64,000 nucleotides of DNA from an uncultured Gemmatimonadales bacterium (GCA_963798845.1 CAWCUS010000005.1:320001-384000), one strand, 5' to 3'; positions 1-64,000 are shown, numbered from the stretch's first letter. Numbers and translations: made by a program. Notes: generated from the letters alone by a model not told the origin.

Positions 1-2388
1 GTAGCCTTCCTGGTGGCGCTGCCGCCCCGTGGCGAACTCGATGGGGGGCAGCGGATTCCCCTCCGCATCGGTGCCGAGGTCGAGCAGCTCGTTCGACAGC
101 CAGCTGCCCGTCAGGTTGAAGTTCCAGTCGAAGTCGTCCGTGCGGACCGCTTCGCCGTTCAGTCCCAGCTCGAGCCCGCTGTTCTTCACCGAGCCCAGGT
201 TCTCCCACCGATTCGTGCTGCCGCCGGCCGAATGGGCGAGGGGTCTGTTCACCAGCGCGTCCGTGGACTTCTTGTAGTACCACGTGGTCTCGAGCCCGAG
301 GCGGCCACCGAACCAGCCGCTCTCGAAGCCCAGCTCCCACTCCGAGGTCCGCTCCGGCTTCAGCTCCGGGTTCCCGATCTCGTTGATCGTGATCGCCGGC
401 ACGTCCGACTGGTTGAACGCCGTGATCTGCGAGCCGAACGACAGCAGCGCGTCCGTTGCGCCGGGCCGAAGACCGGCCTGTCCGTACGCGGCGCGCAGCC
501 GCAGGTCGCTCACCGCGTCCAGCTTCGGGAAGAAGCCCTCTTCGCTGATCACCCACGAGCCGCTCACCGACGGGTACCAGATCCAGCCGATCCCCGTGCC
601 GAACGCAGTGTTCTTGTCGCCGCGCAGCGCGCCGTTCAGGAACACGCGGTCGCGCCACGCCAGCTGCTCCTGCGCATACGCGGAGATGGTCCCGTTCAGG
701 ACGTTGGCTTCGCTTGTCTGGAAGTCGCTCGTGGCGCCGGCCAGCGAGGTCTCGATCCCGGGCGTGAGGCCGGCGCCGAAGGCGTAGACGTTGCGCGACG
801 TCTCGCGGATGTACTGCGTCCCGCCGGTGGTCGTGGACACCAGCGTCGGCGTGGCGTTCCACACCGCCGAGCCGCTGAAGTTGGTGTTGACGTTGTAGAT
901 GTCCCAGTCGCCCACCTGGATCCAGCCGTGGGTGTAGGGCGGACCGAAGCTGGCGTAGATGTTGGAGCGCGGGATCCGGCCGCGGTCCTCACGGGTGATC
1001 CGGTCCAGGCCGGCCGAGCCGTTGAAGCTCAGCCACGACAGCGGCGTCCAGTCGGCGCTCGCGCTGCCAATGAAGCGGCTCTGCTTCTGGTACGTCTTCC
1101 AGTCGTAGAAATACTGGATCGGGTACAGGTAGCCCCCGCTGCCTGGGGCGAACAACCCCAGTCCGGTGGCGCCGAAGAGGGCGTTGTCCGAGAGCGGGAA
1201 CTGGGCGTCGTTCTCCACGTACCCCACCGTCCCGCGGACACGGAAGTCCTCGCCCACGTTCCCCGTCAGGTTCGCCTGCAGGTTCCACTGGTTGAAGAAG
1301 TTCTCGGAGTTGTAGACCGACTCCTCGTCGGACTTCTCCGCGGAGACGAAGAACGTCGCGTCCTCGCTCCCGCCCGAGATGCTCGCGCCGTACACCTGCC
1401 GGCTCCCACCGTCGAACACCGTCGTCGAATCGTCCTCCAGCGGGTTTGACGACTGGAAGTCCACGGCGCCGCTGCAGAGCGGGTTGCCGCTCGCGTCGTA
1501 CGTGACCTGGTTGATCAGGGGACAGAGACGGCCCTGCGCGTCCAGGCCCTGGACGTTGTTCGGGAAGTCCGTGCCCAGCCGCAGCGCGGACTGCTCCGTC
1601 CACACGTGGACCGAGGGGGCGCCGGCGCGACCCTTCTTCGTCGTCACCTGGATCACACCGTTCGCCGCCGCCGTTCCGTACAGCGCGGATGCAGCCGGAC
1701 CTTTCAGGATCTCTATGCTCTCGATGTTGTTCGGGTTCAGGTCGTTCAGCGCCGACGGCGCCTGGTCGAAGCCGCCGATCGGCGTCTCGCTCGGGTTGTT
1801 GTCCACCCGCACGCCGTCCACCACCAGCAGCGGCGCGTTGCTCAGCGACATCGAGTTGCTGCCGCGGATCCGGATCCGCGATCCCGACCCCGTCACGCCG
1901 CTGCTCTGCAGCACCGTCGCGCCCGCCGTCCGGCCCTGGATCAGCTGCTCGAACGACGCCACCGGCGCCAGGTCGACCCTGTCCACGTTCACCACGCCGA
2001 CCGAGCTCCCGATCTCCCGCAGCGTCTGCTGCTGCCCCGTCGCCGAAACCACCACGGCGCCCAGCTCGATCGCCGACTCGCCCAGCTGGAAGTCCTGCGT
2101 GACCGTGCCGCCGGCTGTCACCGTCACCGTGTTCGTCTCCGTCGAGTACCCGATCAGCGTGGCCCGCACCTCGTGCGGACCCGCCGGCACCTGGCGGACG
2201 ATGTACTGGCCGTTCTCGTTGGCGAGCGCGCCCAGCGTGGTGCCTGTGACCGTGACCTGGGCACCCGGCAACGGCGCGTTCAATGTACGGTCCACGACGC
2301 GGCCCACGATCGTCCCTGTCTGTGCCACAATCGGCGACGCGCCGGCCAGCGCCAGCAGCGCCACGATCGCCCACTTGTATCTGGACAT
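1..2388 (-). CDS. SusC/RagA-family TonB-dependent outer membrane receptor (3' end runs off the window)
   Basis: Manual translation from ATG 2388 (RBS AGGAGA): signal peptide MSRYKWAIVALLALAGASPIVAQ, carboxypeptidase-regulatory-like domain (GTIVGRVVD...GQYIVRQVPAG), plug motifs SRIRIRGSNS, PLLVVDGV, IEILKGPAASALYGTAAANGVIQVTTKKG. Confidence 0.9.
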   Translation of the reverse strand, partial: MSRYKWAIVALLALAGASPIVAQTGTIVGRVVDRTLNAPLPGAQVTVTGTTLGALANENGQYIVRQVPAGPHEVRATLIGYSTETNTVTVTAGGTVTQDFQLGESAIELGAVVVSATGQQQTLREIGSSVGVVNVDRVDLAPVASFEQLIQGRTAGATVLQSSGVTGSGSRIRIRGSNSMSLSNAPLLVVDGVRVDNNPSETPIGGFDQAPSALNDLNPNNIESIEILKGPAASALYGTAAANGVIQVTTKKGRAGAPSVHVWTEQSALRLGTDFPNNVQGLDAQGRLCPLINQVTYDASGNPLCSGAVDFQSSNPLEDDSTTVFDGGSRQVYGASISGGSEDATFFVSAEKSDEESVYNSENFFNQWNLQANLTGNVGEDFRVRGTVGYVENDAQFPLSDNALFGATGLGLFAPGSGGYLYPIQYFYDWKTYQKQSRFIGSASADWTPLSWLSFNGSAGLDRITREDRGRIPRSNIYASFGPPYTHGWIQVGDWDIYNVNTNFSGSAVWNATPTLVSTTTGGTQYIRETSRNVYAFGAGLTPGIETSLAGATSDFQTSEANVLNGTISAYAQEQLAWRDRVFLNGALRGDKNTAFGTGIGWIWYPSVSGSWVISEEGFFPKLDAVSDLRLRAAYGQAGLRPGATDALLSFGSQITAFNQSDVPAITINEIGNPELKPERTSEWELGFESGWFGGRLGLETTWYYKKSTDALVNRPLAHSAGGSTNRWENLGSVKNSGLELGLNGEAVRTDDFDWNFNLTGSWLSNELLDLGTDAEGNPLPPIEFATGRQRHQEGY

Positions 2389-2929
2389 GTTGTCTCCTGT
2401 CGTCATTTCTTTCGCTCGCCCGGCGCACGCGGCGACGGGCGTAGGCCCGAGCGCAGCCGGCCGCGCACGCTCCCGCGCGGCGGCCGCGATGCTCGCGGGC
2501 CGGGTGCATTTCAGACGAAATAGGCTGGGTCCTGACCTCCTCTCGACGGGGTTGGGCACGGAGACGCCAGAACGGCCTCGACTCGCACGATTGACAGATC
2601 CGTGTGCGATCGGGGCCGGCGCCGCCGGGTTGGCTGGTCTGGACAACGGGATCGTCGCCTGCGATGAGCCTCCTTTCATCGGGGGGGTGAGACGGCCTGC
2701 GCGGGCCGGGCTTCCCGATGAATGGGGGGACGCGGAGCGAGTCTCCACAGGGTCGGGCCGAGACGTCCCGTGTGCGGGCGAGCCGTCCCGAACGGGCGGG
2801 CCACGGGTCGGCGCGCCGACAGTGTCACGAGCCGCGGAGCGTGCGGCCCCACTCGCGATCGGGCCCGCGGTCACCTATTCTGCCGATCGACAACCCCTCC
2901 CCAGAGGCACCACCACCGGAGAATTCGCC

Positions 2930-5900
2930 GTGCCGCGAGCCACCGCGCGTCCTCGCACGCGCCTGCACCGAGCTTCCGTCCTCCTCCTCGCCACCCTCAC
3001 GGCCGGGGCCGTGTGTCGATCGTCCGCCCGCGCGCAGGCTGGCGCCACGCCGGAACTGTCGGCGCGCCCCGCCGCGGGGACAGCCGGGGCGCCGGGCGAC
3101 ACGGCCGCCAGAGTGCTCTCCGTCGAGGACTACGGGCGGTGGCGCACGATCGGCGACCAGGCGATCTCCAGCGACGGGCAATGGGCGACCTGGGTCTACC
3201 GGCACACGAACGTGGCCGGGAAGGACGAGAAGCCGGAGCTCCACATCGTCCAGCTCGCGACGGGCCGGGACACCGCCGTCGCCGATGCGGCGAGCGGGGA
3301 ATTCTCGCCGGACGGGCGATGGCTCGCGTTCAGAGTCGACTCGGTGCCGGCGCACGGCAGCCGTGGAGCCGACTCGACGGGCGGCTCCGACGCAGCCCCG
3401 GTGGCCGGCGGTCGCGGCGGTGCTCGCGGCCCGAAGGTCCACCACCGGATGGTGCTGTGGGAGCTGGCCACGGGCACGACGCGGGCGTGGCACGACATGC
3501 AGTCGGCCACGTTCTCCCGCGACTCCCGGTTCGCACTGCTGCGGGACCGGGCCGCACCCCGCGGGGGGCGCTTCGGCCGCTTCGACGGTTTCGGCGGCTC
3601 CGGCCGTGGCGCCGGCGAAGCGCCAGCCGGCCACGGTTCGGACGCCATCCTCGTGGACCTGACCACAGGGCGGAGCCAGCTGCTGGGCAGCGTGGGGGAT
3701 GCGGCCTTCAACCGCCCCGGCACCCTGCTGGCATACACGGTCAACGCGGACGCGAAAGACGCCAACGGCCTGTTCGTGGTGGATCTCGACAAGGGCGTCA
3801 CGCAGGCGCTCGACAACGACGCGCTCCTCTATGCCCGGCTGGCGTGGAACGAAGCGGGCACCGGGGTCGCAGTGCTGAAGGGCGACGACGTCGCCACGAA
3901 GCTCCATCGGGACAACATCCTCCTGGTGTTCCCCGACGTTCGCGCCGCCATGGCCCGGCCGGCCCTCGCGCCGGCCACGCTTCGTACCACCGCCGCCGGC
4001 TTCCCCGAGGGGTGGGTGATCAGCGACCGGGCGCCGCTGACGTGGAGCGGGGATGGACGGCTCGTCTTCCTGGGAGCCATGCCGCAGGCGCCGGCATCGG
4101 ACACGGCTGCGGTCGAGAGCAGCGACTCCACCGCGAACGTGGACGTGTGGAGCACGACCGACCGCTACATCCAGTCAATGCAGATGGGCCGCGCCGCCAG
4201 GGAGCGGAATTTCTCCTACCGCGAGGCGTTCGACGTGGCCCGCGAGCGCTATGTCGCCCTGAGCGACTCCACGCTGCGGGACCTCGAGGTGTCACCGGAC
4301 GGGCGCTGGGCCGTGGGCACGGACGCGCGGGCGTACATCTCCGACTGGAAGCCGGCGAGCGCCGACTTCTACCGCGTGCGCACGGCCACCGGAGAGCGCA
4401 CGCTCATGCTGCGAAACCAGCTCACCCGGGATGGATCTTTCGGCATCTCCCCGGATGGCAGGACGTTCCTGTACTGGAGCGAGGGAGTCTTCAACGCCTA
4501 CGACCTCGAAAGGGGGACGTCCACCGCGCTCGGTGCCGGCGCGCCCGGCTTCGTGGACACCACGTACGACCACCCGGGCCCGAAGCCCGCGTGGGGCGTC
4601 GCGGGCTACACGGCCGACGGCAGGAGCGTCATCGTCGAGGACCGTTACGACCTCTGGACGCTGCCGCTCGACGGGGGCCCTGCCAGGACGATCACGGGTG
4701 GCTTCGGCGCGAAGAACCAGGTGGTCCTGCGGCTGGTGCGGCCGGAGCCGATCGACTCCCTGGCCAGCCGGACCCTGCGCACGGGCAACGTGTGGGACCT
4801 GTCGGGGCCTCTGACGCTGTCGGCGTTCGGGGAGCGGACGAAGAAGGCCGGGTTCCGTCGCCTGGAGAACGGGCAGGTGAGCCTGCTGGTATACGACGAC
4901 GCGACGTACGGCACGCCCCAGAAAGCCGCGCACGCGGACCGGTACCTCTTCACGCGCGAGACGTTCACGGAGTCGCCCGACCTGCGCGTCTCGGGCCGGG
5001 ACTTCGCGAACGCGAAGCGGATCACTGACTCCAACCCGCAGCAGGCGGAATACCGCTGGGGCCACAGCGAGCTCTTCACCTTCAGCGACCGGTACGGCCA
5101 CGAGCTCCAGGGCATGCTGTGGGTGCCCGACGACTTCAGGGAGGGCGAGAAGCGACCCGCGCTCGTCACCTTCTACGAGAAGAACTCCCAGAACCTGAAC
5201 CGGTACCCCATGCCCGAGCTGCTGGTCAGCATGGGGCGTCCGGCCATCGAAGCGGTGAGCCGCGGCTATGTCGTGGTGATCCCGGACGTCTACTACAACA
5301 CGGGCTCTTCCCACGACGATCAGCTGGACTGCGTGGAAGCGGCCACCCGCAGGGCCATCGACCTGGGCTATGCCGACCCGGACCACATCGGGCTGCACGG
5401 GCACAGCTACGGGGGCGAGGGCGCGGCGTACATAGGAACGCGGTCGAAGCTGTTCGCCGCCGTGGGCGAGGGCGCGGGCGTCACCGACCTGTACACCGAC
5501 TTCAGCCAGGAATGGGGGTGGTCGTACCAGGTGAGCGGCGGCTCCGGCGCGAATGGCAACCAGTACTACATGTACGGCCAGGGCCGCTGGGGGTTCTCGC
5601 CCTGGCAGAAGCCGGACGTCTACCGCGACGAGTCCGCCCTCACGCACGTGCCGGAGGTCAGCCAGCCGATCCTCATCATGCACGGCACGGCCGATCCCAC
5701 GGTCTCGTTCAACGAAAGCCTCAAGTTCTACAACGCGCTGCGCTTCAACGACAAGACCGCGTTCCTCCTCGCCTACCAGGGCGAAGGGCACCACCTGGAC
5801 AAGCTGGGAAACCGGAAGGACTTCACCACCCGCTTCTTCCAGTTCTTCGATCACTACCTCGAGGGCGCGCCCGCACCCGAGTGGATGAACGAGGGCGTGC

Positions 5901-5941
5901 CGTTCCTGAAGAAGGCGGCGGTGGAGGACCGGGGACAGTAG
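2930..5941 (+). CDS. Secreted S9 (prolyl oligopeptidase/acylaminoacyl peptidase) family peptidase
   Basis: GTG 2930 after GGAGA; signal peptide; beta-propeller repeats (FSPDG); triad motifs GHSYGG, HGTADPTV, EGHH. Confidence 0.88.
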   Translation: MPRATARPRTRLHRASVLLLATLTAGAVCRSSARAQAGATPELSARPAAGTAGAPGDTAARVLSVEDYGRWRTIGDQAISSDGQWATWVYRHTNVAGKDEKPELHIVQLATGRDTAVADAASGEFSPDGRWLAFRVDSVPAHGSRGADSTGGSDAAPVAGGRGGARGPKVHHRMVLWELATGTTRAWHDMQSATFSRDSRFALLRDRAAPRGGRFGRFDGFGGSGRGAGEAPAGHGSDAILVDLTTGRSQLLGSVGDAAFNRPGTLLAYTVNADAKDANGLFVVDLDKGVTQALDNDALLYARLAWNEAGTGVAVLKGDDVATKLHRDNILLVFPDVRAAMARPALAPATLRTTAAGFPEGWVISDRAPLTWSGDGRLVFLGAMPQAPASDTAAVESSDSTANVDVWSTTDRYIQSMQMGRAARERNFSYREAFDVARERYVALSDSTLRDLEVSPDGRWAVGTDARAYISDWKPASADFYRVRTATGERTLMLRNQLTRDGSFGISPDGRTFLYWSEGVFNAYDLERGTSTALGAGAPGFVDTTYDHPGPKPAWGVAGYTADGRSVIVEDRYDLWTLPLDGGPARTITGGFGAKNQVVLRLVRPEPIDSLASRTLRTGNVWDLSGPLTLSAFGERTKKAGFRRLENGQVSLLVYDDATYGTPQKAAHADRYLFTRETFTESPDLRVSGRDFANAKRITDSNPQQAEYRWGHSELFTFSDRYGHELQGMLWVPDDFREGEKRPALVTFYEKNSQNLNRYPMPELLVSMGRPAIEAVSRGYVVVIPDVYYNTGSSHDDQLDCVEAATRRAIDLGYADPDHIGLHGHSYGGEGAAYIGTRSKLFAAVGEGAGVTDLYTDFSQEWGWSYQVSGGSGANGNQYYMYGQGRWGFSPWQKPDVYRDESALTHVPEVSQPILIMHGTADPTVSFNESLKFYNALRFNDKTAFLLAYQGEGHHLDKLGNRKDFTTRFFQFFDHYLEGAPAPEWMNEGVPFLKKAAVEDRGQ

Positions 5942-6005
5942 CTTTCCCGGAGTGGATCGCCGGGAGGAGAGTGCCCCTTTCGCCCCGCTCGCGGAAGCCA
6001 AGGCC

Positions 6006-8463
6006 ATGAGCTGGATCATCGACGTCCGGACACTCGGGTCGGACATCCACCACGCCCTCCGGAGGATGCGGAGATCGCCCGGGCTGACGGCTGGCGTGGT
6101 GTTGACGTTCGCGCTCGGGATCGGCGCGGCAACGACGATGTTCGGGATCCTGGACCGCGTGCTGCTGAGTCCTCCGGACGGCATCGCCCGACCGGCCGGG
6201 GTGAAGCGGGTGCTGAATGAGCGGTACCTGGACTGGCTCGGCCAACGCAAAATGTCGGAGGCCACGTCCGTGGTGGCCCTCGAGAAGCTCGAGGGAACGC
6301 CGCAGTTCGCGGACCTCGCGGGGTGGGCGCCGGTCCCGCTCGTGGTCGGGAACGGGCGGGAGGCGACGGAAGTGCCGGGTATGCTCGTGACGGCCAACTA
6401 CTTCGGCCTGCTCGGCGCACGGCCTGCCCTGGGGCGCTTCTTCGCCGACGCGGAGGACCAGCGGGGCGCCGAGCCGGTCGCGGTCCTGAGCCATGGGTTC
6501 TGGCAGCGGCGCTACGGAGGCAGCGCCGACGTTCTGGGGCTGTCGGTGGATTTCGGTCAGGGCCCGTACGCCGTGGTGGGCGTGGCCCCGCAGGGGTTCA
6601 CCGGCGTCGACATGCTTCCGGTGGACATCTCGGTTGCCGCTGCGCTCCGCCGGGGCGGCCCTGTTCGGCGACCCGCGCTGGTTCACCGATCCAGGGTGGA
6701 ACTGGGTGCGCCTGGTGGCGCGCATGGCTCCGGGCGCGAGCGTGGCCGGGGCGGAATCGGCGGCCACCACGCTCTATCGACGCAGCCACCCGGACGAGGA
6801 TCCGGAAGCACGCGTGGTGGTGGCCCCGCTCATGGCGGCGCGAGGCCCCATGGCCTCGACGGAGTCGGCTGTCTCCCGCTGGCTGTTCGGCGTCACCGTG
6901 CTCGTGCTCCTGATCGTGGCTGCCAACATCGCCAACATGCTCCTGGCCCGCGGGCTCCGGCAGCGCCGGGAGATCGGAGTCCGGCTCGCGCTCGGGGCTA
7001 CGCGGGGTCGCCTGGTTCGCGAGTCGGTCGTCGAGGCGCTGCTCATGGCGGCCCTGGGCGCGCTGGCCGCTCTGGTGCTGGCGCAATGGGGTGGCGCAGC
7101 CGTGCGCGCGGCGCTGCTCCCCGACCCCGCCGCGGCCACGTCCGGCATCAGCGGTCGTGCCGCGATCTTCGCCGGAGCGGCGTCGGTGCTGGCCGGTCTG
7201 GTCTCCGGGATTCTGCCGGCCATCCAATCGACTCGAGCCGACGTGCACGAGACGCTGAAGACGTCCGGACGCGGTGTGGTACCCGGTGCCGGCCCGACCC
7301 GCGAGTCTCTCGCGGTGCTCCAGGTGGCGCTCTCGGTCGTGCTCCTGGTCGGTGCGGGACTGTTCATCCGGAGCCTCCTGCACGTCATGTCCACCGACCT
7401 CGGGATCGACGTGGACCACGTGCTCGTCGCCATGCCACAGTTCGACGAAGGTACGGGCACGGCGGAACGCGAGCGGACCTTTGCCGCGATCGCGGAACGG
7501 CTGCGAGCCAACCCGGCTGTGGCGCACGCCAGCGCCGTGGCCGGCTCCCTTCCCTTCATCCAGTCCCGGAGTGGCGACCTCTACGTGCCCGGAAGGGACT
7601 CGGTGCCGACGCCTCCGCAGGGCGGACCCTATCTGTCGGCCGTCGAGCCCGACTACTTCGAGACGCTGGACCTGGCAGTGGTTGAAGGGCGGGGCATCGA
7701 AGCCAGCGACCGAAACGGCAGCGAGCCGGTGGTCGTCATCAACCGGACGCTGGCGCGATGGCTCTGGCCGGAAAGCAGTGCCGTCGGCCGGTGCATCCAG
7801 GTGATCTCCGACGCCTCCCCGTGCCGCACCGTGGTGGGCGTTGCCGAAGACGCCCATCGACACCGGTTGGTGGAGGAGCCAGCGGCGCAGGTCTATCTGC
7901 CGCTGGCCCAGGGTGGGCTCGACCGTGAGACCGAGGGCGTCCTCGTCCGGGGGCGGCGCGGCGCACAGGGACTGTCCGAGCTCGTACGGACTGAGCTTCT
8001 GGCCGGCGGCCGGGTCAGGTTCGCTGGCGTGCGGAGCCTCGGCCAGATCGTGGCCCCGCAGTCGAGGCCGTGGCGCGTGGGCACCCTGCTGTTCTGCGCC
8101 TTCGGCCTGCTCGCCGTGGCCGTGGCCACGATCGGCATCTACGCCGTCCTCGCGTTTTCCGTCGCACAGCGCTTGCGAGAGCTGGGGGTTCGCGCCGCAC
8201 TGGGTGCGGACCGCGCCCGTCTGATCCGGCTCGTTGCCGGCCGCTCGCTTCGGCTGGTCGCGCTGGGCGTCACCCTGGGCCTCGCCGCGGCGGCCGCGGC
8301 CGCGGGGCGACTCGGACCACTCCTCCAGGGCGTGTCTCCCCACGACCCGTTGGTGTTCGGCGCCGTGGCTCTGGTCCTCGCGTGCGTGGGACTGTTCGCG
8401 GCCGCGATCCCGGCCCGCCGCGCGACGGCGGCCTCTCCGCTCGACGCGATGCGGGCCGAGTAG
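6006..8463 (+). CDS. ADOP-type duplicated MacB/FtsX ABC permease, frameshifted by one extra C at 6631
   Basis: N-terminus DIHHALRRMRRSPG...ALGIGA; two FtsX domains (REIGVRLALGA, RELGVRAALGA). Removing C6631 restores VDIWLPL and joins ORFs 5952.. and 6493.. Confidence 0.85.
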
Positions 8464-8690
8464 GGCCGCTGCTCCGGTAAGGGCGCACCCGCCTCTTCTG
8501 GATGGCGCTCGGCACCGGACCCTCCGCCTCAGGGCCGTACGGCGCCGTTCGGGTCACCCCGCGACCATCTCGTGCCCGGCGCGTTGCCCGGACACACGCC
8601 CCGTGGGAACCGTTCAGAAGTCGGAATGCGGCCCGCGCGTGACGCCGCCGACCCGCATCGCCCTCGCCCCATTCGCAGGAGGACGTTCTC

Positions 8691-9227
8691 ATGCAGCGAA
8701 TTCTTTCGGTCCTTCCATACGTGATGGCTTGGCCTGCCGCGGCCGCGGCCCTAGCGGGTCCCGTCGCGGCGCAGGTCTCGCCACGGTGCGCGGACGCGGA
8801 GTTCAGACAGATGGACTTCTGGGTCGGGAACTGGGATGTGACGGACGCGAGCGGCGAGAAGGTGGGGGAAAGCACCGTCGCGCCCATGCTGAGCCGGTGC
8901 GCGGTGCGGGAGGAGTGGCGCTCCGGAGAGATGATCGGCACGAGCGTGAACATGTACGACAAGCCGTCGGGCGTGTGGCGCCAGATGTGGGTGGACAACT
9001 TCGGCGCCGTGCTCCGCATGGAGGGCGGGTGGTCGGCGGGGAGCATGGTGCTGAGCGGCGAGCGAAAGGGGGCGGACGGGAAGGTGCGCCAGCTCCGCGT
9101 GACGCTCACCCCCATGGAGGACGGCTCGGTGCGACAGCGCCAGGAGCGCTCGGAAGACGGAGGGAAGTCGTGGACCGTGATCTTCGACGCACGCTACACC
9201 TCGAAACCGCGAATGTCCCCGGAGTGA
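8691..9227 (+). CDS. Secreted hypothetical protein (DUF1579-like small beta-barrel)
   Basis: RBS AGGAGG, signal peptide, motifs C..EFRQMDFWVGNWDV, WRQMWVDN, SEDGGKSW. Confidence 0.7.
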   Translation: MQRILSVLPYVMAWPAAAAALAGPVAAQVSPRCADAEFRQMDFWVGNWDVTDASGEKVGESTVAPMLSRCAVREEWRSGEMIGTSVNMYDKPSGVWRQMWVDNFGAVLRMEGGWSAGSMVLSGERKGADGKVRQLRVTLTPMEDGSVRQRQERSEDGGKSWTVIFDARYTSKPRMSPE

Positions 9228-9398
9228 TCCGGCGCCGGCAGTGGCCCTGGCCGCGGTGGTAAACGGGACCCGACCCGCCATCTGGTGGTTCGAGCGTACC
9301 GGCTCGTCACCAGCGCCACGCGTCCCGGAACGCCTCGATTGTTTCGCATGCCGCCCATGGTCAACGTGCTGCCAGCGTGATCCTGTCCTGGAGGGCTC

Positions 9399-11651
9399 TT
9401 GTTCGTCACACGGTTCGCACTGCCAAGACCTCGTCGCGGCCGCCGATCGGGGCTCGCCACCGCGCTGCTGGCCCTGGCGTTCGTTCACGGAGGCGGGGCG
9501 CACGCTTCGGCGCAGGAGCCCCCCCTGATCCTGCAGCGCGCCTCGGGACCCCTGAAGATCGATGGGGTCGTGGACGAACCCGCCTGGATCGTCGTCCCGC
9601 CACTCCCTGTGGCGATGTCGGGGCCCCGATTCGGGGTCAGCCCGAGCGAGCCCACCGAAATCCGCGTCGCGTACGACGACGCGTTTCTCTATTTCTCTGG
9701 CGTGTTTACCGCCGAACCGGGTGCCATCCGGTCCCGCAGCCTGACCCGGGACCGCTGGGGCGACGGGGATCTCTTCGAAGTGGTGGTCGACGGGTACGAC
9801 GACAACGAGACCGGCACCGGCTTCGCCACCAACCCCGCGGGCGCGCGCATCGACTTCGCCATCTCCCACGACGCGGAGGGCGGGGGCGACAACGAGCTCA
9901 ACCCGCCAGTGAACCGGGCCTGGAACGCCCCCTGGACGGTGGCCACGACCCGCACGGAGGAAGGCTGGTCGGCCGAGATGAGGATCCCGCTCTCCACGCT
10001 GCGATTCCAGCCGAACGCGGACGGCACCGTGGTCATGGGCCTGCTGGTGCGCCGCTATATCGCGCACCGGAACGAAGAGGTGACCTTCCCGGCGATCCCG
10101 GAGTCCTGGTCCGGAGGGTACCGGAAGCCGTCGCTCGCCCGGGCCGTGCAGCTGCAGGACGTCCAGCCGTCGCGTCCCCTCTTCGTGACGCCGTATATCC
10201 TCGCCGGTCAGGATCGACAGCCCGCCATGGAATCCGCAGGTTTCAGCTCGGAGGCGACCCGCGAGATCGGAGCCGACCTCAAGGTGGGTCTGGCCGACAA
10301 TCTCGTTCTGGACCTCACTGCAAACACGGATTTCGCGCAGGCAGAAGCGGACGCGTTCCAGGTCAACCTGAGCCGCTTCAACCTCTTCTACCCCGAGAAG
10401 CGGAGCTTCTTTCTCGAACGGGCCGGCGTGTTCGACTTCCGGACTCGCGGCGATGATCGGCTCTTCCACAGCCGACGGATCGGTTTGGGGCCCGAAGGGC
10501 AGCCGGTGCGGGTCCTGGCCGGCGGTCGCCTCGTCGGTCGCGTCGGCGATTGGGACCTCGGAACCCTCGATATCCAGACTGCCGAAACGGCTCTCGCGCC
10601 GTCCGAGAACTTCGGCGTACTGCGAGCCCGCAGGCGCATTGTCAACGACAACTCGTTCGCGGGCGGGATGTTCACCAGCCGGCTTGCCGCGGGAGCCCCG
10701 GCGCGCCTGGCCTACGGCCTGGACGCGTCGCTTTACCTTGGTGCATCCACCTACCTCTCTGCGAGTTTCGCGCAAGCGGCGAACGGAGCGGCGCCGGATC
10801 TCGGATCGTCCGCCGGGCTGCTGTCGCTTTCCCGTCGCTCGCGGGTCGGCTTCGGGCACTCCCACGCCGTCTCGTGGAACGGCCCCGAGTACGACCCGGC
10901 GGTGGGCTTCGTCGGCCGCCGCGGAGTCCTCATCGACGAGACCAGCAGCGAGTTCGCGTGGCGCGGATCGGCGGGCTCCCCCATCCAGCGCATCGGGCCG
11001 ACACTCCAGAGCGTGCTGGTCGTCCGCGACCGGGACCGGGGCGTGGAATCGCTGGAGCTGGCTCCGGGCTGGGCAGTCACCTGGAAGTCCGGCCTCTACG
11101 CGAGCGTCGAGGCGAACCTCTACTACGAGCACGTAGGCGAGCCCCTGGCCCTGGGCCATGCCACCATCCCGGTCGGCCACTACTGGTTCCGATCCGCGCG
11201 CGTCTTCCTGAGCCTGCCCGCCACCCGGACATTCAGCACCCGGGTCTACTTCCGGAAAGGCGCCTACTACGACGGGGACTGGACCCTTCTCATCCTGAAC
11301 CCGTACGTCCAGCTGTCCGAGCGGCTCCAGCTCGGCCTCGACCTGCAGCGCACACGGGCCACCTTCCCCGGTGACCGGGTGCCCTTCGACCCGGACCTGA
11401 TCCGTCTCCGTGCCGACCTGGCGCTCAACCCTCGCCTCTCCGCCAGCGCTCTGCTCCAGTACACCAGCACCGAAGGCGAGGGCGCCGCCAACGTCCGGCT
11501 CCGGTACAACTTCGGAGAAGGCCGCGACATCTACCTGGTCTACAACGAAGGCCTGTCCGTTCCCGATGGCCTGGCGTGGTCCGCGGTCTCCTCGCAAGGC
11601 CGAACAGTGGTCGGGAAAGTGACCTATGCGTTCGCCGTCCCCTTCAGCTGA
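9399..11651 (+). CDS. CBM9-like/DUF5916 outer membrane protein
   Basis: Motifs IDGVVDEPAW, WSAEMRIPLSTLRF, LDLTANTDFAQAEAD, NLSRFNLFYPEKRSFFLE, FHSRRIG; start codon uncertain. Confidence 0.8.
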   Translation: MFVTRFALPRPRRGRRSGLATALLALAFVHGGGAHASAQEPPLILQRASGPLKIDGVVDEPAWIVVPPLPVAMSGPRFGVSPSEPTEIRVAYDDAFLYFSGVFTAEPGAIRSRSLTRDRWGDGDLFEVVVDGYDDNETGTGFATNPAGARIDFAISHDAEGGGDNELNPPVNRAWNAPWTVATTRTEEGWSAEMRIPLSTLRFQPNADGTVVMGLLVRRYIAHRNEEVTFPAIPESWSGGYRKPSLARAVQLQDVQPSRPLFVTPYILAGQDRQPAMESAGFSSEATREIGADLKVGLADNLVLDLTANTDFAQAEADAFQVNLSRFNLFYPEKRSFFLERAGVFDFRTRGDDRLFHSRRIGLGPEGQPVRVLAGGRLVGRVGDWDLGTLDIQTAETALAPSENFGVLRARRRIVNDNSFAGGMFTSRLAAGAPARLAYGLDASLYLGASTYLSASFAQAANGAAPDLGSSAGLLSLSRRSRVGFGHSHAVSWNGPEYDPAVGFVGRRGVLIDETSSEFAWRGSAGSPIQRIGPTLQSVLVVRDRDRGVESLELAPGWAVTWKSGLYASVEANLYYEHVGEPLALGHATIPVGHYWFRSARVFLSLPATRTFSTRVYFRKGAYYDGDWTLLILNPYVQLSERLQLGLDLQRTRATFPGDRVPFDPDLIRLRADLALNPRLSASALLQYTSTEGEGAANVRLRYNFGEGRDIYLVYNEGLSVPDGLAWSAVSSQGRTVVGKVTYAFAVPFS

Positions 11652-11695
11652 ACCCCGCGCCCGCCGGCTCTCCGGCAGTGCCTCCGCCCCAACCC

Positions 11696-12904
11696 TCACG
11701 ACCCCGAGTGCTGTCCGTGAGCGGAGCTCGACCCGCCGGCGGGGCGCGGGTCGACACCGGACGCGGCCGGCAGGAGGTAGTCGGTCAGCAGCCGATCGGT
11801 GAGGGCGTGGGCGTCGGACTGTCCGAAGTTGGTGGTCGTGATGGCGATGGCCACGCCGAGGCCCGGGAAGCCGATCACCTTCTGACCCCCGTTTCCCGTC
11901 ATCATGAACGCGCGCTCGCCGGCGACCGTCGGCAGCCACCAGAGGTAGCCGTAGTCCACGTCGGTGCGGACGCGGGCGCGCGCCTCGAGCGACTCCCGCA
12001 CCCACGTCTCCGGCACCACCCGTACCCCGTTGCGCACGCCGCCATCCATGTACAGCTGGACGATCGCCAGCAGGTCACGGCTGCGCATGCCCAGACCGCC
12101 GCCGGTCATGGCCGTCCCGGTCGGGGCGAACTGCCACTCCACCCGCTCGATCCCCATCGGGGAGAAGAGGTGCTCGGCCGCCCACTCCGCGAGCGGCCCG
12201 CCGATGGCGCGCTCGAGCACGAACCCGAGCGTGGTCGCCCCGGCCGTGCAGTACGACCACGAGCGGCCGTACGGCGACTCCTCCGGCCTGGGGACCCAGG
12301 CCGGGAATCCGCGGATCGGCAGGTCGAGGGTGAAGCGGGCCCAGTTCTCCACGAGGTACATCCGCTCCTCGTTGCCCCGGGAGAAGCTGTTGTCATCGTC
12401 GCATTCCAGCAGCGAGCTCATGGTCATGAAGTCGCCGATGGTGATCGAGTCCTTGCGCGGATCCGGGAACGCGAACGGCCGCAGCTCCGGGAAGAAGCGG
12501 GCCACGCGCTCGTCCACGCCCCGCAGCTGGCCCTCCTGGATGGCGATGCCCACCAGCACGCTCGTTATGGTCTTGGTGGCGGAGCGGGTGTTGCGCAGCG
12601 CCTCCCGGCCTCCTTCATCGAAGTACTGCTCGTACGCGAGCGAGCCGTGCACCGCCATGAGGACGCTCGTGACCCGGCCGAAGTCGCCGCCCCGGATGCC
12701 GTTCTCCATGGCATGCAGCAGCGTCGTGTCCAGCCCGGCGGCCGCGGGATCCTGGACCGGCCAGTCGCCGGACGCGGGAGACGTCGCCTGCGCCGATACG
12801 GCGCTCACGCCGCCGGTCACCCCGAACGCGAGCACGAGGACGATGGACAGTCCACCTTTCTGGCGCGGCATCGCAAAGCGAGCAAGCACGTCGTTTCGCA
12901 GCAT
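11696..12904 (-). CDS. Serine hydrolase, beta-lactamase/NylB-like family
   Basis: SxxK motif (SATK), YCT at the YxN position, LMTMSS-like segment, YGYLWW, signal peptide. Confidence 0.85.
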   Translation of the reverse strand: MLRNDVLARFAMPRQKGGLSIVLVLAFGVTGGVSAVSAQATSPASGDWPVQDPAAAGLDTTLLHAMENGIRGGDFGRVTSVLMAVHGSLAYEQYFDEGGREALRNTRSATKTITSVLVGIAIQEGQLRGVDERVARFFPELRPFAFPDPRKDSITIGDFMTMSSLLECDDDNSFSRGNEERMYLVENWARFTLDLPIRGFPAWVPRPEESPYGRSWSYCTAGATTLGFVLERAIGGPLAEWAAEHLFSPMGIERVEWQFAPTGTAMTGGGLGMRSRDLLAIVQLYMDGGVRNGVRVVPETWVRESLEARARVRTDVDYGYLWWLPTVAGERAFMMTGNGGQKVIGFPGLGVAIAITTTNFGQSDAHALTDRLLTDYLLPAASGVDPRPAGGSSSAHGQHSGS

Positions 12905-13106
12905 GGGTGCGCCTGTCTCGGGTCGGAGGATCAGAGAATGGTCGCGCCGCGCGCGCGCGGCAACGTCCGTGGCACGAGATGGTCCGCTCCCGTGATCGAC
13001 CGCGTCGGTTGGAATACGAGGGTCCCTGGCGGTGACCGCCGTAGTGAAGGAACCGGCGGAGCGGGCTCGCGGCGAAACACCCGAAACCCGCGCCGTTCCT
13101 GCAAAG

Positions 13107-13190
13107 CGGAGGGCCGGGGATTCGAACCCCGATGGGCTTGCGCCCGGCGGTTTTCAAGACCGCTGCCTTACCAGTTAGGTCTAGCCCTCC
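13107..13190 (-). tRNA. tRNA-Ser(TGA)
   Basis: Reverse complement: acceptor stem GGAGGGC/GCCCTCC, anticodon arm GCGGT-CTTGAAA-ACCGC, long variable arm GGGCGCAAGCCC, T-loop GTTCGAATC, discriminator G; CCA not encoded. Confidence 0.95.
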
Positions 13191-13395
13191 AGGAGGCCGC
13201 GAGCGGGACGGGGGATCGCGCTCCCCCTCCCCCTCCCCCTCCCCTACCCTACCACGGCCCGCGGCACAAGATCGCGCCGCGAGCGGCCGCTGACCAGAGC
13301 GGTCCGCGGCCGGCTGCCGGTGGCGCGCCGAGGAGGACGAGCCGGAGCTCGCCCCGGAGCGGCGCGCTCGCGGCCGGCCGCGGCGCGCCTGCCGG

Positions 13396-15009
13396 CTATG
13401 CCGATGGGGTGGCGCCGAGCGTCTTCTGACCGATCCTGAAGATCACGAACTCAGCCGGCTTCAAGGGCGCGACGCCGATGGCGCAGACGAGGCGACCATT
13501 GTCGATGTCGGCGCGGGTCATGGTCGAGCGGTCGCACTTCACGAAGAACGCCTCCTCCGGCTTCGTGCCCGTGAGCCCGCCCTCGCGCCAAACGGTCATC
13601 AGGAAGTTCTCGATGTTCTGCCGCACCCGGGTCCACAGGGGCTGCCCGTTCTCCTCGAAGACCGCCCACCTCGTACCCCTGTCGATCGATTGCTCGAGGT
13701 AGATGAGCAGGCGTCGAACGTTCACGTACTTCCATTCCGGGTCGGCCGACATGGTGCGGGCACCCCACACCAGGATGCCGCGACCGACGGGACGGAAATC
13801 TCGGATCACGTTCACGCCGCGCGGGTTCAGCGTGTCCTGCATGCCGCGCGTGACCTCGAGCTCGAGATCCAGGGCGCCGACGAGCGGGGCATTCGCGGGC
13901 GCCTGGTGCACGCCGGCCTCGGCGTCGGTGCGTGCATAGACGCCCGCGACATGGCCCACCGGCGGCACCAGGATGCGGTCGCGGCCGTCGGGACTCGCCA
14001 CGTGGATCCACGGCCAGTAGATGGCGCCGAACATGGTAGGCCGATCGTTGACGATGGTGCCGACCTCGCGCTGGCCGGCGGCGACGGACAGGATCGCGAA
14101 GCGGTCGGAAAGCCGCTCGCACTGGCCGATGATCTCGTCCGAGAGGTCGGAGCCGAAGTCGTGCTCGTCCGGCGCAGCCAGCAAGGTGACTTCGTCCACG
14201 CGCTCCAGACCGAGCAGCCCGGTCGCGAAGTGGACCTGCTCTCCGTTGCGCGCGAGCGGGCCCTCCTCGGAGCCGCGATAATCCGCGAGCGTGAGCGGCG
14301 CGCCGTCGTCGCCGTTCGCCAGCCTGACGAACTGCGTGTTCGCCGGGCGGCTCGCGCTCGCGACACCGCCCTTCCACTCTCCCGAGACCAGGCTGGAGCC
14401 GCGCAGCGCAGCGAGGACGTAGCTGGCGTCCCCGGGGTCGGCAGACAGATCGTCGTAGACCTCCAGGTGATCGGGCCGGCGGAAGTGGGGATCCGCGTGC
14501 GCTCCCCGCCGGCTCGGATCCACGAACCTTCCGGCGGCCACGGGCGCCGGGACCGTAGCGTAGCAGGCCACGACGAGGCGGAACCGGTCCGGTGGCGGGC
14601 TCGTCGGATCGGCCGGGTCGCGGCTGGTCGGGTCCGTCACCGCGACGACGATGTTGTTGCCCCTGGCGCCGGGGCCGAGCGCGCTCAGCACGAGCGGCCC
14701 GAGGGTATCGCCCGAGCTCGCGGTGCGGGCTGGAGTCGCCTCATCGATGCTGACCACCCGGGCGATGAACGCGCGCCGGCCGCCGTTCTCGAAATAGCCC
14801 CTGACGGCATGCGGCATGTGCGACGTCGCACCCTGCCCCGCGGCCCCGCCGTACAGCCGCTCGAACTCAGCCCAGCTCGTCACCAGCCGGACTTCCGAAG
14901 GCCCGCGCTCCGTCGGGCCCACGATGCCCAGGCTGCTGGTGGCGACCCCCTCGATCGGTTTCGTTCGGATCTCGTCCACGTGCACGCCTGGGGACCTCTG
15001 CTCGGGCAT
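13396..15009 (-). CDS. Contractile tail sheath protein (eCIS/Afp-PVC-like), orphan
   Basis: RBS GGAGG; N-terminus SPGVHVDEI..PIEGVAT...GPTERGP...VTSWAEFERLYG; C-terminal motifs GVHQAPAN, LNPRGVNVIRDF, VWGARTM, WKYVNVRR, WAVFEEN, EEAFFVKCDR, APLKPAEFVIFRI. Confidence 0.93.
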   Translation of the reverse strand: MPEQRSPGVHVDEIRTKPIEGVATSSLGIVGPTERGPSEVRLVTSWAEFERLYGGAAGQGATSHMPHAVRGYFENGGRRAFIARVVSIDEATPARTASSGDTLGPLVLSALGPGARGNNIVVAVTDPTSRDPADPTSPPPDRFRLVVACYATVPAPVAAGRFVDPSRRGAHADPHFRRPDHLEVYDDLSADPGDASYVLAALRGSSLVSGEWKGGVASASRPANTQFVRLANGDDGAPLTLADYRGSEEGPLARNGEQVHFATGLLGLERVDEVTLLAAPDEHDFGSDLSDEIIGQCERLSDRFAILSVAAGQREVGTIVNDRPTMFGAIYWPWIHVASPDGRDRILVPPVGHVAGVYARTDAEAGVHQAPANAPLVGALDLELEVTRGMQDTLNPRGVNVIRDFRPVGRGILVWGARTMSADPEWKYVNVRRLLIYLEQSIDRGTRWAVFEENGQPLWTRVRQNIENFLMTVWREGGLTGTKPEEAFFVKCDRSTMTRADIDNGRLVCAIGVAPLKPAEFVIFRIGQKTLGATPSA

Positions 15010-15073
15010 GGCTCGCCTCCGTCGGTGCGTGTCCGTCATCACATCAATGCGCGCGATCGCGGTGCGGGCCGGC

Positions 15074-17233
15074 TCAGCGCACGGTCACCGCGACGGGGTC
15101 CAGCCCCGGCCGCTCCGCCAGCACCACCTGCACCGGCCCGGCCGGCCTCGCCTGGCCGATCAGCGTCCAGCGCGCTTCCCACAGCCACGCTCCGTGGCCG
15201 CCGGGGCCTCGCTGCCAGACTTCCACCCGCGGGTCGTCGTCCCAGACCACCACGGGAGACCCGGCGTCGTCGCGGTAGCGGAACGCGATGACGGGGCCGT
15301 CCGCGGGAACCAGGCGGCCCGGGTGCAGGTCCGTCCAGCGGGCGACGAGCGCGTCCCCCTCCCACGCCGCCGTGAGCCGTCGCGGCCCGAGCGCTTCGGG
15401 CGCGGGCCCCGCATGGGGCGGCGGGAGGACGTGCGCATCCCCGAGGCGAAAGAAGGTGAGCTCCGGCACGACGGGATCCGGCGAGGGCTCGCTCGCGGCT
15501 GGAAGCCGCGCGGCCATGTCGCCTGCGAGGCGGGCGAGGTACTCGGCGGTGCGGGGGCCGTAGAGGGTCGAAGAGCCCTCGTAGTTCTGGAGCCGGTACT
15601 CGGCGGGGCTTGCCACGTACTGGTTGTAGCCGTTCGCGAGCCCGACGACCAGCGCCCGGTCGGGCGAGCTTCCGGCCACCGCCGCACCGGCGAGCGCTGC
15701 GTCGCGGATCATGCCCCCCACCACCGTGGTCGCCTCGAACGGGATCGCCACGAGGATCGAGCCGCCCACGTCTGCCACCGTGACCTGCGCCACGTCAGGG
15801 AGGAGCCGGGACAGGACCCGCCGCTGCAGCCTCCCGAGGAACGGCTTCTTCGATCCCTGGCATCCCCGGGGCGGGTTGCGGGTCGAGACCGCCGAGTCCT
15901 CGGCGAAGCCGACGTCGTGAACGCCGAAGAAGCGCCAGTTGCGGTAGCGGGTGTAGCCGTCGTCGGCGCCGGCGAGGGTCGCGGTGCCGGGCTGGGGCGG
16001 GCACAGCCCGTCTCCGATCTGAGCGGCCGCGGTGAGTCCGACGGTCTGAAAGACGCGGCGGATGACGAAGTCGTCGGAAAGCGTGCCTGCTCGGCCGATC
16101 GAGTCGAACACGGCCACCACCGCCTCTCCCAGGGCAGTCCCGACGCGCAGGACCTCGGACCGGGCGAAGACGAGGCACCGAGCCTGCTCTGGCGGGTCCG
16201 GCGGGATCCACAGCTCCGGGCCTGGTGGCGTGCGCGGGCCGGCGGGACGACGCACGGCCGCCAGCCACGGGACCTGGCAGCGGGTACGGACCGGCACGTC
16301 GGGCGCCACGTCGCCCTCGGCGCTGTTGGCCACCAGGTGGACCGCGGTGGGACGGAACGCTGGAGCCCGGCCGTTGATCGAGTCGATGTGCGCTTCCAGC
16401 CGCCGCTCGGCCACTCCCTGGATATCGGCATCGTACAGGCGATTCGCCGACGGGATGCCGGTGCCGTGGATGGCGAAGACCGTGAACGCCCCCGCGGGTC
16501 GGAACGCGCCGTCGCCTGGATCGCGGGAGTCGACGCGCAGCACGGCCAGCGTGGAGTCGACCATTCCGGAGGCGAGGGAGCCGGGCGGCGCGCGGAACCG
16601 GCGCCGCCACGCCTGCGGGTTCGCCTGGAACGGCTTGACGCTGCGGTTCTTCGTGAGATCCCAGACCGCGGCCGTCCCCCACGCCGCCCGGGCCGCCGTC
16701 ATGGACCCGCTCGCCGCCTCGAGCGCGGCCGCGATGCGGTCGGCGAGGAACGCCACCATGCGCGGATCGAAGCCGCCCACCGATGTGCCGAGCTCGTCGT
16801 ACGCCGGGTACCCGAAGTGGTTGCCCGGACCGGCGTGCGTGTGGGTGGCGGAGACGATGAGCCGGTCGGGTCCCAGCCCGGTGGCGGCCCGCACACGCGC
16901 GGCCACCTCCCGGTGCAGGAGCGGCGACAGCTGGCCGAGGTCGAGGGTGACGAGCCCGAGCCGCTCTCCCGAGCCGTCCTCCAGCACCAGCGCCCGGGCG
17001 TACAGTCGCGTCCGCCAGCCCTGCGACGCCTTCCCTTCCGGGCCGTAGCCCATCAACCCGGCCCCTGGCGGCGGCGTGATGTCGGCCCGACCGAACCCCG
17101 CGCGCAGGCCGGTCGTGGCCGGGGCGGCGGGGGGTGGCGATGGCGCAGTCGCGGGCTCCACGAACCCCCGGGCGCAGGCTGCGGGCGCGATCAGGACGAG
17201 GAGCGGGACCAGAGACCGTCGCAGCGAGGTCAT
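15074..17233 (-). CDS. Neutral/alkaline non-lysosomal ceramidase family lipoprotein
   Basis: Lipobox-like LIAPAAC; motifs ADITPP, RLYARA, SATHTHAGPG, FAIHGT, AEGDV, GLANGY..Y..SPAEY..QNYEG.STLYGP. Confidence 0.85.
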   Translation of the reverse strand: MTSLRRSLVPLLVLIAPAACARGFVEPATAPSPPPAAPATTGLRAGFGRADITPPPGAGLMGYGPEGKASQGWRTRLYARALVLEDGSGERLGLVTLDLGQLSPLLHREVAARVRAATGLGPDRLIVSATHTHAGPGNHFGYPAYDELGTSVGGFDPRMVAFLADRIAAALEAASGSMTAARAAWGTAAVWDLTKNRSVKPFQANPQAWRRRFRAPPGSLASGMVDSTLAVLRVDSRDPGDGAFRPAGAFTVFAIHGTGIPSANRLYDADIQGVAERRLEAHIDSINGRAPAFRPTAVHLVANSAEGDVAPDVPVRTRCQVPWLAAVRRPAGPRTPPGPELWIPPDPPEQARCLVFARSEVLRVGTALGEAVVAVFDSIGRAGTLSDDFVIRRVFQTVGLTAAAQIGDGLCPPQPGTATLAGADDGYTRYRNWRFFGVHDVGFAEDSAVSTRNPPRGCQGSKKPFLGRLQRRVLSRLLPDVAQVTVADVGGSILVAIPFEATTVVGGMIRDAALAGAAVAGSSPDRALVVGLANGYNQYVASPAEYRLQNYEGSSTLYGPRTAEYLARLAGDMAARLPAASEPSPDPVVPELTFFRLGDAHVLPPPHAGPAPEALGPRRLTAAWEGDALVARWTDLHPGRLVPADGPVIAFRYRDDAGSPVVVWDDDPRVEVWQRGPGGHGAWLWEARWTLIGQARPAGPVQVVLAERPGLDPVAVTVR

Positions 17234-18138
17234 GGCGTCCTCCGGAGCGGGTAAAGGATACTCAGGGCCACGTCCAGTCGGGCGGTGACGCGGGCCTCGT
17301 CGCCGGGATCGGGGCCGCGCCGGCGCGTGGCTCCGTCGATCCCGAGCTGGACGGTGCCATCCAGGTGCAGCGTCATGGGGATCCCGGCCGGCTGAAAGAA
17401 CGGCGTCGCCCCCAGTGACAGCTGCACATGCGTCAGCCCTTCGCCCTCGTATCGGGCGGGCTCCGGGTCGGTGCCGCCGGTGCCCTCCGGGTCCTGGTTC
17501 CAGCTCCAGCCGGCCGCCAGCCGTGCGACCAGAGAGCCGAGCGGCTCACCGACGAACAGCACCGGCAGGCGCGACACGAGCGCGGTCTCCACGTAGGTGC
17601 CGCCGACGGGGCCCAGGTCGAAGGCGGCGGACGCATCCACGCCGATCGGCAGGTCGGACGGAAGCCCCACGATCGTGTACAGCTGCCCCAGTCCGCTCAG
17701 GCGAGCGCCGAGGAAGAGCTCGCTCGCGTCGCGCGCGTCTCCCAGTCCGCCCGACGCCGGGTCCCCGTGGAAGGTGTAGCGGGTCCAGCCGCCCCGGAGG
17801 TCGATCACCGCGGACGCGAGCCGGAGCCGATAATCACCCTCCGTCCAGACGTCCACCTCGGCCAGGCCGCCGTCCTGGCCCGCGAGCGTCAGGTCGCCCG
17901 CCCCCGGGCGCCACGGCTCCACCAGCGCCCAGCCGCCGGCGCTGATCATGAGCGCCGGCCCCTTCCACGCCAGAGCGAGTGCAGGCTGGACCGTCGCCCG
18001 GCTCACCCGGGTCAGCCCGCGCCACACGTAGTCCGTCGAGAACCCGAGGTCGATCGCCCCCTCCACCTGCGCCGCGCTCGCGGACGGCACGAGCAGGGAA
18101 AGCGTCAGGAGGAGCGAACGGAACGCGCCCCGGATCAC
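17230..18138 (-). CDS. TorF-like putative porin / outer membrane beta-barrel
   Basis: GTG 18138 overlaps the upstream stop (GTGA); signal peptide; motifs STDYVWRG and EVD; stop overlaps the ceramidase ATG. Confidence 0.7.
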   Translation of the reverse strand: MIRGAFRSLLLTLSLLVPSASAAQVEGAIDLGFSTDYVWRGLTRVSRATVQPALALAWKGPALMISAGGWALVEPWRPGAGDLTLAGQDGGLAEVDVWTEGDYRLRLASAVIDLRGGWTRYTFHGDPASGGLGDARDASELFLGARLSGLGQLYTIVGLPSDLPIGVDASAAFDLGPVGGTYVETALVSRLPVLFVGEPLGSLVARLAAGWSWNQDPEGTGGTDPEPARYEGEGLTHVQLSLGATPFFQPAGIPMTLHLDGTVQLGIDGATRRRGPDPGDEARVTARLDVALSILYPLRRTP

Positions 18139-19589
18139 GGGGCCTCCACCGGAAAATGGAGCGTCCGCCGAAGCAGCAGCCGGGCTCCGGCGACGCCCGC
18201 TTCCGGCCGTCCCCAGGCGCTGATCACCGCCCGGATCATCCCCTCGGCCTCGCGGTGGGTGAAGGTCACGGTCGCGTAGTTCTGGCGGTCGGTCGTGACG
18301 AAGTCGCCGCCACCGAGCGAGGCGTCGGTGCTCTCGAGTCGGAAGTGGGCGCCGCTCCCGCCGAGGACGCCGCGCGTCACCTCCGGCCCACCCGGAGGGT
18401 CGGTCCCGGGAGCTTCCTTGAGGCGGGAGAACGCCGAACAGGTGAGCTCGGCGAGCCGGAGCTCGTCGCGCGCGTCCACCGGATCGAACCCCTCGATGAC
18501 ATAGAGGCGGGTGTAGTGGAGGTCGCCGGCCAGGACCAGGACGCGCTTCCGCGCGTTGGTGAGCGCGGTGACGAGCCGTGCGTAGTCCGCAGTGTAGTCG
18601 GCCAGGTTGTGGTCGGTGAAGCTGCCGGGGCCCTGGAAGATCGGCGGTCCCACGGCCAGGATGCCCAGCCCGCCCGGCTCCATGAGCCAGTCGCACACGG
18701 CGTCGAGGTGATGCGGGTCGGTGAACTGCACGGCGCCCGGCGTGTCCGCGCGCGTCCGGCCGAGGCGCGTGTCGAGCGAGAAGAACGACAGCGGCGGGAC
18801 GTCGAAGCGGATGGTGTCCGCATTCTCCCGCAGGATGCCCGGCGTGATCTGCCCGACGGCGGCGACCAGCCCGGGATCCAGGTTGAGCGCGCCCTGAAAG
18901 GCGTCGAACGCCTTCCGAAGCTCCCGATCCAGCTTCTGCACACCCGAGTCTCTGGTCCACGGGAGCCAGAGCGGCTTGTGCGGGTAGTCGTTCCACATCT
19001 CGTGGTCGTCCGCCAGGAACACGGTGGGCGGGAGCTGCCGGAGCAGGTTGGCGAAGCGGCGGTCTCGCCACTGCTCCAGGTAAGCCGCCCACGGGTCCGG
19101 GGCCTCCCTCATCGGCATGGACCAGGCGTCGGGCCTTTCCGGCGCGATCTCCTTCACCAGGTCCATGTAGATCTGGTCGCCCAGCAGGAACGCGAGCCGC
19201 AGCGGGTCCGCGCTGTCGGGCCGGTGCTGCCGGGGCGGGAACCAGCGCCAGACCTCGTCGACATCCATCGGCCAGTTGTAGCAGGACCCTAGCGCCATCG
19301 TGAACGGCGCGCCGCCCGCGAGCGTGGCCGGCAGCGTGCGGGCGCGTCCGATCTGCTCGTCCCCATCCTCGGTCCGCCCGGACAACGTGTAGGCCGAGTC
19401 GGGCTGGAGCCCGGTGGTCGCCGCGAGCCAGGCCCGGCCCGCGTCGCCCGGCAGGTCGGCCAGGACGTGCACCTTGGTGTCTCCCGCGCCGATCGACGGC
19501 GCCAGCTCCAGGGTCAACGGTGTGCTGTCCTCGGCCAGGATCCACCAGGTGAGGCCATCCGATGCCGCTCTTCCCGGGACGATGAGCAT
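18135..19589 (-). CDS. PhoD-family (alkaline phosphatase D-like) metallophosphoesterase
   Basis: Motifs LGSC, LGDQIYMD, DDHEMWND, LDTR, AGDLH; RBS GGAG; no obvious Sec/Tat signal. Confidence 0.8.
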   Translation of the reverse strand: MLIVPGRAASDGLTWWILAEDSTPLTLELAPSIGAGDTKVHVLADLPGDAGRAWLAATTGLQPDSAYTLSGRTEDGDEQIGRARTLPATLAGGAPFTMALGSCYNWPMDVDEVWRWFPPRQHRPDSADPLRLAFLLGDQIYMDLVKEIAPERPDAWSMPMREAPDPWAAYLEQWRDRRFANLLRQLPPTVFLADDHEMWNDYPHKPLWLPWTRDSGVQKLDRELRKAFDAFQGALNLDPGLVAAVGQITPGILRENADTIRFDVPPLSFFSLDTRLGRTRADTPGAVQFTDPHHLDAVCDWLMEPGGLGILAVGPPIFQGPGSFTDHNLADYTADYARLVTALTNARKRVLVLAGDLHYTRLYVIEGFDPVDARDELRLAELTCSAFSRLKEAPGTDPPGGPEVTRGVLGGSGAHFRLESTDASLGGGDFVTTDRQNYATVTFTHREAEGMIRAVISAWGRPEAGVAGARLLLRRTLHFPVEAP

Positions 19590-19839
19590 GAGAGATCTCC
19601 TGTCGGCGGAGGTCCGGCTCCGGTGCGCGAAGGGGTGCGGGCTGCGCAGCGCGGGATACCGAAAGCACGGCTGAAGGCTGGAACGTCCGGAGCCAGTGAT
19701 AGGGGCGCGGCGACCGCCGTGCAAGGGGGACGTTCCGGACGCCTCCGCCTCGGCGCGCCGGCCCGCCCGGTTGACACGCGGACCCCGGCCGGAGAACAAT
19801 GAGAAATTCCGCCTGTCTCACAGAAGCCCAGGAACTCCC

Positions 19840-20700
19840 ATGATCGCTCGCCGCACCCTGTCCGTACCCGCGCTCGTCGTTCTGCTCGCCACGCTGGCGC
19901 CGCCAGCGGCGCGCGCCCAGACGGCGGCCCAGGTCTTCCAGACGGCCATGGACCGCTACGCCAGCCGCATGAAGGGGATCGAAAGCTATACCGTCGTGCA
20001 GGACATGATGGGATTCGAGACCACCACGTACCATTCGCGCGTCGAGGGGAGCGATCCGCCCATCTACGACACCAAAGTGGTCATCGCGGGGCAGGACCTC
20101 TCCAGCCTGAGCCCCGCGCAGAAGGAGCAGGCCCGGAGCCCGGACATGAGCGAGCTCTATCCCGAGCTGGCGAAGCGCGCCAGCCTGAAGGGGAGCGAGT
20201 CTGTGGACGGCCACGAAACGTACGTGATCGAGATCGACGACCTCTCCGGGATCTCCGTGTGGCAGCAGTCCGGTGAGGCGGGCCAGAGCTTCGAGCCGAA
20301 GACCATGACCATGTACCTGGACAAGGACCAGTACGTCCCTCGCCGGGTCAGGATCGAGGGCAGCACGGACATGAACGGCAAGAAGAGCGACATCACCATG
20401 GTCATGAACGCGGGCGACTACCGGGAGGTCGAGGGGCTGCTCTATCCGTTCCACACGACCATGCACATGGAAGGGATGGAGAACGCCATGAGCCCCGAGG
20501 ACCGGGCGCAGGCGCAGGAGTCGCTGGACCAGATGGAGGAGCAGATGAAGAACATGCCCGAAGCCCAGCGGAAGATGATGGAGAAGATGATGGGCGGGCA
20601 GATGGAGAAGCTGAAGCAGATGGTCGGCGGCGGCGGGATGGACATGGAAGTGAGCGTGAAGGATGTGAAGGTGAACACGCCGCCTCCCGCGGAGGGGTGA
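19840..20700 (+). CDS. Secreted hypothetical protein (LolA/DUF4412-like) with Met-rich C-terminal helices
   Basis: Signal peptide ending AARA-Q; G.ESVDGHETYVIE, DYREVEGLLYP; QMEEQMKNMPEAQRKMMEKMM. Confidence 0.65.
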   Translation: MIARRTLSVPALVVLLATLAPPAARAQTAAQVFQTAMDRYASRMKGIESYTVVQDMMGFETTTYHSRVEGSDPPIYDTKVVIAGQDLSSLSPAQKEQARSPDMSELYPELAKRASLKGSESVDGHETYVIEIDDLSGISVWQQSGEAGQSFEPKTMTMYLDKDQYVPRRVRIEGSTDMNGKKSDITMVMNAGDYREVEGLLYPFHTTMHMEGMENAMSPEDRAQAQESLDQMEEQMKNMPEAQRKMMEKMMGGQMEKLKQMVGGGGMDMEVSVKDVKVNTPPPAEG

Positions 20701-20775
20701 CGCGGCGCGCAGCGACACGGATCGGGGAGTGAGGCCGCCCGGGACCTGGCGGAGTCGGGCTGCACTGCCCGCGCC

Positions 20776-21993
20776 TCACTCGTCGCCGGGAACCGGGAAG
20801 CGCTGGGCGGCCCAGGTCGCGGTGACGCCGTGGACCGTGACGGACGCGGCGATGACCAGGCTGGTGATGTTCCACAGCCCGTGAACGCCGAGGCGGCGCG
20901 TCGCCAGGAACGTGTAGTAGATCGACGCCACGCCGATCGGGCCGAACCACCCCACGAAGAGGATCTGCGGGAGCGTCCTGATCCGCGGCATGGCGGGGGC
21001 CAGGGCGAAGGTCGCCGGGAGGCGGCGGAGGAAGAGGACGGAGGCCGCGAACGCGAAACCCTTCCACCCCAGGGCGGCCCACGCGCCGAACGGCAGCGTG
21101 GCCCCGAGCACGATGAACACCGGCGTCGTGAAGAAGCGGGTCACGGCTTCCTGGACCCGCTTTTTCGATTCGTCCGCTTCGGTGACCTGGCGATCGAACG
21201 CGAGGCCGCCGGCGAACACGGCCAGGATGTCGTCGCTCCCGATGAGCTTCGCGGCGCCGAGGATGATGAGGGCGAGGGCAAGGCTGTACATGAGGATGGT
21301 GGGCGGATCCATGTGCTCGCTGCTGTCCGCCCACTCCCACGCCCGACCGGCGACGTAGCCGAGACCGGCCCCCACGGCCACCGCCGCGCCCACCTCCCAG
21401 AGCACCACCCGCACGAACCACTCGTACGGCACCGCGGCGACGCCGTCGCGGAGGACCACGATCGAGAGCAGGACGAGCGGGAGCGCAAGGCCGTCGTTGA
21501 GCCCTGACTCGGCCGAAAGGCTGTGGCGCACGTCTTCGGGCACCCGCTCCTCGGCCACGTGCCCGGTGACGATTGCCGACGCGATCACCGGGTCCGTGGG
21601 GGCCAGGATCGCCCCGACCAGCGCCGCGACCCAGAACGGGAGGCCGAGAATCCACCAGGCGAGGAGGGCCGTGACGGCCCACGCCACCGGCATGACCCCC
21701 GCGAGCAGGAGCGCCAGCGGCCGCTTCAACGCAGCCATGGCGCCGCGGGGGAGACGCATGGCGATCTCCACCAGGCCGAACGCGAGGGTGAAGCGCGCCA
21801 CCTGCTCGAGGAGAACGTCGTGATTCGCCCAGTTCTCGGGCGTGACGGCGCCCGTCACCGGGCCGAGCAGGATCCCGGCGATCATCGCCGTGAGCGGGCC
21901 CGCCACGAACGTGCGGGAGAAGACGGAAGCGAACAGCCCGATGAGCAGGACGGCAAGGCCGGCGAACGCCAGGATCTGGTTCAGCTCGTTCAA
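20776..21993 (-). CDS. CPA1/NhaP-type cation:proton antiporter
   Basis: Many TM segments; motifs LAPTDPV, AESGLNDG, GWFGPIG; TTG start inferred. Confidence 0.88.
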   Translation of the reverse strand: MNELNQILAFAGLAVLLIGLFASVFSRTFVAGPLTAMIAGILLGPVTGAVTPENWANHDVLLEQVARFTLAFGLVEIAMRLPRGAMAALKRPLALLLAGVMPVAWAVTALLAWWILGLPFWVAALVGAILAPTDPVIASAIVTGHVAEERVPEDVRHSLSAESGLNDGLALPLVLLSIVVLRDGVAAVPYEWFVRVVLWEVGAAVAVGAGLGYVAGRAWEWADSSEHMDPPTILMYSLALALIILGAAKLIGSDDILAVFAGGLAFDRQVTEADESKKRVQEAVTRFFTTPVFIVLGATLPFGAWAALGWKGFAFAASVLFLRRLPATFALAPAMPRIRTLPQILFVGWFGPIGVASIYYTFLATRRLGVHGLWNITSLVIAASVTVHGVTATWAAQRFPVPGDE

Positions 21994-22125
21994 CGCCCCG
22001 AAGCTCCAGTGCGGTCGGTCTCCATGAGCGCGCGTCCGCTGCAAGGACCGGACGACGGGAGCGTGATGAGGCCGTAGCGGTGAAAGGCTGTGGCGCCGGG
22101 GTCCCCGGCAGGCGAGGCGGTTGGG

Positions 22126-22506
22126 CTAGCGGGTCGCCACGACCCTCCGGCCACAGCCGGCGAGGCGGGTGACGGTGGCCACCAGGTCGGAAAACACCGG
22201 CGGTTTCACGAAGACGGCGGCGTGGTTGGGCTCGGCCGCACCCAGCTCCTCGGCGAGCGCGCGGGCGGTCACCACCACGAAGGGGATGGCGGCCGTGCGA
22301 GGGTCTGCCTGGAGCGCCGCGTGGAGCGTCGTGCCATCCGCCAGCTGGAGGGGGTGCTCGCCCACGATCACCGCCGGCCCGTCGCGCAACGCCGCGGCGA
22401 GGGCGGCGTCCGCATCGGCGGCGGTGACCACGTCATGGCCGGCCGCTCCGAGGAAGAGGGAGAGGATCGTCCGCATGTCGCGATCTGGGTCGACGACGAG
22501 AATCAC
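22126..22506 (-). CDS. Single-domain response regulator (atypical receiver)
   Basis: ILVVDPDRDMR...GHDVVTAAD...DPRTAAIPFVVVTA...FVKP; the phospho-Asp position appears to be Glu; start uncertain. Confidence 0.7.
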   Translation of the reverse strand: MILVVDPDRDMRTILSLFLGAAGHDVVTAADADAALAAALRDGPAVIVGEHPLQLADGTTLHAALQADPRTAAIPFVVVTARALAEELGAAEPNHAAVFVKPPVFSDLVATVTRLAGCGRRVVATR

Positions 22507-22749
22507 CGGAGTCCCCGGCTGTGAAGGAAGCCGCCGCGGCGAGGGCCGCCGGCGGCCAGGGTGGCCACTCGACAAAAATAGAATCGTGCGTCGGCCGGCG
22601 CCATGACGACGTTGCCCCGGCCGGACCCGGAGTCGACTCGCCTGCGACCGTTGGGACGCCGCCGATGTCCCCGCCCCGGCTTGCCCCGGCGCCGCGGCCG
22701 CCGGACATTGTCGCGGACACCAGCCCGCGAACTGCCCGGAGGACCGATC

Positions 22750-24744
22750 ATGACGATGAAGGAGTCGCCCCGCATCCCGCTGCTCCCGACCTCCCTCGCC
22801 CTCGTCGCCGCGCTCCTGGCGCCCTGCGCCGCGGCGGCGCAGCAGCCCTCCGGACTGCCCAGCGAGACGCCGGAACGCTTCACCCCCGTCACCTCCAGCT
22901 TCGACTACGAGCGCCGCGACGTCATGGTCCCGATGCGCGACGGGGAGAAGCTCCACACCGTGATCCTCGTGCCGAAGGGGGCGACGCGCGCGCCCATCCT
23001 GCTGACGCGCACGCCGTACAACGCCACCGCGCTGACGAGCCACGCGGCGAGCCCGAACCTGGGGCCGATCCTCCAGGGCTACGACAACGCCACCGACGTG
23101 ATCGTGGACGGCGGCTACGTCCGCGTGGTTCAGGACATCCGGGGAAAGTGGGGGTCCGAGGGCGACTACGTCATGAACCGCCCGCTGGTGGGCCCGCTCA
23201 ATCCCACCGAAGTGGACGAGTCGACCGACACCTACGACACCATCGACTGGCTGATCAGGAACATCCCCGAGAGCAACGGCCGCGTCGGCATCCTGGGCAT
23301 CTCCTACGACGGCTTTCTCCCGCTGATGGCGCTGGTGAACCCGCACCCGGCGCTGAAGGTGGCCGTGCCGATGAACCCGATGGTGGACGGCTGGCGCGGC
23401 GATGACTGGTTCCACAACGGCGCCTTCCGGCAGCAGATGATGCCCTACGTGTACGAGCAGGAAGCGTCGCGTACGAACGACTACGCCTGGTGGAGCGGCC
23501 ACTACGACGACTACGACCTCTACATGGAGGCCGGGTCGGCGGGCGCGCTGGCGAAGAGCCACGGGCTGGATCAGGTGGGTTTCTGGAGGAAGATCGTCGC
23601 CCACCCGACCTACGACGCGTGGTGGCAGCAGCAGGCCATGGACAGCATCCTCGGCGCGCAGCCGCTGACGGTGCCGGTGATGCTGGTGCACAGCCTGTGG
23701 GACCAGGAGGACATCTACGGCGCCCCCGCGGTCTACGACGCGATCGAGGCGAAGGACGCCCACAACGACATGGTCTACCTGGTCATGGGACCGTGGCACC
23801 ACGGCGGCGAGATCGGCGACGGCAGCACCCTCGGCGCGCTCCGCTTCGGCAGCGATACCGGCCTCTTCTTCCGCCAGCACGTCCTCGCCCCGTTCCTCGC
23901 CCGCTACCTGAAGGACGATGGAACGACCGCGACCGATGGCGACATGGGCGGCCTGGCCGACCAGGACGTCGCGCCCGTGACCGCCTTCGTGACCGGGGAG
24001 AACCGCTGGGAGCGGCTCCCCGCGTGGCCGGCCGGGTGCGCCTCCGGGTGCGCCGTGACGCCCACCCCGCTTTACCTGGAGCCGGAGCTGAAGCTGGGCT
24101 TCGACGCGCCGCGGAAAGGCGCCGCCGCCTACGACGAGTACGTCAGCGACCCGTCCAGGCCGGTGCCCTACCAGCCGCGGCCCAGCAGGCCCGCCAGCGG
24201 GCCCGTGTGGCAGGACTGGCTGGTGACCGACCAGCGCCCCGCGTCCGGGAGGCCGGATGTGCTCACGTACGTTTCCGACGTGCTGACGGACCCGGTGCGG
24301 ATCGCGGGCCGGCCCGCGGCCAACCTGGTGGCGTCCACCAGCGGGACCGACTCCGACTGGGTGGTCAAGCTGATCGACGTGTACCCGGACGAAGTGGCGG
24401 AGCAGCCGGAGATGGGCGGGTTCCAGCTCATGGTCTCGGGCGACATCTTCCGCGGCCGCTACCGCGAGAGCCTCTCACGGCCGGAGCCGATCGCGGCGGG
24501 CAAGCCGCTGACGTACAGGTTCGCGCTGCCCACGGCGAACCACGTCTTCCGGCCGGGGCACCGGATCATGGTGCAGGTGCAGTCGAGCTGGTTCCCGCTC
24601 TACGACCGCAACCCGCAGACGTTCGTGGAGAGCATCTTCGACGCTCAGCCGGACGATTTCGTGAAGGCGACCCAGCGCGTCTGGCACGCGCCGGGCAGCG
24701 CCAGCTTCATCGCGCTCCCGCTGGTGGTGCCGCCGGGGCGGTAA
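22750..24744 (+). CDS. CocE/NonD family hydrolase (alpha-amino acid ester hydrolase / glutaryl-7-ACA acylase-like)
   Basis: Motifs PMRDGEKL, RTPY, QDIRGKWGSEG, GISYDG, DDWFHNGAFR, GPWHH, WFPLYDRNPQ. Confidence 0.9.
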   Translation: MTMKESPRIPLLPTSLALVAALLAPCAAAAQQPSGLPSETPERFTPVTSSFDYERRDVMVPMRDGEKLHTVILVPKGATRAPILLTRTPYNATALTSHAASPNLGPILQGYDNATDVIVDGGYVRVVQDIRGKWGSEGDYVMNRPLVGPLNPTEVDESTDTYDTIDWLIRNIPESNGRVGILGISYDGFLPLMALVNPHPALKVAVPMNPMVDGWRGDDWFHNGAFRQQMMPYVYEQEASRTNDYAWWSGHYDDYDLYMEAGSAGALAKSHGLDQVGFWRKIVAHPTYDAWWQQQAMDSILGAQPLTVPVMLVHSLWDQEDIYGAPAVYDAIEAKDAHNDMVYLVMGPWHHGGEIGDGSTLGALRFGSDTGLFFRQHVLAPFLARYLKDDGTTATDGDMGGLADQDVAPVTAFVTGENRWERLPAWPAGCASGCAVTPTPLYLEPELKLGFDAPRKGAAAYDEYVSDPSRPVPYQPRPSRPASGPVWQDWLVTDQRPASGRPDVLTYVSDVLTDPVRIAGRPAANLVASTSGTDSDWVVKLIDVYPDEVAEQPEMGGFQLMVSGDIFRGRYRESLSRPEPIAAGKPLTYRFALPTANHVFRPGHRIMVQVQSSWFPLYDRNPQTFVESIFDAQPDDFVKATQRVWHAPGSASFIALPLVVPPGR

Positions 24745-24792
24745 GGCGCGCCAGGCGGAGCCGTGCTCTGACGCGCCGGCCCCCGGCTCACA

Positions 24793-25743
24793 TCAGCGGG
24801 ACCGGAGCCACTCCAGGACGGTGCGGTCGAACGCTTCCGGCTGCTCGATCATGGAGAGGTGCCCGGCGTCGTCGATCGCTCTGAGCGTGGCGTTCGGGAT
24901 CCGCTTCGCCCCTTCCTCGAACACCGCCCGCGCGAAGCCAGGGTGGAGATAGGGGTTGGGGATGAGCTGGTCGTGCTCCCCGTAGACGATCAGCGTGGGC
25001 TGCCGGATGCGGTCCAGGTAGCCGGTGGTCGGCTCGTCGATCATGGCGGCCACGCTCTTCCGCACCGCGTCGGCGAAGCGGTCGAACTCGTCCGACTTCG
25101 CGAGCCTCGCCCGCTCTTCGACCATCCATTCCAGGCGGTCGTCCCAGGCGTTGAAGTTGAGGGAGAGGTTCCGGCGGATCGCATCCTCCGGCGTCTTCCG
25201 GATCGCTTCGATGGTGTACACGTTCCGAAGCCACCTGGCCTCGCCCGGCCCGAAGGTCTCGATCCCGGCGGGGTCCACGAGCACGAGCCGGTCCACCGCT
25301 TCGGGAAACTCGAGCGCGGCGATCATGGCGATCTGGCCGCCCATCGACTGCCCGACCAGCGTCACGTTCTCGAGATGGAGATCGTCGATGAGCCGGCGGA
25401 GGGTCGCCGCCTGGAAGCTGAGCGAGTAGGAGTAGTCGCCGCTCTTCTGGGAGCGGCCGTAGCCCGGCAGGTCCACCGCGACGACGCGGTAATGCTCCGC
25501 CAGCGCCGCAATGTTGTAGCGCCAGAAGCCCAGGTTCGAGGCGAGCCCGTGGACGAGGATGAGCGTCTCGGGTCCCGAGCCTTCATCCACGTAGGCCACC
25601 CGCGGGTTCTCCAGCGCGTAGCGCACGGGGAAGCCGTAGTCGAGCTCCGAGAACGGGAGCGGCTCGGCGTCCCGATACCGGAAGCCACCCACGCAGCCGG
25701 CCAGGCCAAGGGCGGCGGTCAGCACAAGCAGGGTGTGTCGCAT
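24793..25743 (-). CDS. Alpha/beta-hydrolase lipoprotein
   Basis: Lipobox LAGC; LVHGL, DLPGYG, GQSMGG nucleophile elbow, AGHL. Confidence 0.87.
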   Translation of the reverse strand: MRHTLLVLTAALGLAGCVGGFRYRDAEPLPFSELDYGFPVRYALENPRVAYVDEGSGPETLILVHGLASNLGFWRYNIAALAEHYRVVAVDLPGYGRSQKSGDYSYSLSFQAATLRRLIDDLHLENVTLVGQSMGGQIAMIAALEFPEAVDRLVLVDPAGIETFGPGEARWLRNVYTIEAIRKTPEDAIRRNLSLNFNAWDDRLEWMVEERARLAKSDEFDRFADAVRKSVAAMIDEPTTGYLDRIRQPTLIVYGEHDQLIPNPYLHPGFARAVFEEGAKRIPNATLRAIDDAGHLSMIEQPEAFDRTVLEWLRSR

Positions 25744-25754
25744 GGTCCGCCTCA

Positions 25755-27329
25755 TCAGAACATGAGCCAGCTGAGGGTGAAGAACACCGTCCACGGATCG
25801 TCCGGACGGCCGGGCTGGTCGGAGAGCGTGACGCCGGGTGCGTCGTAGAAGTCACCCAGCTTCAGGTACGCGGCGCTCAGACCGGCGGTCAGGAAGACCT
25901 TCAGGTTGTACTTCGCCTCGAAGTTCACCTCGGTCCCTATGTAGCTGCCGCCGCCGGACGGGGTGATGTTGGACACCGCCGAGGCGAGGCCGACCTTCGT
26001 GTTGAAGCGGTTGGGTATCCAGTCGCGGGCCAGGTTCATCGACCCGCCCGTGACGCCGAGCCCCATGTTCGAGATGTCGTGGACGGCCGAGTAGTACCGG
26101 TTCACGACCTGAGGGTCCGGGAACAGGAGGAAGGCCCGGTGGGCGCTGTAGATGCCCACGGGCGAGCCCCACACGTTTCCGGTGATCACGCTGTTGACCT
26201 TGCCATCCGTCACCCCGTTGCCGTCGCCGGTGGTGAAGATGAGCTCGGCCCAGGCCTTGTCCCCGGAGGTCATGCCCCAGCGGTAGGCGAGGGACGCGTT
26301 GGCGGCCAGACCGAGGATGTCGGCGGCGTGCCCGAAGTCGCCTGCGGCCAGCGTGTCCACCACGCCCACGTTGGCGATGGCGAACGCGTCGGCCCACCAG
26401 CGGCCCTCGAGGAACTCGCGGTTGTACGCCACCCGGCCGCCGAGCCACCCGATGTCGGCGTGGTAGTGCGTGGGGATGTCGAGCTGTACCGCGCCGTTGT
26501 ACTCGGCGAGCTGGCTGGAGAGGCCCTGGCTCAGGATGGAGATCCCGCCCGCGCCCTCGCCGCGATCGCGCAGGTACCAGGCGTCGAGCCCCACTTCCAG
26601 CCTGGGCGCCAGGTGGGTGTCGACGTCGCCCATGAGGAGGATGACGTCGTCGTCCTTCCCCACCAGGTTCTCCCACAGCTGGTAGAAGCCCAATCGGCCG
26701 CGCACGCCGGGTCGGATGACGCCGAACAGGTTCGCCCCGACGGCGTTGGTGCCCCAGAACGCGAGCTTGTAGCCGCTGAGCTGCGCGGTCTGGAGGGAGA
26801 TGTTGTTGGGGTCGTAAGCGTTGTCGTACAGGCGCTGGAGCCCCACCACGACGTTCCAGGGCGCGTCCTTCGGGTGCAGGTCCACGTTGGCCATGAGCGT
26901 CTGCAGGTTGATCTGCGCGCCGTTGATCCCGCCGCCGCGGTTCCCGCCCACTCCGTACGCCTGGTCGCCCCAGGTGTAGTCGATCTTGAACATGGTCCGG
27001 AAGGTGGCGAATCCGTCGAGTATCGCCGGCCGGTAGACCAGGTAGGGGACGTAGCGCTGCTCCACGTAGCTGGCCACGCGCGGGATCGTCTCCGTGGAGT
27101 TGCGGCCGAACAGACGGCCGATCACCTGGCCCTGGAGGATCTCGTTGGTGGGGGCGACGTTGGAGCCGGTCGCCCGGGTGAAGCTGTAGCCGATGAACGT
27201 CCACTCCTTCGGCACCGAGTCCTTCACCGCCGCGAGGCTGTCGAGCCGGGCGTGGAGGCCGCCCAGCTGCGCGCTGGCGGGGGAGGCCGCGACGACCAGC
27301 ATCAGCGCCGTCGCCTTCAGAATCCGCAT
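25755..27329 (-). CDS. Putative outer-membrane beta-barrel (porin-like) protein
   Basis: Signal peptide, amphipathic beta-strands, GTEVN motif, aromatic C-terminus WLMF. Confidence 0.6.
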   Translation of the reverse strand: MRILKATALMLVVAASPASAQLGGLHARLDSLAAVKDSVPKEWTFIGYSFTRATGSNVAPTNEILQGQVIGRLFGRNSTETIPRVASYVEQRYVPYLVYRPAILDGFATFRTMFKIDYTWGDQAYGVGGNRGGGINGAQINLQTLMANVDLHPKDAPWNVVVGLQRLYDNAYDPNNISLQTAQLSGYKLAFWGTNAVGANLFGVIRPGVRGRLGFYQLWENLVGKDDDVILLMGDVDTHLAPRLEVGLDAWYLRDRGEGAGGISILSQGLSSQLAEYNGAVQLDIPTHYHADIGWLGGRVAYNREFLEGRWWADAFAIANVGVVDTLAAGDFGHAADILGLAANASLAYRWGMTSGDKAWAELIFTTGDGNGVTDGKVNSVITGNVWGSPVGIYSAHRAFLLFPDPQVVNRYYSAVHDISNMGLGVTGGSMNLARDWIPNRFNTKVGLASAVSNITPSGGGSYIGTEVNFEAKYNLKVFLTAGLSAAYLKLGDFYDAPGVTLSDQPGRPDDPWTVFFTLSWLMF

Positions 27330-27437
27330 TTTCTCACGCTCGCCGTTGAGGGGAGTTCAGGATTCCCGCGCGCGGGGTGGGGTGCGCCGGACCGGCGCAT
27401 CCCCACCCGCCTCCGCGCGCGACGGATTCGATCCAGG

Positions 27438-27932
27438 TCAGCGCTTCTGGTAGTGCTGCACGTACGCGTCGGTGCTCTGGCCCGCGATGGTCGTGCTGCC
27501 GAAGCCGCCGGCCACGGTGGGCGCGGTGACGCCCTGGAGCGCCGGCTCCACCTGGATCACCTCGTACGCCATGCGGCTCCCGGTCACCTGGAAGATCCCC
27601 TGCGCCGTGAGGGCGCTCGGCTGGATCTGGTTGGCGACCACGGACCGGATCTGCCCCTCCGGCTGGGTGCCGGCCTGCCACGTGCCGGTCAGCGTCGCCT
27701 GGCTGCCGCCGGCGTAGTTGATCACCGTGTAGGTCTGGTCCTCGTTGAAGGTGGCCAGGATGCTGTCCACGCCCACCGCCGCGAGACCCGGGGCGACGTC
27801 GGCGCCCTTCGACACCCACGTGCCCACCAGCTCGTCCGCCTGCTGCTCGTTGTCCGTCGAGTCCTCGCTCCCGCACGCCGCCAGGCCGAGCCCGGCCAGC
27901 ACCAGCACCGCAAGCACCACGTTCTTCCTCAT
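27438..27932 (-). CDS. Hypothetical lipoprotein (lipocalin-like)
   Basis: RBS GGAGGGG; lipobox LAAC; LVGTWVS motif. Confidence 0.7.
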   Translation of the reverse strand: MRKNVVLAVLVLAGLGLAACGSEDSTDNEQQADELVGTWVSKGADVAPGLAAVGVDSILATFNEDQTYTVINYAGGSQATLTGTWQAGTQPEGQIRSVVANQIQPSALTAQGIFQVTGSRMAYEVIQVEPALQGVTAPTVAGGFGSTTIAGQSTDAYVQHYQKR

Positions 27933-27967
27933 GTGACTCCCCTCCGTTGATTGAATACGACTCCGCT

Positions 27968-28396
27968 TCATGCACGCCTCGGCATGACCACCGACTCACC
28001 TTCCGCCACCACCGTGCCGTCCTGGTTCACGCACCGCGTCGCCAGCGTGACGCGGTTGCGCTCGCGCTCGAGCGCCGCCACCTCCGCGCGCGCCGTGACG
28101 GTGTCGCCGAGATGCACCGGCGCGGTGAAGCGCAGGCTCTGCGACACGTAGATCACGCCCGGCCCCGGCAGCTTCATGCCGATGACCGTGGAGATGAAGG
28201 CGGCCGTGAGGATGCCGTGAGCGATGCGCTGGCCGAAGCGCGACGAAGCGGCCGCCACGGCGTCCACGTGCACGGGGTTGAAGTCGCCGGTGATCCCGGC
28301 GAACGCGTACACGTCGCTCTCGGACACCGTCTTGGTGAACTCCGCCGCCTGCCCCACCTCCAGCCGGTCGATGGTCAGGCCGTCCATCCTGTCCAT
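27968..28396 (-). CDS. MaoC/PhaJ-like (R)-specific enoyl-CoA hydratase
   Basis: Hydratase-2 motif FAGITGDFNPVH; RIAHG, LPGPG, QSLRFTAPV. Confidence 0.92.
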   Translation of the reverse strand: MDRMDGLTIDRLEVGQAAEFTKTVSESDVYAFAGITGDFNPVHVDAVAAASSRFGQRIAHGILTAAFISTVIGMKLPGPGVIYVSQSLRFTAPVHLGDTVTARAEVAALERERNRVTLATRCVNQDGTVVAEGESVVMPRRA

Positions 28397-28397
28397 C

Positions 28398-29927
28398 TCA
28401 CACCCCTCCCGCGCGCGCCCGCTCGCGCAAAGCCTTCTTCAGCACCTTGCCGCTGTCCCCACGCGGCAGCTCGTCCAGGAACACCACCTGCTTCGGCATC
28501 TTGTACCTCGCCAGGCGACCCACGCAGTACCCGATCAGCTCCTCGCCCGTGAGCGACGACCCGGGCTCCACCACCACGTACGCCCGCCCGACCTCGCCCC
28601 ACTTCTCGTCCGGCACCCCCACCACCGCCACCTCGCGCACCGCAGCGTGCGTGCGGAGGAATTGCTCGACCTCGGCCGGGTAGACGTTCTCCCCGCCGCT
28701 CTTGTACATGTCCTTCTTGCGGTCGACCACGTAGAAGAAGCCGTCCTCGTCGCGGCGAACCAGGTCGCCGGTGTGGAACCAGCCGTCCCGGATCGCGTCC
28801 GCTGTGGCGGCGGGGTTCCGCCAGTAGCCGGGCGTGCACACCGGTCCACGCAGCACCAGCTCGCCCACATCGTCCGGACCGAGCGGCCGGTCGGCGTCGT
28901 CCACCACACGGGCGTCGATGTAGAAGTTGGGGAAGCCGATGGAGCCGATCTTCCGCTCCGCGTGCTCCTCGTTCAGGCTGAACACGTTGGGCCCGAACTC
29001 GGTGAGGCCGTAGCCCTGTCGGATCGGCACGCCACGGGCGTGCCAGAGGCGGATCAGCTCCAGCGGCATCGACTCGCCCCCCACGATGGCGTAGCGCACA
29101 CGAGCGAAATCGGTGGCTTCGAACTCCGGCGAGCGGCGCAGCATCTCCATGATGGTGGGCAGACCGAACAGAATGGTGACGCCCTCGTCGGCCACCAGCT
29201 CCAGGATGCGGTCGGCGTCGAACCTGGGCAGCAGGATCAGCTTCGCGCCCCTGTGGAGGAAGGGGGTGGTCAGGACGTTCCAGCCGCCCGTGTGGAAGAA
29301 GGGCGTGTACGTCAGCGTGACGTCGTTCTGCACCAGGTTCAGCCGCAGCGTGGTGTTCACGCTGTTCCAGAAGAGCATGCCGTTGGTGATGAGCGCGCCC
29401 TTCGGCTTGCCCGTGGTGCCGGAGGTGTAGAGCAGCATGCACGGAGCCTCGAAGCCGCCCGGCACCGGCACGGGGTCGGATGACAGCGTCTCGTCGGCCA
29501 GCCGCGCGGCCCAGCCCTCGTCGCCGTCGAAGTGGAGGCGGCGCGCGGGCACGACGGCGTCGGAGATGGCCGCCACGACGTCGTCGTACTGGCGCTGGTG
29601 GATCAGGACGGCGGGCTCCGCGTCCGACAGGATCCAGTCGAGCTCCCGTGGCGCCAGGCGGTAGTTCAGCGGGAGGAGGATGGCGCCCAGCTTCTGGCAC
29701 GCGAACAGGAGCAGCACGTACTCCGGCTCGTTCATGGACAGCACGGCCACGCGGTCACCCGCCCGCACCCCGAGCTGGTCCGCGAGCACCCGCGCGCCCC
29801 GGTCGATCAGGCGGCGGCAGCCGGCGTACGTGAAGCGCCGGCCCGTGGCGTCGTCCTGGAGCGCCACGGCGTCCGGGCTGTACTCCGCCCACTTCTGGAA
29901 CCAGTCCACCCTCGGCTCGACGTCCAT
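28398..29927 (-). CDS. Acyl-CoA synthetase (AMP-forming, FadD/MenE-like)
   Basis: Motifs YTSGTTGKPKG, QGYGLTE, GWFHTGD, DRKKDMYKSGGENVYPAEVE, GKVLK. Confidence 0.93.
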   Translation of the reverse strand: MDVEPRVDWFQKWAEYSPDAVALQDDATGRRFTYAGCRRLIDRGARVLADQLGVRAGDRVAVLSMNEPEYVLLLFACQKLGAILLPLNYRLAPRELDWILSDAEPAVLIHQRQYDDVVAAISDAVVPARRLHFDGDEGWAARLADETLSSDPVPVPGGFEAPCMLLYTSGTTGKPKGALITNGMLFWNSVNTTLRLNLVQNDVTLTYTPFFHTGGWNVLTTPFLHRGAKLILLPRFDADRILELVADEGVTILFGLPTIMEMLRRSPEFEATDFARVRYAIVGGESMPLELIRLWHARGVPIRQGYGLTEFGPNVFSLNEEHAERKIGSIGFPNFYIDARVVDDADRPLGPDDVGELVLRGPVCTPGYWRNPAATADAIRDGWFHTGDLVRRDEDGFFYVVDRKKDMYKSGGENVYPAEVEQFLRTHAAVREVAVVGVPDEKWGEVGRAYVVVEPGSSLTGEELIGYCVGRLARYKMPKQVVFLDELPRGDSGKVLKKALRERARAGGV

Positions 29928-29934
29928 CGCTCCT

Positions 29935-31458
29935 CTACGCCCCGCCGGCGGTGACGGGCGCCGAATCGGACGGGGCCTCGCGGGCGCCCGGGCGTCGCCC
30001 GACGGCGAGGCCGACGCCGCCGACCAGGAGCGACGCCGCTATGGCGAACGTCGCGGGGACAGCCGGATTGTTGTGGTACACGGTGACGTGGCCGTAGTAC
30101 ATGCCGAAGTGGACGGCGATGGCCGTGGCCGATGCCGCCCAGATCCACCACTTCGCCATGCTGGTCGTGAAGACGCCCAGCAGGATCGCGACGAACGTGG
30201 CGGCGAAGAGACCGTAGACACCGTTCTGCGCGAAGATCGCGACGCTCAGCGACGGCGCCACGATCTGCTTCCACGACAGCGCCACGGTCACGGGCGCCAG
30301 GGCGACGAGGAACCAGCGCGCGTACACCAGCGAGCGCGCCTTCCACACCGGGTCGTCGCGTCGCCCGCCGCCGGTGACGTGGCGGAGGAAGTCGTTGGCG
30401 AAGATGGAGCTGAGCGCCACCAGGATGGCTTCCATGGTGGAGAAGCCCGCGGCCAGGAGCCCGAGCACCACCACCGCCCGCGTGAACGAGCTGAACCGGG
30501 TCACCATGTACGTGGCCATCACCATGTCCGGCGCCAGCGTCTCACCGGTGAGCGACAGACGCGCGAAGAGCCCGGTGACCAGCACGGCGAAGAAGAGCCC
30601 GGACACCACCACGGCGGTGCCGAGATAGCGGTTCACGTCCTTCTCGCTCCGCAGGTAGAGCGACTTCGAGATGATGTGCGGCTGGAGGATGATGGCGAGC
30701 CCCACCACGAAGTTGGCCACGAACACCTCGAACCAGTCGCGGAAGAGCAGGCTGGAAGGGTTCGTGGCCTCCGCGTAGTGAGGGCCGACGGCCGCGAGGC
30801 GGTGGAAGAAGCCGCCCATGCCGTCGCCGAAGAACTTCGCGCCGGACCCGAGAAAGAGCAGCGCCACCACGATCATGATGGCGGCCTGCATGGTATTCGT
30901 GAGCACGTGCGTGCCCGCACCACCCAGCAGGATGTACGTGAACGTGAAGGCCACGACCGCCACCAGCGCGGCCCAGGTCGGGATCGCGAGCGCCTGCCCC
31001 AGCACCAGGGTCAGTCCGACGACGATCAGCACCAGGAAGCTCACCTGGAGCAGGCTCAGCACGGCGAACCAGACGCTCAGCCGGCTGTCGCCGAAGCGAT
31101 CGCCGATCCACTGGGGCACGGTGAGCACGCGCGTCTGGTCACCGATCCGGCGGAAGCTCTTCGAGAACACCACCAGCCCCAGGAACATCCCCAGCGGCGC
31201 CGCCACCGCGTAGCCGAGCACGCCCGACCAGCCGTACAGGTAGATCAGCCCGGGGTTGATGACGAACGTCGCCGCGCTGGTCAGGCTCGCCGCCAGGCTC
31301 AGTCCCACCGCCACGGGGCTCACCTGCCGGGATCCGACCGAGTAGCTCTCCATGGTCGACGCCCGCCGCGCGCGCCACGCGATCGCGGCCACGAAGACCG
31401 CGTACGCCGCCACCAGCACCCACGACCACAGCGATTCGCTCACGTGTCGTAGCCCCAT
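29935..31458 (-). CDS. Sodium:solute symporter (SSS/PanF-PutP-like)
   Basis: About 13 TM segments; SLAASLTSAATF..PG, AAGFST; overlaps the upstream gene end. Confidence 0.88.
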   Translation of the reverse strand: MGLRHVSESLWSWVLVAAYAVFVAAIAWRARRASTMESYSVGSRQVSPVAVGLSLAASLTSAATFVINPGLIYLYGWSGVLGYAVAAPLGMFLGLVVFSKSFRRIGDQTRVLTVPQWIGDRFGDSRLSVWFAVLSLLQVSFLVLIVVGLTLVLGQALAIPTWAALVAVVAFTFTYILLGGAGTHVLTNTMQAAIMIVVALLFLGSGAKFFGDGMGGFFHRLAAVGPHYAEATNPSSLLFRDWFEVFVANFVVGLAIILQPHIISKSLYLRSEKDVNRYLGTAVVVSGLFFAVLVTGLFARLSLTGETLAPDMVMATYMVTRFSSFTRAVVVLGLLAAGFSTMEAILVALSSIFANDFLRHVTGGGRRDDPVWKARSLVYARWFLVALAPVTVALSWKQIVAPSLSVAIFAQNGVYGLFAATFVAILLGVFTTSMAKWWIWAASATAIAVHFGMYYGHVTVYHNNPAVPATFAIAASLLVGGVGLAVGRRPGAREAPSDSAPVTAGGA

Positions 31459-32480
31459 TCCATGGCCAGGGCGGCCATCGCCATGCCGCCGCCCGAGCCC
31501 ATGAGCACCACCAGGTCACCGGCCTTCAGCAGGTGACGATCGGCGGCATCCGCCATCGCCATCGGGATGCACGCGCTCCCCGTGTAGGCGAAACGGGTCA
31601 TCACGTTGTGGGAACGGTCCCGCGGCACGCCCAGTATGTCCAGCGTCTGATCGATGCTGTTGATGTTGATCTGCGTGAAGAAGTAGCGGGCCACGTCGCC
31701 CGGCTCCTTCCCGATCTTGCCCAGCACGCTGCGGATCAGACGCGGCCAGTGCGTCGGGTTCGTCTCCGGCGGGAACTTCTTCGCGAACCGCAGCAGGTGG
31801 TCCTTCCGCTCCAGCGCTTCGGGCGTCACCGGCATGAACGTGCCGCCCGCGTAGATCCCCATGTAATCGTGGAAGGAGCCCTCGGCGTACAGCTCGCTGG
31901 CCAGGATCCCGGCGCCGGACCCGGATCCGGGCTCCGGGGCAGAGGCATGGTCCGCCGCGCTCACCACCGCGGCGCCCGCGCCATCGGCGAAGAGCGTGGC
32001 CAGCTTGTAGTCGTCGAAATCGAGGTACTTGCTCATGCCGTACGCCCCGGCAATGAGCACGTGCCGGTACGACGGGTCCGCCACGATGTACTTCCACGCC
32101 AGGTCCGCGATCGTGACGAAGCCCGCGCAGGCGGTGTTCACATCGAAAGTGCCGGCGTTCACGGCGCCCAGCTTGTGCTGCACCACCGATGCCGTGGAAG
32201 GCGAGATGTAGTCGGGCGTGTCCGTCGCGACGACCACCAGGTCCAGATCCTCCGACCCGATCCCGGACTCCGCGAGCGCCTCCCGGGCCGCCGGGACCAC
32301 CAGGTCCGACGTGGCCTGGTCCGCCGCCATGAAGTGACGCGTCTCGATGTTCCGGTTCGCCCGGAGGAACGCGTCCACGTCCATCCCGTAACGCTCGTTG
32401 AACTCCGCGTTCGGGATCGCTCGCCCCGGAGCGCACAGGCCCGTGCCCGTCACCACCGCACGCCGCGTCCGCTCGCTCAT
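31440..32480 (-). CDS. 3-oxoacyl-ACP synthase III (FabH-like) family protein with non-canonical active site
   Basis: ATDTPDY..PSTA, FDVNTACAGF (catalytic Cys), LFADGAGA, GSGGG; HQAN is replaced by TQIN and GNT by AYT. Confidence 0.88.
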   Translation of the reverse strand: MSERTRRAVVTGTGLCAPGRAIPNAEFNERYGMDVDAFLRANRNIETRHFMAADQATSDLVVPAAREALAESGIGSEDLDLVVVATDTPDYISPSTASVVQHKLGAVNAGTFDVNTACAGFVTIADLAWKYIVADPSYRHVLIAGAYGMSKYLDFDDYKLATLFADGAGAAVVSAADHASAPEPGSGSGAGILASELYAEGSFHDYMGIYAGGTFMPVTPEALERKDHLLRFAKKFPPETNPTHWPRLIRSVLGKIGKEPGDVARYFFTQININSIDQTLDILGVPRDRSHNVMTRFAYTGSACIPMAMADAADRHLLKAGDLVVLMGSGGGMAMAALAMEWGYDT

Positions 32481-32487
32481 GCCACCC

Positions 32488-33096
32488 TCACTCCGCCTCC
32501 GGACGCGGGCTCAGCCCGTCGTGGATGAACTTGCGAAGGCTCTCCAGCGCCTCCTCCGGAGGCTCCCGGTCCTCCCATACCACCCAGCGCATTCCCATGA
32601 AATGCGCCGCCCCCATGAGCGCGTACGCCACCGTCTCCGGATCCAGCCGCCGGATCTCGCCCGCCTCCATCGCCGTCGCCAGCCCCTTCGTGTAGCCCGC
32701 CGCCAGACGCTCGTAGTACCAGCGGAAGAGCGCCGGGTCGATGAACTGGCTCTCGAACACGATCCGGTACAGGTCCCGGTGCGCCGACGCGAATCGCAGG
32801 AAGCTCCGAAGCCCGGCCTCCTCCACCGCCAGGCGACCCTCCACCCCCGCCAGCTCACGGGCTATCGTCAGCCGCAGCCGGTGGCTCAGCGAGCGCACCA
32901 GCTCGCTGAAGACTTCGTCCTTGCCGTGGAAATACAGGTAGAACGTGCCCTGCCCCACGCCGGCCTGCGTCGTGATCCCCGTGACGGAGGTGGCGTGGTA
33001 GCCGGCGCGGCCGAAGAGTGCCTCCGCGGCGTCCAGCAGCTTCTGGCGCGTGGCTTCGCCGCGCGCGGTGCGAGGTTTCCGAGAGGCCCGGATCAT
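32488..33096 (-). CDS. TetR/AcrR family transcriptional regulator
   Basis: HTH region TRQKLLDAAEALF...GYHATSV..I...AGVGQGTFYLYF.GKDE. Confidence 0.93.
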   Translation of the reverse strand: MIRASRKPRTARGEATRQKLLDAAEALFGRAGYHATSVTGITTQAGVGQGTFYLYFHGKDEVFSELVRSLSHRLRLTIARELAGVEGRLAVEEAGLRSFLRFASAHRDLYRIVFESQFIDPALFRWYYERLAAGYTKGLATAMEAGEIRRLDPETVAYALMGAAHFMGMRWVVWEDREPPEEALESLRKFIHDGLSPRPEAE

Positions 33097-33139
33097 GGGA
33101 CTGTGCGCTCGATTCGTGGGACGTCCGGGGCGTACATGA

Positions 33140-33161
33140 AACCTGAATCGGGTGTCAGGTT
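33140..33161. promoter_or_regulatory. Candidate TetR operator AACCTGA-N8-TCAGGTT
   Basis: Perfect 7-bp inverted repeat about 45 bp upstream of the tetR start. Confidence 0.55.
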
Positions 33162-33216
33162 AATGGATGCACCCCCGCACCGCCGGTGTCAATGGGCGAC
33201 AGGTCGGACCGTGGAC

Positions 33217-36199
33217 TCAGCCGCCGAGCGGGCGCGGGTCCGGCTTCACGGTGAACGTCCGCGTGTAGCGCTTGCCGTCGACCGTGAGCCTGGCCGTGAA
33301 CTCGCCGGGGAGCGTGACCACGGGCTCCTCGGGGCCGCGGCGGCCGAACCCGCCGAATCCGCGGGCGCGGCCGGTGTTCGGCTTCCACACCGCGCGGTGC
33401 ATCCCGGCCCTGGCGGAGAACCGCTCGGGCGGGCGCCGCCAGATGCTGGCGGTGTTGGGGATGCCGCCCTGACCGCCCTGACCTCCCTGCCCGCCCTGGC
33501 CGCCGGCGCCCCGCCTCGCCGCTTCCGGCGCTTCCTCGCTGGAGAAGGTGCGCAGCACCTGTCCCTGGCCATCGAGGATGTCGAGGGTGACCGGGCCCTG
33601 CGCGTCGTGGGCGAGCCAGTAGTCGATGTAGGCGCCGTCGGGCGGGTTCTCGGCCTGGGGCTCGTCCTGCTGCATGCGCATGCCGTTGTCGCCGCCCTGG
33701 TCGTAGTCGATCGGCCGTGGCGGGCTGGAACAGGTATGCGTCGGCCGTGGCGATGGCCGGGTCGGCCTGGCGCAGCGGGCCGATGTCGTCGATCACCCAG
33801 AAGCCGCGGCCGTGGGTGGCGACGATCAGGTCGCCCTGGTAGACCTGGAAGTCGCGCACGGAGTTGGGCGGCAGGTCGAGCTGGAGCGGCTGCCAGTGGT
33901 CGCCATCGTCGAAGGAGACGAACGCGCCGCGCTCGGTGCCGGCGAACAGCAGCCCCCGCCGCTCGGGGTCCTCCTTCACGACGTGCACGTACACGCCTGC
34001 GGGGAGGCCGTCGGTGATGCGCTGCCAGCTCTTCCCCAAGTCGCGCGTGCGGTAGATGTACGGGTCGAAGTCCTCGAGCTGGTGCCTGTCGACGCTGGCG
34101 TACGCGGTGGCCTCGTCGAAGTGCGACGCTTCGATCGTGGTGACGCGGCTCCACGGCGTGAGCGCCTTCGGGGTCACGTCGCGCCAGGTGTCGCCGTCAT
34201 CGGGCGTGGCCTGGATGAGGCCGTCGTCGGTGCCGATCCACACCAGCGGCGCGCGCAGCGGCGAGGGGGAGATGGTGTAGACCACGCCGCGCCGGTCGTT
34301 GCCGACGTCGTCGGCGGCGGCCCTGTCGAGGTTTCCGGGGATGCCCGGGTTCGGTCGCGTCAGGTCCGGACTGATCCGCTTCCACGACGCCGCGCCGTCG
34401 CTCGACTTGAAGACGAACTGGTTGGCGTAGTAGAGCGCGTGCGGGTCGGCGGGCGACAGCACCAGCGGCTGCGTCCAGTCGTGTCGCGCCGGCTCGGGGG
34501 ACTCGGGCGCCGTGGTGCCGGGAACGAACCGGTTCTGCGCCAGGTCGAAGCGGCTGCCCGTGCCCCCGTAGACGACGCCGGGGTGGAGCGGGTCGCCGGC
34601 CGTGCAGCCGCTCTCGCCGCCCGCCCCCACCGGCTCCCAGTCGCGCTCGGAGATCTCGCCGAACTTGCCGCGCGAGCGCACGCCCACGGCACCGCTGTCC
34701 TGCTGCGCGCCGGTGACCCAGTACGGAAAGCGGTAGTCCACGGAAAGGTGGTAGATCTGCGCGGTGGGCTGGTTGTACCACGAGCTCCAGTCCACTTCGG
34801 CGGGGTCCGCCCTCGCGTTGCGCGTGATGACGGTGCCCTGGTCGCTCGACGTGATGAGCGTGTCCGGGTCCTCGGGCGAGATCCACGCCTGGTGGTAGTC
34901 GTCGCCGCCGGGCGAGCCCTTGAGCGCCACCCACGTGTGGCCGCCGTCATCCGAGCGCGAAAGCGAGACGTTGGACACGTAGACCACGTCCGCGTCGGTG
35001 GGGTCCACCACCACGTGCTCGAAGTACCAGCCGCGGCCCCACAGCGCCATGTCGGACGACAGCCGCGTCCAAGTCTCGCCGCCGTCGTCGGAGCGGAAGA
35101 AGCCTCCCTGGAGCGGCATCCCCGGGTTCGTCCCGTACGGGTTCGCGGCGGGCTCCTCCGGCGGCTTCGCCCCCGGCTCCGGCAGCAGGCAGTCCACCAT
35201 GGCGTACACGCGGCTCGGGTCGGTGGCCGCCACCGCGATGCCGGTGCGGCCGATCCCCTCCGGCGGCAGCCCGGCGGTGAGCTGCTTCCACGTGTCGCCG
35301 CCGTCCGTGGACTTCCAGATGCCGCCGCCCGGACCGTTCGTGGGCGGGTAGACGAACCACGGCGGCCGGCGCGTGTTCCACAGCCCGGCGTACACCACGT
35401 CCGGGTTCGTCGGGTCGATCACCACTTCGACCGCGCCCACGTCCGGACCCCTGTACAGCACTTTCTTCCAGCTCCGGCCGCCGTCCTTCGACCGGAACAC
35501 GCCGCGCTGCTCGCTGCCGCCGTAGTAGTGCCCGATGGCCGCCACGAACACCGTGTCCGCGTCCGTCGGGTGCACCGCCACCCTGCCGATGTGGCGCGTG
35601 TCCTCCAGCCCCAGGTGCGTCCAAGTGGCGCCCGCGTCCGTCGACCTGTACACGCCGTTGCCGAACCCCGTGGAGTCCCGCAGCGTGGAGTCGCCGGTGC
35701 CCACGTACACCGTGTCCGGCGACGACGGCGCCACCGCCATCGCCCCGATGGACGCCACCGGCTGGTCGTCGAACACCGGCTTCCACACGCCGCCGCCGTT
35801 GATGGTCTTCCACACCCCGCCGTTCACGTGCCCGAAGTAGAACTCGTTCGGCCGCCCCGGCACGCCCGTGGCGGCGTTGCAGCGCCCCCCGCGGAACGGG
35901 CCCAGCATGCGCCAGCGGAGGCCGGAGAAGAGCCCCTCCGGCACCGGCCCCGATGCGGCGGGCCACGTCCCCGTCGCCCGCCGGTCGTCGCCCAGCCCCA
36001 CCGCGCGCAGCACCGAGCCCGGCAGCCCGCGCGGCCGCAGCAGCCCGGTCAGCCCGGGCACCAGCAGCATGGCGCCGCCTGCCTGCCCGGCGCGGAGGAC
36101 GAAGTCCCTGCGGGTGACCGGGCGCGCGTCCGGGACATCGCTGGAAACGGGTGAGCGGTCGCGGCCCGGCTCTTCGGCCGCGGGGAGCCTGCGTGACAA
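33217..36199 (-). CDS. Tat-exported VPS10/BNR-repeat beta-propeller (putative glycosyl hydrolase), frameshifted at 33712
   Basis: TTG after AGGAGG; TRRDFV Tat motif; WRMLGPFRGGR, many S.DGG.TW BNR repeats, DLIVATHGRGFW. Removing C33712 restores ATAIDYDQGGDNG and joins ORF 33217..33681. Confidence 0.85.
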
Positions 36200-36471
36200 G
36201 AGCGCCTCCTGGTGCGTGGATCGGGAGACAACATGGCCGACCGGCGGCGCCGGGGCCAGCCGACGTGCGCACCAGCGCCAGCACTCCGCCGCCGGCTCCC
36301 CTCCCGGCCGGCTCACCGTCACGCCCGACGCGAGATGGTCGTTCAGGTAGGGGCGGCCGGGGCGGCCGGGGCGGCCGGGACTGCGGGGGCGGCCGGAATC
36401 GCTGCCGCGGGCGCCCTGGCCGTGGAAACCGCTCTGCCGCATTCTGCGTTCGCACCCGAGACCCGCGTTTC

Positions 36472-38004
36472 ATGCCGCAGCCACATCGATCGTTCCCGAC
36501 CGTCCTCGCGCTGGCGGCGCTCCCGCTGTGGGCGTGCGACCACGAGGCCACCGCTCCGCGCGTTCCGCCCGACGTGGCCGGGGCGGTGGCCACGATCACC
36601 GCCGCCGACGTGGCCGGGCGGGTGGGGATCATCGCGGATGACAGCATGGGCGGGCGGAACACGCCGAGCCCGGGACTCGAGGCCACGGCGTCGTACATGG
36701 CGTCGGAGCTCGAGGCCATGGGGCTGGAAGCATCCGGCACCGGGTACATACAGCGCTACCCGTTCGCGTACCCGGTGCGGGACGACGCCAGCCTCCTGCT
36801 GGAGCTGGCCGTCGGGCAGACGCCGGCGCTGGAGGTCGGGCGCGACCTCGTGATGTTCGGGGCGGCGCCGGAGCGCGGCGACACGGTGGGCCGGATCGTC
36901 TGGGGCGGCCCCGCGTCGGACCCGGAGGCGCCGGGCCGGCTCGGCGTGCCTCTGGCCGGCCGGGTCGTGCTGTACGACCTGCCCGTGTCCCGGTACGACC
37001 TGGCCGCGGTCCTGGCGACGACCGGCGCGCAGCAGGCGGCGATCGAGGGCGACGCGGCGGCGATCGGCTTCGTGGTGGGTCCCGGGTTCGGCGAGCAGGA
37101 GATGGCCGCCGCGCTCGCGCGCAGTCCCCGCCACGAGCGGTGGATCCCGGAGTTCTGGATCCGGCAGCCTGCGGCGGAGGCGCTGCTCTCGGCCGCGGGA
37201 GCCGACCTGGCGTCCCTCCGGTCGGGTGCGCCGCGGGTCCTGGACGACTCCCTGCGCGTGCGCGCGCTCCTGGCGGAGGCGACGGCGCTGGCGCCCAACG
37301 TGGTGGCCGTGCTGCCCGGCTCCGATCCGTCGCTGCGCGCCGAGTACGTGGTCGTGTCGGCCCACTACGACCACCTCGGGATCGGGTTGGCGGACGCGAC
37401 CGGGGACTCGATCTACAACGGCGCCGACGACAACGGGTCCGGGACCACCGCCGTGCTCGAGGTCGCGGAAGCGATGGCGTCGCTGGAGACCCCGCCCGCC
37501 CGGTCACTCCTCTTCCTCCTGGTGAGCGGCGAGGAGCGCGGGCTCATCGGGTCCTCGTACTTCGCCCGGCACCCGACCGTGCCGCTGTCGAGCATCGTCG
37601 CCGACATCAACCTGGACATGGTCGGGCGCAACGATCCGGCCGAGGTGATCGGCGTGGGCAGCGAGTACACCAGCCTCGGCGACCTCGCCACTTCGCTCGC
37701 CCGCGACACCGACGCCCTGGGGCTCAGCGTCCTCCCCGACCTCGCGCCCGACGAGCACCTGTTCTTCCGCAGCGACCAGCTCGTGTTCGCCTGCCGCGAA
37801 ATCCCCTCCCTCTTCTTCACCGACGGGGGCCACGCCGACTACCACACCGTGAGCGACGAGGTGGACAGGCTCGACACCGACAAGATCGCCCGCGTCGCGA
37901 GGCTGGCGTTCTACCTCGCCTACGACGTGGCGGACGCGAAGGACCCGCCGACGTGGACGTCCGCCGGGCGAGCGGCGCTGAGCGAGAACGTGAGGTGCCC
38001 GTGA
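36472..38004 (+). CDS. M28 family metallopeptidase lipoprotein
   Basis: Lipobox LWAC; motifs SAHYDH, NGADDNGSG, GEERGLIGS, NLDMVGR, RSD, DYHTVSD. Confidence 0.92.
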   Translation: MPQPHRSFPTVLALAALPLWACDHEATAPRVPPDVAGAVATITAADVAGRVGIIADDSMGGRNTPSPGLEATASYMASELEAMGLEASGTGYIQRYPFAYPVRDDASLLLELAVGQTPALEVGRDLVMFGAAPERGDTVGRIVWGGPASDPEAPGRLGVPLAGRVVLYDLPVSRYDLAAVLATTGAQQAAIEGDAAAIGFVVGPGFGEQEMAAALARSPRHERWIPEFWIRQPAAEALLSAAGADLASLRSGAPRVLDDSLRVRALLAEATALAPNVVAVLPGSDPSLRAEYVVVSAHYDHLGIGLADATGDSIYNGADDNGSGTTAVLEVAEAMASLETPPARSLLFLLVSGEERGLIGSSYFARHPTVPLSSIVADINLDMVGRNDPAEVIGVGSEYTSLGDLATSLARDTDALGLSVLPDLAPDEHLFFRSDQLVFACREIPSLFFTDGGHADYHTVSDEVDRLDTDKIARVARLAFYLAYDVADAKDPPTWTSAGRAALSENVRCP

Positions 38005-38580
38005 ACTGGAGCCGGAAGGAAGTCGAGCGAAGGTGCCTGGCGACCTCCGACGCGGCGAGGGTGCCGAGCCACGGGGTGGTGCTGGTGCGGGCGGTGGGGC
38101 AGTAAGGGCGACGCCACCAACCGTGGCACATCGACGGACTCAATGATGGGCGGCGGAGCAGGCGGAGGAATGGCGCGGCGGGACGCATCGGGAGGCGGGC
38201 GTCCAGCCACAACGCCGTGGCGGCGCACGGCAGGTCCCCCCGACGGGGGTCGATGCCGCTTCCGGCCTCGGCAACCGACCACTCGCTGCGGGCTCCGGGG
38301 TGAGTGGTCGCTCTGCGGCGGTGAGAGGCCCTGAATCGACCACTCGATCTCAGGCTGGTCGAACGAGTGGGCACTTTCAGGCCCCAGGGACCGCCAACCG
38401 ACCAATCGACCGCCGAGCTGCCGCGTGTGGTCAGGAAGCAACGCACGGCCGGCCCACGCGCCGCCGCGCCACGGGGCGGTGCGGGTGCGGGTCAGCCGTC
38501 CGCCATGGAGAGACGGACCTCGTTGACAAATGTTTCCACCTGAGGTAACGAGCGGCCGTCAGCACCGCAGTCTTGCGGCC

Positions 38581-38600
38581 TGTGTACAACCGTGCACACA
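38581..38600. promoter_or_regulatory. Probable autoregulatory operator/promoter of brnTA
   Basis: Imperfect palindrome TGTGTACAACCGTGCACA directly before the toxin start. Confidence 0.5.
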
Positions 38601-38605
38601 TTCAA

Positions 38606-38881
38606 GTGCATTAGGAGTGGGATCCGGCGAAGGCGACATCGAACCAGCAGAAGCACGGCGTTCGATTTGCGGACGCCATCGGCGTGTTCTCGGATGCCCG
38701 GGCGCTGGTGATGCGCGACTCGCGCCAGGACGACGAGCGGTACGTGGTCCTTGGCCTTCACGCGCTGGGGCGCCTCCTCGTAGTCGTCTACACGTGGCGC
38801 GGCCCGGACAGGATCCGCCTCATCTCCGCGCGCCCCGCCACGCGAACGGAAGCGCGGCAGTACGCGGGAGGAAGTCCGTGA
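38606..38881 (+). pseudogene. brnT: BrnT toxin with an in-frame TAG at codon 3
   Basis: GTG CAT TAG GAG TGG GAT: (V)H*EWDPAKATSNQQKHGVRFADA...ERYVVLG...LLVVVYTWR..RIRLISARPA. Confidence 0.8.
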
Positions 38882-39132
38882 ACAGAGAATACGACTTCAG
38901 CAGCACGCGCCGCGGCCCCATCAATGTGCCTCCGGCGGGCAAGACCCGGGTGACGATCCGGCTGGACAACGACGTCCTGGACTGGTTCCGCGACCAGGTC
39001 AATGCGGCGGGCGGGGGCAACTACCAGACGCTGATCAACGCGGCGCTCCGCGACTACATCGGAAGGGCCGAAGAGCCGCTCGAGGAGATGCTCCGGCGCG
39101 TGGTGCGCGAGGAGTTGGGTCGCAGCGCCTGA
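38878..39132 (+). CDS. brnA: BrnA antitoxin
   Basis: GTGA overlap with brnT; EYDFS...KTRVTIRLDNDVLDWFR...GNYQTLINAALR (RHH domain). Confidence 0.9.
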   Translation: MNREYDFSSTRRGPINVPPAGKTRVTIRLDNDVLDWFRDQVNAAGGGNYQTLINAALRDYIGRAEEPLEEMLRRVVREELGRSA

Positions 39133-39143
39133 GGCGATCCCGA

Positions 39144-39628
39144 ATGTGCTCCCGGGCGACGGCGCAACGGAAGGCGCGGAAAAAGAACCGGGCCGTGGGC
39201 CGGGCTCTCGTCGCGAAGGAACTCGCTCGTATCGTCTACCATGTCCTCTCGAAGCGGGAGGACTTCAACCATCGCTTCAAAGGCATCCCGCTCCAGCGGC
39301 GGAAAAAGCAGGAGTGGCCACGTCGGTCAAGCCCGGGCAGCTAACTGGATCGGCTTTCGCCGAGTACCGCCCCGTTTGATTGGGAAGACCGACGTCGAGC
39401 CGCCGGACGTATCTGGGACCGCTCCGCAGAGCGACCGCTGAAATGAGCAGCGGTGAGCCCGAAATGGTGTTTGGACGCCACTCCACGTCCGATTCGATAC
39501 CCACTCCGGCCCGGCCAGACCTGCCGTCGCTCGCGGAATCGAGAAGCGTCGCACGATCGAAAAGCGAATCAGAATCTCTGATTCCGCACAGATCATCGTG
39601 CTCCTTGACGAAGGACTTGTTAATGGTG
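39144..39628 (+). mobile_element. 5'-truncated IS110/IS1111-family element: transposase C-terminus plus 3' non-coding end, inserted in an attC site
   Basis: RKARKKNRAVGRALVAKELARIVYHVL resembles the IS110 C-terminal helix; 280-nt structured non-coding region; TTGACG near the right end; ends at the R'' box of the ClbS cassette attC. Confidence 0.7.
39345..39627 (+). ncRNA. Candidate bridge/seekRNA
   Basis: Lies downstream of the transposase remnant; stem-loops at 39434-39454, 39566-39584 and 39551-39601; CCGTTTG matches the attC flank and AATGGTG matches the IS end. Confidence 0.5.
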
Positions 39629-40159
39629 TTATCCGCTGTTGGCTCCGCTCTGCGCATCGCCTCGCCCGACGCTCCTGACCCACCGCTTCAGCACCTTGCA
39701 CGCAAAGCGGTAGTGGCTCGCCGTGTTCGCGCCAAGGTAGGTCACCAACGCGTTCGTTCCGGTCCAGCCAAACGTGCCGGGCTTCAGAAGCTCGTCCGTC
39801 GATGCCTGCCGAGCCAAGTCCAAGACTCTTGCATGCGAAGCCTCGAGTTCTCCCCACAGTTCATCGCTCAGGCGATCCCTATGCTTCTCCTGGATGTCCC
39901 GGTTCAACCTCGGCGTTTCATTCCACCTGTAGCCAGGGGCCGGCATCGCAGGAACCCGGCCATCAAGGCCGGCGCGATGCCACCCCAGGAAGAGCGTGTG
40001 CCATTCCGTCAGGTGTGCCAGGAGGTCGTTGACGGTCCAATCCTCACCCCACACCCCTGGTTCGGAGTACCTCCGGGGGATTCTCTCCAGACACTCCCGT
40101 AGCGTAGAAAACTGGTCTTCGATATCCCGGATCAACTGCTGCTTGGACGCGTATCTCAC
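39629..40159 (-). CDS. ClbS/DfsB (DUF1706) family four-helix-bundle protein, gene cassette 3
   Basis: Motifs DLLAHLTEW, PAPGYRWNE, NTASHY; stop codon lies within the attC R'' GCGGATAAC. Confidence 0.85.
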   Translation of the reverse strand: MRYASKQQLIRDIEDQFSTLRECLERIPRRYSEPGVWGEDWTVNDLLAHLTEWHTLFLGWHRAGLDGRVPAMPAPGYRWNETPRLNRDIQEKHRDRLSDELWGELEASHARVLDLARQASTDELLKPGTFGWTGTNALVTYLGANTASHYRFACKVLKRWVRSVGRGDAQSGANSG

Positions 40160-40203
40160 TGAGATCCCCTTTGATCACCCGACTGGCGGCCAAGGAGCCA
40201 ATT

Positions 40204-40358
40204 GCGGATAACGTCTCCAGGTTGGCGACCCGCCGCGCCGATACCTCTAGCACGCGATCACCTTCGAAACAGCGGCAGCCTCACCAGCTTCAACACGGTC
40301 GCGGCGGGTTCTCCGGAGCGGCCGCAGGCCGCGCAGGCGCCAACCGTTTGTTAACCGC
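40204..40358 (-). repeat. Integron attC site
   Basis: Minus strand GCGGTTAAC-AAACG-GTTGGCG...CGCCAAC-CTGGAGAC-GTTATCCGC; homologous to 40968-41122. Confidence 0.88.
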
Positions 40359-40385
40359 CGTGTTCTGCCCGCAGCCTGGCGGACG

Positions 40386-40682
40386 TCACCTCCGGGCCTG
40401 CCAACGCTTCGGATCGCGGCGGGAATGGAAAACGGAGAGTACCACGATCTCTTCCGCGCTCACTCTGAAGAGAATGGCATATGGGAATCGCCGAACAACG
40501 GCCCTCCGGACATCCCGATACAGAATGGGAAATCGGAGAGGATTCCGCTGGATCGCTGAGAAAGCCGCATCAATGACGCGGACGAATTCCGCTCCCAAGC
40601 CCAAGGAACGCTCCGAATACCACGCTGCGGCTTCCTCGAGTTCGGCGTCGGCCGCAGGGCGAACAACGAAGCGGCGGCTCAC
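40386..40682 (-). CDS. RelE/ParE family toxin (cassette 2)
   Basis: RPAADAELEEAAAWY...GLGAEF...RRAVVRRFPYAILF...VLSVFHSRRDP. Confidence 0.9.
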   Translation of the reverse strand: MSRRFVVRPAADAELEEAAAWYSERSLGLGAEFVRVIDAAFSAIQRNPLRFPILYRDVRRAVVRRFPYAILFRVSAEEIVVLSVFHSRRDPKRWQARR

Positions 40683-40903
40683 CCGTACTTCTTGTACAAC
40701 CGCTCCCGGACTTCCTCCCAGGGAAGAGCAGAATCCGGGTCCGCTTCATGTTCTGCCAGCCTACGGTCCAGTTCCGCCTTCTGGGCCTCAGTTAATGGAT
40801 AGGCGTCCGCGTCCGTAGCGATGCTGTCCCACAGGTCCTCCACCAACTGAATCCGCTCAGCGACCGACAGCTTGAGCAGTTCCTCGATTGGTACACTCGA
40901 CAT
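40679..40903 (-). CDS. Addiction-module antitoxin (TIGR02574-like) (cassette 2)
   Basis: LSVAERIQLVEDLWDSI...LTEAQKAELDRRL...PWEEV; GTGA overlap with the toxin. Confidence 0.9.
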   Translation of the reverse strand: MSSVPIEELLKLSVAERIQLVEDLWDSIATDADAYPLTEAQKAELDRRLAEHEADPDSALPWEEVRERLYKKYG

Positions 40904-40967
40904 CCGCAAGCTCCTTCCCTGAAGTCCCTTGCTCCTAATCTGCTACAGAAACGCCGAGTGGAACATG

Positions 40968-41122
40968 GCGGTTAACGTTTCCAGGTTGGCGACCCGCCCC
41001 GCCGAGGCCTCCAGCGCGAGATCACCTTCGAAACAACGCGAACCTCACCAGCACCAAGAAACTCGCGGCGGGTTCTCCGGAGCTCGCGAAGCGAGCGAAG
41101 GCGCCAACCGTTTGTTATCTGC
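40968..41122 (-). repeat. Integron attC site
   Basis: Minus strand GCAGATAAC-AAACG-GTTGGCG...CGCCAAC-CTGGAAAC-GTTAACCGC. Confidence 0.88.
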
Positions 41123-41149
41123 CGCTGGCCTCTTTCCCGATCCAGGCCT

Positions 41150-42069
41150 CTATTGCTCCGCCACCTGGAAGTAATCCGAATCAAGCCGCTTGATCTCGTA
41201 CTTCTCGACTCGGGCGACACCGACGTCGTGGTCGATCATCAAACCAGCCAGCGTTGCGCCGTCGACGAGGATGATCTTGTTGTCGATGTTCTCAGCGTAC
41301 TTTGTGGCTTCAGCGGAAAAGGACGAGCTGGTGATAAAGATCCCCTTCTTCGCTCGCACCCCTTGTAGTGCACCGGCAAACTTCTGGATCTCCGGGCGCC
41401 CTACGGTCCCCTCCCACCGCTTTGCCTGGATGTCAGATGACGTCCAGGCCCAGCCGTATCCTCCTTGATGATACCGTCAATCCCTCCGTCACCTGATTTC
41501 CCGACTGCTCGTCCTGCATCGGCCCTGGATCCGCCGTACCCCATCGCTACGAGCAGTTCAACAACCAGGCGCTCGAAGAATTCAGGGGGGCACTTCGCGA
41601 CTTCGTCGAGGATATCAGAGACCAGCTTCTTCCGGATCTCTGAATAGCCGTACTCCAGGTGCTCCTCAGGCGTCAGATCATCCGCGCCCGCCGGCACCTC
41701 CTTCGAACCGGTGCCGTTCTCGGATTTGCCAGAACGGAACTCGAGGTACTCCGGGTAACCCTTCAGCTGAGCCATACCGATCGGGCCAGGATGGTTCTGG
41801 AGCAGTACCCTGCCTCGTTCGGTAATCCGATAGACGGCGCGTTGCGGTGCCTCGATCAAGCCCGCCCCCTTCAGGTGACTCTTGGCCCAAGCCACTCTGT
41901 TGACAAAGACCGGTTGCTTTCCACTCGGAAGCAGCTCCGAACGCTCTTCGTCAGTGACCTCGAAGTGCTTCGCCATGGCCTCGAGAGTATCCTGATTCGG
42001 CCTCGGCGCTCCGTCAGAAAGGTGCTCCAGAAGGGGTCTCATCAAGGACTGGAAATCAGGAATCGGCAT
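41150..42069 (-). CDS. mrr: Mrr type IV restriction endonuclease (cassette 1), with two single-base insertions at 41434 and 41457
   Basis: MPIPDFQSLMRPLL, NRVAWAKSHL, FFERLVVELL.AMGYG, GDGGIDG. Removing the two bases restores EDRLGLDVIYIQAKRW, continuing to KGIFITSSSFS. Confidence 0.88.
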
Positions 42070-42105
42070 ATCTCATCTCATAGACTCTTATGTTGTTGGC
42101 CAGTG

Positions 42106-42183
42106 GCAGATAACTACTTGTTCCCGAACTCACGGTCGGCAATATCACACCCGCGCGTTGTATTCCCGAACCTTATGTTCGCT
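42106..42183 (-). other. attI-like integron recombination site
   Basis: First cassette starts at G/TTATCTGC. The preceding sequence is not attC-like and has direct repeats GTTCGGGAA x2, ending ...GGGAACAAGTA-GTT. Confidence 0.6.
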
Positions 42184-44990
42184 AATCCCCCACCAGCCCC
42201 CCGAACACCACCCCGAACGTCCCCCAGGTCTGGCCGCGGTGCTGGGGGCGGAATCCGATGAGCACCACGCGTCCCTTGCCGTGCTCGACGCTCACCATGG
42301 CGGCTTTCTCGGAGAGGACGTCCTCGCCGATGAGCCAGCCGCTCTGGAGGATGTTCTCCTGGTCGGTGCCCTCGCCCGCTTCGGGGAAGGTGATGACGCG
42401 GTGGACGCGCTCGCTGTGGGCGCCGGGGACGGTCTCGTACGCGCGGCTGTCGCCGGTGAAGAGGACGAGGGCGCGGGCGGGCATGCCGTAGACGAGGGGG
42501 TCGGTTGTGTCCACGTCGACGCGCAGCATGGAGCCGGGGCACCAGAACTCCTTCGATGACAGGCCGTCGTTCACGACCCGGACGGGGAGGTTGAAGCCGT
42601 CAATGGCGAGGTCGCCGGCCTGGCCGAAGGTCATGAGGGTGCCGCCGTCGCGGACGAACTGCTCGAGGGCCTTCACCCCCTCGTCGCCGAAGCCGCTCCG
42701 GTACTCGGGCGGCGTGTTCTCCAGGTAGCGGGCGTAGCGGCCGGCGAGCTGGCCGGGCGCCGAGCCCGGGCCCTTCATCATCACCGGGTTGTCCGACGGC
42801 AGGACGATGACGTCGAAATCCTTGATCAGGCTGCCCTTCCTGATCCGCGCGTCGTCCAGCCCCTGGTACGGGAAGGCGAACCGCTCCAGCACCAGCCGCG
42901 TCCACCCCTCGTCCATGTTCCCGCCGTAATACCGGTGGTACAGCCCGATCCGCTGCCGCTCCACGGGCGAGGTGGAAGCGGGCTCGACGTCCAGCGCCTC
43001 GAACGAGACGTGCGTTTCCGCCGCGACCGCACGCAGCGCCGCGCCGTCGGCGTTGCCCGGAATCAGGAAGTCCCCGGTGTTGAAAAGTGTTCCTTCGTGC
43101 CCTTCGTTCCCTTCGAGCTCTTCGTGTCGACTGCTGTTCGAAGCTTCTGCGCCCGCGAACCCAGCCCGCACCCGCCGAACCTGAACGCCCCGGTCAAGGA
43201 GCCTGTTCACCGCCAGGTACGCCGCGTTCTCCCGCCCGTCGAGCCGATAGCCGTAAGAGCCCGCGGTGACCGATCCGGCTGGCTCGATCCCGGTGGTGAC
43301 GTAAGGAAGCCGCTCCACGACGCGGACCTCGAAGTCGGGATGGATCACGCTGGTGCCCACGGTGACCGGGGTCCCGACGGGGACCGCTTCCACCCCCATG
43401 AACTCCGCCATGTCGTGCGTCGCCAGGTCGTATGGCCGGATGGGGCTGCCATCGCGGTCCCGGGTGAACGCGTTGTCCGGGTAGAACGTGCGCCCCAGGA
43501 GCCAGCGGACCAGCCCGCGCTTGGGCTGCGCCATGGAGACCACCCAGGAGCCGCCGCCGTAGACGCGGCCTTCGTGGACGAAGTCGGACGTCGTCCGGCG
43601 GACCTCGACGCCCTGCTGGAGCAGCTTGTTGACCATCTCGACGGCGGTGAGGCGGTCGTGCTGGTCGGCGGGGATGATGAAGGCGGCGACGGGCCCGGTG
43701 GGCCCGTTGTGGACGGGGGCGGCGGCGTCGCCCCGCTCGACCTGGCGGCGGGCCTTGAGGTAGTGGTTCTCGAGGACGGTGCGGCGGTTCTTCGCCGCCA
43801 TGTCGAGGAGGGCGAGCGACGCGATCTTCTGCATGTCCACGATGTCGCGCACGGTCCACCAGCCGCCCGGCCACGGGTCGGGGAACGTGTTCTGGGCGCG
43901 GTACTCCGGGATGCCGTGCTCGGGGTCGGCCTCGAGCTGGTCCGGCTGGACGAAGATCGGCCACGCCAGGTTGGCGCTGGCGGACTCGGTGAGCATGCCG
44001 GCGATGTTGTGGAAGGGCGTGATCCAGTGGAAGCCGAAGTGGCCCCAGCCGCCGTAGATGGCTGCGTTGGCGACGCCGCTCTTGCCGGCCGACTCCTCGT
44101 CGGCGGCGATGCGGGCGCCCCACCAGCTCATCTCGCGCCAGACCAGCGGGTCACCGTCGGGGCGGATCGGCTCGGCGTACGGCGGCACGTACATGCGCGG
44201 GCCGTACGCGCCCATCTGGTGGTGGTCCACGAACGCTTCGGGGACCCAGTCGCGGAACAGGATCTCGCCCGTCCACACGCTCTCGGCCGTGTTCTGCTGG
44301 AACGCGTCCCGGTTGTTGTCGTGGCCGATGTAGGGGTGGTAGAGCCACGGCAGGCTGGCGCCCTGCCACTCCGTCCCCGCCGTCTTCCGCACCCAGTCCG
44401 CGACCATGGTGGTGCCGTCCGGGTTGAGCGACGGGAACAGGATGGCCACGTCCTGGTCCAGGATCCGGCGCATGGCGTCGTCGTCGCGGGTGGCCATGTC
44501 ATGGACCAGCTCCGCGGCGGTCTGCGTGGCCGCCACCTCCGTGGCGTGGAGGCCGTAGCTCTGGGCGACGATGGCCCGGCCGTTCTCGATGGCGTTCGCG
44601 ATCTCCGCGTCCGAGTGGCCCCGGGGGTCGGCGAGGACCAGGTTGAGCTGCCGCAGCTCCTCCAGCCGCGCCAGGTTCTCCGGCGACGAGACGAAGAGGA
44701 CGACGAACGGCTTCCCCAGCGTGCTCGGGCCCATCTCCCTCAGCATCACCCGCGGGCTGCGCTCGGCGACGAGGCGGTAGTAGGCGACGAGCTGGTCCCA
44801 GTCGGCGAGGCGGCCGTCGGCGCCCATGCGGAAGCCGAAGTGCTCCTCCGGCGACGGGATGGCGGCGGCTTGCGGGGCCTGGCGTCGCGGGGGGCGAGGG
44901 CTCCTGGGCGAGCGCGGGGGTGCCGAACGCCTGGACGAGGGTGACCACTGCGAGCACGAAAGCGGTGGACGCGAAGCGGGGGCGTCGCAT
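42182..44990 (-). CDS. M14 family zinc carboxypeptidase-like secreted protein, +1 frameshift near 44880-44895
   Basis: ATG 44990 with signal peptide in one frame; motifs LHATE, NPDG, HDNNRD, DHHQMG, DEGWTR in the next frame. Confidence 0.85.
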
Positions 44991-45321
44991 GATCGCTCCA
45001 TCAACGGTGAATGCTGTCGGGCATCGGGGATTCGGGCAGGGCCGGTCCCGGACAGGATACGGGGGCATCAATGGCGCGTCAACGAAATCCGGCGCGGAGT
45101 CACCGGCCGCGGGAGACCGGGCGAGTGTCCGGGGCCCTCGGGCACCCCATCCGCCGCTTCAGGGGCGTGCGGCTCCTGGCTGCGGCAGGCCGCCGATCAG
45201 CCCGCCTTCACGTGCAGCGCGAACTGGCGCCCTGGGGGTCCATTCACCGGGCGACGCGGTCGCCGCCCGGGACGTCCATGGGGCCGTTGATCCACCTGGC
45301 CTCCTGCCTGACCAGGGAGCG

Positions 45322-45337
45322 TGGCATTGTTCCTGTA
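45322..45337 (+). promoter_or_regulatory. Possible sigma-54 -24/-12 promoter
   Basis: TGGCATTGTTCCTGTA (GG-N10-GT, imperfect -12 box) 40 bp before ATG 45378. Confidence 0.3.
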
Positions 45338-45377
45338 TGCGCGGCCGCGCGGACCCATCCAACGGAGTGAGGCGACC

Positions 45378-46901
45378 ATGACGGCGGGCGAAGGCGAGCT
45401 GAAGGGACCGGACCTCGAGGCGGGGGTGGCGCTGAACACGCTTGCAGAGGGCGAGCCCCTGCTGGGGCATGCAGGCGGCGAAGCGGTCATGCTCGTCCGG
45501 CGAGGAGAGGAAGTGCTGGCGATCGGAGCCACGTGCACCCACTACGGCGGCCCGCTGGCCGAAGGGCGAGTCGAAGGGGAGCGGGTGTTCTGCCCCTGGC
45601 ACCACGCCTGCTTCTCGCTGCGCAGCGGAGAGCCGCTGGAGGCGCCGGCGCTCAACCCCGTATCGCGCTGGACGGTCGAGTTGGAAGACGGCCAGGCGCG
45701 GGTGAAGGGGCGGGAGGAGCCGGACCCGCTGGACAGCCGGGGGCGGAGCGCGGAAGGCCCGGATTCCGTGCTGATCATCGGCGCAGGCGCGGCCGGGAGC
45801 GCCGCGGCCGAGATGCTGCGCCGCCAGGGCTACGGTGGTCCGGTCACGCTGGTCGATCCGGAGGAGGAGGCGCCGTACGACAGGCCGAACCTGTCGAAGG
45901 ACTTCCTGGCCGGCGAGGCGCCGGAGGAATGGATCCCGCTCCGCCCCGACGGTTTCTACGACGAGCACGGGATCGAGCGCGTGCGGGCCACCGCGGAGTC
46001 GCTGGACACCGAGCGGCGGGAGGTGCGCCTCTCGGATGGCCGGACGCTCTCCTATGGCGCGCTGCTCCTGGCGACGGGCGCCCGGCCGCGACGCCTGGAC
46101 ATCCCCGGCGCCGACCTTCCCCACGTCCACACGCTCCGCTCGCTGGAGGACTGCCGCCGGATCATCGAGAACGCCGACGACGCCGGCCGGGCCGTGGTCG
46201 TGGGCTCGAGCTTCATCGGGATGGAGACCGCCGCGTCGCTCCGGCACCGGGGGCTCGAGGTGGCGGTGGTGGCGCTGGAGGCGGTGCCGTTCGCCGGGTC
46301 GCTGGGCGAGGCGGTGGGGCGCTACCTCCGGGGCGTGCACGAGGAGCACGGCGTGGTCTTCCACCCGGAGCACAGCGTTCAGGCCATCGACGAGCGCGCG
46401 GTACACCTGGATGACGGGACGGAGCTCCCTGCCGACCTGGTGCTGCTGGGCGTCGGCGTGGTGCCGGACACCGCGCTGGCCGAGGCGGCAGGGCTCGAGG
46501 TGGACGACGGGGTGATCGTGGACGAGCGGATGCGGTCCAGCGCCGACGGAGTCTACGCGGCGGGAGACATCGCGCGCTTCCCCGACGCCCGGACAGGCGA
46601 GCGCATTCGCGTCGAGCACTGGGTGCACGCGCAGCGCACCGGCCAGGCCGCGGCGCGGGCCATCCTGGGCGCCGGCGAGGGGTACCACGCGCCGCCGTTC
46701 TTCTGGACGCACCAGTTCGAGGCCGGCGTGACGTACGTGGGGCACGCTTCGAGCTGGGACGATGCGGCCGAGGAGGGCGATGTCGCCGGCGGCGATGGCG
46801 TGGTGCGGCTGATGGGGGGCGGGCGGGAGCTGGCCGTCGTGGCGGTGGGGCGGGACCGGGAGAGCCTGGACGCCGACGTGGCCTTCCGGAACGAGTCGTA
46901 G
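45378..46901 (+). CDS. Rieske [2Fe-2S] / FAD-dependent NAD(P)H oxidoreductase fusion (AIF-like)
   Basis: CTHYG...CPWHH Rieske ligands; GAGAAG, YDRPNLSK, LATG, GSSFIG, AAGD, RVEHW. Confidence 0.92.
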   Translation: MTAGEGELKGPDLEAGVALNTLAEGEPLLGHAGGEAVMLVRRGEEVLAIGATCTHYGGPLAEGRVEGERVFCPWHHACFSLRSGEPLEAPALNPVSRWTVELEDGQARVKGREEPDPLDSRGRSAEGPDSVLIIGAGAAGSAAAEMLRRQGYGGPVTLVDPEEEAPYDRPNLSKDFLAGEAPEEWIPLRPDGFYDEHGIERVRATAESLDTERREVRLSDGRTLSYGALLLATGARPRRLDIPGADLPHVHTLRSLEDCRRIIENADDAGRAVVVGSSFIGMETAASLRHRGLEVAVVALEAVPFAGSLGEAVGRYLRGVHEEHGVVFHPEHSVQAIDERAVHLDDGTELPADLVLLGVGVVPDTALAEAAGLEVDDGVIVDERMRSSADGVYAAGDIARFPDARTGERIRVEHWVHAQRTGQAAARAILGAGEGYHAPPFFWTHQFEAGVTYVGHASSWDDAAEEGDVAGGDGVVRLMGGGRELAVVAVGRDRESLDADVAFRNES

Positions 46902-46907
46902 CGGCCG

Positions 46908-48324
<1,417 letters not shown>

Positions 48325-48338
<14 letters not shown>

Positions 48339-50094
48339 CGGGACCTCCGGCAGGGACGCGGCGTGGCGCTCCCGCCCCGGCGAGGGGGAGTGTGAGCCTG
48401 AACACGGCGCCGCCGCCCTCGCGGTTGGACGCGTCGAGGCGGCCATCGAAGCGCGCGATGAGGCCCTGGGCGATGAACAGCCCCAGGCCGACGCCGCTGG
48501 CGTCCGCCTTGGTGGTGAAGAACGGGTCGTAGATCCGGTCCATGAGCTCGTCGGGAATGCCGGGGCCGCGGTCGGCCACCTCGACCGCCGCCCGGACGCC
48601 CACGCGCCGGAGCACGAGCGACACGGCGCCTCCTCCGGGCATGGCATCGCGGGCGTTCTGCGCCAGGCTGAGCAGCACCTGCTTGAGCGTGTCGGGGGGG
48701 ATGGCGAGGTCGGCGAGGGGCTCCGTCGTCACTTCCACCTGCCACCGGTCGCCGCCCGCCCGGATCAGGGCGGCCACCTGGGACACGACCTCGTGGGCGT
48801 CCGCGCGCGAGGCGCCCGGGTCCATGGGCCGATTGAGGTCGAGCATCTGCTCCGCCAGCTCGTGCATGCGGAGCAGCTCGTCGATGGCCAGGTCCGCGAA
48901 GCGCCGCCCTTCCGGGTCGTGCGTCATGCGCCGGTGGACGACTTCCAGGCAGTTCCGGATGTTGGCCACCGGGTTGCGGATCTCGTGCGCCAGCTCCGTC
49001 ACCAGCCGTCCGCTCGCCGCGAGCCGGTCCCGGCGGATCAGCTCCGACTGGAGCGCCCGCAGCCGCTCCTGCCGCTCCGCCAGCTCCTCGTTCGCGCGCG
49101 ACAGCTCGTCCAGCCGCGAGCGCAGCGACGCGCGCATGCGCGCGAACGCCCGCGCCATCCGGTCCACCTCCTCGATCGCCGAGCCGGACAGCGGTGCGTC
49201 GAAGTCGCCGCCGGAGAGGCGGTCCGCCGCCGTGGCCAGCCCGCGCACCGGTCGCGACACGGTGGTGGCCAGCACGGCGCCGAGCGCCAGCGCCACCCCG
49301 AGCGCCAGGAGGAGGGCAAGGAGCGCTCCCCTGCGCAGCTCCGGCAGCAGCGCCAGCTCGCTCGCCCTGTCCGCCGCGAACACCACGCGTCCCACGGTGC
49401 CGAGCGGGGCCGAAGCCACCCAGAAGCGGCGCCCGCCCACGTCCAGCTCCCGCACGCCGTCCACGGCCGCCAGTCGAGCCTCCCCGTCCGCCAGACCCCG
49501 GGCCACCGCCTCGTCCATGGTGCTCGCCACCACGCTGTCTCCGGCGACGATCGTCACGTCCGCCGCCGTCAGCCCCGCCAGCGTCCCCGCCGTGGTCGCA
49601 TCCACCGGCGAAGCCACGCCCGCGGCGCCCAACCATCGGCCCTCCGCTTCCACGGGCGCCACCGCCAGCGCGTACAGCGCGCCGTCCCCGGGCACGAACG
49701 CCACCGGGGCGTGGCCTTCCCGCGTCGCCCGCAGCTGCGCGGCGTCCGGCGACGGACCGGCCACCGTCTCCCCGTCCGGTGACACCAGCACCGGGACTTC
49801 GCCCGCCGGCGCCGCACCCCCGACCAGAGCCCGCGCCTCGGCCATGCGGCCGGCCCGCAGCGCGGCAGCCAGGCCGTCCGTCCCCGCCACGTCCTGCGCG
49901 TGCATCATGAGCGCGTCCGCCCGCGCTGCGTTCCGGTCCTCGAGCACCATGGGGCCCCGCCCCAGGTCCTCCTTCGCCGACGCCTCCAGGCGCCCGCGCA
50001 GCGTCCGGTCCAGCGCCAGCCCGGCCGGCAGCAGCCCCAACATCACCACGGCGGTGAGTCCCAGCAGCAGCGTCTGTCCGATCTTGAGTCGCAT
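48325..50094 (-). CDS. Sensor histidine kinase with HAMP domain
   Basis: Two TM segments, HAMP, H-box [25 protein letters not shown]. Confidence 0.93.
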
Positions 50095-50517
50095 GCCTGC
50101 TCCGTGTGCCACATCCGCGCCGGGCGCCTCCCGCGCCTTCGCGCATCACTTCAACTGAACGCTCTAACGATATGTGGCCCTGTGTATTACTGCGTTCAAT
50201 TCGCGCCAGTCACGAGCCCGCGTCGCCGGTCGCGCTCCGGGTGGAGACGAGCGAGACCGGCCGATGGAACGGCCGCCGGCGTTTCAACAGTGTTTCCTCG
50301 CGCCCTCCGGCGAAACACCCACGTGTTGCGTGAAACGAGCGTTGCGCGCCGGGGAAGCGCCGGCGAGAGCCGGCCAGCCCGTTGGTGGGAAAGGGGTTGC
50401 GGAGCTCCGAGGCGCGTGTGTGCCGGGGCGGGGGCCGGCACGGCTGCGGCAGGGCGGGTCCGGCGGCTAGATTGCCGCACCGGATTGCTCGAGTTCACGG
50501 ACCACGACCCGACCACA

Positions 50518-51606
50518 ATGGCGCGCAGCTCTGCCCGCGGAGGCCCCGCCCCTGCCCTTTCTCTCCGGGCGGGTCCCGATGCGCTACGGCTCATACGGGA
50601 GCGAGGGCTGCGCGGAGAGGACGTGGACGTGGTGCCGGGGGCGGGCGGAGGGCCGAAGTGGCTGGTGCTGGAAGCGCTGGACCGCTTCCTCTTCGGTGAG
50701 GTCCTGCAGGCGCGGCGTTCCGGGCCACTGCACCTGATCGGCTCATCCATCGGCGCGTGGCGTCTGGCGTGCGCGGCGCAGGGGGACCCCGCGGCCGCGA
50801 TCGAGCGGATGAAGGAGGCGTACCTGGCGCAGCGCTACGACCGCAAGCCGACGCCGGGGGAAGTGAGCGAGGAGAGCGGCCGGATCCTGGACCGGCTCCT
50901 GGGGGAGCGGGGGGCCGACGAGATCCTCACGCGCCGGTGGACGCGCCTGCACGTGATCACTGCCGAGTGCCGTGGCGCGGCGGCGAGCGAGTGGCTCCCG
51001 CTTCTGGGCGCGGCGATGGCGGCGGCCGCGGCGGCGAACATGGTGAGCCGGCGCGGGCTGGCGCTCCAGGTCCGTCGCGTGATCTTCCATACGGCGGGGG
51101 ACGCCAGCCCGTTCCTCTCGCTCCGCGACTTCCCGACGCGGCACCTTCCGCTCACGCGCGCCAACCTGCGACCCGCGCTGCTCGCCACCGGGTCGATCCC
51201 GCTCGTTCTCGAAGGGGTCCGCATCCCCGGCGCGCCGGGCGCGGTCTACCGCGATGGCGGGATCGTGGATTATCACCCGGACTTCGATTTCGGGGCGGGC
51301 GAGGGGCTGATCCTCTACCCCCACTACTTCGGCCACATCGTGCCCGGGTGGTTCGACAAGGCGCTCCGCTGGAGGCGCGGCACCCCTGGGAACTTCCGCA
51401 GGGCGCTCATCATCGCTCCGAGCGACGAGTTCGTCGCACGGCTCCCGGGTGGCGCGATCCCGGACCGCAGGGACTTCTACCAGCTTGGGGAGGCCGAGCG
51501 GCTGGCGCGCTGGAAGCGGGTGCTCGCGGAGGGGGAGGCGCTGGCGGATGAGCTGCGGGAGCTGGTCGAGACCGGTGCCATCGCAGAGGCAGTGCGCCCA
51601 CTCTGA
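50518..51606 (+). CDS. Patatin-like phospholipase family protein
   Basis: Gly-rich GAGGGPK, GSSIG, TGSIP, DGG motifs. Confidence 0.82.
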   Translation: MARSSARGGPAPALSLRAGPDALRLIRERGLRGEDVDVVPGAGGGPKWLVLEALDRFLFGEVLQARRSGPLHLIGSSIGAWRLACAAQGDPAAAIERMKEAYLAQRYDRKPTPGEVSEESGRILDRLLGERGADEILTRRWTRLHVITAECRGAAASEWLPLLGAAMAAAAAANMVSRRGLALQVRRVIFHTAGDASPFLSLRDFPTRHLPLTRANLRPALLATGSIPLVLEGVRIPGAPGAVYRDGGIVDYHPDFDFGAGEGLILYPHYFGHIVPGWFDKALRWRRGTPGNFRRALIIAPSDEFVARLPGGAIPDRRDFYQLGEAERLARWKRVLAEGEALADELRELVETGAIAEAVRPL

Positions 51607-51749
51607 GCACGGGAGGCGTCGGAGCGGACGCCGGCCTGACGGCCGGCCCGGGACGATCCCGCACCCCCCGACACGATCCCGCACCGCCGGACACGCCGCA
51701 CGCCGCCTTCGGCTCCGGGCGGGTCCGATTCTTGACCGATGCGTCGAGC

Positions 51750-52766
51750 ATGAAAGTCGCCGCCATCGTGAGTCTGATCGCGGGCCTGGGCGCCATCGCC
51801 GGCCTGTTCCTGCTGTCGGATCCGGCGCACATCTGGGCGCTGATCGAGCAGGTGGCGGTGTGGCTCGTGCCGCTCTCCATCGCGCATTTCGTGTTCGTCT
51901 TCCTGACCACGATGGCGTGGCGCAGCCTGCTGGTGGCCCAGGACATGGACCGCCCGCTCAGGGAGCTGTTCCGGATGCGCTGGATCGGCGACGCCCTGTC
52001 GGCGCTCACCCCTTTCGGCATCGCCGACGGCGAGGCCGCCCGGGCGTACCTGCAGGCGAAGGAGACGGAGCTGGACGGGCCGAAGGTCGCCGCGGTGGTC
52101 ATGGTCGAGCTGACCGCGCGGCTGCTGTCGCTCGTGCTGTTCATCCTGGTGGGCATCCTCCTGCTCGCCATCTACGGAGGGCGGCACGTGTGGCTCACGG
52201 CGGGCGGCGCGACGGCGCTGCTGGTGGCGGGGCTGGGCGCGTACGTCTATGCCCAGAAGCACGACTGGCTGCACAAGCTGGCGCGGAAGATCGGGAAGCG
52301 AAGCAAGAGCGAGAAGTGGCAGGAGCTGGCCGGTGACACGGACGCGGTGAACGAGCACCTGGGCCCGATCTACGGCGAGCACGGAGCTTTCCTGCGTTGC
52401 ACCGGCTGGCACTTCGCCGCCTGGGTCTTCTCCGCCGCGGAGATGATGTTCCTTCTCTGGGTCCTGGACACGCCCGCGGGACCGATGGAAGCCTGGATCT
52501 TCGAAGCCATCGGGCAGGCGGCGCGCAACGCCGGCTTCTTCCTGCCCGCCGCCCTCGGCGCCCAGGAAGGCGGCTACTACCTCGGCGCGAAGGCGATCGG
52601 GAAGAGCTCCTCCGTGGGCGTGGCCGTGGCCATCATCAAGCGCGCCCGCGACATCATCTTCGGTGTGCCCGCGCTCCTGCTGTGGCAGGGGCACGAGCTG
52701 AAGGAGAACAAGGAAGAGGAGGAGGGCGACGAAGGGCGCGAGGCGGGCGAAGCCGCCGCGGGCTGA
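51750..52766 (+). CDS. Lysylphosphatidylglycerol-synthase TM / HpnL-like flippase-domain membrane protein
   Basis: Multiple TM segments; AWRSLL, GEAAR, PAALGAQEGG, KRARD. Confidence 0.78.
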   Translation: MKVAAIVSLIAGLGAIAGLFLLSDPAHIWALIEQVAVWLVPLSIAHFVFVFLTTMAWRSLLVAQDMDRPLRELFRMRWIGDALSALTPFGIADGEAARAYLQAKETELDGPKVAAVVMVELTARLLSLVLFILVGILLLAIYGGRHVWLTAGGATALLVAGLGAYVYAQKHDWLHKLARKIGKRSKSEKWQELAGDTDAVNEHLGPIYGEHGAFLRCTGWHFAAWVFSAAEMMFLLWVLDTPAGPMEAWIFEAIGQAARNAGFFLPAALGAQEGGYYLGAKAIGKSSSVGVAVAIIKRARDIIFGVPALLLWQGHELKENKEEEEGDEGREAGEAAAG

Positions 52767-52795
52767 ACGAGCCGGGCGCGAACCGGTTCCGCCGC

Positions 52796-54154
<1,359 letters not shown>

Positions 54155-54156
54155 GC

Positions 54157-55539
54157 TCAGCCGATTCCCGGGATCTCGATGCGGAACGTCGCGCCGCCGC
54201 CATGGCGGTTCGAGGCGATGATGGTGCCGCCGTGCATCTCCACGATGCGCCGGGCCACCGGCAGCCCCAGCCCCGTGCCCGTGGTGCGCGTGGTGTAGAA
54301 CGGGTCGAACACGCGCGCCTCCTCGCCGGGCGCCAGCCCCTCGCCCCTGTCCTCGACGCTGATGGACAGCCGGCCCCTGTCCTCCGCCACCGTGACTTCC
54401 GCGGGGAATCCGGCTGGCGACGCCTGCACGGCGTTGCGCAGCAGGTTCACCAGCACCTGCCGCAGGCGAAGCTCGTCCAGCGGCCATGTGGGCGGAGCGG
54501 CCCCGCCGTGGACGACCACGCCGTCGCCCGGGGCGGCCTCCTCCACGGAGGCTCGCGCGAGCGCAACCGGGTCGGTGGGGCGGAGCTGGAGCGGCGCGGA
54601 GCGGGCGAAGTCCAGGAGGTCCGACGTGAGCGCTTCCAGGCGACTCGCCTCCGTCACCACGCGCTCCGCCTTCCGCCTCACCGGGCTGTCGCCCGGGAGC
54701 TGCTCGAGCAGCAGCTGGCCGTGTCCTTTCAGGGACGCCAGCGGGTTGCGGATCTCGTGGGCGAGCACGGCCGACATCTCGCCGAGCTCGCTCAGCCGCC
54801 GCTGCTCCTCGAGACGCCGCTCCGCTTCCTCGAAGCGCTGCGACAGCCTCCAGAACACCAGCGCGGCCAGCATGAGGATGGCGGCGCCCACGGCCGAGAC
54901 CGCCAGCGTTCGTGACGCCCTGGCGACCATCTCCTCGGCCACCACCGGCTCGAACTCCAGCACCAGCACCGGCCGGTCCGCGCCGGGCCCGCCGGGGGAC
55001 CCGACGAAGTAGGCCCGCACCCGGTCGTCCACGCGGCCGACCACCGGACCCTCCTGCGGCTCCGGCAGCGCGAAGGCGACGCCCACGGGCGTCCCGCTCG
55101 CGGCGATCATCTCCCCCGCCGGGCTCAGGATGCCGGCGAAGCGGAGACCGCTCTCCCTCCGCTCGGCCAGCGTGCTGTCGAGCACTGCCTGGATCGCGGC
55201 CGCGCTCGCGCCCTCGCCCGACGGCGACCCGGGCGGGCGGCCGAGGTCGCGGCGCGTGCTGTCCGGCTCCGCCCGCGCACCCTCCTCCCCGCCCCGCCCG
55301 CCGTGCCGCCGGCCATCGTGCTGGCGTTCCCACGCCCGGAAGGCGCCGCTCCGTACCGCCGACTCGAGGATCTGCGCCTGTCCCCGGATGAGCGAGTCGG
55401 AAGCGTTGCGAACGCTCCGGTAGTTGGCCCACGCGCTGCCCACGAGCGCCAGCCCGAGGGCGAGGGTGGTGAACAGCCAGCCCCAGCGGGCGCGGCGGCC
55501 GCGCCTCGCCGCGCCGGGGTCCCCCTTCAGCGGCTGCAT
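54157..55539 (-). CDS. Sensor histidine kinase
   Basis: Two TM segments, [25 protein letters not shown]. Confidence 0.93.
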
Positions 55540-55580
55540 GGATCCATTGCTCCGTTACCCGGGGATGCCTGGCCCACGAC

Positions 55581-57052
55581 TCAGGACGGGAGCCCCGCGG
55601 CGGGGTCCAGGCCTCCCACATAGTAGTCCAGGAGCTTCTGCTGGAAGAGAAGCGAGTAGCGCGCGTTCACGCTGGCGCTGCTCGCCGACACCAGCTCGGC
55701 CCTGGACTGCGTGACCTCGAAGATGGTAGCGAGCCCGGCGTCGTAGCGCTCCTGCACCGCCCTGAGCGCCTGCGTCGCCGCCTTCACCCTCGCCTCCGCC
55801 GCATTCATCTGCTCCACCGCGGCCTCGCGGTCAAGGACCGCGCGGCGGACTTCGAGGGCGATCTGCTGCCGCAGGTCCGTCAGGGCCAGCTGCGCGTTGT
55901 CCGCCTGGATCCTCGCCCGCTCCGTCGCGCGCTGGGTTGTCAGCCTGTCGAAGAGCGGGAACGACACCGACAGACCGACCGAGCCGCTCTTCTTGTCGCT
56001 CAGCTGGTTCGCCAGCGACAGGTCGGCGGCGTTGGTGTACGAGCTGCCGTAGCCGGCCGACAGGCTCACGGTGGGCCACCACGACGCCGAGGCCGCCCTC
56101 ACGCCCGCCGACGCCGACCGGACGCCCGCCTGCGCCGCCTCCAGATCCGGGCGCGAGGCATACGCCGCGTCCAGGAGAGCGTTGACGTCCAGCGCCGTGT
56201 CCACCTTCACGCTCCCGGGCATGGCGGGCGCGGCGAACGCGTAGCTCGCGGCCGGATCGAGCTGGAGCACCTGGATCAGCGCGACCTTCTTCAGCGCCGT
56301 GTCGCGGCGCGCTTCGACCAGCGTCGACCTCGCCGCCGCCACCTGCGCTTCCTGCTGGTACAGGTCGGCGATGGGGCGAGTGCCCGCGTCCGACAGGGTC
56401 TGCACCTGCCTGAGCAGCTGCTCCTGCGCCATCAGGTTCTCCTCCGCCACCTTCACCTGTTCCTGCGCCGCGATCAGGTCCAGGTAGCCGGAGATCACCG
56501 AGAAGACCACGGTCTGCTCGGCCCGCTCCGTGTCCAGCTCCGCCGCGGCCCGGTCCAGGTTCGCCGCCTTCAGCGTGTTGACGTTCCGGAACCCGTCGAA
56601 GAGCGTCAGGCTGCTCGAAACCCGCGCCGAGCCGCTCCCCGTGTTGCCGCTCAGCAGCTGTCCCTCCGTCGTGTTGAAGGTGCGCCCGAAATCCTGGTTC
56701 CAGCCGCCGGAGAGCCGCAGGTCCGGCGCGAACGCCATGCGAGCGTCCTGGACCCCGAGCGCGGACAGGTCCTGCTGGTTCTGCGCGCGCTTCAGGGTGG
56801 TGCTCTGGCGCAGCGCCATGTCCACCGCCTCCTGGAACGTGATCACCGAGGAGTCTCCGGCCGACATGGTCTGCGCGGCGGCGGCGGCCGGCAGGGCGAG
56901 CGTCGCGGCCAGGCCCAGCGTCGCCAGGCCGAGCGCCGCCCGGCCCAGCGTCGTCGCCCGGCCGAGCGTCGCCGCCGCCAGCCCGCCCAGCTCGCCAGGG
57001 CAGTGCGGGGCGTCCCTCTCGCGCGAATCCGTCTTGCGTTGCTGTGCTGCAT
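55581..57052 (-). CDS. TolC-family outer membrane efflux protein (frameshift in the N-terminal leader)
   Basis: [40 protein letters not shown] 57052 follows GGAGG but is out of frame with the signal peptide ([10 protein letters not shown]). Confidence 0.85.
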
Positions 57053-57090
57053 GACATCCTCCATGGGGGCCGTGCCGGCCCGTCCAGAAA

Positions 57091-58308
57091 TCACTCGTAC
57101 CGGAGCGCCTCGATGGGATCGAGCGCCGCCGCCCGCCGCGCGGGATAGAAGCCGAAGAAGATCCCGACCGCGCCCGAGAAGCCGAGGGCGAGCGCGACGG
57201 TGGGAATGGAGATCAGGGTGCTCCAGCCGGTGACGTGGCCGAGGATGGTGCTCCCGGCCACGCCGAGGCCGAGGCCGATGAGGCCGCCGAGCACGCTCAT
57301 GACGACGCTCTCCACCAGGAACTGCGTCAGCACGTCGGAGCCGCGTGCGCCCATGGCGAGGCGGAGTCCCACCTCGCGCGTCCGCTCGGTGACCGAAACG
57401 AGCATGATGTTCATGATCCCGATCCCGCCCACCAGCAGCGAGATGCTGGCGATCGCGGCGAGGAGCAGGGTCATGACGTGTGTGGTCCCCTGCGCCGCTT
57501 CCGAGATCTGGTCCTGGTTGCGGATCGTGAAGTCGTCCGGCTGGTTGCCCGCCAGGCCGTGGGCGTCGCGCAGGATCTCGCGGATCTCCTGCTGCGCGGA
57601 CGGGACGTCGCCCGGCGAGAACGTGCTGGCCAGGATCTGCGGGATGAACATGCGTCCGCTGAGCCGGGTCTGGATCGTGGTGTACGGGGCCAGGATGGCG
57701 TCGTCCTGGTCGTGGCCGTCCGGGGTCTGCCCCTTGGCGGCCAGCACGCCGATGACCGTGACCGGCACGTTCCGGATCCGGATCTGACGGCCCACCGCGT
57801 CGCCGTTCGGGAACAGGTTCTTCGCCACGGTGCTGCCCAGCAGCACGTCCTTGCGCATGGCGCGCACGTCGGCCACGTCGAAGAAGCGGCCGTCGGTCAC
57901 CGGCCAGTCGCGGATGGTCTGGTAATCGGCGGACACGCCCATGATGAGGGTGTGCCAGTTGCCGGCTCCGCCGACGACCTGCCCGAACGTCATCACGACC
58001 GGCGAGACGCCGGCCACCAGGAAGCCCTGGCCGCGGATCATGTCCGCGTCATCCACGGTGAGACGCGTGAACGTCTGCGCGCCCTGGCTCACGCCGCCCT
58101 GCTCGGCTGCGCCCGGGGTGATGACGAGCATGTTGGTGCCCAGGTTCTGGATCTGCTGCTCGATCTGGTGCTGCGCTCCGGCGCCCACGGCCACCATGAC
58201 GATGACCGCCGCCACGCCGATGATGATCCCCAGCATGGTGAGGAGCGTGCGCATCTTGTTCTTCAGGATGCTCTGGCCCGCCACCTTGATCAGCACTTTC
58301 GACTTCAT
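57091..58308 (-). CDS. MacB-like ABC transporter permease
   Basis: RTLLTMLGIIIGV, SLLVGGIGIMNIMLVSVTERTREVG, PARRAAALDPIEALRYE. Confidence 0.95.
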   Translation of the reverse strand: MKSKVLIKVAGQSILKNKMRTLLTMLGIIIGVAAVIVMVAVGAGAQHQIEQQIQNLGTNMLVITPGAAEQGGVSQGAQTFTRLTVDDADMIRGQGFLVAGVSPVVMTFGQVVGGAGNWHTLIMGVSADYQTIRDWPVTDGRFFDVADVRAMRKDVLLGSTVAKNLFPNGDAVGRQIRIRNVPVTVIGVLAAKGQTPDGHDQDDAILAPYTTIQTRLSGRMFIPQILASTFSPGDVPSAQQEIREILRDAHGLAGNQPDDFTIRNQDQISEAAQGTTHVMTLLLAAIASISLLVGGIGIMNIMLVSVTERTREVGLRLAMGARGSDVLTQFLVESVVMSVLGGLIGLGLGVAGSTILGHVTGWSTLISIPTVALALGFSGAVGIFFGFYPARRAAALDPIEALRYE

Positions 58309-59075
58309 GCCGCACCTGCCGTTTTCACTTCGTCCATTCCCGCCAGGTCACTGGCCGCGACGTGGCGGTCGGGCACCGGCTCGTCCCTCACCACGCGGCC
58401 GTCCCTGAGCTCCACCACGCGGTGCGCGTAGCGGGCGATGTCCGGCTCGTGCGTCACCAGCACGATGGTCACGCCCTCCTCGTTCAGCTCCTGGAACAGC
58501 GCCATCACCTCCACGGACGTCACCGAGTCCAGGTTCCCCGTGGGCTCGTCCGCCAGCACCAGCGACGGGCGCGTCACCAGCGCCCGGGCGATGGCCACGC
58601 GCTGCTGCTGCCCGCCCGACAGCTCCGCCGGGTCGTGGTCCAGGCGGTCGCCGAGCCCCACCCGCTCGAGCGACGCCTTCGCCATCGCCCGCGTGTCCAG
58701 CTTCCGGCCCGTCCGGTCGTAGAGCAGCGGGAGCTCCACGTTCTCCAGCGCGTTCGTGCGCGCAAGCAGGTTGAAGCCCTGGAAGACGAAGCCCAGCTTC
58801 TGGTTGCGCACGTCCGCCAGCGCGTTCCTGTCCAGCCCGTCGACCCGCTCGCCATCCAGCGCGTAGCTGCCCGCGCTGGGCCGGTCCAGGCAGCCCAGGA
58901 TGTTCATGAGCGTCGACTTCCCCGACCCCGACGCGCCCATGATCGCCACCATCTCCCCGCGCTCCAGGGTGAGGTCCACGCCGTTCAGCGCGTGCACCTC
59001 GTTCTGCCCGGACCGGTAGACCTTCTCCAGCGCCCGCGCGTCGATCACGGGCGCCCCCCCCGCCGGCGCGATCAT
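58305..59075 (-). CDS. MacB/LolD-like ABC ATP-binding protein
   Basis: GASGSGKST, LSGGQQQRVAIARA, ADEPTGNLD, VTHE. Confidence 0.95.
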   Translation of the reverse strand: MIAPAGGAPVIDARALEKVYRSGQNEVHALNGVDLTLERGEMVAIMGASGSGKSTLMNILGCLDRPSAGSYALDGERVDGLDRNALADVRNQKLGFVFQGFNLLARTNALENVELPLLYDRTGRKLDTRAMAKASLERVGLGDRLDHDPAELSGGQQQRVAIARALVTRPSLVLADEPTGNLDSVTSVEVMALFQELNEEGVTIVLVTHEPDIARYAHRVVELRDGRVVRDEPVPDRHVAASDLAGMDEVKTAGAA

Positions 59076-60391
59076 CAGAACGCTCCCGGAGGCCGGCGGC
59101 CCCCGCTCGAGCCCGACTGGAACGGGTTCGCCGAAGTCTCGGGCGCCGCCGACCCGCTGGTCACGGCCGCGATCACCTGGAGCCCTTCCTTCACCGACGG
59201 CGGCGCCTTCGTGATCACCGTGTTCTGCCCGTCCGTGAGACCCGTCTGCACGGGCGCCACCGCCAGCTTTCCGTCCGCGTCCACGTACCAGAGGATGGCG
59301 TGCGACGACCCTGCTCCGCTCCCCGCCCGGGCGCTCCGGGCTCCGCCCCCGCCCGCCTGTCCGGCGCGCGCCCGCGCCGCCCACGCCGCCCGGCGTGCTT
59401 CGGCACCCGCGGCCGCGGCACTGTCGCCGTCGGCGCCCTGGCGCGCGGCAAAGCGCCCGGCGACCTGCGCCCGCATCGCCTCCGTGGGCTGGAAGCGGAG
59501 CGCCGTGTTCGGCACGGTCAGCGCGTCCTGGACGCTGTCCACCACGAACTCCACGGTCGCGGTCATCCCCGGGAGCAAGGCCCCCTCCGGGTTCGCCACC
59601 GTCACCACCGCGCTGTAGTTCACCACGTTCTCCGTGCTGGTCGACGCCAGTCGCACCTGCCGCACGCGGCCGCTGAACGTCCGCTCAGGGTACGCCTGCA
59701 CGGTGAAGCGAACGTCCTGTCCCTGGTGAATCTTCCCGATGTCGCTCTCATCCACGCTCGCCAGGATCTCCATCTGCCCCAGGTCGCGCGCCAGGACGAA
59801 CAGCGTCGGCGCCGAGAAGCTCGCCGCCACCGTCTGCCCCACGTCCACGCTTCGCGACACCACCACGCCGTCGATGGGCGCCCGGATCTCCGTGTACTCC
59901 AGGTTCCGCTTCGCCCGGTCCAGGCTGATCCTCGCCTGCTCGTACGTCGCCTTCGCCGCGTCGTACGTGTACTGCGCCTGGTCCTGCTCCGCGTCCGTCA
60001 CCACCTTCTTCGCGTGCAGCTCCGTCGACCGGTCCAGCGCCCGCTTCGCCTGCTCCAGGTCCGCCCTGTTCTTCGCCACGCTCGCGTCCGCCGACCGCAC
60101 CTCCTGCTGCAGGATCGTCGGATCGATCCGCGCCAGAAGCTGACCCGCCTTCACGTGGTCGTTGTAGTCCGCGTCGATCTCCGCCAGCTGACCCGAGACC
60201 TGCGTCCCCACGTCCACGGTCTCCGTCGCCTGCAGCGTCCCCGTGGCCGTCACCGTCGACTCCACGTCCCCCCGCCCCACGCTCACGAACCTGTACTGCG
60301 GCGTCGCGCCATCGCTCCGCCGCACCAGTCCCCACGACAGCAGCGCCAGCACCGCCACCGCGGCGGGGATCAGGATCTTCTTGCGCTTCAT
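59075..60391 (-). CDS. MacA-like periplasmic adaptor subunit
   Basis: ATG 60391 after GGAGA; VDVGTQVSG, IRAPIDGVV, VGQTVAASFSAPTLF, VDESDIG, LLPGMTA. Confidence 0.93.
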   Translation of the reverse strand: MKRKKILIPAAVAVLALLSWGLVRRSDGATPQYRFVSVGRGDVESTVTATGTLQATETVDVGTQVSGQLAEIDADYNDHVKAGQLLARIDPTILQQEVRSADASVAKNRADLEQAKRALDRSTELHAKKVVTDAEQDQAQYTYDAAKATYEQARISLDRAKRNLEYTEIRAPIDGVVVSRSVDVGQTVAASFSAPTLFVLARDLGQMEILASVDESDIGKIHQGQDVRFTVQAYPERTFSGRVRQVRLASTSTENVVNYSAVVTVANPEGALLPGMTATVEFVVDSVQDALTVPNTALRFQPTEAMRAQVAGRFAARQGADGDSAAAAGAEARRAAWAARARAGQAGGGGARSARAGSGAGSSHAILWYVDADGKLAVAPVQTGLTDGQNTVITKAPPSVKEGLQVIAAVTSGSAAPETSANPFQSGSSGGRRPPGAF

Positions 60392-60514
60392 CTCGTCGTT
60401 CTCCCCTGTGACCGGGATCCTGCCTGCCTCCGGGCTTCCACAATGGGCACGGACCGGACCATGGATACGTACAGTGATTGCAACGGTTTCCGTGATTCTG
60501 GCGGTGGGCGTCCC

Positions 60515-60548
60515 TGCGACATCCGCAGGGAATGCTGCGGAATTCGCA
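60515..60548. promoter_or_regulatory. Paired palindromic sites TGCG-N5-CGCA (candidate enhancer/UAS)
   Basis: TGCGACATCCGCA (60515-60527) and TGCGGAATTCGCA (60536-60548), 21 bp apart, upstream of the efflux operon. Confidence 0.5.
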
Positions 60549-60552
60549 GAGG

Positions 60553-60728
60553 GGGCTGAGGGCCGAGGGCCGAGGGCCGAGGGCCGAGGGCTGAGGGCTG
60601 AGGGCTGAGGCGCTGAGGGCTGAGGGCTGAGGGCTGAGGGCTGAGGGCTGAGGGCTGAGGGCTGAGGGCTGAGGGCTGAGGGCTGAGGGCTGAGGGCTGA
60701 GGGCTGAGGGCTGAGGGCTGAGGGCTGA
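60553..60728. repeat. Heptamer tandem repeat (GGGCYGA)x25
   Basis: Directly visible; four units are GGGCCGA and one is an 8-nt variant. Confidence 0.97.
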
Positions 60729-60935
60729 GGCGCGGCAGGAACGGCGGTCCGGACCCGAAAGTGACCTATCGGCCGCGCTGCCCGGCACGCTGGTCGATTT
60801 ACGGCTCCAGGGGCCGGAATTCGACCAAACGCCGGCCGAGCGCTCGACTGCGTGGTCACTTTCACGCTCCCAGAGCAGGATCGTGACCAAACGCCGCCAT
60901 CACAGGCCACGTCGGTCGCTATTCGGCGCCGGCGC

Positions 60936-61425
60936 CCCCCCCTACGGCCGGGCGGCCAGCCACCGCCGCGGCGCCCCCCCAGCCCACCCCCCTACGGCCG
61001 GGCGGCCAGCCCACCCCAGCCGCGGCCGCCCCCGCGCGCCCACCCCCCTACGGCCGGGCGGCCAGCCACCGCCGCGGCGCCCCCCCAGCCCACCCCTACG
61101 GCCGGGCGGCCAGCCACCGCCGCGGCGCCCCCCAGCCCCCCCTACGGCCGGGCGGCCAGCCACCGCCGCGGCGCCCCCCCAGCCCACCCCCCGGCCGGGC
61201 GGCCAGCCACCGCCGCGGCGCCCCCCAGCCCACCCCCCTACGGCCGGGCGGCCAGCCACCGCCGCGGCGCCCCCCCCAGCCCACCCCCCTACGGCCGGGC
61301 GGCCAGCCACCGCCGCGGCGCCCCCCCAGCCCACCCCCCTACGGCGGGCGGCCAGCCACCGCCGCGGCGCCCCCCCAGCCCGACACTACGGCCGGGCGGC
61401 GACCCACCGTCGGGCCACCCCCCCG
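60936..61425. repeat. About 49-bp tandem repeat x10
   Basis: Unit CCCCCTACGGCCGGGCGGCCAGCCACCGCCGCGGCGCCCCCCCAGCCCA; units differ mostly in C-run length. Confidence 0.95.
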
Positions 61426-61533
61426 CCCTCTTCGACCGGCCGGGCGTCCCCGGGCGAACGCCACTATTCAGGCTGGCGGCGCGTTGTATCTTGCCGGACC
61501 ACCGCCCACGAAACCGCAGCCGGGACACGACTG

Positions 61534-64000
61534 ATGCGCGCTGCCGCCCGATTGATCGCCGCCCCATCGGCTCCCAGCCGAAACACGAGTCCGCCGGTGG
61601 CCGGGACGCCCCGGTGGCCGGGACGCCCCCGGTGGCCGGGACGCCCCCGGGCGCCAGTACGCTCCCCTTGACCAGGACGTTCCCGGTGGCCGGGACGCCC
61701 CCGGGCGCCGGTACGCTCCCCTTGACCAGGACGTTCCCGGTGGCCGGGACGCTCCCGGGCGCCAGGACGCGCCCGGTGGCCGGTACGCTCCCCGTGGCCG
61801 GGACGCTCGCGGTGGCCGGGACACTCCGGGGAACCGGGAAGCGCCTGTTGCCCGCCCGGGTTCTGGTGCTGGCGGCGCTCGCCCCGCTGGGGGCGCCCGG
61901 CGTCGCTTCCCTCGTCGCTGGCTCCTCCGCACCCGCCGCCCGGCCGTTCACCCTGGCCGCCCAGACGGCGCGCGTGCCGGAGCACGACGCCCGGCCGGTG
62001 GCGGTGGCGGTGCGGCTGCCGGCGGGTGCCGAGATCCACATCGACGGGCGGCTGGACGAGGAGGCATGGCAGCGGGCGCCGGCGGTGGACGGGTTCACGC
62101 AGATCGACCCGGACGAGGGAGCGCCGAGTCCGGAGCGCTCGCGGGTGTGGGTGCTGTACGATGACGACGCGCTGTACGTGGGGGCGCGACTGGATGACGA
62201 CGGTGAGATCATCGGGCGCATGGGCCGGCGCGACATGGACCTGGGCGACAGCGACTGGTTCGGCGCGATGCTGGACAGCTACCACGACCACCGGACCGCG
62301 TTCGGCTTCGACGTGAACCCGGCGGGGGTGTGGCGGGACGAAGTGAAGGTGATCGAGGAGGACGACAACTCCTGGGACCCGGTGTGGGAGCGGGCCACGA
62401 CGGTGGATAGCGCCGGGTGGACGGTGGAGTACCGGATCCCGCTCGGCCAGCTGCGCTTCAGCGCGGCGTCGTCGCAGACGTGGGGCGTCCAGTTCGAGCG
62501 GGTCATCGGCAGGCGGCGCGAGTACTCCGTGTCGACGTTCATCCCGAAGAGCGCGCAGGGCGGCGTGCCCGGGTACGGCCACCTGACCGGACTGGACGGG
62601 CTCCGCCCGGGCAGGCACCTGGAGCTGCTGCCGTACGTGGTGGCGCGCACGGAGCACGTGGACCCGGGCGAGGACCCGTTCCGCACGAGCTCGGAGCAGT
62701 CGGCCACGGCGGGCGTCGACCTGAAGTACGGGCTCACTTCGGACCTCACGCTGGACGCCACCCTCAACCCGGACTTCGGGCAGGTGGAGGTGGACCCGGC
62801 CGTGATCAACCTGGGCGTGTACGAGACGCGCTACGCCGAGAAGCGGCCGTTCTTCATCGAGGGGAGCGAGATCTTCGACCTGGAGACCGGCGGAGGCGGC
62901 CAGCTCTTCTACACCCGACGCATCGGCCGCGCGCCGCAGGTCGCGCCGCCGTCGCCGATTGCCGACGTCCCGGCGGCCACGACGATCCTCGGCGCCGGCA
63001 AGCTCTCGGGCCGCACAGCGGGCGGGTGGTCGGTCGGCGTGCTGGAGGCGGTGACCGCGCGCGAGACCGCCCGCTACCGGGTCTCGGACGCTCCGGGCGG
63101 CGCCGACGCGGGGTCGGGCGGCGGGTACGCGGATCTGGCGTCGGTTGCCGAGCCGCTCACCAACTACTTCGTCGGCCGAGTCCGCCGTGACCTGCGGGGC
63201 GGCGCGAGCGCGGTGGGCGCGCTGCTCACGGCCGTGAACCGCGAGACCGGCGACGCGGCCGCGGAAGCCACGCTCCACGCCTCCGCGTACGCGGGCGCCG
63301 TCGACTTCCGGCACGAGTGGGATGGGCGACGGTGGTCGCTCGCGGGGGCGCTCACGGTCAGCCACGTGGTCGGGAGCGCCGCGGCCATCACGCGCACGCA
63401 GCGGCTGTCGAACCACTACTTCCAGCGGCCGGACGCGCCGCACCTGGACGTGGACTCGGCCGCCACGTCCCTCACGGGCGCGTCCGCGTACGTGCGCCTG
63501 AGCCGCCAGGCGGGCGAGCACTGGGTGGGGAGCACGGCCGTGGCCACCACGACCCCCGCCTACGAGATCAACGACCTGGGCTACAACTACCGCACCGACC
63601 GGCGCGACGCCGACCTCAACGTGCGCTACCAGGAGAACCGCCCGGGCGCCGTGCTGCGGAACTGGTACGTGTCCGGCTTCGCGCGCTTCGAGGGGAACTG
63701 GAACGGCGAGCTGATCGCCGACTGGCTCACGCTCCGGTCCGTGGCCAGGACGCTCGGCTACTGGTCGGTGTACGCGGAAGCCAACCACTCCCTGCGCGCC
63801 AACGACGACCGCCTCACCCGCGGCGGACCCATGGCCATCCGGCCGGCGTCCACGGACGGCGGCATCGAGATCTCCTCCGACGGCCGCAAGCCGCTCCAGC
63901 TGCGCACGGACCTCTTCGGCGGCCGCCAGGAGTTCGGCGGCTGGAACGTGGACGCCGCCGTCACCGCCCGCTGGCGCCCGTCGTCCAGCTGGAACCTGAC
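61534..64000 (+). CDS. CBM9-like/DUF5916 outer membrane protein (runs off the window; start uncertain)
   Basis: Frame of 62040: IDGRLDEEAW, WTVEYRIPL.QLRF, LDATLNPDFGQVEVDPAVINL, EKRPFFIEG, FYTRRIGR. ATG 61534 is in frame only if one C is restored in the second 18-bp repeat unit. Confidence 0.85.
61594..61826 (+). repeat. 18-bp tandem repeat x13 (CCGGTGGCCGGGACGCYC) with a 54-bp higher-order duplication
   Basis: Directly visible; encodes PVAGT(P/L) in the frame of the downstream gene. Confidence 0.9.

Follow-up and report, generated by a model that had tools for sequence, protein, structure and literature searches.

Gene content and organization of the locus

The window, i.e. the whole 64-kb stretch of DNA that was analysed, comes from an uncultured Gemmatimonadales bacterium whose assembly consists of 6 contigs and is 96.28% complete. 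The segment described here comprises a brnTA gene pair, the remnant of a mobile element and an array of three cassettes, in the following arrangement:

38684-39132, plus strand: brnT + brnA, directly upstream of the remnant and on the same strand
39144..39165, plus strand: DNA without relation to insertion sequences, which by chance opens an ORF (recognized from metagenome contigs)
39166..39344, plus strand: remnant of the transposase gene (tnp), 58 final codons and a TAA stop at 39342-39344 (recognized from identity to protein P0001 and from contigs of the metagenome runs X1 and X2)
39622..39628, plus strand: right end AATGG (39622-39626) and core TG (39627-39628)
39628..39637, minus strand: leftover of the DUF1706 cassette's interrupted attC, first box GCGGATAAC (string at 39637-39629)
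40159-39629, minus strand: DUF1706/DinB-like cassette gene
40200..40357, minus strand: intact attC, unoccupied target
40909-40386, minus strand: cassette with an antitoxin + ParE pair
40965..41121, minus strand: intact attC, unoccupied target
42069-41401, minus strand: Mrr-type cassette gene

Intact attCs follow the first two of the three cassettes, while the third and last attC keeps its first box only and then passes into foreign DNA. On the minus strand the intact attCs read GCGG(A/T)TAACAAACGGTTGG. On the plus strand they read GGCGCCAACCGTT-TG-TTA, in contrast to TTAATGG-TG-TTATCCGC at the junction, where the G of the core is also the G of the attC GTT box. The attC motif GGCGCCAACCGTTTGTTA has two matches in the window, compared with 0.04 expected. 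An integrase-like gene is located on another contig (C2:530968-531777); it scores 110 and 94 bits to TIGR02249, which is below the cut-off, and is followed by nine attCs of the window's type.

Identity and extent of the remnant

We estimate at about 90% the probability that segment 39166-39626 represents the decayed 3' part of an insertion sequence of the IS1111 group (IS110 family). The 66-aa ORF at 39144-39344 is 94% identical to the C-terminus of P0001, a protein of 338 aa, over its final 56-58 residues. In a search for homologues among longer proteins, 32 of 87 candidates were obtained at E <= 0.001, nearly all of them with PF01548 and PF02371. Both P0001 and the closest relative from a genome, L017 (86% identity to P0001), match PF01548 (DEDD), PF02371 (Transposase_20) and the NCBIfam model NF033542, ‘IS110 family RNA-guided transposase’. 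A Pfam scan of the 66-aa peptide gave no match of its own because the peptide lies behind the final domain: Transposase_20 of P0001 ends at residue 279 of 338, and the remnant aligns from about residue 281-283. The sequence-only reading of this DNA had described a remnant of an IS110/IS1111 element placed in an attC with a TG core. The identity to the P0001 tail and the attC junction reads bear this out, and the peptide belongs, as had been supposed, to the C-terminal tail of IS110-family transposases.

The remnant preserves the tnp tail and the right end together with all of the 3' non-coding region between them. The non-coding stretch extends over 282 nt, from the tnp stop (39344) to the final base of the element (39626). 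The remnant has lost the catalytic domains as well as the left end, which in relatives is short, about 85-100 nt ahead of the tnp ATG. Since an intact transposase gene with catalytic domains is absent from the window copy, it is a remnant, not a working IS110/IS1111 member. Neither a second copy of the stretch nor a second copy of the RNA motif was found in the bacterium's own assembly, and a PF02371 profile search of the whole assembly gave no match, leaving no other IS110 transposase. The window copy is immobile: it has no left end and no transposase, and the assembly holds no IS110 transposase elsewhere.

Deletion breakpoint and left junction in metagenome contigs

Contigs of four metagenome runs were compared with the region. 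Apart from one differing letter and two 1-nt gaps, a 742-nt contig from run X1 is equal to 39166-39631. Leftward of 39166 it continues as tnp coding sequence (...YNPEIRSWY), which in P0001 stands just upstream of ERKARKKNR. Contigs of run X2 break at the identical base, 39166, and also continue leftward as tnp coding sequence. The divergence of both sets of contigs at 39166 places the deletion breakpoint between 39165 and 39166, so that 39144-39165 is not DNA of the insertion sequence. The element had previously been drawn from 39144; its right end stands as proposed, while its start moves to 39166, and the first seven codons of the ORF are not derived from the element. None of the contigs from the four runs bridges the window's own 39165/39166 junction. 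A single-nucleotide difference between the window copy and the contigs, at 39590, is present in three runs. To the right of 39631, the 742-nt contig carries another flank (GTTA, then AGTGACG), and that copy therefore occupies another site.

A second X1 contig matches the attC at 40210-40350 with 13 other letters. After the core G (40350) it continues with ATCTTACCAACAAGTCC / ATCTTACCAACAAGTCCCC, that is, with a left end carrying the matching inverted repeat. The left-end start ATCTTACC is found in L017 as well, and in the X1 left end it is followed by AACAAGTCC, the exact reverse complement of the right subterminal repeat GGACTTGTT. An attC of the window's type is thus occupied exactly at CCGTT-TG in the X1 metagenome.

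Beside the deletion junction we noted a possible pseudo-site, CCCGAATGTG (39141-39150), which resembles CCCGAAATGGTG. As a single case, it was taken as a coincidence.

Candidate guides in the non-coding region

Between the tnp stop and the second of the two internal matches, the plus strand carries the following segments:

39337..39345, plus strand: candidate right target guide (RTG) GCAGCTAAC, complementary to the attC top-strand box and flank (GTTAnCnGC)
39346..39369, plus strand: hairpin H1 between RTG and LTG, predicted by folding the window RNA
39372..39378, plus strand: candidate left target guide (LTG), CCGTT + core TG, the same sequence as the attC top strand at left flank and core
39379..39387, plus strand: invariant motif ATTGGGAAG, directly 3' of the LTG core, kept in 21/21 aligned relatives
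39409..39419, plus strand: conserved motif GTATCTGGGAC, whose GGG (39415-39417) is predicted to pair with CCC (39458-39460)
39463..39469, plus strand: candidate left donor guide (LDG), AATGG + core TG, identical to the right end and core
39471..39492, plus strand: predicted hairpin after the donor guide (GGACG...CGTCC), with weak family support (mean z -1.05)

The RTG overlaps the tnp stop codon and is complementary to the attC GTTRRRY box. It agrees with the window's actual right flank at 7/9 positions, with the attC at 41114 at 8/9 and with the attC at 40350 at 7/9. No convincing right-hand target guide had been found in the sequence-only reading; it exists at these coordinates. CCGTTTG is located at 39372-39378 and again in the two intact attCs, at 40344-40350 and 41108-41114. 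The identity between LDG and right end extends through TT (39470-39471), giving AATGGTGTT at 39463-39471 and 39622-39630, with no other copy on either strand of the 64-kb window. All positions that the sequence-only reading gave for CCGTTTG, AATGGTGTT, the TTGACG box 16 nt from the core TG and GCGGATAAC were correct.

If the two matches were due to chance, the region would be simply decaying 3' DNA of an insertion sequence, devoid of guide function. In line with this, the matches are only 7-9 nt long, and the window contains no excess of CCGTTTG (4 vs. 5.06 expected); because it is not rare in itself, the weight of the LTG match rests on relatives and not on its count. Against this explanation, AATGGTGTT has 2 matches vs. 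0.03 expected, a number reached in 0/100 shuffles, and in relatives both segments hold fixed places within a conserved architecture and covary with flank, end and core. We consider chance a virtually negligible explanation, and CCGTT+TG and AATGG+TG are, as judged from these comparisons, probably real guides.

The genome's own attCs fit the same set. Ten of its eleven attCs (the nine behind the integrase-like gene and the two in the window) read CCGTT-TG, and their right flanks match the RTG at 5-8 of 9 positions. The guide set of the window is, by its sequence, tuned to the attC dialect of this lineage, in agreement with the proposal that the RNA is programmed for the lineage's own attC family.

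Conserved layout in relatives

Two scans for relatives were made, with 53 loci obtained in genomes and 80 of 252 in metagenomes. Labels of the source genomes include Gemmatimonadota, Gemmatimonadales, Rhodothermales, Rubricoccaceae and a few others. Exact-seed searches for inverted repeats at the element ends returned mostly false pairs, and anchors were used instead. With regex anchors, 95 of 149 sources (148 loci and the window) could be parsed, short contigs and divergent anchors having been left out before counting; 13 of the parsed rows are copies from one Rhodothermales MAG. From left to right, the elements share this layout:

Position 1: left flank (at least 5 nt) and 2-nt core
Position 2: left end AT.TT.CC and inverted repeat
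Positions 3-4: tnp, then a 9-mer with AAC at its 3' end, overlapping the stop codon
Position 5: hairpin of free sequence
Position 6: 5 variable nt, core and invariant ATTGGGAAG
Position 7: (C)GTATCTGGGAC, with GGG paired to a downstream CCC so that one or two variable hairpins are enclosed
Positions 8-9: 5-6 variable nt, core and T(T/G/A)TGG, then a stem
Position 10: -35-like TTGAC/TTGCG exactly 22 nt before the final base, inverted repeat and final 5-6 nt
Position 11: core, then right flank

The 13 copies in the Rhodothermales MAG have identical ends, and all are located in attCs. Empty attCs of the same MAG read ...CAACATGCGCT-TG-TTA and ...GCAACATGCGCT TG TTAYRC, and occupied sites differ from them by the element alone, inserted between ...GCGCT TG and TTA. 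Since the flank and the core are present in empty attCs, the flank belongs to the target and insertion proceeds without duplication, at a specific site and in a single orientation. In the whole parsed sample, GTT, which is the attC R' box, comes next at 81/84 right junctions. Together with the X1 contig that joins an attC to a left end at CCGTT-TG, this agrees with the insertion sites expected by the sequence-only reading for fuller copies. A near-identical X1 copy runs into tnp from exactly 39166.

Covariation of guides, flanks and ends

The variable segments of the layout were compared with the sequences that they would recognize:

LDG final 5 nt against right end final 5 nt, 84 rows: 80 identical, 2 at 4/5, 2 parse errors (L068, L089)
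LDG against right end, one row per guide class, 54 rows: 50 identical over 7 states
LDG 6 nt against right end 6 nt, 84 rows: mean 5.18 vs. 3.78 in shuffled pairings, reached by 0/10,000
LTG 5 nt against left flank, 58 rows: 31 at 5/5, 14 at 4/5, 9 at 3/5, 4 at 2/5
LTG against left flank, one row per class, 33 rows: 17 at 5/5, 6 at 4/5, 7 at 3/5, 3 at 2/5
RTG against right flank, 9 nt, 84 rows: 5 at 9/9, 17 at 8, 33 at 7, 20 at 6, 9 lower
RTG variable 6 nt against right flank, 84 rows: mean 3.80 vs. 2.93 in shuffled pairings, reached by 0/10,000

The 58 LTG rows average 4.24/5, compared with 2.46 in shuffled pairings (reached by 0/10,000). In all of these comparisons shuffling takes no account of relatedness and overstates significance; how many distinct states covary is a better guide to it. 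For the LDG, these states are AATGG, TAAGC, ATGGG, TTGGG, AAAGG, AAGGG and CATGG. Pairs of RTG and right flank include GTAGAAC with GTTCTAC, GCAGAAC with GTTCTGC, GCCTAAC with GTTAGGC, and GTGAAC with GTTCAC. The core is the same in LTG and LDG in 94/95 rows (TG in 63, GG in 31), and the core at the left junction equals the guide core in 58/58. The RTG stands 5' of the LTG in all 84 rows in which an RTG was read. All three guides and the core therefore covary with flanks and ends, in keeping with the roles that had been proposed for CCGTTTG as the target guide and for AATGGTG as the guide for the element's own end. One subgroup has a weak LTG match, GCATT facing CGCTT, CGTTT or CGATT (2-3 of 5 positions), and L017, the closest full-length relative with an identical LTG, sits at ACGTG (3/5).

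A right donor guide was also looked for, and the family comparison gave no convincing or covarying candidate. The AUC ahead of GGGAC was rejected in this role, as it shows no covariation with left-end position 3, and so was the invariant AUUGGGAAG, which does not covary with the left end. A handshake-type pairing was considered because LTG and LDG identities run 2 nt beyond the core into the product junction (AT and TT, respectively), but these bases never vary and no such pairing is claimed. In IS621, handshake guides are placed beside RTG and RDG.

Predicted RNA structure

H1 is the best-supported helix of the folding models. At its place, relatives with unrelated sequences also have a hairpin: in 76 unique segments the mean z is -2.38, and 79% are below -1. 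RNAalifold on a MAFFT alignment of 21 sequences detects the GGG-CCC pairs in 21, 21 and 19 of 21, in a stem that never varies and that in the window encloses two variable hairpins. Only 7 pairs were obtained from this alignment, none with a compensatory change; pairs are few because the variable hairpins do not align.

The window RNA as a whole folds no better than shuffled sequences (z -0.74, with 43/200 shuffles as good). The predicted unpaired probability is 0.67 for the RTG, 0.47 for the LDG and 0.41 for the LTG, compared with 0.38 overall, which is a clear rise for the RTG alone. In single-sequence folding the LTG is not preferentially unpaired, and the guides are neither clearly buried nor clearly free. 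The expectation that the two matches are conserved among homologues is borne out by 80/84 rows for the LDG and 4.24/5 for the LTG. With this, each of the three possible refutations named in the sequence-only reading turned out in its favour. An Rfam scan of 38000-42500 at E <= 1 gave no match, and none of the sequencing runs containing the stretch is listed as RNA.

These data also bear on whether the internal copies of flank and right end could function at the DNA level, as additional binding sites of the transposase or as products of gene conversion with the ends, for instance, and not as RNA guides. Covariation by sequence identity cannot separate RNA from DNA, and the single-sequence folds of the window RNA are weak. 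In addition, identity between LTG and left junction can exceed 7 nt, reaching 12 nt in the Rhodothermales copies and, with a 1-nt slip, 12 nt in L075, which resembles copying. In the 76 unique relatives, however, RTG and LTG are separated by hairpins whose sequences are unrelated, which suggests a structured single strand, and the RTG is complementary to its target, not identical, as expected for pairing with the other strand. Moreover, RNA of IS1111 elements was purified together with the transposase and reprogrammed, according to Siddiquee et al. 2024 (PMC11187229). A role as DNA therefore seems extremely unlikely to us, and RNA guides are the preferred reading.

Right end and putative junction promoter

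Ahead of the final bases of the element, the right end holds two further features:

39605..39610, plus strand: -35-like TTGACG, 16 nt ahead of the core TG
39613..39621, plus strand: right subterminal inverted repeat GGACTTGTT, with its left partner AACAAGTCC in the X1 contig and a like layout in L017

Subterminal repeats of 9-10 bp are present in L017, L033, L070 and L108, and in relatives the -35-like box keeps a constant distance of 22 nt from the final base of the element. The putative -10 partner can be read from left ends only, and the left end is missing in the window copy. Combined with the left end of X1 and L017, the right end would form a putative junction promoter consisting of TTGACG, 17 nt, and the core G + ATCTT of the left end. 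In the present context of the remnant, a search of 38450-39700 for promoter-like sites was negative, and no circle junction was encountered.

Comparison with known elements

For IS1111 elements, Siddiquee et al. 2024 (PMC11187229) describe a seekRNA made from the region downstream of tnp, in which the complement of the top strand lies 5' of the match to the bottom strand. Sizes counted from the stop codon peak at 82-86 nt, with a long form of 148-151 nt; in the window, they would fit the distances from the RTG to GGGAC and from the RTG to behind the LDG. According to the same source, the targets of ISKpn4, ISPst6 and ISPa25 lie at one end of attC sites. The window element resembles these three in being of IS1111 type and inserted at a fixed place at one attC end, with an RNA region downstream of tnp and a complementary segment 5' of the matching one; it differs in that the window copy is truncated. 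The supplement of that paper gives 46-89% mutual identity for transposases of the IS1111-attC group (ISPst6, ISKpn4, ISPa21, ISPa25). The window clade is distant from plasmid-borne relatives, as the best identity of P0001 by tblastn is about 33% (72,556 plasmid records, 1429 matching), and DNA similarity in the plasmid collection did not exceed noise (E about 6). Targeting of attCs in the window clade may belong to a separate lineage with the same habit as the IS1111-attC group. Elements of the IS1111 group that target attCs, and their seekRNA or bridge RNA, are already published, and the window element is a new, decayed member.

The terms LTG, RTG, LDG and RDG were defined by Durrant et al. 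2024 (PMC11208160), who place bridge RNAs of IS1111 elements in the right end. In the IS621 bridge RNA (PMC11208160; Hiraizumi et al. 2024, PMC11208158), as in the RNA proposed here, one guide repeats the left target with its core, another repeats the left donor with its core, and a third is the complement of the right target; both loops carry one and the same two-base core. In IS621 one RNA recognizes target and donor, as the guides suggest for the window element. There are also several differences. IS621 has its RNA in the left end, and the RNA region of the window element is in the right end. In the target loop of the latter, the RTG precedes the LTG, opposite to the order in IS621, and a hairpin separates the two. 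Cores of the window clade are TG or GG, that of IS621 is CT, the RTG of the window element covers the second core base only, and long subterminal inverted repeats are present. No right donor guide emerged in the window clade. With ISEc11, the element shares a right-end -35 box that would meet a left-end -10 upon circle formation (the promoter being read here from sequence), and the clade shares insertion without target duplication and a left end that reaches 7-8 nt beyond the inverted repeat. The target of ISEc11 is a short linear sequence, that of the window element an attC.

Proposed history of the insertion

Taken together, the observations are best explained by an element whose own RNA would once have led it into the final attC of the three-cassette array (Mrr; antitoxin + ParE; DUF1706). 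Insertion would have taken place between the L-type box and the GTT box of the attC, at the core TG and without duplication. A later deletion would have removed the left end, about 1 kb of tnp and the remaining attC, joining 39166 to DNA just behind brnTA. What persists, on this account, is the tnp tail, an apparently complete gene of the seekRNA/bridge RNA, and the right end with its -35 box and subterminal repeat. In intact relatives, the RNA would be read from the 3' non-coding region, and the DEDD/serine recombinase would exchange strands at the core; the RNA as agent, its binding by the recombinase and the chemistry are inferred from published work on ISKpn4, ISPst6, ISEc11 and IS621. Such a remnant would explain both the end point of the array and its dead last attC in this genome. 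Degenerate IS1111-attC footprints at array termini were reportedly noted by Tetu & Holmes in 2008.

A remaining question concerns the possible use of the remnant RNA. The remnant begins 34 nt downstream of brnTA, and there is no terminator-like site between the two on that strand, so that RNA could still arise by putative read-through. If it does, the remnant RNA may serve or titrate the transposase of near-identical intact copies, acting in steering or as a decoy. Its RNA gene is complete, runs X1 and X2 contain contigs with 0-1 differing letters that reach into tnp, and the assembly holds 10 perfect CCGTT-TG targets. RNA can also act in trans (PMC11187229), and for ISEc11 the non-coding region, provided as RNA in trans, was shown to restore movement of a copy devoid of it. 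On the other hand, the assembly, at its completeness of 96.28%, holds no transposase gene, the near-identical contigs may belong to other organisms, and the remnant differs from them by 1 nt at 39590 and bears no sign of selection. We regard such a function as very unlikely. Similarly improbable, in our judgement, is that the orphan RNA gene has been kept in use as the 3' tail of a brnTA operon, loading or decoying the recombinase of incoming elements; if so, the place of new insertions in the attCs of the genome, or even their occurrence, would be influenced by a dead insertion sequence at the end of the array.

Apart from the remnant itself, which is an immobile relic, the relatives represent a large environmental clade of attC-targeting, putatively RNA-guided recombinases, whose guides, cores (TG/GG) and ends have been reprogrammed many times. 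They provide a table of natural guide/target/donor combinations for an IS1111-type system, with one mobile element tracking the attC dialect of each host's integron, and do not point to a new kind of biology. In relatives of the Rubricoccaceae type, the tnp ORF extends through RTG, hairpin and LTG. The RTG lies inside the final codons and stop of tnp, and retargeting therefore rewrites the C-terminus of the protein.

Guides and core sequences in related elements

We compared the core dinucleotide programmed by the guides in the 3' non-coding region of the related IS1111-group elements with the cores present at their junctions. In the parsed related loci, the core at the left junction is the same as the guides' core in 58 of 58 rows. 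At the right junction its first base is often unlike that of the guides' core (21/84 rows, a count that includes 2 parse errors), and the variants found there in TG-programmed elements are CG, GG or AG. This mismatch may indicate which strand and side are exchanged first, or it may mean that G is all that is needed in the target.

Comparison of the left target guide (LTG) with the occupied left junction disclosed identity extending well past 7 nt in a subset of relatives (loci L033-L043, L056, L060 and L067, and also L075). Thirteen copies share CATGCGCTTGAT between guide and junction, whereas in L075 the shared stretch is CTTCACGGCCTT and includes a slip of 1 nt. Judged by these sequences, it looks as if guides were now and then copied from a junction.

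In relatives of the Rubricoccaceae type (L018-L025, L032, L053, L054, L077 and others), the right target guide (RTG) carries no in-frame stop, as illustrated by CAGCAGAAC. The transposase ORF continues across the RTG, the hairpin and the LTG, and stops at GGGAAGCGAGTAG, resulting in an overlap of about 60 nt between the coding sequence and the guide RNA.

Cassette array surrounding the remnant

Features of the cassette array and of the IS right end (window coordinates)
41150-42069, minus strand: Mrr-type cassette gene, apparently broken into two ORFs
222-aa ORF of the Mrr cassette, minus strand: Mrr_N and the beginning of Mrr_cat
69-aa ORF of the Mrr cassette, minus strand: directly downstream of the 222-aa ORF
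42106-42114, upstream of the Mrr cassette: GCAGATAAC, which in reverse complement matches the box GTTATCTGC of the attC at 41114
39566-39586, minus strand: terminator-like hairpin with a T-rich tail, within the IS right end and facing the DUF1706 cassette
39629-39631: stop codon of the DUF1706 gene, 1-3 nt away from the IS junction and contained in the first attC box (GGATAAC)

The split Mrr-type gene is probably a frameshifted pseudogene. No further attC lies alongside the box at 42106-42114, which probably marks where the first cassette of the array is bounded. At the opposite side, the DUF1706 gene is intact after the IS insertion. The terminator-like site may be a chance occurrence, with two such sites found in the scan against 1.1 expected.

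Integrase-like matches and attC clusters in the same genome

No integrase was found near the three-site attC cluster of the window. On another contig of the assembly (C2:530968-552500; loci L152, L153, L158 and L159), an integrase-like gene precedes a series of nine or more attCs that share the GGCGCCAACCGTT|TG|TTA type with those of the window. This gene, at 530968-531777, consists of two pieces scoring 110 and 94 bits against TIGR02249, both below the cut-off of 265 bits. A second integron-integrase-like match (C2:1322-2267; L150 and L151; 197 and 216 bits) is located at the extreme start of the contig and divided between two overlapping frames, a split that may be due to a frameshift or to the assembly edge.

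Metagenome contigs

In a contig of metagenome run X4, an attC-like stretch (window 41064-41103) gives way after 41103 to coding sequence from the interior of the transposase (...AAVRAIQ). The contig looks like a further copy, truncated differently, that occupies an attC of some other community member or site. Relative to the window, contigs of three runs (X1, X2 and X3) have one extra G after 39590, and one base is missing at 39197 in X1.
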